In this document: positions 1 to 27,224 of the stretch, one piece after another
Layout: each line of letters starts with the position of its first letter
Numbering within the stretch: the first letter of the stretch is position 1
NCBI GenBank assembly: GCA_027080545.1
Contig: JALWRV010000112.1
Span: forward strand, 1-27,224
Reading direction: 5' to 3'
Source of the DNA: Parvularculaceae bacterium
GTDB lineage: Bacteria; Pseudomonadota; Alphaproteobacteria; Caulobacterales; Parvularculaceae
Length of the DNA: 27,224 bases
Translations under genes and position numbers: made by a program
The notes under the pieces: generated by a model
Databases searched by the model: none
What the model was told of the DNA's origin: nothing
Seen by the model: the letters and a program-made list of their open reading frames with translations, nothing else

Positions 1-744
1 CTCGCCCGCGGTGCCACGGCTACCATTCCGGTTATGGTCAATGGGCCGGGGGGGTATTTGCAAGCCTGGATGGACTTCAATGGCAACAACTCCTTCGCGG
101 ATACTGGTGAACAAATCGCCACCAATGTGCAAGACAGTGATGGCGATGGATTGATCAATTTGTCGGTGACCATTCCAACAACCGCCACCTCGGCGCAGAC
201 TTATGCGCGCTTTCGCTGGAGCACCACACCGTCCCTATCGGCTACCGGCTCTGCCAATGATGGCGAAGTTGAAGATTATGCGGTGACCTTTACCGGTGCT
301 GCCTCACTGGTTGCGAATAAATCTATTGCCGTGTTTGATCCTGGCGCTTTAGGGCTTTATGCGGTGCCGGGCAATGATGTGATTTACACTTTCACCGTCA
401 CCAACACGGGCTCCGGGCCGGCAGATCCCGGTTCGATCGAAATCATCGACAAATTACCGGCGGAGGTAACGTTCTATAATGGGGATATTGATGATGCAGG
501 GCCAGAGCTCAATCCGGTTGCATTTAGTCAATCGAGTGGGGCAGGGCTGACCTTTACCTATGCAACTGATGCGGCCTATTCCAACGCGACTACCAAGCCG
601 GTAAACTTTGCCGCCTGCACCTATACGCCGACAGCGGGCTATGATCCGGCGGTAACCTATATATGTTTGCGCCCACAGGGTTCTTTTGCCTCGGGCACCC
701 CTGATCCCAATTTTACCCTGTCTTTCCGTGCTCGGATTGATTGA
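1..744 (+). CDS. 5'-truncated secreted/surface protein: GEVED domain followed by DUF11-like Ig-fold domain
   Basis: Frame 1 is open from base 1 to TGA at 742-744. GEVED signature (GYLQAWMDFNGNNSF...YARFRWST...GEVEDY), then LVANKS...PGNDVIYTFTVTNTGSG (DUF11-like). DxDxDG Ca-binding-like motif (DSDGDG). Confidence 0.75.
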   Translation, partial: LARGATATIPVMVNGPGGYLQAWMDFNGNNSFADTGEQIATNVQDSDGDGLINLSVTIPTTATSAQTYARFRWSTTPSLSATGSANDGEVEDYAVTFTGAASLVANKSIAVFDPGALGLYAVPGNDVIYTFTVTNTGSGPADPGSIEIIDKLPAEVTFYNGDIDDAGPELNPVAFSQSSGAGLTFTYATDAAYSNATTKPVNFAACTYTPTAGYDPAVTYICLRPQGSFASGTPDPNFTLSFRARID

Positions 745-884
745 GGATTGGGTGTTTTTTTTGCCCTTCACCATAAGCACTGTTCAAGATGACTCTTCGG
801 CGGGCTTCTCCTTTGACAGGCCATCCTTAGACAGGTTCAGGGTGAGGCTCTCTTTTTGATTTTTATTGACTGTTCGCGATTACT

Positions 885-1799
885 TTAGCGGCGATAGTTA
901 AACCAGTCATCAAGTCGGGCGATTATGATATAGATCACTGCCAACACCACCAACACCCCGGCGGCAATTTGAAACGCCTCGCGATAATCTTGAGGTAAGG
1001 GGGCATCAGCCGGTGGTGGAGTGCCTATTTCAGTGCTGGTACCTGTCTCGCCACCCTCTACCGCGTCACCTGCTGTGCTGCTATCGCCTGTTGTGTCGGT
1101 CGTCTTTCCCGTTGATCCGGTCTCATCCGTAGTATTGGTCGCATCGGTGTTTACATCATTACCCGTGTCACTATTTTTGTCACTCTCATTGCCATTCATC
1201 ATCGCCGCCCCAGCTCCGGCAGCCCCACCGGCTCCGGCAACGACAGCGCCGTCAATGGTGCGCGACCCCAATACATTATCTCGTCTTGGGGTGTTTTCTT
1301 CGGGGGTGATGCGGGTTTCATCCTCCACCGTCCCCTCTTCGGAGGCTTCCGGGGGTAAATCGGTGAGGAACAGGGCAGCCTCGGCGGCTCGGCGGCGCAC
1401 CAGACCGGGCACTTCTTGTTTGCGCCCATTGATTGAGGCCTTGTTCCACCAAGTGATGGCTTCGGCAGCTTCGAAATATTTATTCTTGTTGAGCAGTCTT
1501 CGGGCCGTTGATCCACGAAAGGCATTGATCCCGATATTATAGGCTAGGGAAACCAGCGCATCGAATTGGTTTTGCCCCAGTGGCACATTGACTGCGCTGC
1601 TAATGCCATTTTCAAATCGGGTGAGGTCCTGACGTAACAGGTTTTCGGCCTCTTGCTCGGAAATGCTCATACCCTCGGATACATCACTACCCGTATGGCC
1701 ATAGCCAATGGTCCATATGCCCGCAATATCCTGGTAGGCCTCCAAGCGCAGGCCTTCGAAATGTTTGATCAGGTCAATACCTGTTTGTGAGACTTTCAT
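885..1799 (-). CDS. GH24 (phage lambda/T4/P21-type) lysozyme with acidic low-complexity linker and C-terminal TM helix
   Basis: Intact E-X8-D-X5-T triad (FEGLRLEAYQDIAGIWT), TIGYGHT, NQFDALVSLAYNIG and GLVRRRAAEAALF. Start at ATG 1799 (MKVSQ) chosen because GGAG lies just upstream. C-terminal AFQIAAGVLVVLAVIYIIIA-RLDDWFNYRR. Confidence 0.9.
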   Translation of the reverse strand: MKVSQTGIDLIKHFEGLRLEAYQDIAGIWTIGYGHTGSDVSEGMSISEQEAENLLRQDLTRFENGISSAVNVPLGQNQFDALVSLAYNIGINAFRGSTARRLLNKNKYFEAAEAITWWNKASINGRKQEVPGLVRRRAAEAALFLTDLPPEASEEGTVEDETRITPEENTPRRDNVLGSRTIDGAVVAGAGGAAGAGAAMMNGNESDKNSDTGNDVNTDATNTTDETGSTGKTTDTTGDSSTAGDAVEGGETGTSTEIGTPPPADAPLPQDYREAFQIAAGVLVVLAVIYIIIARLDDWFNYRR

Positions 1800-2233
1800 T
1801 CTACTCCCCAAACCATACACGCCCCCATACTCCAGCCATTATGTCAGCAAAACCCGCCACAGGAAAGATAGGCCATAATGTTAGGGCGGGGATAAGATGG
1901 GAAGGGCAGTGGCCAGCCTAAAAGCGCACAATTTGCGCATTATGGAGCGATATGCCCTCACAATGGCGTCAATTGCCCCCTATTGGCTCTTTGTGACCTA
2001 AATAGGCCTGAAGAGGCCTTTATTTGGACATCAGCGATTATTAGCAAAAACCACCAAATTGCGCGTCAAACCTTGTGTCACGGGCCGTTCCCGATTATGC
2101 AGCGCTAAATCCCTAGTCTGTTTCATCTTGGGTGGCAGCTAGGCACATTTCTCGCAAGTGAAGCCAGAGCAGTAAACTGGGCATGGATGGGCAAGATTAA
2201 GATGTCACTTAGAGTTTGGGTTTAGGGAGTAGA
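1800..2233. repeat. 15-bp inverted repeat (14/15 identical) at 1800-1814 and 2219-2233 bracketing the lysozyme/dksA divergent intergenic region
   Basis: Minus strand of 1800-1814 = GGTTTGGGGAGTAGA; plus strand of 2219-2233 = GGTTTAGGGAGTAGA. Each copy contains the Shine-Dalgarno of its gene. Confidence 0.6.
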
Positions 2234-2242
2234 GTTAAGATT

Positions 2243-2659
2243 ATGTCAGTAACAAAAATTGTTGAATATCGCCCTTCAGCTGATGAACCTTATATGAACG
2301 AGCAAATGCTCAACTATTTCCGTCAGAAATTGCTTGATTGGAAAGAGGAAATTCTCAAAGAGAGCAAAGACACGCTGGATCAATTGCAGGAAGAAAATTT
2401 GCGCATGCCGGATGCGGCCGATCGGGCCTCCAGCGAGTCTGATAAATTTCTCGAATTGCGCACAAGAGATCGTCAGCGCAAATTAATCACCAAAATTGAT
2501 GCGGCGTTACGACGCATCGACACGGGTGAATATGGCTATTGCGAGGACACAGGCGAGCCGATTGGGGTTGGTCGTCTGGAAGCGCGTCCGATTACGACCT
2601 TGTGTATTGAAGCGCAAGAACGCCATGAACGCAGCGAAAAAGTGCATCGCGCGGACTAA
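2243..2659 (+). CDS. dksA: RNA polymerase-binding transcription factor DksA (alphaproteobacterial 2-Cys type)
   Basis: EPYMNEQMLNYFRQKL, coiled-coil tip DAADRA, RTRDRQRKLITKIDAALRRI, YGYCEDTGEPIG...RLEARP...LCIEAQE. ATG 2243 follows GGAG. Confidence 0.95.
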   Translation: MSVTKIVEYRPSADEPYMNEQMLNYFRQKLLDWKEEILKESKDTLDQLQEENLRMPDAADRASSESDKFLELRTRDRQRKLITKIDAALRRIDTGEYGYCEDTGEPIGVGRLEARPITTLCIEAQERHERSEKVHRAD

Positions 2660-2719
2660 TCCCAGCCTTTCATTCTTGTGTTATTAGTTTTGCTGATGAC
2701 AGCCATGTGTGTCTATTGA

Positions 2720-2748
2720 TTGACCCTTGGGAACCATCCTTCTAGGCT
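2720..2748 (+). promoter_or_regulatory. sigma70-type promoter of the MAPEG gene
   Basis: TTGACC-N17-TAGGCT, 58 bp upstream of ATG 2807. Confidence 0.6.
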
Positions 2749-2806
2749 CAATCAGTTGCGTCTTTATCTACGCATTTGTTTACACAAGACCGCGAGAGGT
2801 TATCCC

Positions 2807-3208
2807 ATGGTTTTTCCCGTTTATACTGCCATTGCGGCAGCGACCTTAACCCTCATCTTGATGGTTTTAGGGTTTTATACCGTTAGCGCTCGGCGCTCTG
2901 AAAGCACTAGCCTCGGATTTAAAAAAGGATCTACATTGGAAAAACGGGTGCGCGCCCATGCCAATCTAGCTGAATATGGCCCGCTCATTCTGATCAGCTT
3001 GGGACTTATCGAAATCTCCGTCGGTCGTTCTATGGTGGTTGCCGGGCTGGCGGCCTGGTTGATTATCGCGCGCACTCTTCACCCCATTGGCCTGATTACT
3101 AAAACCGGGGCCAATGCATTTCGCTTCATTGGGGCAGCCTCAACCTTTTTAATCGGTATTATTGTCGGCATTTGGCTATTGATTATCGCGGTTAAATATT
3201 TGAATTAG
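2807..3208 (+). CDS. MAPEG family membrane protein (YecN-like)
   Basis: RVRAHANLAEYGP...LIE and ARTLHPIG motifs; 4 hydrophobic segments. ATG 2807 follows GAGAGG. Overlaps the convergent GT gene end by 17 nt. Confidence 0.85.
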   Translation: MVFPVYTAIAAATLTLILMVLGFYTVSARRSESTSLGFKKGSTLEKRVRAHANLAEYGPLILISLGLIEISVGRSMVVAGLAAWLIIARTLHPIGLITKTGANAFRFIGAASTFLIGIIVGIWLLIIAVKYLN

Positions 3209-5384
3209 CAAAGCCGGAGTAGATTGCGTCAATATCTTGCAGCCTCAAAAATGCTTTGGGGTTGTTTGCATTTTGCCATTTAAAAAATTGATCCAGCCGG
3301 TGCAACAAGGCCTCAACCTCTTTTGGGTTTCTAGCATAGGGGTTTGCCCCGGCAGACAGAGAGGATGAGTGCAAGGACAGGCTCATCATTGATACGTGCT
3401 GACGGTTAAGCGCTTTGGCCAGAGCAATCATGTCGGCAATATTGTTGCCTTCCGGTGTTAAGCGCATGGGGGCGCTAAAATGTTTTTGCCCAAGAGAGAG
3501 ATCAGCAAAATTGGCCATATGATTTTCATTGGTGGGAAAGAATAAACGGGTGCGTTTAAGTGCCCGGGCGCCGGAGGGGGGAATGACAGAAAGCAGCTTT
3601 CCAGTGCCGGTTTTATGAAAAAAAGGATCGGCAGATAGGGCAGAAAAATTAGGCCCACCTTGAGGGCGAAAGTCAAAACCGGCACTGGGACTAAAATCAT
3701 GCCGCACACCAATTTCTGCCAAATGATCAAGCACAAAGGGGGCAATGCCATAACGACCAGCACGATGGGTGGTGGCGCGAAACCCAAAAACGCGCTCGAA
3801 CTGGTCGGCCAATGTCTTCAAAGTTTCAAAATGTAAGGTGTGTGGCATTTGTGACTGATAAAGGTGGGATTGCTTTTTCAGCGCATCCTCCGGTGGCGTT
3901 TGCCAGGCGTGAAGGTGCAACCCCAGGCTAGCGCGCCCCTCAGTGTGCAAGGCGTGAAACCAGTCAATATAATCGCTGTCTCGCAATAAGGGCCATGTTA
4001 GAAAATAGTGAGGCTGTATGCCATATTGTTCGCAGAGGGCTTGAAAGGGCGCGAAATCTTCGATGGGAGATAGGCAATAGGCCACGGACTTTCCATCGGC
4101 CCAGTTAAAAATTTCTTCGGTGTCGATTGTTACCAATAGGGGGGGATGTGTTTCAGAAGGAGGAAAGCGACCGACAGTGTGCCATACGGGCTGGGGTTTT
4201 TTGATGGTTTTGGGTTGGATGGTCTTTTCCCACAGGTCAAGAATGTGCGCAGCGGTTTGTTGCCATGAGAATTGTTCCGCATAGAGGCGCGTTTTCTTGC
4301 GATCTGGTAAGTTGGCGAAGAGATCATTCAGGCCATCACGCAAGGCTGAGGCGCTACGTTCGCCAAGAATACGTCCGGCTTCAGGGGCACGGATGACCTC
4401 CGCATTGCCGCCAATATCAAAAGCGATGCAAGGGGTGCCGCAGGCCATGGCTTCGAGCAACACGTTGGGCCAACCCTCGCGGTCTGAACCAAGGGCGAGC
4501 ATATCCACGCGATTATACAGATCGGGTAATTGATCCGGGTGAAGAGCGCCCGTAAAAGAGACACGATCGGCAATATTGAGTTCTTGAACAAGAGATTTGA
4601 GTTTTTTTTCTTCAGGCCCATCGCCAACCACCAACAGGCGAGCCCTGTCAATTTCCGCCACCGCCCGGATCACCAGATCATGACCTTTGCGGTCAATAAG
4701 ATGACCAACCGAAGCAATGGCGGGCGTGGAAGTTCGGTGGCTTGGTGTGATATTTTGTGGATGATAGCGATCCAAATCAACGCCATTACGCAAGGTGTGA
4801 ATTTTATCACCATTCATGCCGAGGGCGATCATTTGTTTACGCAGCGCTCCGCATACGCTGATCGACGCATTGGCGCGTTCGGCGGCGCTAAGAATTTTCT
4901 CTCGTGGCCCCGAAAAATTAGCAATCTGAGTAATATCACTGCCGCGTGCGGTGACAATAACGGGCTTGTTAAATAAGTGAGCGACATTCACCGCCGCAAC
5001 CCCGTCCGGATAATAATAATGGGCATCGATGAGATCAAAATCCCATCCCCCATCAAGTAGTTGCTGTATTGCTCCTTTAAAACAGGCGGTGAGGGTAGAG
5101 GTAACAACCCCCATGCCTATTTTAGGGGGAACGAGATAGCGCGGATGGCGCACATCTACACCGTAACGCCATTCCCGAAGGGGTATCTTGGCATAGTTTG
5201 CATAAGCCCTGAAAATTTTTGCTTTAGAAGGAAACCATGGCACCGGGGCAATCACGCGTATATCTAAATTCTGTTGGCGGGTTTTGGCCAAGGCGGTGAT
5301 GGCGCGCAAGCGGTTTTCGACGAATATCCCATGTGAGGGTTTCACCGAATTGGGAAACAGGCTTGTGAGAACCAGAATGCGCAT
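3192..5384 (-). CDS. Fusion: GT4 glycosyltransferase (TuaC/WlbH-like) + CE4/NodB-like polysaccharide deacetylase (WalW-like)
   Basis: N-half MRILVLTSLFPN...IDAHYYYPDG...SVGHLIDRKG...EGWPNVLLEAMACG (GT4 EX7E). C-half LLVTIDTEE...LGLHLH...HRAGRYG (CE4-like motifs). One uninterrupted 730-aa ORF. Confidence 0.85.
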   Translation of the reverse strand: MRILVLTSLFPNSVKPSHGIFVENRLRAITALAKTRQQNLDIRVIAPVPWFPSKAKIFRAYANYAKIPLREWRYGVDVRHPRYLVPPKIGMGVVTSTLTACFKGAIQQLLDGGWDFDLIDAHYYYPDGVAAVNVAHLFNKPVIVTARGSDITQIANFSGPREKILSAAERANASISVCGALRKQMIALGMNGDKIHTLRNGVDLDRYHPQNITPSHRTSTPAIASVGHLIDRKGHDLVIRAVAEIDRARLLVVGDGPEEKKLKSLVQELNIADRVSFTGALHPDQLPDLYNRVDMLALGSDREGWPNVLLEAMACGTPCIAFDIGGNAEVIRAPEAGRILGERSASALRDGLNDLFANLPDRKKTRLYAEQFSWQQTAAHILDLWEKTIQPKTIKKPQPVWHTVGRFPPSETHPPLLVTIDTEEIFNWADGKSVAYCLSPIEDFAPFQALCEQYGIQPHYFLTWPLLRDSDYIDWFHALHTEGRASLGLHLHAWQTPPEDALKKQSHLYQSQMPHTLHFETLKTLADQFERVFGFRATTHRAGRYGIAPFVLDHLAEIGVRHDFSPSAGFDFRPQGGPNFSALSADPFFHKTGTGKLLSVIPPSGARALKRTRLFFPTNENHMANFADLSLGQKHFSAPMRLTPEGNNIADMIALAKALNRQHVSMMSLSLHSSSLSAGANPYARNPKEVEALLHRLDQFFKWQNANNPKAFLRLQDIDAIYSGFANSNI

Positions 5385-5421
5385 AATTGCTCTTTCAAAA
5401 ATGGTGGCTCATCCTTCTACT

Positions 5422-5437
5422 CGCAAGATTATGGCCA
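5422..5437 (-). promoter_or_regulatory. Candidate sigma54 (-24/-12) promoter for the GT4-deacetylase gene
   Basis: Minus strand TGGCCATAATCTTGCG gives GG-N10-GC with TTGC at -12; 37 bp upstream of ATG 5384. Confidence 0.5.
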
Positions 5438-5626
5438 AGTGCTGATGTCTGGAGGAGGCGAATTTTCGTAGGCTTTATGATTGTCGCGCGCACAATTTTA
5501 TGGGGTATGGGGTGACCTAAAATCAACCCCGTAAGAGCGGTGGGGGAAATAATGCGGCCCTAGGAATGAATGCGCGCCTGCAACTATGGCTAAAAAAGAG
5601 TGTTTAAGGCCTGAACCCAGCATAAA

Positions 5627-5642
5627 TGGCACGAATTTGGCA
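5627..5642 (+). promoter_or_regulatory. Candidate sigma54 (-24/-12) promoter for the sugar transferase
   Basis: TGGCACGAATTTGGCA has a perfect TGGCACG -24 box and GG-N10-GC spacing. Confidence 0.55.
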
Positions 5643-5682
5643 TCTTGTTGGGGGAATGAGTGTGTCTTTATCTGGGGAAGAT

Positions 5683-5711
5683 TTGCATTCAGGTCGCCCA
5701 TCTTCTAAATA
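5683..5711 (+). promoter_or_regulatory. Alternative sigma70-type promoter candidate for the sugar transferase
   Basis: TTGCAT-N17-TAAATA. It lacks the -7 T, which is common in alphaproteobacterial promoters. Confidence 0.35.
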
Positions 5712-5739
5712 AAGGGTGGGAAATATTGGAGTAGCGTAG

Positions 5740-6624
5740 TTGTTGGGGTTTAGCGAATTTATTTCGCAAATTGGTTGGGGTGGCGTGTTTATTTTCACGC
5801 AAATCGCTCTTGCAATCTGTTTGCTGATCTATGTCACGCGGTTGCGTCACACGGCGCAAATCGCGGCCTTTTTTGCTTTGCCGCGTCGACGGGTTTTAGA
5901 AAAACATCGTTTCGGGCGTGTTCTTTTACAGTTTTTTTCGCCAGCGCACCCTGACACGGAACATCTGATCGGCAAAATTGATCTAGCGGATTTTAGGCCT
6001 GCGGAGATTGAGGCCAATCCAGTGGCTAAAGGCGTATGGATTTCGCGTCTGATGAAGCGTGGATTTGATATCATCATGGCGCTTAGCCTGTTGATTTTTA
6101 CTTTTCCGGTATTGGTTGCTTGTGCGGTGGCGGTCAAGGTCAGCTCTCCGGGACCTGTGTTTTACAAGCAGATTCGTGTGGGACGCCATGGAAAGCATTT
6201 TTCCATTTTGAAGTTTCGTTCAATGATCAAAGATGCGGAAAAAGATGGGGCCAGATGGGCAGCCCCGGCCGACGAACGTATCACCAAGGTTGGGGCCTTT
6301 TTGCGCCGCTCTAGGCTCGATGAAATTCCGCAAGTGATTAATATTTTACGCGGAGAAATGAGTTTTGTGGGGCCGCGTCCGGAGCGCCCGGAATTTACCC
6401 AAATGCTTGTGAAACATTTACCCCATTATAACGAGCGCCATTTAATGAAGCCGGGGCTAACCGGATGGGCGCAGGTCAACTCGCCTTATGGTGCATCCGT
6501 CGAGGATTCACGCGATAAGCTTACCTATGACCTGTATTATGTGAAGAATTTTTCCCTCATCCTTGATTTATTTATCATCATCAAGACGGTGCGTGTGGCC
6601 TTGTTCGGCGTCGGGGCGCGTTAA
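5740..6624 (+). CDS. Priming undecaprenyl-phosphate sugar phosphotransferase (Bac_transf; short form of the PEP-CTERM-associated TIGR03013-like enzyme)
   Basis: KRGFDI...SPGPVFYKQIRVG...KFRSM...RITKVGAFLRRSRLDEIPQ...GEMSFVGPRPERP...TGWAQVNSPYGASVED. TTG start with GGAG upstream and an in-frame TAG immediately before it. Confidence 0.9.
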   Translation: MLGFSEFISQIGWGGVFIFTQIALAICLLIYVTRLRHTAQIAAFFALPRRRVLEKHRFGRVLLQFFSPAHPDTEHLIGKIDLADFRPAEIEANPVAKGVWISRLMKRGFDIIMALSLLIFTFPVLVACAVAVKVSSPGPVFYKQIRVGRHGKHFSILKFRSMIKDAEKDGARWAAPADERITKVGAFLRRSRLDEIPQVINILRGEMSFVGPRPERPEFTQMLVKHLPHYNERHLMKPGLTGWAQVNSPYGASVEDSRDKLTYDLYYVKNFSLILDLFIIIKTVRVALFGVGAR

Positions 6625-6873
6625 TAAATACCCCCTCAAAGTCAGTCTTTATATGGGAAATCGTTAAGAGATGGGGCGGGCAAAGGTTAACAAATAGGCC
6701 TGATTTGTTTATCTTAACGGCCTGTAAAGGAGTGGGCTGTTAGTTCAAACTGTATCAAATTGTAACGGATTCTATCTCGGGCGATGGAATCTGACGGTTT
6801 TTGTTGAGGCGATTAATCTATTTGGGTTGTGCGGTAAAAAAATCCCCATAACCGGATATCAAAAGAGCCATTT

Positions 6874-6902
6874 TTGCGCGCAACTTGCATAGGTTGTAAA
6901 GT
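6874..6902 (+). promoter_or_regulatory. sigma70-type promoter candidate for the Wza-like export operon
   Basis: TTGCGC-N17-TAAAGT, 41 bp upstream of ATG 6944. Confidence 0.5.
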
Positions 6903-6943
6903 GAGATGCAAAGCGAATGGGCTGGCTGGAGGAGGCTGGTAAT

Positions 6944-7609
6944 ATGATGATGATCTTAAAAACGGGTTCATATTGGTTGGCCCTAATTGGGGTGACGCTT
7001 TTAGCGCTTGCAGGATGTGAATCCATTCCATCAATGGGCGGAGATGACATAGCGGCTGATGGTGATAAGGCGCCGGTTGTAGCGGATGCACCAGTGCAAG
7101 CCGCGCCGGATTATCTCATCGGACCCCTTGATCAATTGCAAATCTTTGTATGGAGGGCGCCGGAATTATCCACCAATGTTACCGTGCGTCCCGATGGGCG
7201 GATTTCAACTCCCCTGGTCGAAGATATGATGGCGGCGGATAAAACCCCGTCGGAATTGGCAAACGATATTGAACAAGTGCTCGGCTCTTATGTGAAAAAG
7301 CCGGAAGTAACGGTGATTGTTAATCAGTTTTCCTCCACCTTTGACCAGCAGGTGCGGGTGTTGGGGGAAGCACAAAAACCGGTAGCTCTGCCTTATCAAA
7401 ATGGCATGACCGTATTGGATGTGATGGTGGCCGTTGGCGGACTTACAGAATTTGCCGCTGGCAATAAGGCGATTTTATATCGCGGGCAGGGAGCAAACCG
7501 CAAAGCCTATCGTTTGCGGCTTGATGATTTGATGCGCAAGGCAGATGTGCAAGCGAATGTGCCGGTCTTACCGGGCGATGTAATTTTAATACCGGAAAGT
7601 TTTTGGTAG
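6944..7609 (+). CDS. Wza/OPX polysaccharide export lipoprotein, XrtA/PEP-CTERM system-associated type
   Basis: Lipobox LALAGC; PES motif YLIGPLDQLQIFVWRAPELS...VRPDGRISTPL; SLBB region GMTVLDVM; ends PGDVILIPESFW. GGAGG precedes ATG 6944. Confidence 0.9.
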   Translation: MMMILKTGSYWLALIGVTLLALAGCESIPSMGGDDIAADGDKAPVVADAPVQAAPDYLIGPLDQLQIFVWRAPELSTNVTVRPDGRISTPLVEDMMAADKTPSELANDIEQVLGSYVKKPEVTVIVNQFSSTFDQQVRVLGEAQKPVALPYQNGMTVLDVMVAVGGLTEFAAGNKAILYRGQGANRKAYRLRLDDLMRKADVQANVPVLPGDVILIPESFW

Positions 7610-7653
7610 AGACGAGACCGCCTGCGGGTGGCTTTGGGGAAGTGTTATAGTGC

Positions 7654-9198
7654 ATGCGATTAGCTGATTTTCCTAATCCGATTGTCAAATATGTGATTGG
7701 CCTGTGGCGTCGCCGCTGGTTGATCGTGGCATTGGCGTGGGGGTTGGCCTTGGTAGGGTGGACCCTGTTGCGTTTCATTCCAGATGTCTATGAATCGCGG
7801 GCACAACTTTATTTTAACACGGATACGCCGATTGGAGAGACAACCTCCGATGTGGGAACCGCGCTTGATTATGATCAGCGTATTGCGGCGCTGCGTTTGC
7901 AACTCTTGTCACGAGAGAATTTGGAAAAAGTTATTCGTGAAACTGGTATTGATGAGGGAATAAGCGGCGAAGCACAAATGCAAAAAAAAGTGCAAAGCCT
8001 TCAGAGGTTGATTAAAATTCTCAGCCCTGAGCGATCTTTTTTCAATATTTCCTATGCTGATCGCGATCCAGTGGTGGCGCAAAGAATTGTCGACTCGCTC
8101 GTGAATTTGTTTATTGAGCAGGATCTTGCTTCCAAATTGCTTGATTATGAAACCGGTCTCAACAATATCGATTTATTGATTGCGGAAGCAAAACAAAAAA
8201 TCACGGACAAAAATCGCGAAATTGCCAAGTTTCAAGAAATGAATGCGGAAGTGTTGGCGGGCGCTGCGCGGTCAAATCGGGTGCTTGAGCAAAAAGAAAA
8301 TGAACTATCCCGGTTGCAATTCGAGCTTTCCACGGCCATCCAGCGGCGTAATAGTCTGGTTGAACAGCTATCAAAGACACCACGCTTTTCTTCCGGTTCA
8401 GAGTTGGACAAGTTGAAACTTGAACTGGCGCAATTGCGTTCGGTTTATAATGATAATTATCCGGACATACAGCGCTTGCAGGCGCGAATTGCCGAATTGG
8501 AAAATAATGGTTCGGCGCTTCCAGAAAATCCTGAATTTGCGCGCCTGTCATTGGCCAAGCAAACGGCTGATGGGGACATTGGCACCTTAAGAGCGCGCAT
8601 TACCCATGTGCAGGGGGAAATAGACAAGCTTTCCATCGCAGCCACCCGTGTGCCGGAAGTTATGGCGCAGCTTGATGATATTATGATTGGCAAAGACCAG
8701 CTGGAAAAAGATTATCAAAAATTGCTGGAGCGGCGTTCACGTTTGGATAATTCTTCGCGCATGGGCGCACTGGGCGGGTCGGTGAAGTACGAAATTTATG
8801 AAAACCCAACAATACCGGCGCTTCCGGCCGGACCACCACGGGCGTTATTGTCAATTGCTATCGCGTTACTTTCTATTGGTGGCGCTATCGGATTGGCGTT
8901 TTTAATGGCGCAGCTTGATGGCACCTATACCCAAGCGGAAGATTTGGAAGAGGCTTTCGGTTTGCCTGTATTGGGGCAACTATCTCCTTCTGAAACGACC
9001 ATGGTGCGGCAAAAATTGTGGCTTGGGCGATCGGCATTGGTGGCGTCCTTGACCTTGATGATGGGGTTGGCGGGAATGATGTTTTTAATCTATTCCCATA
9101 GCCCGATCGCCAAGAAGGTGGGGCCTGTTAATATGGTTTTGGAAAAGCTGTTATTGTCCGACAATAGGGTGACAACCGGAAACGGGGGGCGCTCATGA
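7654..9198 (+). CDS. Polysaccharide chain-length determinant / co-polymerase (XrtA-system type, Wzc N-terminal half)
   Basis: WRRRWLIV + TM, PDVYESRA, long coiled coil, YNDNYPDI motif, PALPAGPPR + TM, C-terminal TM. Confidence 0.85.
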   Translation: MRLADFPNPIVKYVIGLWRRRWLIVALAWGLALVGWTLLRFIPDVYESRAQLYFNTDTPIGETTSDVGTALDYDQRIAALRLQLLSRENLEKVIRETGIDEGISGEAQMQKKVQSLQRLIKILSPERSFFNISYADRDPVVAQRIVDSLVNLFIEQDLASKLLDYETGLNNIDLLIAEAKQKITDKNREIAKFQEMNAEVLAGAARSNRVLEQKENELSRLQFELSTAIQRRNSLVEQLSKTPRFSSGSELDKLKLELAQLRSVYNDNYPDIQRLQARIAELENNGSALPENPEFARLSLAKQTADGDIGTLRARITHVQGEIDKLSIAATRVPEVMAQLDDIMIGKDQLEKDYQKLLERRSRLDNSSRMGALGGSVKYEIYENPTIPALPAGPPRALLSIAIALLSIGGAIGLAFLMAQLDGTYTQAEDLEEAFGLPVLGQLSPSETTMVRQKLWLGRSALVASLTLMMGLAGMMFLIYSHSPIAKKVGPVNMVLEKLLLSDNRVTTGNGGRS

Positions 9199-10154
9199 GC
9201 ATCGTCGAAAAAGCAGCCAACCTGTCCGGAGGGACTGTGCGTCGACGCTCAATGAAGCGTGTGCGCGAACGGCGTGGGCTTGGACCCTCGAACGGATCAC
9301 AGACCGAAACGTTTCAAACCGTTAAACTTGATAATGAGCTTATCGCTGAGCAGGGGTTTTACACTCCCACGGCTAAGCGTAAACGTTTGGCGTTGGAGTT
9401 GCGGGCAATCAAGCGTCGCTTGTTGCGCCGGCTTGATTTTTCTCGCCACGGAACCATTTCCCATAAAGCAGGAGAGCGGCAGAAAAATGTTGTCCTCCTA
9501 ACCTCAACGCGCCCAGCAGAAGGTAAAACATTTACCGCTATCAATCTGGCCCTGTCGCTTGCGATTGAGGATGGTATCCCGGTTTTGTTGATTGATGCGG
9601 ATGTACCGCGTCCGAAGGTTTTCGCTCAGCTGGGCCTAGATGCTGGAATTGGATTAACCGATCATGTCTTGGATCCCTCATTGGATATTTCTGATTTGAT
9701 CGTGAAGGCCGAGGGGCTTGATCTATCGTTAATGTCACAGGGTAAATCGAGCGAAGCCCCCAATGAAATATTTTCTAGACGAGAAATGAAAGAATTGGTT
9801 CGGGAATTATCATTACGCTTCCCGGATCATTTGATTATCTTTGATACGCCGCCGGTTTTGGCAACACCCGAAGCCGTCACCATTGCCAAACATGTGGATG
9901 AAGTCATTTTTGTAGTTGAGGCCAGTGCCACGCCGGAGCCTGCAGTTGCGGCGGCCCTAGAAGAAGTGCTGGACGTGCAACCACGCATATCATTGATATT
10001 GAACCGGTGTTTGGTGCCCGAGCGCGCCAGCGAATATGGCTCCTATGAGGAATATTATTATAAGGATTTTGCAAAAGGCGAGCACGGACAAAATAGCGCC
10101 CCGCAAAACGCGCCTGAAAGAAAAGAGCCAAATTTGAGCGGAGAGGATGCATGA
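9195..10154 (+). CDS. Stand-alone BY-kinase (CpsD/CapB-like tyrosine autokinase)
   Basis: Walker A STRPAEGKT, A' VLLIDAD, B LIIFDTPP; Tyr cluster EYGSYEEYYY. ATGA overlap with the upstream gene. Confidence 0.9.
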   Translation: MSIVEKAANLSGGTVRRRSMKRVRERRGLGPSNGSQTETFQTVKLDNELIAEQGFYTPTAKRKRLALELRAIKRRLLRRLDFSRHGTISHKAGERQKNVVLLTSTRPAEGKTFTAINLALSLAIEDGIPVLLIDADVPRPKVFAQLGLDAGIGLTDHVLDPSLDISDLIVKAEGLDLSLMSQGKSSEAPNEIFSRREMKELVRELSLRFPDHLIIFDTPPVLATPEAVTIAKHVDEVIFVVEASATPEPAVAAALEEVLDVQPRISLILNRCLVPERASEYGSYEEYYYKDFAKGEHGQNSAPQNAPERKEPNLSGEDA

Positions 10155-11845
10155 AGGCGAAGCTGAAATATAGGTTGATCAGCGCTGTGTCGCTCGTGGC
10201 GGGGTTTTTGCCCGGGCCTGTTATGGCGCAAGTATCCGCTGGCAAACCGCCATTGGAATTGCGCACGGATTTTATTGGCTATGCGCTCAGCGCAAGCCCG
10301 CAGGTCACCTATACCGATAATGTGTTGTTGGATAGCGGGACGAATCCGCAAGAAGACGCTATTGCCTCGCTGATCCTCAATGGTGGTGTGTTTGTTAATC
10401 GGCCACATTTTACGGGCCTGGTTTCTGGGGATGTTCGGTTTGGGGGCTATTTAAACCCGGCGACGGATAATGCCGGTGTTGAGCAATATGATCAGTTCAG
10501 AGTAGATAAAAATGTTACCGGTGCCGGGACAATAAAATTTATCGATAATCTGTTGTTCCTTGATTTGGGATTGGCAGCGCAACAGCAAGCCCTTGGCCAA
10601 AATGCGGCAATTGCAGACCGTCAAGGGGCTGCAAATGAACAGCGGGCCGAAGCCTTGTCTTATAGCGTTAGCCCCTATCTCTATTCCAAATTTTCCAATG
10701 AGGGATCAGCCGAAGCGCGTTATCGCTTTACCCGGGTAACTGTGGATGACGCAGATAAGGTAAGCGGTGTTGAAAACTATCTAAACGATAGCGATACCAG
10801 CGAGGTTTTGCTTTCCTATGATAGCGGTAAAATGATGGACCGTTTACGCTTTTCGTTAAACGCCTATGGTAATGATACCAAGGAAAGCGGTTCGGATATT
10901 TTGCCAGAGGTCGATTATTCGCAAGCGGCTGTTTATACAGATTTACGCTATCCACTCAATCGGCGCATTTCTCTTACCGGTACTCTTGGATATGATGACA
11001 TCAACACCAATGGTTCGGCTTATTTTGTCGATTCAGAAATATCAGGGGCCTTCTGGAAAGCGGGTCTATTGTTGAAGCCCGGCCATAGGACCCAAATACA
11101 AGTAGAGTTGGGTGAACGTTATGGGGGCACTTGGGTTGAGAGTGAGGGAGAATATCGCCTTTCTAGTCGATTGATGGTGCGTTCGCACATTTCGCGTACT
11201 TTCCAAACCCGCGCCCAAGGCATTTCCAATAGTTTCTCTGCGCTGCAATCACAAACGTTGAGCTATATTGATGATTTGCGGCAAAATACGGACCTCACAG
11301 CGAATGAAATTGCGGGTCGGGCCGTGACCTTTAATTCTAATCTCACCGATTTGAATCGAGGGCGTTCCGGTTTGGCGGCTTCTGACAATGCAACCTTGTC
11401 CGTGATTGGTCGCAATGCCCGCACCCAATACACTATTTCTGGTGGTTATGATAAATCTGATTTTGGTTTCCAAGAAACCGAGAGCCTGTTTATTGGTACG
11501 CGTGTAGAGCGGCGTTTGTCGCGGCGGACTACCGTCTATGGTCGTCTTAGTGCAAGGCGTGCGGAAACCACGGTCAGCCAGTCTTTTCTTGATTGCACCT
11601 TGGCCTTGAGTACTGACCCGGCTTTCGCTGGGCTTACGCAAGCCGAAATTACTGCCATTTGTCAAAATCCGGCTTCCTTTATTGATAAGGCGACAACCAT
11701 CGATGCGGCATTGGGGGGACGATATCGATTAGGGGATAATGTCTCGGCTTTTTTACAAATAAATCGTACCGATAGAAATTCGCAGAATAACAATCTCGAT
11801 TATACGCAAAACGCCGTCACTGTGGGGGTGACTTATGATTTTTAG
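10151..11845 (+). CDS. Outer-membrane beta-barrel protein, PEP-CTERM/EPS-associated (TIGR03016-like)
   Basis: Signal peptide, YTDNV near the N-terminus, alternating beta-strand pattern, C-terminal beta-signal VGVTYDF. Operon position fits; ATGA overlap. Confidence 0.75.
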   Translation: MKAKLKYRLISAVSLVAGFLPGPVMAQVSAGKPPLELRTDFIGYALSASPQVTYTDNVLLDSGTNPQEDAIASLILNGGVFVNRPHFTGLVSGDVRFGGYLNPATDNAGVEQYDQFRVDKNVTGAGTIKFIDNLLFLDLGLAAQQQALGQNAAIADRQGAANEQRAEALSYSVSPYLYSKFSNEGSAEARYRFTRVTVDDADKVSGVENYLNDSDTSEVLLSYDSGKMMDRLRFSLNAYGNDTKESGSDILPEVDYSQAAVYTDLRYPLNRRISLTGTLGYDDINTNGSAYFVDSEISGAFWKAGLLLKPGHRTQIQVELGERYGGTWVESEGEYRLSSRLMVRSHISRTFQTRAQGISNSFSALQSQTLSYIDDLRQNTDLTANEIAGRAVTFNSNLTDLNRGRSGLAASDNATLSVIGRNARTQYTISGGYDKSDFGFQETESLFIGTRVERRLSRRTTVYGRLSARRAETTVSQSFLDCTLALSTDPAFAGLTQAEITAICQNPASFIDKATTIDAALGGRYRLGDNVSAFLQINRTDRNSQNNNLDYTQNAVTVGVTYDF

Positions 11846-11862
11846 TTGGGGGGTAAAGCACG

Positions 11863-13305
11863 ATGATTGAGGCTTATTTTGGATTGAAAAAGGCACCCTT
11901 TAGGTTGGGGACTGACGAGAGCTTTTACTTTGATAGCTCAATGCATGAGCGTGCGCTTGCCTATCTGAAATATGGTTTGCAGCAGGCAGAAGGCTTGGTG
12001 GTTCTCACAGGCGAAACCGGGGTAGGAAAAACCACCTTAATCGAGCATTTTCTAGTAGAATTTGGGTCGCAAGTCATCGCCAGCAAATTATTGGCCACTG
12101 GCTTTGAACCTGGCGAAATGTTACCGCAAGTCATGACGGCCTTTGGTGCAGATGAACGCGGAGATAATTTTGCAGCGAGAATGAAGGCGCTGGAGAGCTA
12201 TTTTATAGGTCAAAAAAATGCCGGCCATCATATTGTTTTGGTGGTCGATGAGGCGCAAAATCTCGCCTCCCATTCGCTGGAAGAGCTACGCCTGCTCTCC
12301 ACCCTGTCCCATAATGGTGAAGCGCTGTTACAAATATTTCTGGTTGGTCAGCCTGAATTACGCACGCGCTTGAACATGCCGGAAATGACGCATCTCAATC
12401 AACGGGTCGTGGTTTCTTGGACCCTAAAAGCGCTCAATGAAGAAGAAATGGCGGATTATATTGATCACCGTCTGCTGATGGCCGGGTGGGAGGACGAGCA
12501 ATCCTTGTTTACGGACCAAGCTATGGGAAAAATATTTCAAGCAACCCATGGCGTGCCGCGTTTGGTCAATCGCCTGTGTGCACGTTTACTGGTGGGTGCG
12601 GCGTTAAGCGATGCAGACTATATTGATCAACCGCTGGTCGAGCAAATTTTACGAGAAATGGAAGAGGAGGGGATAGAAATTTCCGCCATCCATTCTGCCG
12701 ATGAAAATATCGAAGAAAAAGCCCGAGAAGGAGACAGCGAAGAAACATCTAACGCGCAATCGGAAGAGGATGTTTCTGATATGCCTGTAGCGGCGGAGAC
12801 ATCTCCTGCTATCGTATTGCCGTTTGTCCATAATCGTCAGGCAGAAGAAACGGATTTTCAAGAACAGCAAAGGAATGAAGGTGGTCGTGATGAAATCACC
12901 TTGGAAGATGTGGCCAGAGATATTCGCGCGGTACAAGAAAAAGAAGCGGCGGCGGTTTTTACCGCAGACATAGACTTTGACCTTGAGCAAGAAAAGGACG
13001 GACTAAGTAGCGATATTGATCTTGAACTGGACCAGCCTCGAAATGACGACAAAGAAGAGGTAAATGAGCCTCGAGGCGAGGGAACTGAAGCAGATGAACC
13101 TCCGGCCCATAGCGTCTTTTTTGAAGAGCTGGTTCTGTTTTTAGAGCAAACATGCGATGAATTGCGACAGGTAAGTAAAGATGTCGACAAATTGCGCCAG
13201 CAAATTGATCGGTTGGATACGCAACGCGGCCGGCGTAATCGGTTGATTGCAAAAAGGCTTGTGGAAGTTGAAGACATTATCAGCCAGTTTTACGGACAGC
13301 CATAG
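11863..13305 (+). CDS. ExeA-like AAA ATPase, XrtA/PEP-CTERM-associated (TIGR03015-like), with long acidic and coiled-coil C-terminal extension
   Basis: YFGLKKAPFRL...HERALAYLKYGL, Walker A GETGVGKT, Walker B VVDEAQ, LVGQPEL, GVPRLVNRLC. Confidence 0.85.
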   Translation: MIEAYFGLKKAPFRLGTDESFYFDSSMHERALAYLKYGLQQAEGLVVLTGETGVGKTTLIEHFLVEFGSQVIASKLLATGFEPGEMLPQVMTAFGADERGDNFAARMKALESYFIGQKNAGHHIVLVVDEAQNLASHSLEELRLLSTLSHNGEALLQIFLVGQPELRTRLNMPEMTHLNQRVVVSWTLKALNEEEMADYIDHRLLMAGWEDEQSLFTDQAMGKIFQATHGVPRLVNRLCARLLVGAALSDADYIDQPLVEQILREMEEEGIEISAIHSADENIEEKAREGDSEETSNAQSEEDVSDMPVAAETSPAIVLPFVHNRQAEETDFQEQQRNEGGRDEITLEDVARDIRAVQEKEAAAVFTADIDFDLEQEKDGLSSDIDLELDQPRNDDKEEVNEPRGEGTEADEPPAHSVFFEELVLFLEQTCDELRQVSKDVDKLRQQIDRLDTQRGRRNRLIAKRLVEVEDIISQFYGQP

Positions 13306-13313
13306 GGGGTCTG

Positions 13314-14201
13314 ATGAGACCCATGAGCAAGCGAATTGATAAGTTAAGCCCGATCGTCAATGGTATGAGCATTGATGTTGAGGATTATTTTCAAGTTTGG
13401 GCGCTCAGCGAAAAAATTTCTCCACAAGAGTGGGATGGTTTCTCTCTCCGGGTTGAGGGGGCCACCCGCAAGGCGATGGATCTGCTGGAGCGCCATGGTG
13501 CGCATGGCACTTTTTTCACCTTGGCATGGGTCGCTAAGAAATGTCCCAAACTTGTGCGCGAGATTGTCGAGCGCGGCCATGAATTAGGTAGCCATGGCAT
13601 GGCACATAAGAAAGTATTTGATGAAAATGCGGCAGAGTTTTTAACAGATGCCGAAACCAGCAAAAGAATATTAGAAGATATTGCCGGGGTTGCCGTGAAC
13701 GGGTTTCGCGCTGCCGGGTTTTCTTTCGATCGACGCACCCCCTGGGCCTATGAAAAATTGTGCGAAGCTGGTTATCTTTATTCCTCATCCCTGCACCCGA
13801 TAGCCCATGATCATTACGCCAATGCAGAGGCGCCGACGTCACCCTTCAAGCCGGATCAAGATTTACCGATTATTGAGTTGCCGGTGGCGACAGTAGAGCG
13901 GTTTGGACGACGCTTTACTTGTGCGGGCGGGGGCTGGTTTCGCCTGCTGCCCTATCGTTGGTCACAGAGCCTATGGCGGTCTCTGAATAATCATCGCCAT
14001 TTGCCGGGGATTTTTTATTTTCACCCATGGGAAATCGACCCTGAACAACCGAAAGTGACGGGCCTGTCTGCCCGGTCTCGCTTCCGCCATTATACCAATC
14101 TTGATCATATGGAAAAAAAGCTGGAAAAGCTATTGGCCGATTTTCACTGGGCGCGCCTTGATGCCATCTATCTCGATGATGTGTTGGAGAATGTAGCATG
14201 A
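13314..14201 (+). CDS. Polysaccharide deacetylase, XrtA system type (TIGR03006-like)
   Basis: NGMSIDVEDYFQV, GTFFTLAWVA, GHELGSHGMAH, GFRAAGFS, GGGWFRLLPY, FYFHPWEIDPEQP. Confidence 0.9.
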   Translation: MRPMSKRIDKLSPIVNGMSIDVEDYFQVWALSEKISPQEWDGFSLRVEGATRKAMDLLERHGAHGTFFTLAWVAKKCPKLVREIVERGHELGSHGMAHKKVFDENAAEFLTDAETSKRILEDIAGVAVNGFRAAGFSFDRRTPWAYEKLCEAGYLYSSSLHPIAHDHYANAEAPTSPFKPDQDLPIIELPVATVERFGRRFTCAGGGWFRLLPYRWSQSLWRSLNNHRHLPGIFYFHPWEIDPEQPKVTGLSARSRFRHYTNLDHMEKKLEKLLADFHWARLDAIYLDDVLENVA

Positions 14202-15304
14202 GGGGACAGGGACCCATGATGACGAAGGAAGATGTGTCCGCATCGCCAATGCCAGTTCAGATTGGCCTACTGAACTTAAAAAGGGAAGAAGAACTATGCC
14301 GGTGGGATGCTTATATCGATAAGCATCCGACGGGAAGTTTTTTTCATTATAGCGGATGGTTGCGCGCCGTGCGTGATCATCATGACCATGAAATTTTCCC
14401 CTTGGTGGCGCAAAATTCCGAGGATGAAATTTTAGCCCTGCTACCTTTGGTCGCCATCAACAGCCCATTGTTTGGGCGCTCTTTAATCTCTTCAGCCTTT
14501 TCCGTTGGTGGTGGTATTGTGTCAGATAACCTTAAGGCGACGGCGATGTTGGCCAAACGGGCGGCGTTAATGGCTGCACAGCAAAAGGCGGCCTATGTAG
14601 AATTACGAGGAGGGGAAAAACCTGATGGATGGGTTTCCAAAAGTAAAACCTATGCGGGGTTTGTTAATAAAATTTTGCCCGATTCAGAAGAAGCCCTTTT
14701 GGCGATACCACGAAAAAAACGGGCGGATATCCGCAAAGCCATTAAAGCAGAAACCGCTGGCCAATTAGAATTTATAGAGCAGGCAAGGATTGATGATGTT
14801 TATTCGCTTTATGCCTGTTCCTTGCGTAATTTAGGCACGCCGGTTTTTTCTATTGGTTGGCTGCGAGCCTTGGCAAAAAACTTTTCCTCAGATAGGGTAA
14901 GTTTCAGCCTAGTAAAAGCCAACGCGAAGCCGGTCGCTGGTTTGGTCAGCTTTTGGCACAAGAACAGGGTCATGCCTTATTATGTAGGCGCCTTGCCTCA
15001 GGCGCGTGAACTTCACGCCTATGATTATCTCTATTGGAAATTGATGGAAATGGCCCGAGAGCGCGGGGTCAGCGATTTTGATTTTGGTCGCTCTAAATAT
15101 GACACCGGATCATTTGCTTATAAAACCTATTGGGGGTTTCAACCAACACCTTTGTTCTATCATTATCATTTAGGGGGCGGGCAAAAAATACCGGATATCA
15201 ATCCGGATAACCCAAAATTCAATCTCGCAACAAAGGTCTGGAAAAAACTACCCTTACCAATGGCAAATATTCTGGGGCCTATAGTGGCGCGGCATCTGGC
15301 ATAA
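14198..15304 (+). CDS. FemAB-related GNAT-fold protein, XrtA/PEP-CTERM-associated (TIGR03019-like)
   Basis: WDAYIDKHPTGSFFH, SPLFGRSLISSAFSVGGG, IPRKKRADIRK, LRNLGTPVF, FDFGRSKYDTGSFAYKTYWGF, NPDNPKF. ATGA overlap. Confidence 0.9.
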   Translation: MRGQGPMMTKEDVSASPMPVQIGLLNLKREEELCRWDAYIDKHPTGSFFHYSGWLRAVRDHHDHEIFPLVAQNSEDEILALLPLVAINSPLFGRSLISSAFSVGGGIVSDNLKATAMLAKRAALMAAQQKAAYVELRGGEKPDGWVSKSKTYAGFVNKILPDSEEALLAIPRKKRADIRKAIKAETAGQLEFIEQARIDDVYSLYACSLRNLGTPVFSIGWLRALAKNFSSDRVSFSLVKANAKPVAGLVSFWHKNRVMPYYVGALPQARELHAYDYLYWKLMEMARERGVSDFDFGRSKYDTGSFAYKTYWGFQPTPLFYHYHLGGGQKIPDINPDNPKFNLATKVWKKLPLPMANILGPIVARHLA

Positions 15305-15308
15305 ACAC

Positions 15309-16562
15309 ATGACAAAACCGGCAAAAAAATGCGCCCTGCTCTTGGTTCATCGTATTCCGTTTCCACCCGATAAGGGGGATAAAATTCGGTCTTGGCAGTT
15401 AACTCAATATCTTGCACAAAAATACCACCTCACCTTGGGGGGCTTTGTTGATGAGGAGCGGGATTGGCGCTATGTGGAGCGCCTTGAGAAACTTTGCGAG
15501 ACGGTAAAGTTTTTTCCGCTCCATCGCGAAAAAGTAAAATGGAAGAGCCTCACAGGGTTGTTAAGGGGCGAGGCATTATCGCAAACCTTCTATCGCTCAA
15601 AGGCAATGGACAAATGGCTTTCCACGCTCTGCGCAAAAGGTCCGTTCGATTTGGTCATGGGGTTTTCCTCTTCCATGGGGCAATATGTTACGCGCAAAGG
15701 TTTAGGGCGCGTGCGCTTGTTAGATATGGTTGATGCAGATAGCGATAAATGGCGCCAATATGCCAAGCAAAAATGTTTTCCCGAAAGTTGGCTCTATCAT
15801 CGCGAGGCAAAGCGATTGCAAAAAGATGAGGCACTTTTGTCGCGCCAATTGGATGGTGTGTTTTTGATTACTCCGGAAGAGGCGGATTATGTGCGCGCCT
15901 TGTCGGGGGCAGACAGTGCGAAAATAGATTATTGGCGCAATGGTGTTGATCTTGATTATTTTAATCCTGCCAGCGTGTCCGTCGATGAAAAAGAGGTCGA
16001 ACCTGATCAAACGGCTCGATGCGAGATTGTGTTTGCAGGGGCGATGGATTATTGGGCGAATGTGCAGGCGATTGACTGGTTCATGACAAAGGTTTGGCCA
16101 CGGGCAAAAGCCCAAAACCCCGATCTTCATTTAACCATTGTTGGATCGAACCCCACTCCCAAGGTGAGGGCCTTGGCCACTCAGGACGGGGTGGAGGTGA
16201 CGGGGCGTGTCGCGGATGTGCGGCCCTTTCTTGCACGGGCCAGCCTCATTATTGCGCCTTTGCAAATTGCCCGCGGTGTTCAAAACAAGGTGTTAGAAGC
16301 CATGGCCATGGCCAAGCCAGTGATCGCGTCGCCGCAGGCTCTTGAGGGGCTGGAAGCAGAGGCCCATGATTGTCTCTATCCGGCCACGCAGGCGGAAGAT
16401 TGGGTAAATTTATTGGGTGAGCTTACCCCCGCACAGCGGGCAGAAAAGGGGGCGGCAGCGCGCCTCTTCGTCGAGCGCCACTATGGGTGGAGGGGTCAAT
16501 TGGCTCGGCTGGGTGCCCATCTGGACAGTTTTGCCGTTCACGGCCTCGACCCAGAGGAATGA
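15309..16562 (+). CDS. GT4 glycosyltransferase, PEP-CTERM/XrtA system (TIGR03087-like)
   Basis: LLVHRIPFPPDKGDKIRS, DMVDADSDKWRQYA, FAGAMDYWANV, APLQIARGVQNKVLEAMAM. Confidence 0.9.
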   Translation: MTKPAKKCALLLVHRIPFPPDKGDKIRSWQLTQYLAQKYHLTLGGFVDEERDWRYVERLEKLCETVKFFPLHREKVKWKSLTGLLRGEALSQTFYRSKAMDKWLSTLCAKGPFDLVMGFSSSMGQYVTRKGLGRVRLLDMVDADSDKWRQYAKQKCFPESWLYHREAKRLQKDEALLSRQLDGVFLITPEEADYVRALSGADSAKIDYWRNGVDLDYFNPASVSVDEKEVEPDQTARCEIVFAGAMDYWANVQAIDWFMTKVWPRAKAQNPDLHLTIVGSNPTPKVRALATQDGVEVTGRVADVRPFLARASLIIAPLQIARGVQNKVLEAMAMAKPVIASPQALEGLEAEAHDCLYPATQAEDWVNLLGELTPAQRAEKGAAARLFVERHYGWRGQLARLGAHLDSFAVHGLDPEE

Positions 16563-16571
16563 AAAAACATT

Positions 16572-16588
16572 TATCTATCAGATAGATA
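16572..16588. promoter_or_regulatory. Perfect 8-1-8 palindrome, operator-like
   Basis: TATCTATC-A-GATAGATA, 9 bp after the EPS operon stop and upstream of the 16703 gene. Confidence 0.4.
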
Positions 16589-16702
16589 GAATGGTTTACG
16601 GGTTTTATGGCAAGGGCAGCATCATATTGTCGCTTGGCCAAATGGTTAATTACCGTTAAGGTAGCCTCGGGATTTCACCCGCGTAACTCTTATCTGGGGC
16701 GT

Positions 16703-17173
16703 ATGATGATCAGAATAATTCTACCTTTGGCGATGGCCGCCGCCGCTTTTTTCGGCCCATGGTTTGTTGAAACCAGCACCGGAGACTTTACCGGTACCAA
16801 ACAAGCAACCATTTCCGGCGACTATTTTGTCGGCGCAACTGTGGATTGCTTTCTAGCTCAAAATTTTTCAATCAGCGGGGAGTGCGCACCGAATAATGGA
16901 CGTGACGGACTGCTCATGTTCGGCGCTGTCGCTGGTGGTGTGATGGCCGGGGTCCTCGGCATTTTGGGTCTACTGCCTTTTGTTGGTCGATTAACGAGCC
17001 TGTTTACGATCGTTGCCGGGGCTGTTGGTCTTGCGGCGGTGGCGAATTTTGCTTCCACCTCCGTACTTGCTGATACATTAAGTTTCGCAGACTTGCGTTG
17101 GGGGGCATATGGCACTGGAGGGCTAGCACTCATAACCCTGTTATCAGGGTTTGGGGGTCTGGGCGGGCGTTAG
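16703..17173 (+). CDS. Hypothetical small integral membrane protein (about 4 TM)
   Basis: Start at ATG 16703 (MMIRIILP). One N-terminal hydrophobic helix, a loop with 2 Cys, three further hydrophobic Gly/Ala-rich helices; followed by a terminator. Confidence 0.7.
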   Translation: MMIRIILPLAMAAAAFFGPWFVETSTGDFTGTKQATISGDYFVGATVDCFLAQNFSISGECAPNNGRDGLLMFGAVAGGVMAGVLGILGLLPFVGRLTSLFTIVAGAVGLAAVANFASTSVLADTLSFADLRWGAYGTGGLALITLLSGFGGLGGR

Positions 17174-17192
17174 CCATCCCGGAGAGAACGAG

Positions 17193-17226
17193 AAGCGCAC
17201 TGCCCTCATGGGCAGTGCGTTTTTTT
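17193..17226 (+). terminator. Rho-independent terminator between the convergent 16703 gene and hemF
   Basis: AAGCGCACTGCCC-TCAT-GGGCAGTGCG followed by T7. Confidence 0.85.
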
Positions 17227-17249
17227 GTGTCTCATTTTTCTAGAATATT

Positions 17250-18125
17250 TTATTCCCAAATGACCTCCGGGGGCATGGAAGACAATATGCTGTCAACATT
17301 GCCGCCGGTTTTGAGACCAAATTTGGTCCCCCGATCATAGAGCAAATTAAACTCCGCATAACGCCCTCTTTGTATGAGCTGTTTACGTCTGTCTTCTTCG
17401 CTCCATTTCTGGTTCATGCGCTTGGCCACCAGAGGGGGGTAGGCTTCAAGAAAAGCACGTCCGACATCTTGGGTGAAGGCAAAGTCCTTTTCCCAGTCGT
17501 CCGTACTTAATCGGTCATAAAATATACCACCAGTACCACGGGGTTCATTACGGTGGGGAAGATAGAAATAATCATCGCACCATTTTTTAAATTTTTTAAA
17601 ATAGCTGGGGTCATGTTTGTCGCAGGCACGTTCATAGGCGGCGCGGAAAAACACACTATCCTCGTGAGATTGATCGCGATAGCTGGGGTGCATGGGGTTC
17701 AAATCACCGCCGCCCCCAAACCATGTTTTGGTGGTTACAATCATACGGGTGTTCATATGGGCGGCTGGCGCATGGGGGTTTCTGGTATGCGCTATGAGTG
17801 AAATACCGGAAGCCCAGAAACGCGGGTCTTCTTCGGCACCGGGAATTTCTTTGCGAAAATCTTCAGAAAACTCTCCGTACACGGTGGACGTGTGAACACC
17901 GACCTTTTCAAATATGCGGCCTTTCATAATCGACATCACGCCGCCGCCTTGATCCTCCTCCTTGTCTTTGCCCCTTTGCCATGGGGTGCGGACAAATTTG
18001 GCCTCACCATCGGCCTGCCCATAGAGGGCGGGATCGGCCTCGCGCTCCAAGGTTTCGAAAGCCTGACAAATCGAATCACGCAGCGATTGAAACCAGCTTT
18101 CTGCTTTTTGTTGTTGTGATTTCAT
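17250..18125 (-). CDS. hemF: Oxygen-dependent coproporphyrinogen III oxidase
   Basis: [21 protein letters not shown]...[59 protein letters not shown]. Confidence 0.97.
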
Positions 18126-18155
18126 AACATACCCTATTCTTATGAGAGATTTTGC

Positions 18156-18186
18156 CTATGGTGCAGCGCAATACGTTGCACCATAG
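18156..18186. promoter_or_regulatory. 13-bp inverted repeat in the hemF/hypothetical divergent intergenic region
   Basis: CTATGGTGCAGCG-CAATA-CGTTGCACCATAG (one G/A mismatch); no U-tract. Confidence 0.55.
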
Positions 18187-18250
18187 CCACACATTAGGGG
18201 AGTTCAAGAACAATAGAATGACATGGATCAAATGATCCCCCGGTTAGACA

Positions 18251-18280
18251 TTGCCAGACTTTCATGTTGGGCGATAAATT
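18251..18280 (+). promoter_or_regulatory. sigma70-type promoter candidate for the 18330 gene
   Basis: TTGCCA-N18-TAAATT. It argues for ATG 18330 rather than TTG 18264 as the start. Confidence 0.4.
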
Positions 18281-18329
18281 GGTCCTGCGCGGTATTGGGG
18301 CGCAAGGCGCTCGAAAATTTGGGGACCCG

Positions 18330-19301
18330 ATGGACATTACGCAAATCATATTGGCGGTCATTAGCGGTACCATTGGTGGTGGCCTGGGCGGTTTGGTTGG
18401 CAGCTTCTTTTCCAGCTTCCTGTCTTTTGGCTCTTTGTCCATGCGTCGTTTCTGGGCGGTTATTTTTCCCATTCTCGGTATTGCCGTTGGTTTGAACTAT
18501 CTCATGCCGATTATTGGCCCAAAGATTGAGGAGCCTATAAGCGTTCTGGTTGAAAAAACGGACCCCCCGAGTACCAGTGAGAACGAACCATCCGGGCGCG
18601 CAGCATCAAGCTTGCCACAACGCCCCCCAGAAGCGGATATTCGCGCCCATGTGGATGAAGCCATGCGGGCGTTTAATGATCCGATCATTCGTGCCATTAT
18701 CGCGCGCGAACCAGATCGCCAGGAAGGGTGGCGTCAGCGTTTTGAGGGGGCCTATATCAGAGGCCGAGATGAAGCGCTGAAGGAAGAAGCTGATCGCATC
18801 CGTATCGAGATTGGTACGGTTTCGGTTCCGTTCTATTTAGCCCGCGCCCAAGATGAAGATCTAATCGGTGCGACCATTGCCATGCGAGACGCTATTCTTG
18901 CGATTAATGAGGTTGATCCGGTGGTTTGCCACTTATGGGTTTACGGCGCGATAACGGGTCAGAGTTTCGATTATGATCGCTATCTTGTGGCCATTGGTGA
19001 AGAGCAGAACGAGCAATTACAAACTGCTCTGGCGAAGGCAGTGCGCGATGCTTATGACTTCCTGCCGGAATATGACGAGGCGTTGGCGGTTCAGTCGTTG
19101 GCTGAAATGGGTCAGATCATCTATCAGCGATTGGGGGATGAAAAGATCGGCTTGATCATCTCAGCACAAATCCCGGAATCAGAAGAGGATTCCCGTCTTG
19201 CCTGTGATGCCACGGCTGAGCTCTATTCGTTGGTGCTGGCCTCTGATGCGCGGGCAACAATTTTGCGCCACATGTTCACCTATGGGCAGCTCAGCTATTA
19301 A
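18330..19301 (+). CDS. Hypothetical membrane-anchored protein (2 N-terminal TM + alpha-helical extracytoplasmic domain)
   Basis: ATG 18330 follows GGGGA. Two hydrophobic segments, Pro/Ser linker, helical acidic domain with 2 Cys. Overlaps the convergent trmL stop by 4 nt. Confidence 0.7.
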   Translation: MDITQIILAVISGTIGGGLGGLVGSFFSSFLSFGSLSMRRFWAVIFPILGIAVGLNYLMPIIGPKIEEPISVLVEKTDPPSTSENEPSGRAASSLPQRPPEADIRAHVDEAMRAFNDPIIRAIIAREPDRQEGWRQRFEGAYIRGRDEALKEEADRIRIEIGTVSVPFYLARAQDEDLIGATIAMRDAILAINEVDPVVCHLWVYGAITGQSFDYDRYLVAIGEEQNEQLQTALAKAVRDAYDFLPEYDEALAVQSLAEMGQIIYQRLGDEKIGLIISAQIPESEEDSRLACDATAELYSLVLASDARATILRHMFTYGQLSY

Positions 19302-19759
19302 TTTGAGCGGTTTTGGGCGAATTGACGATTGGCCTCTGCCAGCACCACGGCGGCGCTAACGGATATGTTCAAGGAGCGGGCGCTGGCTTGTAGCGGAATA
19401 TATAATCTGGCATCGGCGCATTGATGCACTTGCTCTGGTGCCCCTGCGCTTTCACGGCCAAATAGCAAACAATCATCTGGACGCAAGGCAAAATCCGTAT
19501 AAGCCACATCACCGGCTGTGGTCATCAGAATCAATCGGCCGGACCGGTTGTTCTGGGTTTGGAGAAAGTCTTCCCAACTGGCATGGCGGCGGATCTCTTG
19601 CCCATCTCCATAGTCCATGGCGGCCCGCCTGAGGTCGCTGGCGCGGGGGGGAAAGCCACAGGGCTCTATGAGTTCGAACTGGGCCCCGAAACAGGCGCAA
19701 ATCCTGATTGCGGCACCGACATTTCCGGCCATATCCGGCTGATAATAAACGATATACAC
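19298..19759 (-). CDS. trmL: tRNA (cytidine(34)-2'-O)-methyltransferase
   Basis: YQPDMAGNVGAAIRICACFG...LIEPCGFP...RRAAMDY, LLFGRESAGAP, RSLNISVSAAVVLAEA (SPOUT). Probable GTG start at 19759. Confidence 0.92.
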   Translation of the reverse strand: MYIVYYQPDMAGNVGAAIRICACFGAQFELIEPCGFPPRASDLRRAAMDYGDGQEIRRHASWEDFLQTQNNRSGRLILMTTAGDVAYTDFALRPDDCLLFGRESAGAPEQVHQCADARLYIPLQASARSLNISVSAAVVLAEANRQFAQNRSN

Positions 19760-20048
19760 GATTTTGGGCCCCTTATGGCGGCATCCGTGTGATAGCGAAA
19801 TTGCAGGGTCAATAAAAGTGCCCATTTCCCCCCTTTGAAATGCTGGACAATAAGGATAAATAGTGCGAAATCCCGCTCAATCAGGGGTTTCATCGTCGAT
19901 ACGCTGGTATCAATTGGGGCGGCGAAGTCAATTGATGGGGTAATTTTGAAGGGTCCTGTTCGGTCTGGTGGTTGCTTTGCAGCGGCTGGTGCGGATGGGT
20001 GCAAGTAAGCGATTAACAGCAAAGACCGAACAAAACGGAATTTTAGAG

Positions 20049-20651
20049 ATGGCGGACATGAGTACATCGGAAGATATTGCCTCCACACAAGGCGAAGAGG
20101 GTACGAGACGGGACTTTATCCATTTATTGGCGGGCATGACGGCGGTGGGGGCGACGGCTGCGGTCGCTGTGCCTTTGGTCGATCAGATGAACCCGGACGC
20201 TTCGGTCAAGGCATTGGCCACCAAAGAAGCGGTGATTGATTCGATCGAACCGGGGCAGGTGGTCACGGTGGTTTGGCAGGGAAAGCCAATTTTTATCCGG
20301 CGCCGGACCAAAAAAGAGATCGAAGAAGCCAAAACGATCCCGATGAAAATTTTAAAGGACAAAATTGCCCGTAACCTGAATACAGAAGACAAGGCACCGG
20401 CAACCCCGGAAAACCGTATTGCAGCGGGCAGGGAAGAGTGGGTGATTGTCGTAGGTATCTGTACCCATCTCGGCTGTATTCCGCTGGGGCCCAATGAAAC
20501 CGGTGCCGGGGGTGATTGGCATGGTTGGTTCTGCCCCTGTCACGGGTCGCAATATGATAATTTGGGCCGCATTATGAAGGGCCCGGCACCGGAAAACCTG
20601 CTTATTCCGGTGGTTGAATTTCTCTCAGATACAAAGATCAAAATTGGTTAG
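20049..20651 (+). CDS. petA: Ubiquinol-cytochrome c reductase Rieske iron-sulfur subunit
   Basis: Tat motif TRRDF; CTHLGCIP and CPCHGSQYD boxes. Start at 20049 or 20058. Confidence 0.97.
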   Translation: MADMSTSEDIASTQGEEGTRRDFIHLLAGMTAVGATAAVAVPLVDQMNPDASVKALATKEAVIDSIEPGQVVTVVWQGKPIFIRRRTKKEIEEAKTIPMKILKDKIARNLNTEDKAPATPENRIAAGREEWVIVVGICTHLGCIPLGPNETGAGGDWHGWFCPCHGSQYDNLGRIMKGPAPENLLIPVVEFLSDTKIKIG

Positions 20652-20663
20652 GAGCTAGACGCA

Positions 20664-21974
20664 ATGAGCCATGAGTCGAATTATGTGCCGGGCAGTGCCA
20701 TTGAGCGTTTTCTGGACAAAAGATTACCCCTTATTCGTGTTGCCTCGGAATTCATGGAATTTCCGACCCCCAAAAATTTGAACTATTGGTACACGTTCGG
20801 TGCCATTTTGACAGTGATGTTGATGGTCCAGATTGTTACCGGTGTGGTCTTGGCGATGCACTATACGCCAGAAAAAACCATGGCTTTCGCATCTGTTGAA
20901 CATATCATGCGTGATGTGAATTTTGGTGACCTGCTGCGCTATACTCATGCCAATGGGGCGTCCATGTTCTTCATTGCGGTTTATTTGCACATGTTCCGGG
21001 GGCTTTATTATGGCTCATTCAAAGAGCCTCGCGAAGTAATCTGGATGTTGGGTGTGCTAATTTTCCTGATCATGATGGGGACAGCCTTTATGGGCTATGT
21101 TTTGCCATGGGGGCAGATGTCCTATTGGGGGGCGACCGTGATCACCTCTCTATTCTCGGCAATTCCGGTTGTTGGTGATTCGATCAAAACATTGCTTTGG
21201 GGTGGGTTTTCCGTCGATAATCCAACATTGAACCGCTTTTTCGCCCTTCACTTCCTGTTGCCTTTTGCCTTGATCGGGGTTGTATTCCTGCATATTTGGG
21301 CGCTGCATGTGCCGGGCAACACCAACCCTACCGGCGTTGAAATAAAATCAAAAAAAGATGCGGTGCCATTCCATCCCTATTACACGGTCAAAGATGGATT
21401 TGCGATCGTTCTGTTCTTGATCATGTTTGCCGTGTTTGTGTTCTATATGCCGAACGCGCTGGGTCATACGGATAATTATATTGAAGCCAATCCGTTTGTG
21501 ACCCCTGTCCATATCGTGCCGGAATGGTATTTCTTGCCCTTCTACGCGATGTTGCGCTCGATCACCTTCGACCTGACCATTCCGTTTACCGACATTGTGT
21601 TGATCAATTCCAAGCTTGGTGGGGTGATGGTGATGTTTGGCTCCATCATTATCCTGTTCTTCCTGTCATGGCTTGATCGGGCCAAGGTGCGTTCCATGCG
21701 CTATCGGCCATGGGCACGGTTTTGGTTCTTCCTGTTTGTTATCGACGCTGTGTTCCTCGGCTGGCTTGGGGGTAAACCCGCTGAACAGCCCTATATAGCC
21801 TGGGCGCAAGGGGCGACAGCCTTTTACTTCATCTATTTCCTGATCATTCTGCCGGCTTTGTCGATGTTTGAGGCACAGCCTAAGGGATTGCCTAGTTCGA
21901 TTTCGGAAGATGTGTTGTCGAAAAAAGCGAAAAAACAAAAAGCAATTGAAAGCTCTATTCAGCCAGCCGAATAG
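20664..21974 (+). CDS. petB: Cytochrome b
   Basis: [59 protein letters not shown]. Confidence 0.98.
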
Positions 21975-21980
21975 GGGCGG

Positions 21981-22943
21981 GTGATGATAATCAAAATATT
22001 GGTGATGAAAATGGGAAAATTATCGATCAAACGGGTTGCCTTGTCTGCTTTGCTGCCACTCTTGGCAGGGGCCCTATGGACCGGCGGTGTGGCTCAGGCG
22101 TCCGGTGGCGGGACAAGAGAACCGGTTGAAGTGGAATGGTCTTTCAATGGACCTTTTGGCCACTATGACAAAGCGGCCGTCCAGCGGGGGTTTCAGGTCT
22201 ATAAGCAAGTTTGTTCTTCGTGCCATTCTTTGAAATTTGTCGCCTTTCGCCATCTTGGAGAAAAAGGCGGGCCGTTTCATGCGGATAAATGCCCCGCTGG
22301 ATTTCCTGACAATATTGATTGCGCCAATCCGGTCGAGAATCCGGCGGTAAAAGCGATTGCCGCGGAATATGATATTGTTGATGGACCTGATGAAAGCGGC
22401 GATATGTTCACCCGTCCGGGAACACCGGCCGATTATTTCCCTAATCCCTATCCCAACAAACAGATGGCCATTTTGGCCAATGGCGTGGTGCCGCCAGACC
22501 TTTCGCTGATGGCTAAGGCACGTGCAGGGGGACCAGACTATATCTACAGCCTGTTGACGGGGTTTGAGGAAGCGCCAGACCATGTGGATATTGGCCCGGG
22601 GGTCTATTATAATCCGTATTTTCCTGGGGACCTTTCTTCTGCCATCAAACCGGAATATTTGGACGAGCACGGCCATCCGAAAGAAGGCATACATGTGCCC
22701 GAAGGGGGCGTGTTGAAAATGAAGCCGCCTTTGGTGGATAATATTGTAGATTATGCTGACGAAGAAATTCCCGAGACTGTAGACCAATATGCCAAAGATG
22801 TTGGGCAATTTTTAATGTGGGTGGCGGAGCCAAAAATGGAATCGCGCAAGCAAACGGGATTGATGGTGCTGGTCTATTTGTTGATTTTCGGCGGTATTGT
22901 TTATGCTTCCTATCGTCAAATATGGTCGAAGGATGAGCATTAA
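21981..22943 (+). CDS. petC: Cytochrome c1
   Basis: WSFNGPFG, RGFQVYKQVCSSCH (CXXCH), PPDLSLMAKAR, axial Met region LKMKPPL, C-terminal TM. Exact start uncertain (21981-22011). Confidence 0.97.
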   Translation: MMIIKILVMKMGKLSIKRVALSALLPLLAGALWTGGVAQASGGGTREPVEVEWSFNGPFGHYDKAAVQRGFQVYKQVCSSCHSLKFVAFRHLGEKGGPFHADKCPAGFPDNIDCANPVENPAVKAIAAEYDIVDGPDESGDMFTRPGTPADYFPNPYPNKQMAILANGVVPPDLSLMAKARAGGPDYIYSLLTGFEEAPDHVDIGPGVYYNPYFPGDLSSAIKPEYLDEHGHPKEGIHVPEGGVLKMKPPLVDNIVDYADEEIPETVDQYAKDVGQFLMWVAEPKMESRKQTGLMVLVYLLIFGGIVYASYRQIWSKDEH

Positions 22944-22974
22944 ACAGAAGCAAGACATCATCCGAGGTAATGTA

Positions 22975-23010
22975 GATAAAACCGCTTCTCGGATGAGGAG
23001 CGGTTTTATC
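22975..23010 (+). terminator. Hairpin terminator after petABC (symmetric A/T tracts, possibly bidirectional)
   Basis: GATAAAACCGCTTCTC-GGAT-GAGGAGCGGTTTTATC: 16-bp stem with one G-U pair; short U-tract. Confidence 0.75.
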
Positions 23011-23023
23011 TGTTGGAGCGCTT

Positions 23024-23434
23024 GTGGACGCTGAACTGATAGGGTTGTTTACGCAGGAAGGCCGTGAAACCGAAGCGCGGGGGCTGGCGGCGGCGTTTGC
23101 GTTGGTAGCCTATGCTGATGCCCATCTTGATCCGCGTGAAATATTGCGATTTGAAGATTTGACTTTACGCGACCCATTTTTGGTCAATTTGGCCAATGAT
23201 TATATAATCAACTGTTTCCAGTCCTTTTGTGATCAGCTGAGCACCCATTACGCCGAAGGAAAGGCGCGGGCCTTGCAGGCTATTGCTGAGGCCGCCTTGG
23301 TACCGGGCGTGCGTACGGCGCTTGTTCGTGTGGTGCAATTGGCGGTGGTGGCAGATTTTCGTTTGGCAGAGCAGGAAGAATTGATGTTAGACGAAATTGC
23401 GGCGGCGGCGGGTCTACCGCGGGACCGACTATAG
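23024..23434 (+). CDS. TerB-like / DjlA-N-terminal-like protein
   Basis: AFALVAYADAHLDPREI ... VAVVADFRLAEQEE-type duplicated helix-loop-E motifs (VAYADAHLDPRE; AVVADFRLAEQE). GTG start follows GGAG at 23015-23018. Confidence 0.7.
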   Translation: MDAELIGLFTQEGRETEARGLAAAFALVAYADAHLDPREILRFEDLTLRDPFLVNLANDYIINCFQSFCDQLSTHYAEGKARALQAIAEAALVPGVRTALVRVVQLAVVADFRLAEQEELMLDEIAAAAGLPRDRL

Positions 23435-23445
23435 GAAAGTGTTAG

Positions 23446-24327
23446 ATGTCTATGGATAAAACAGTGTTAGGTGTTATCGGCGGGAGCGGCCTATACGCCA
23501 TGGAGGCTTTGGAAGACCGCAAGATTATTGATATGAAAACCCCGTGGGGGATCCCCTCAGCGCCATTGGTGCGCGGCACCTTATCCGGGGTTGATATTGT
23601 CTTTCTCTCCCGCCATGGGCCGGGCCACGCGATACCACCGGGAGAGATTAATTATCGCGCCAATATTGATGCGCTGAAGCGGGCGGGGGTTACGGATATA
23701 TTATCGCTTTCTGCTTGTGGTTCTTTTGAGGAGGCGTTGGCGCCGGGCACTTTCGTTTTGGTGGACCAATTTATAGATCGCACCAAAGGACGGGCTTCGA
23801 GCTTTTTTACTACGGGGGTGGTGGCCCATGTTTCTATGGCGGATCCGGTTTGTCCAAAGCTCGTAGAGGCGTTAGCGGCCTCTTGTGAGGCTTTAGCCAT
23901 TCCATATCGCAAAGGGGGCACCTATCTGGTGATGGAGGGGCCTCAATTTTCTACCCGCGCTGAAAGTCAGCTCTATAAAAGCTGGGGGTGCAGCGTTATT
24001 GGCATGACCAATATGCCGGAAGCCAAGCTCGCGCGCGAGGCTGAATTACCCTATGCCAGTGTGGCTATGGTAACCGATTATGATTGCTGGCGCCCCCGTG
24101 ATGAGGTTGATATTGGTGATATTTTGCGGGTGATGGGGGAAAATGTTTCTCATGCTCAACGCCTGATTAGCGATGTTGCTCCGCGTCTTGGGCCTACACG
24201 CCAGCCCTCGCCAGCCAATATTGAAACCGTGTTGGATTACGCGCTGATCACCGCCCCAGAGGCGCGAGACCCAGCGCTAATGGCAAAGCTGGATGCGGTT
24301 GCCGGGCGTATATTATCTAAAAAATAG
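23446..24327 (+). CDS. mtnP: S-methyl-5'-thioadenosine phosphorylase
   Basis: GVIGGSGLY, TPWGIPS, LSRHGPGH...INYRANI, DQFIDRT, MEGPQFSTRAES, GMTNMPEAKLARE, VTDYDCW. Confidence 0.95.
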   Translation: MSMDKTVLGVIGGSGLYAMEALEDRKIIDMKTPWGIPSAPLVRGTLSGVDIVFLSRHGPGHAIPPGEINYRANIDALKRAGVTDILSLSACGSFEEALAPGTFVLVDQFIDRTKGRASSFFTTGVVAHVSMADPVCPKLVEALAASCEALAIPYRKGGTYLVMEGPQFSTRAESQLYKSWGCSVIGMTNMPEAKLAREAELPYASVAMVTDYDCWRPRDEVDIGDILRVMGENVSHAQRLISDVAPRLGPTRQPSPANIETVLDYALITAPEARDPALMAKLDAVAGRILSKK

Positions 24328-24340
24328 GCTTGTGATTGGC

Positions 24341-25051
24341 CTAGCCCCGGCTAATGACTCGTAGGCTTTGCTGCAGGCGTGTGTGGCGCTGGCGTGAAAA
24401 ATCGGCGGGACTGAGAAGTTTTCCCCCATCAAACCTTTGGCTCTTATCTTCGCTATCACGCGCAATAGTGGGATCTTCAATCGAGCCGAGAATGACAAAA
24501 CCATAGCCTTTCCGGGTTCGGCGCACAGCTTGACACCGCATACGGCCAATTTGCACTTGATCGCCCACCTTTAAATGGGAATGGTTCATTTCCACAGAAA
24601 CGCCTGTAAGGGAGATATCAACAATTGAACAAGGAACATGGAGGTTTTTGTCAATCAGACAAAAGGATTTTTCCGAATAGGATTGTACTCTCTTTGCGGA
24701 GCGGCGACTGAAGGCCTTATTGTCTTCATGGACGAGTCCATGCTGGCGAGCCAATTCAATCGTTAACCCTTCCACAAGACGCTCCCGGCGATTATGAGAG
24801 AGGCTTAGGCTCATCCCGTAAATATGGCCGATACGCCGACGGATGGTGCCTTCCAACCGATCAATGCCTTGTACATAAATAACCACATTATCGTTTGGGG
24901 CGAGCATGGCCTTAGAATAAAAGGATAAATTACCGGCCGACATCGCAAAAATGGTCGCCGGATATTCAATTGAGCCGGCCACAACAATGATAGCGGAATG
25001 TTGCAGCATAACGCGTCGATAGCGTCTCTGGTCTTTTGAAATATCATCCAT
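24341..25051 (-). CDS. Tandem PilZ-domain protein
   Basis: Domain 1: RRYRR + AMSAGN (degenerate). Domain 2: RSAKR + DISLTG (canonical RxxxR / DxSxxG). ATG 25051 follows GGAGG. Confidence 0.8.
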   Translation of the reverse strand: MDDISKDQRRYRRVMLQHSAIIVVAGSIEYPATIFAMSAGNLSFYSKAMLAPNDNVVIYVQGIDRLEGTIRRRIGHIYGMSLSLSHNRRERLVEGLTIELARQHGLVHEDNKAFSRRSAKRVQSYSEKSFCLIDKNLHVPCSIVDISLTGVSVEMNHSHLKVGDQVQIGRMRCQAVRRTRKGYGFVILGSIEDPTIARDSEDKSQRFDGGKLLSPADFSRQRHTRLQQSLRVISRG

Positions 25052-25077
25052 CTCAAATTGCCTCCCTTGAGGACACA

Positions 25078-25110
25078 ACCTTAGGTAGAAATTATTGATA
25101 TTGTTCTAAC
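25078..25110 (-). promoter_or_regulatory. Candidate CtrA-type promoter of the PilZ gene
   Basis: Degenerate box TTGA-N7-CTAAC (25095-25110, plus-strand reading) with -10 TAAGGT on the minus strand (25083-25078). Confidence 0.4.
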
Positions 25111-25171
25111 AAAGCGGGAAATTTCACGCATCCCTCTGATTTTATGGGGTTTATCACAGCCAGACCGTTGA

Positions 25172-25198
25172 TTAAGAAGGGTTTGACCGGCTGTTAAC
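25172..25198 (+). promoter_or_regulatory. Three phased CtrA half-sites (two overlapping full boxes)
   Basis: TTAA-GAAGGGT-TTGA-CCGGCTG-TTAAC; each overlapping box is one mismatch from TTAA-N7-TTAA. Confidence 0.6.
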
Positions 25199-25221
25199 CC
25201 TATGGGGCTAGATAGTCTTCT

Positions 25222-25950
25222 ATGGGTAAGCACATTCAATTAGGCAGATTTTTCGCCATCTTGGTTCTGGGTTTGTGGGCTGCGGGCGGGGTGTATGCGC
25301 GCGCTCAGGCGCAAATATCCGGTTTTGCCCCCTATGGTCCGCCATCAAATTTTCAAGCGTTGGACGCGTTTAACGCCTTAGCCACCGATCTTATTCTGCA
25401 AGGACGTGAAGGTCGTCCGGTCAGTGAAGCCGAGATGAGTACCAGTGCCATCGCTCTAGACCTCAACCTGTCCGAATGTGTGTGGACCCAACAGCCGAAA
25501 ATTAATCCGGCGGAAAATCGTCTCGCCACAAATTGGGGATATTTATGCCGGTTTAATCTGGTGGCCATGAATGAGCCGGCTTTTGATACGATCGGTTTTT
25601 TCATTCATGACGGTATTGATTGGCGCTATTTTGGGCGTGTGGAATCCTCGGTCAATGTAGACAATGTAGTGTTGGCAGATTTTCACAAATTGCGCCAGCA
25701 ACCTTTGGCAATCAGCCCTTATAGTTTGAATAGCCAAACGCATTATCGTTTTCGCGATGGTTATGATATTTCAAAGGACCCTTATGGCACGGCGGCATCG
25801 ATCTATTGGAAAGACCCGTATGATGCCGATGCCAAACCGGGGGAGATCACACGCAATGGCTATGAACGCCTGAATAATCCGACAGCTAAACGCCTAGATG
25901 ATGCCATTGAAAACCCCCGAGGCACTGAGTTTCAAAAACTCCCGCAATAG
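25222..25950 (+). CDS. Hypothetical secreted protein
   Basis: Sec signal peptide (MGKHIQLGRFFAILVLGLWAAGGVYARA), 2 Cys, aromatic-rich beta region. No Shine-Dalgarno before the ATG. Confidence 0.7.
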   Translation: MGKHIQLGRFFAILVLGLWAAGGVYARAQAQISGFAPYGPPSNFQALDAFNALATDLILQGREGRPVSEAEMSTSAIALDLNLSECVWTQQPKINPAENRLATNWGYLCRFNLVAMNEPAFDTIGFFIHDGIDWRYFGRVESSVNVDNVVLADFHKLRQQPLAISPYSLNSQTHYRFRDGYDISKDPYGTAASIYWKDPYDADAKPGEITRNGYERLNNPTAKRLDDAIENPRGTEFQKLPQ

Positions 25951-25955
25951 GCAGA

Positions 25956-26543
25956 TCAAAAGAAACTGACCAAATTGGGTGTGAGGATCATAAATAACAC
26001 AATACCCGCCAAAGCGCCGCCGAGATGGGCTTCATGGGCGGTGCGCCCTTGCCCCCCCATAGCAACGCTGGAATAAGCGATGAAAAGCCCGGCAAAGGCA
26101 AAGGCCGGGATGGGAATAAGACCGAAAATATAGAGCATGGTCATGGGGGCGTAGAGGCAAAAAGCCAACAACAAGCCGGATATGGCTCCCGAAGCGCCCA
26201 GAGACATATAGTCCGGATTTTTGCGATTAAAAAAAATGGTCAAGGCTTTGGCCCCGAATAAAGAGCCGAAATAAAGAATGGCAAATTTAGTGGTGCCCAT
26301 TAAATATTCTAACGCTGGACCAAAGAAAAACAGGGTGAACATGTTGAACAAAAGGTGCATGGGATCACCATGCAAGAACCCTGACGATAGCAAACGATGA
26401 TATTGATGGTCCCGTAAGACCGAACTCATGTGAAAAATATTTTGCTCCAGAAAGGCACGATTGGTAAAAGCATAGAGCGAGACCAAAATATTGACAGCTA
26501 ATAGGGAATAGCTAAGCGGTGCTTCCGAGAGGCTAAACTGCAT
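25956..26543 (-). CDS. Rhomboid family intramembrane serine protease
   Basis: YHRLLSSGFLHGDPMHLLFNM, catalytic GASGA and HEAHLGG. Confidence 0.92.
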   Translation of the reverse strand: MQFSLSEAPLSYSLLAVNILVSLYAFTNRAFLEQNIFHMSSVLRDHQYHRLLSSGFLHGDPMHLLFNMFTLFFFGPALEYLMGTTKFAILYFGSLFGAKALTIFFNRKNPDYMSLGASGAISGLLLAFCLYAPMTMLYIFGLIPIPAFAFAGLFIAYSSVAMGGQGRTAHEAHLGGALAGIVLFMILTPNLVSFF

Positions 26544-26554
26544 GAGTAAATTCC

Positions 26555-27223
26555 TTAAGTGTTAAACCGGAAATGCATTACGTCTCCGTCCTGCACCACA
26601 TAATCCTTGCCCTCAAGGCGTAGCTTACCAGCTTCGCGGGCGCCAGCCTCGCCATTATAGGTGATATAATCATCATAGGCGATCGTTTCAGCCCGGATAA
26701 AGCCTTTTTCAAAATCTGTATGAATAACCCCGGCGGCCTGTGGGGCGGTCGCTCCGCATTTGACCGTCCACGCATGGGCCTCTTTGGGGCCGACGGTAAA
26801 AAATGTTTGTAACCCCAACAAACCATAGCCTGTATGAATCAGGCGATTAAGCCCCGGTTCTTCGAGCCCAAGGCTTTCGAGATATTCTTGCTGCTCATCC
26901 TCATCAAGCTGCGCCAGTTCAGCCTCAATACGGGCTGAAATGACCACACAGGCGGCCCCTTCTTTTTCACTGCGTTTTTCAACCGTGTGAGAAAAATCAT
27001 TGCCTGTAGCGGCGGCTGCTTCATCCACATTGGCGACAAAAAGAACGGGTTTTTGGGTCAATAGCTGCAACATGCGCCATTTTTTTTGCTCGTCTTTACT
27101 GATCTCCACGCTTCGGGCTGGTTTTCCATCCCGTAGCGCTTCCAGCGCTCGCTCGATAAGTGGAATAATTTCTTTGGCTTCTTTATCTTGGCCAGTTGCC
27201 TTTTTCTTCAAGGCAGGCAGGCG
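26555..27223 (-). CDS. ychF: Redox-regulated ATPase YchF (3' part; 5' end lies outside the window)
   Basis: LLTQKPVLFVANVDE, ISARIEAEL, GLQTFFTVGPKEAHAWT, APQAAGVIHTDFEKGFIRAE, RLEGKDYVVQDGDVMHFRFN. Frame is open to the window edge. Confidence 0.97.
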   Translation of the reverse strand, partial: RLPALKKKATGQDKEAKEIIPLIERALEALRDGKPARSVEISKDEQKKWRMLQLLTQKPVLFVANVDEAAAATGNDFSHTVEKRSEKEGAACVVISARIEAELAQLDEDEQQEYLESLGLEEPGLNRLIHTGYGLLGLQTFFTVGPKEAHAWTVKCGATAPQAAGVIHTDFEKGFIRAETIAYDDYITYNGEAGAREAGKLRLEGKDYVVQDGDVMHFRFNT

Positions 27224-27224
27224 C

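Follow-up and report, generated by a model that had tools for sequence, protein, structure and literature searches.

The gene at positions 885 to 1,799 on the minus strand of the analysed window (27,224 nucleotides of a Parvularculaceae bacterium, contig JALWRV010000112.1 of assembly GCA_027080545.1) is predicted to encode a catalytically intact muramidase of the T4/P22 type that is fused to a conserved membrane module at its C-terminus. The protein belongs to a family of alphaproteobacterial lysozymes of phage-endolysin origin, which was delimited in the present analysis and is referred to as "tailed" lysozymes. Judging from gene order, members of this family usually lie in the flagellar gene supercluster, directly downstream of flgI-flgJ-flbY and beside flaEY-like, flagellin and flagellin-glycosylation genes. 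What is new is that a GH24 lysin with an intact active site and a membrane tail recurs at a flagellar location, and that its tail is modular; no description of a GH24 lysozyme in a flagellar cluster was found in the searchable literature, the coverage of which is incomplete. The favoured reading, based on this gene neighbourhood, is that the protein may be a membrane-tethered muramidase that serves the passage of the flagellar rod, a proposal for and against which we see about equal reason.

The open reading frame encodes 304 amino acids plus stop, and its extent is matched by full-length orthologues. The ATG at 1799 was assigned as the start codon because the orthologues share the same Met-Lys/Arg-x-Ser beginning; they do not use the upstream GTG at 1820. 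Residues 1-147 (1359..1799, minus strand, as all parts of the gene) form the GH24 domain of the T4/P22 lysozyme type. Within it the Pfam profile PF00959 matches residues 12-140 over its full length of 1-125 (E 6e-48, 162.7 bits vs a cut-off of 22.3), and the relatives of the domain in the PDB are endolysins, P22 lysozyme and SpmX-Mur, each at about 1e-32 to 1e-37. The catalytic triad Glu15/Asp24/Thr30 is invariant in an alignment of 16 orthologues and so is Tyr22. Neither a signal peptide nor an N-terminal hydrophobic stretch was detected in the protein, the N-terminus of which leads directly into the GH24 fold, nor does it carry an N-terminal signal-arrest-release transmembrane domain.

The domain is followed by a linker of acidic composition (residues 148-165, 1305..1358, net charge -6) and by a first tail motif recognised by its conservation (residues 166-201, 1197..1304). 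This motif comprises E-x-x-PRR-x-N-x3-SRT-x2-G and a Gly/Ala-rich, weakly hydrophobic segment (residues 179-201, Kyte-Doolittle value 1.23), with P171, R172, R173, N175, R180, G184, A188, G189, G192 and A194 being invariant in the orthologue alignment. The adjoining low-complexity region of about 70 residues (residues 202-268, 996..1196), which varies in length within the family, is dominated by Thr, Asp, Glu and Gly, has a net charge of -13 and ends in a Pro patch. The second tail motif (residues 269-304, 888..995) consists of a strong transmembrane helix (residues 275-293, Kyte-Doolittle value 2.72) and a conserved end of the form A-R-x-D-D-W-x3-R-R, which reads ARLDDWFNYRR in the present protein and in which A294, R295, D298, W299 and R304 are invariant in the same alignment. 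An AF2 model built from 16 sequences, in which the tail is of low confidence except for the terminal helix, places this helix at residues 269-303 (pLDDT 80-95) and does not show the Gly/Ala segment as helical. The AF2 model of a relative with a short linker (45 sequences) has three tail helices, the first at a pLDDT of about 55, and in this relative the Gly/Ala segment is modelled as helical with low confidence. Every element of the protein layout listed in the initial annotation, namely the triad, the missing signal peptide, the Gly/Ala segment, the acidic region, the transmembrane helix and the terminal motif, was confirmed.

The protein fits the definition of a tailed lysozyme, i.e. a GH24 domain, PRR...SRT-x2-G with the Gly/Ala segment, and a terminal transmembrane helix with ARxDDWxxxRR. 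Full-length homologues sharing 42-67% identity were detected in Parvularcula, Hyphococcus, Aquisalinus, Amphiplicatus and Marinicaulis as well as in many MAGs. Since 128 of the 130 retrieved homologues possess both tail motifs, the tail architecture is not a matter of chance. The spacing between the two hydrophobic tail segments ranges from 8 to 269 residues (median 78). When the tail alone was used as a query, a word-indexed search recovered close family members only, and an exhaustive profile search was needed for the rest. The tail-only profile matched only 58 clusters among 1.84 billion representative proteins, nearly all of them GH24-plus-tail proteins or their short fragments. Weaker matches were lysozymes of 244-292 amino acids that carry the same two motifs separated by about 35 residues. 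The acidic region is therefore an expansion of a short linker, which agrees with the earlier proposal of an acidic insertion between the hydrophobic segments.

Within the Parvularculaceae the tail profile matched 104 of 121 genomes, including 87 of the 99 high-quality ones. The lysozyme gene is chromosomal and vertically inherited in this family, and it is not the strain-specific newcomer that the initial annotation had considered as a way of being wrong. Its GH24 domain (pN/pS 0.10/0.72), tail motif 1 (0.07/0.67) and transmembrane region (0.16/0.69) are under purifying selection, the values being given as pN and pS against the orthologue of the same genus and not as dN/dS since the synonymous sites have reached saturation already at the genus level. 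The acidic region evolves fastest in this comparison (pN 0.36). The claim of a chromosomal lysin of phage type with a preserved triad was thereby borne out.

A recent prophage gene at this locus was rejected. No phage, holin or integrase gene adjoins the lysozyme gene and no phage genes were found in the window, the gene is conserved family-wide, and among 50,697 phage genomes there was no record covering at least 80% of the protein.

The neighbours of the gene are a GEVED/DUF11 surface-protein fragment (1-744) and genes for DksA, a MAPEG protein and a GT4 fusion protein, in a source assembly of 2.26 Mb that is distributed over 457 contigs and is 89% complete. An EPS cluster and the surface-protein gene adjoin the lysozyme gene in the window. 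Conservation of these EPS and adhesin neighbours does not extend to relatives. The dksA gene (2243..2659, plus strand; Pfam DksA_N plus zf-dskA_traR) is a conserved divergent neighbour that lies between flgH and fliX in relatives. According to synteny, the intergenic region between lysozyme gene and dksA (1800..2242) is occupied by fliX/flgI-flgJ-flbY in eight relatives. In the window this region contains a GC hairpin at about 2004-2019 and a sigma54-like site oriented to dksA at about 2141-2156. No sigma54 or CtrA site facing the lysozyme gene was found in the window or in the family relatives, and perfect CtrA boxes upstream of the lysozyme gene were detected at three loci only, all outside the family.

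In nearly every family locus with enough flanking sequence dksA is located divergently on the 5' side of the lysozyme gene, at a distance of 0.2 to 7 kb, so that the synteny with dksA asked about in the initial annotation holds across the family. Eight family genomes belonging to six genera carry fliX on one strand and flgI, a flgJ encoding only the rod-binding domain and a flbY-like gene on the other strand between dksA and the lysozyme gene, which lies 3' of these genes on the same strand as flgI. The same fliX/flgI-flgJ-flbY layout was observed in further named Parvularculaceae MAGs. Thirteen family genomes, including that of the window, have retained the lysozyme gene despite the loss of these flagellar genes, and in them dksA abuts the lysozyme gene. 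The gene therefore merely looks orphaned here, the flanking flagellar genes having been lost or moved in this genome; its earlier description as an orphan reflects an accident of the genome at hand.

Outside the family the tailed lysozyme was found at the flgI-flgJ-flbY address in eight lineages, in addition to the eight family genomes, and six of the seven short-linker relatives that were looked up in other alphaproteobacterial families lie in the flagellar supercluster. The supercluster has the order flgF-flgG-flgA-flgH, dksA, fliX / flgI, flgJ, flbY, in some cases a FlaEY-like gene (about 900 amino acids, opposite strand), and the lysozyme gene, downstream of which genes for a TPR protein, a NeuB/cytidylyltransferase (pse/neuB) and flagellin as well as flaG, flaF and flbT were found. 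At two of these loci 73-160 bp separate flbY from the start of the lysozyme gene, which has the same orientation. In an even, class-wide sample of 401 genomes the tail was present in 30 and the combination of GH24 and tail in eight; five of these eight genes are located near the flgI operon, one is located beside dksA and two are at neither place.

The source genome encodes FlhA, flagellin, FlgH and FlgJ. In five family genomes including the source genome FlgJ is restricted to the rod-binding domain (open reading frames of 106-140 amino acids), and searches of these five genomes detected no GH73 domain. Alphaproteobacteria with such a single-domain FlgJ have been shown to rely on an additional enzyme that cuts the wall, namely SltF in Rhodobacter and PleA in Caulobacter (PMC8781033). 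A muramidase that is encoded directly after flgI-flgJ-flbY is the obvious candidate for the enzyme of rod passage. According to the proposed scenario the tail would hold the muramidase at the inner membrane, the acidic spacer facing the periplasm, and the enzyme would cut the peptidoglycan locally in order to let the flagellar rod pass. In this way it would substitute for the hydrolase domain missing from FlgJ, as SltF and PleA do elsewhere in the Alphaproteobacteria.

However, with dksA a gene unrelated to flagella also has a stable place in this cluster. FlhA is present in each of the 99 high-quality genomes of the family. Three flagellated genomes of high quality are devoid of an orthologue of the lysozyme and two retain tail-less forms only, which indicates that the lysozyme is not essential for flagella. 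Such dispensability is not fatal to a flagellar role since the hydrolase activity of Salmonella FlgJ is reported to enhance flagellum assembly without being required for it (PMC13584718). The muramidase would thus probably be an accessory and partly redundant component. At least one of the family genomes that lost the adjacent operon (G005) uses a flagellar cluster of a different type, in which flgI shares only 52% identity with the flgI of a congeneric genome and a gene for an SltF-like protein with signal peptide lies beside flhA. No SltF-like gene was found beside flhA in the source genome.

The muramidase could instead take part in general or other local peptidoglycan remodelling, e.g. for pili, holdfast, EPS or adhesin export or cell separation, and its position in the cluster would then be inherited gene order, as in the case of dksA. 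The gene is kept under purifying selection where the adjacent flagellar operon has been lost, its retention does not follow the type of flagellar cluster, and in the window a surface-protein gene and an EPS cluster lie beside it. However, the latter neighbours vary between relatives and the sole context that recurs over several alphaproteobacterial families is the flagellar one. We therefore consider a remodelling function unlikely, and no evidence was found for the role in EPS or adhesin export that had been suggested initially.

The same tail, consisting of SRT-x2-G, the Gly/Ala segment, a short linker, a transmembrane helix and ARIDDWxxGRR, was detected on Peptidase_M15_3 domains, the genes of which come after phage tail and tail-assembly genes. 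It was also detected on a GH24 protein encoded after a tail-fibre-like protein of 1,843 amino acids and on a multidomain protein of 678 amino acids. The resemblance of the tail motif to prophage lysozymes that was pointed out in the initial annotation proved to be real, and the presence of the tail on GH24 and M15 endolysins of prophages points to a phage origin. The tail is thus a portable module of alphaproteobacterial endolysins that is independent of the catalytic fold. Its occurrence on unlike folds speaks for a function in targeting, tethering or releasing hydrolases of the wall.

Across 162 members, basic residues are concentrated just before the Gly/Ala segment (3.2 K/R) and after the transmembrane helix (3.7 K/R), and the stretch between them is acidic. 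Because the outer flanks are basic and the intervening stretch is acidic, the spacer is most likely periplasmic and the C-terminus cytoplasmic. The mean Kyte-Doolittle value in these members is 0.72 for the Gly/Ala segment vs 2.32 for the transmembrane helix. The GH24 domain could reside either on the outer side, as an enzyme tethered there, or in the cytoplasm on a hairpin, the latter being allowed by the ordinary topology rules. The same problem of topology has been noted for SpmX (10.1101/847335) and for phage endolysins with a C-terminal transmembrane domain (PMC7143992).

The connection with phage lysis suggests that the protein might also be a self-contained lysis device, in which the tail acts as a built-in holin or release module for programmed lysis (e.g. 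the release of gene transfer agents, GTA), or else an inert leftover of a lysis cassette. This agrees with the location of tailed M15 and GH24 endolysins beside genes for phage tails and tail fibres, and the phage endolysin M4Lys requires its C-terminal transmembrane domain for a lysis that depends on neither holin nor Sec (PMC7143992). The best NCBIfam match of the protein is the Bartonella GTA endolysin BgtA (NF058676), GTA clusters occur in the family, and CtrA boxes precede the gene in three relatives. The match to BgtA reaches 154 bits, below the cut-off of 315, and the protein was not assigned to this equivalog. Against a GTA function, the GTA marker is present in four of the five family genomes that lack the lysozyme and was not found in the source genome (89% complete), and in the loci that were read the lysozyme gene never adjoins a GTA cluster. 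Furthermore, Caulobacter releases its GTA via LypABC and not via a holin-endolysin pair (PMC13236601). Given that the GTA marker does not co-vary with the lysozyme gene, the link to GTA-mediated lysis was set aside. Stable vertical inheritance within a flagellar cluster would also be odd for a suicide gene, and a lysis device or cassette leftover appears quite improbable on the whole. A search with the holin profile PF11351 gave no match anywhere, the controls included, which makes it uninformative.

The textbook example of a phage lysin that became a core bacterial gene is SpmX, the active site of which has been detoxified. The present protein resembles SpmX in that an N-terminal GH24 domain of phage origin without signal peptide is followed by a variable charged middle part and a C-terminal membrane anchor, and both genes are chromosomal and vertically inherited in the same bacterial order. 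The source genome, however, contains a second GH24 gene of the SpmX type (G000:C456, L003:1486-2457), encoding a protein of 323 amino acids with two clear C-terminal transmembrane helices and a basic end. In place of Asp24 and Thr30 this protein carries Thr and Ala, and its conserved Tyr is shifted. It reaches 161.6 bits with the SpmX model vs 134.7 bits for the product of the window gene, which scores 132 bits against a cut-off of 700 with the SpmX equivalog NF051871, the match being limited to its N-terminal 147 residues.

The SpmX-like type of 323-325 amino acids is present in each family genome that was examined. The other families of the order have one GH24 gene with two C-terminal transmembrane helices, i.e. 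SpmX, and in a GH24 tree these proteins and the 323-amino-acid type form one clade (SH-aLRT 94). The window protein is placed outside this clade amid tailed and short lysozymes, the tree having been calculated by a quick method that leaves the deep branches poorly resolved. Homology between the tails of the window protein and of the SpmX-like protein was not detectable (hhalign probability 0.8%). SpmX has been described to have D20 replaced (L/R/G), to have lost T26 and Y18, to possess two transmembrane helices, and to be encoded at a locus with a Mg2+ transporter and an isovaleryl-CoA dehydrogenase (10.1101/418723). In contrast, triad and Tyr are intact in the window protein, which combines one strong transmembrane helix with a weak Gly/Ala segment and is encoded at a dksA/flagellar locus.

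Based on the separate SpmX-like gene, the tree position, the score below the cut-off, the lack of detectable homology between the tails and the preserved Asp24, Thr30 and Tyr22, the window gene was rejected as an orthologue of SpmX. The proposal of a domestication independent of SpmX was thus upheld. The SpmX-like build emphasised in the initial annotation turned out to be superficial, and no evidence was found for an evolutionary intermediate on the way to SpmX.

It is very improbable that the protein is an SpmX-like scaffold with its muramidase domain in the cytoplasm on a two-pass hairpin, serving localisation or protein binding and not catalysis: the missing signal peptide and the basic outer flanks around an acidic loop would fit such an N-in/C-in hairpin, and the compartment of the muramidase domain is debated even for SpmX (10.1101/847335), but the residues replaced in SpmX are invariant here, the hydrophobicity of the Gly/Ala segment is too low for a confident transmembrane assignment, and the same tail on an M15 fold points to the targeting of wall enzymes and not to a specific binding surface of GH24.

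The tailed lysozyme represents a second GH24 lysin in the order of SpmX, often in the same genome, that has long been kept with its active site intact. How such an armed lysin is kept harmless becomes a question, with tethering, topology and timing as possible answers. The tail occurs on two unrelated catalytic folds and in prophage as well as chromosomal proteins, which makes it a testable candidate for a module that targets or releases endolysins independently of Sec. If the flagellar link holds true, GH24 muramidases would be a third class of enzymes for rod passage in bacteria with a hydrolase-less FlgJ. A broader scenario, which we put forward tentatively as possible rather than probable, is that a GH24 phage endolysin together with its own tail was co-opted as the wall-opening enzyme for alphaproteobacterial flagella with a hydrolase-less FlgJ, independently of SpmX and partly in the same lineage. 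The tail would then be a portable module that, without Sec, delivers signal-less hydrolases to the inner membrane or tethers them there, and the acidic spacer would set their reach.

Among phage enzymes, M4Lys of the Salmonella phage BSPM4, the endolysin of the Hafnia phage Enc34 and LysAP of the Acidovorax phage AP1 have the same layout of a signal-less N-terminal catalytic domain, a C-terminal transmembrane helix and a basic end, and M4Lys may likewise possess a second, weak transmembrane segment. The prophage copies of the present tail lie after tail-fibre genes, which is the usual site of a phage lysis cassette. M4Lys and the Enc34 enzyme differ in having catalytic domains of the PHA02564 type, whereas the window gene is chromosomal and belongs to a flagellar context. 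The Gly/Ala-rich, weakly hydrophobic segment is of the membrane-leaving kind known from SAR endolysins and the pinholin S21; however, the SAR domain is N-terminal and uses Sec, whereas the present segment is internal, C-terminal to the enzyme and even less hydrophobic.

With SltF, PleA and the GH73 domain of FlgJ the tailed lysozyme shares the property of a wall-cutting enzyme encoded in or beside the genes of the flagellar basal body. The likeness to SltF and PleA extends to bacteria whose FlgJ has the rod-binding domain only and to the same proposed role in opening the sacculus. The enzymes differ in fold and chemistry, the present protein being a GH24 muramidase, SltF and PleA lytic transglycosylases and FlgJ of beta- and gammaproteobacteria a GH73 glucosaminidase. 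Furthermore, the window protein neither carries a Sec signal peptide, as SltF does, nor shares the export of FlgJ through the flagellar apparatus; it possesses a C-terminal membrane tail instead, its link to flagella being the position of its gene.

The intergenic region between the lysozyme gene and the divergent dksA (window 1800-2242) contains a GC-rich hairpin (GGCCT-CTTC-AGGCC, approximately 2004-2019), which is T-rich on its flanks and located halfway between the two genes. It may be what remains of the terminator that once ended the flgI operon, now lost. At approximately 2141-2156, a sigma54-like site matching 9 of 11 consensus positions faces dksA. Furthermore, the segments 1800-1814 and 2219-2233 form an inverted match (14 of 15 positions). 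An invertible cassette is disfavoured since both copies are situated at ribosome-binding sites, those of the lysozyme gene and dksA, respectively, and like sequences occur in relatives. The inverted match more likely reflects a strong Shine-Dalgarno context common to both genes, because GGGAGTAGAG precedes the lysozyme start in same-genus orthologues and GGGAGTAC is found before dksA in another genus.

In three genomes of high GC content (loci L071, L072 and L068), the tailed lysozyme gene is preceded by perfect CtrA-type boxes (TTAA-N7-TTAA) at a near-constant distance of about 160 bp before its start; the flagellar context is absent at one of these three loci. The family-wide comparison revealed at least two flagellar cluster types in the Parvularculaceae. 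The FlhA scores cluster near 850, 715 and 675 bits, flgI shares only 52% identity between two genomes of the same genus, and many genomes of the family contain two flagellar systems together.

The lysozyme orthologue itself is not intact throughout. In one complete genome it is frameshifted after approximately residue 60 and hence split (L059, G024:C1:1438607-1439408), in G482 and G486 it was only detected as tail-less open frames of 199-241 aa, and three further genomes (G471, G508 and G524) lack it.

The tail of the window's lysozyme also occurs on other proteins. Peptidase_M15_3 endolysins from several alphaproteobacterial families (L073-L083, e.g. L075:9047-9805, minus strand), including two copies in one genome, carry the SRT-x2-G motif, the Gly/Ala segment, the TM helix and an ARIDDWxxGRR end, and their genes adjoin a DUF6127 gene as well as genes for phage tails and tail assembly. 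A 678-aa open frame (L088:2442-4478, plus strand) combines additional N-terminal regions with a C-terminal GH24-like domain and the same tail. At L096 the gene of a 395-aa tailed GH24 protein immediately adjoins one whose product contains an LprI domain, a lysozyme-inhibitor type (8742-9929 and 10026-11090, minus strand), and the two may constitute an enzyme-inhibitor pair.

The window's own genome also encodes a 323-aa SpmX-like protein that ends in a pair of TM helices (G000:C456, L003:1486-2457, plus strand); its gene is followed by a DUF1489 gene. This gene type is kept family-wide at 323-325 aa. In its triad the Asp position is replaced by Thr and the Thr position by Ala. Since it scores far under the cut-off of the NCBIfam SpmX model (161.6 versus 700 bits), the gene will probably be overlooked by automatic annotation.
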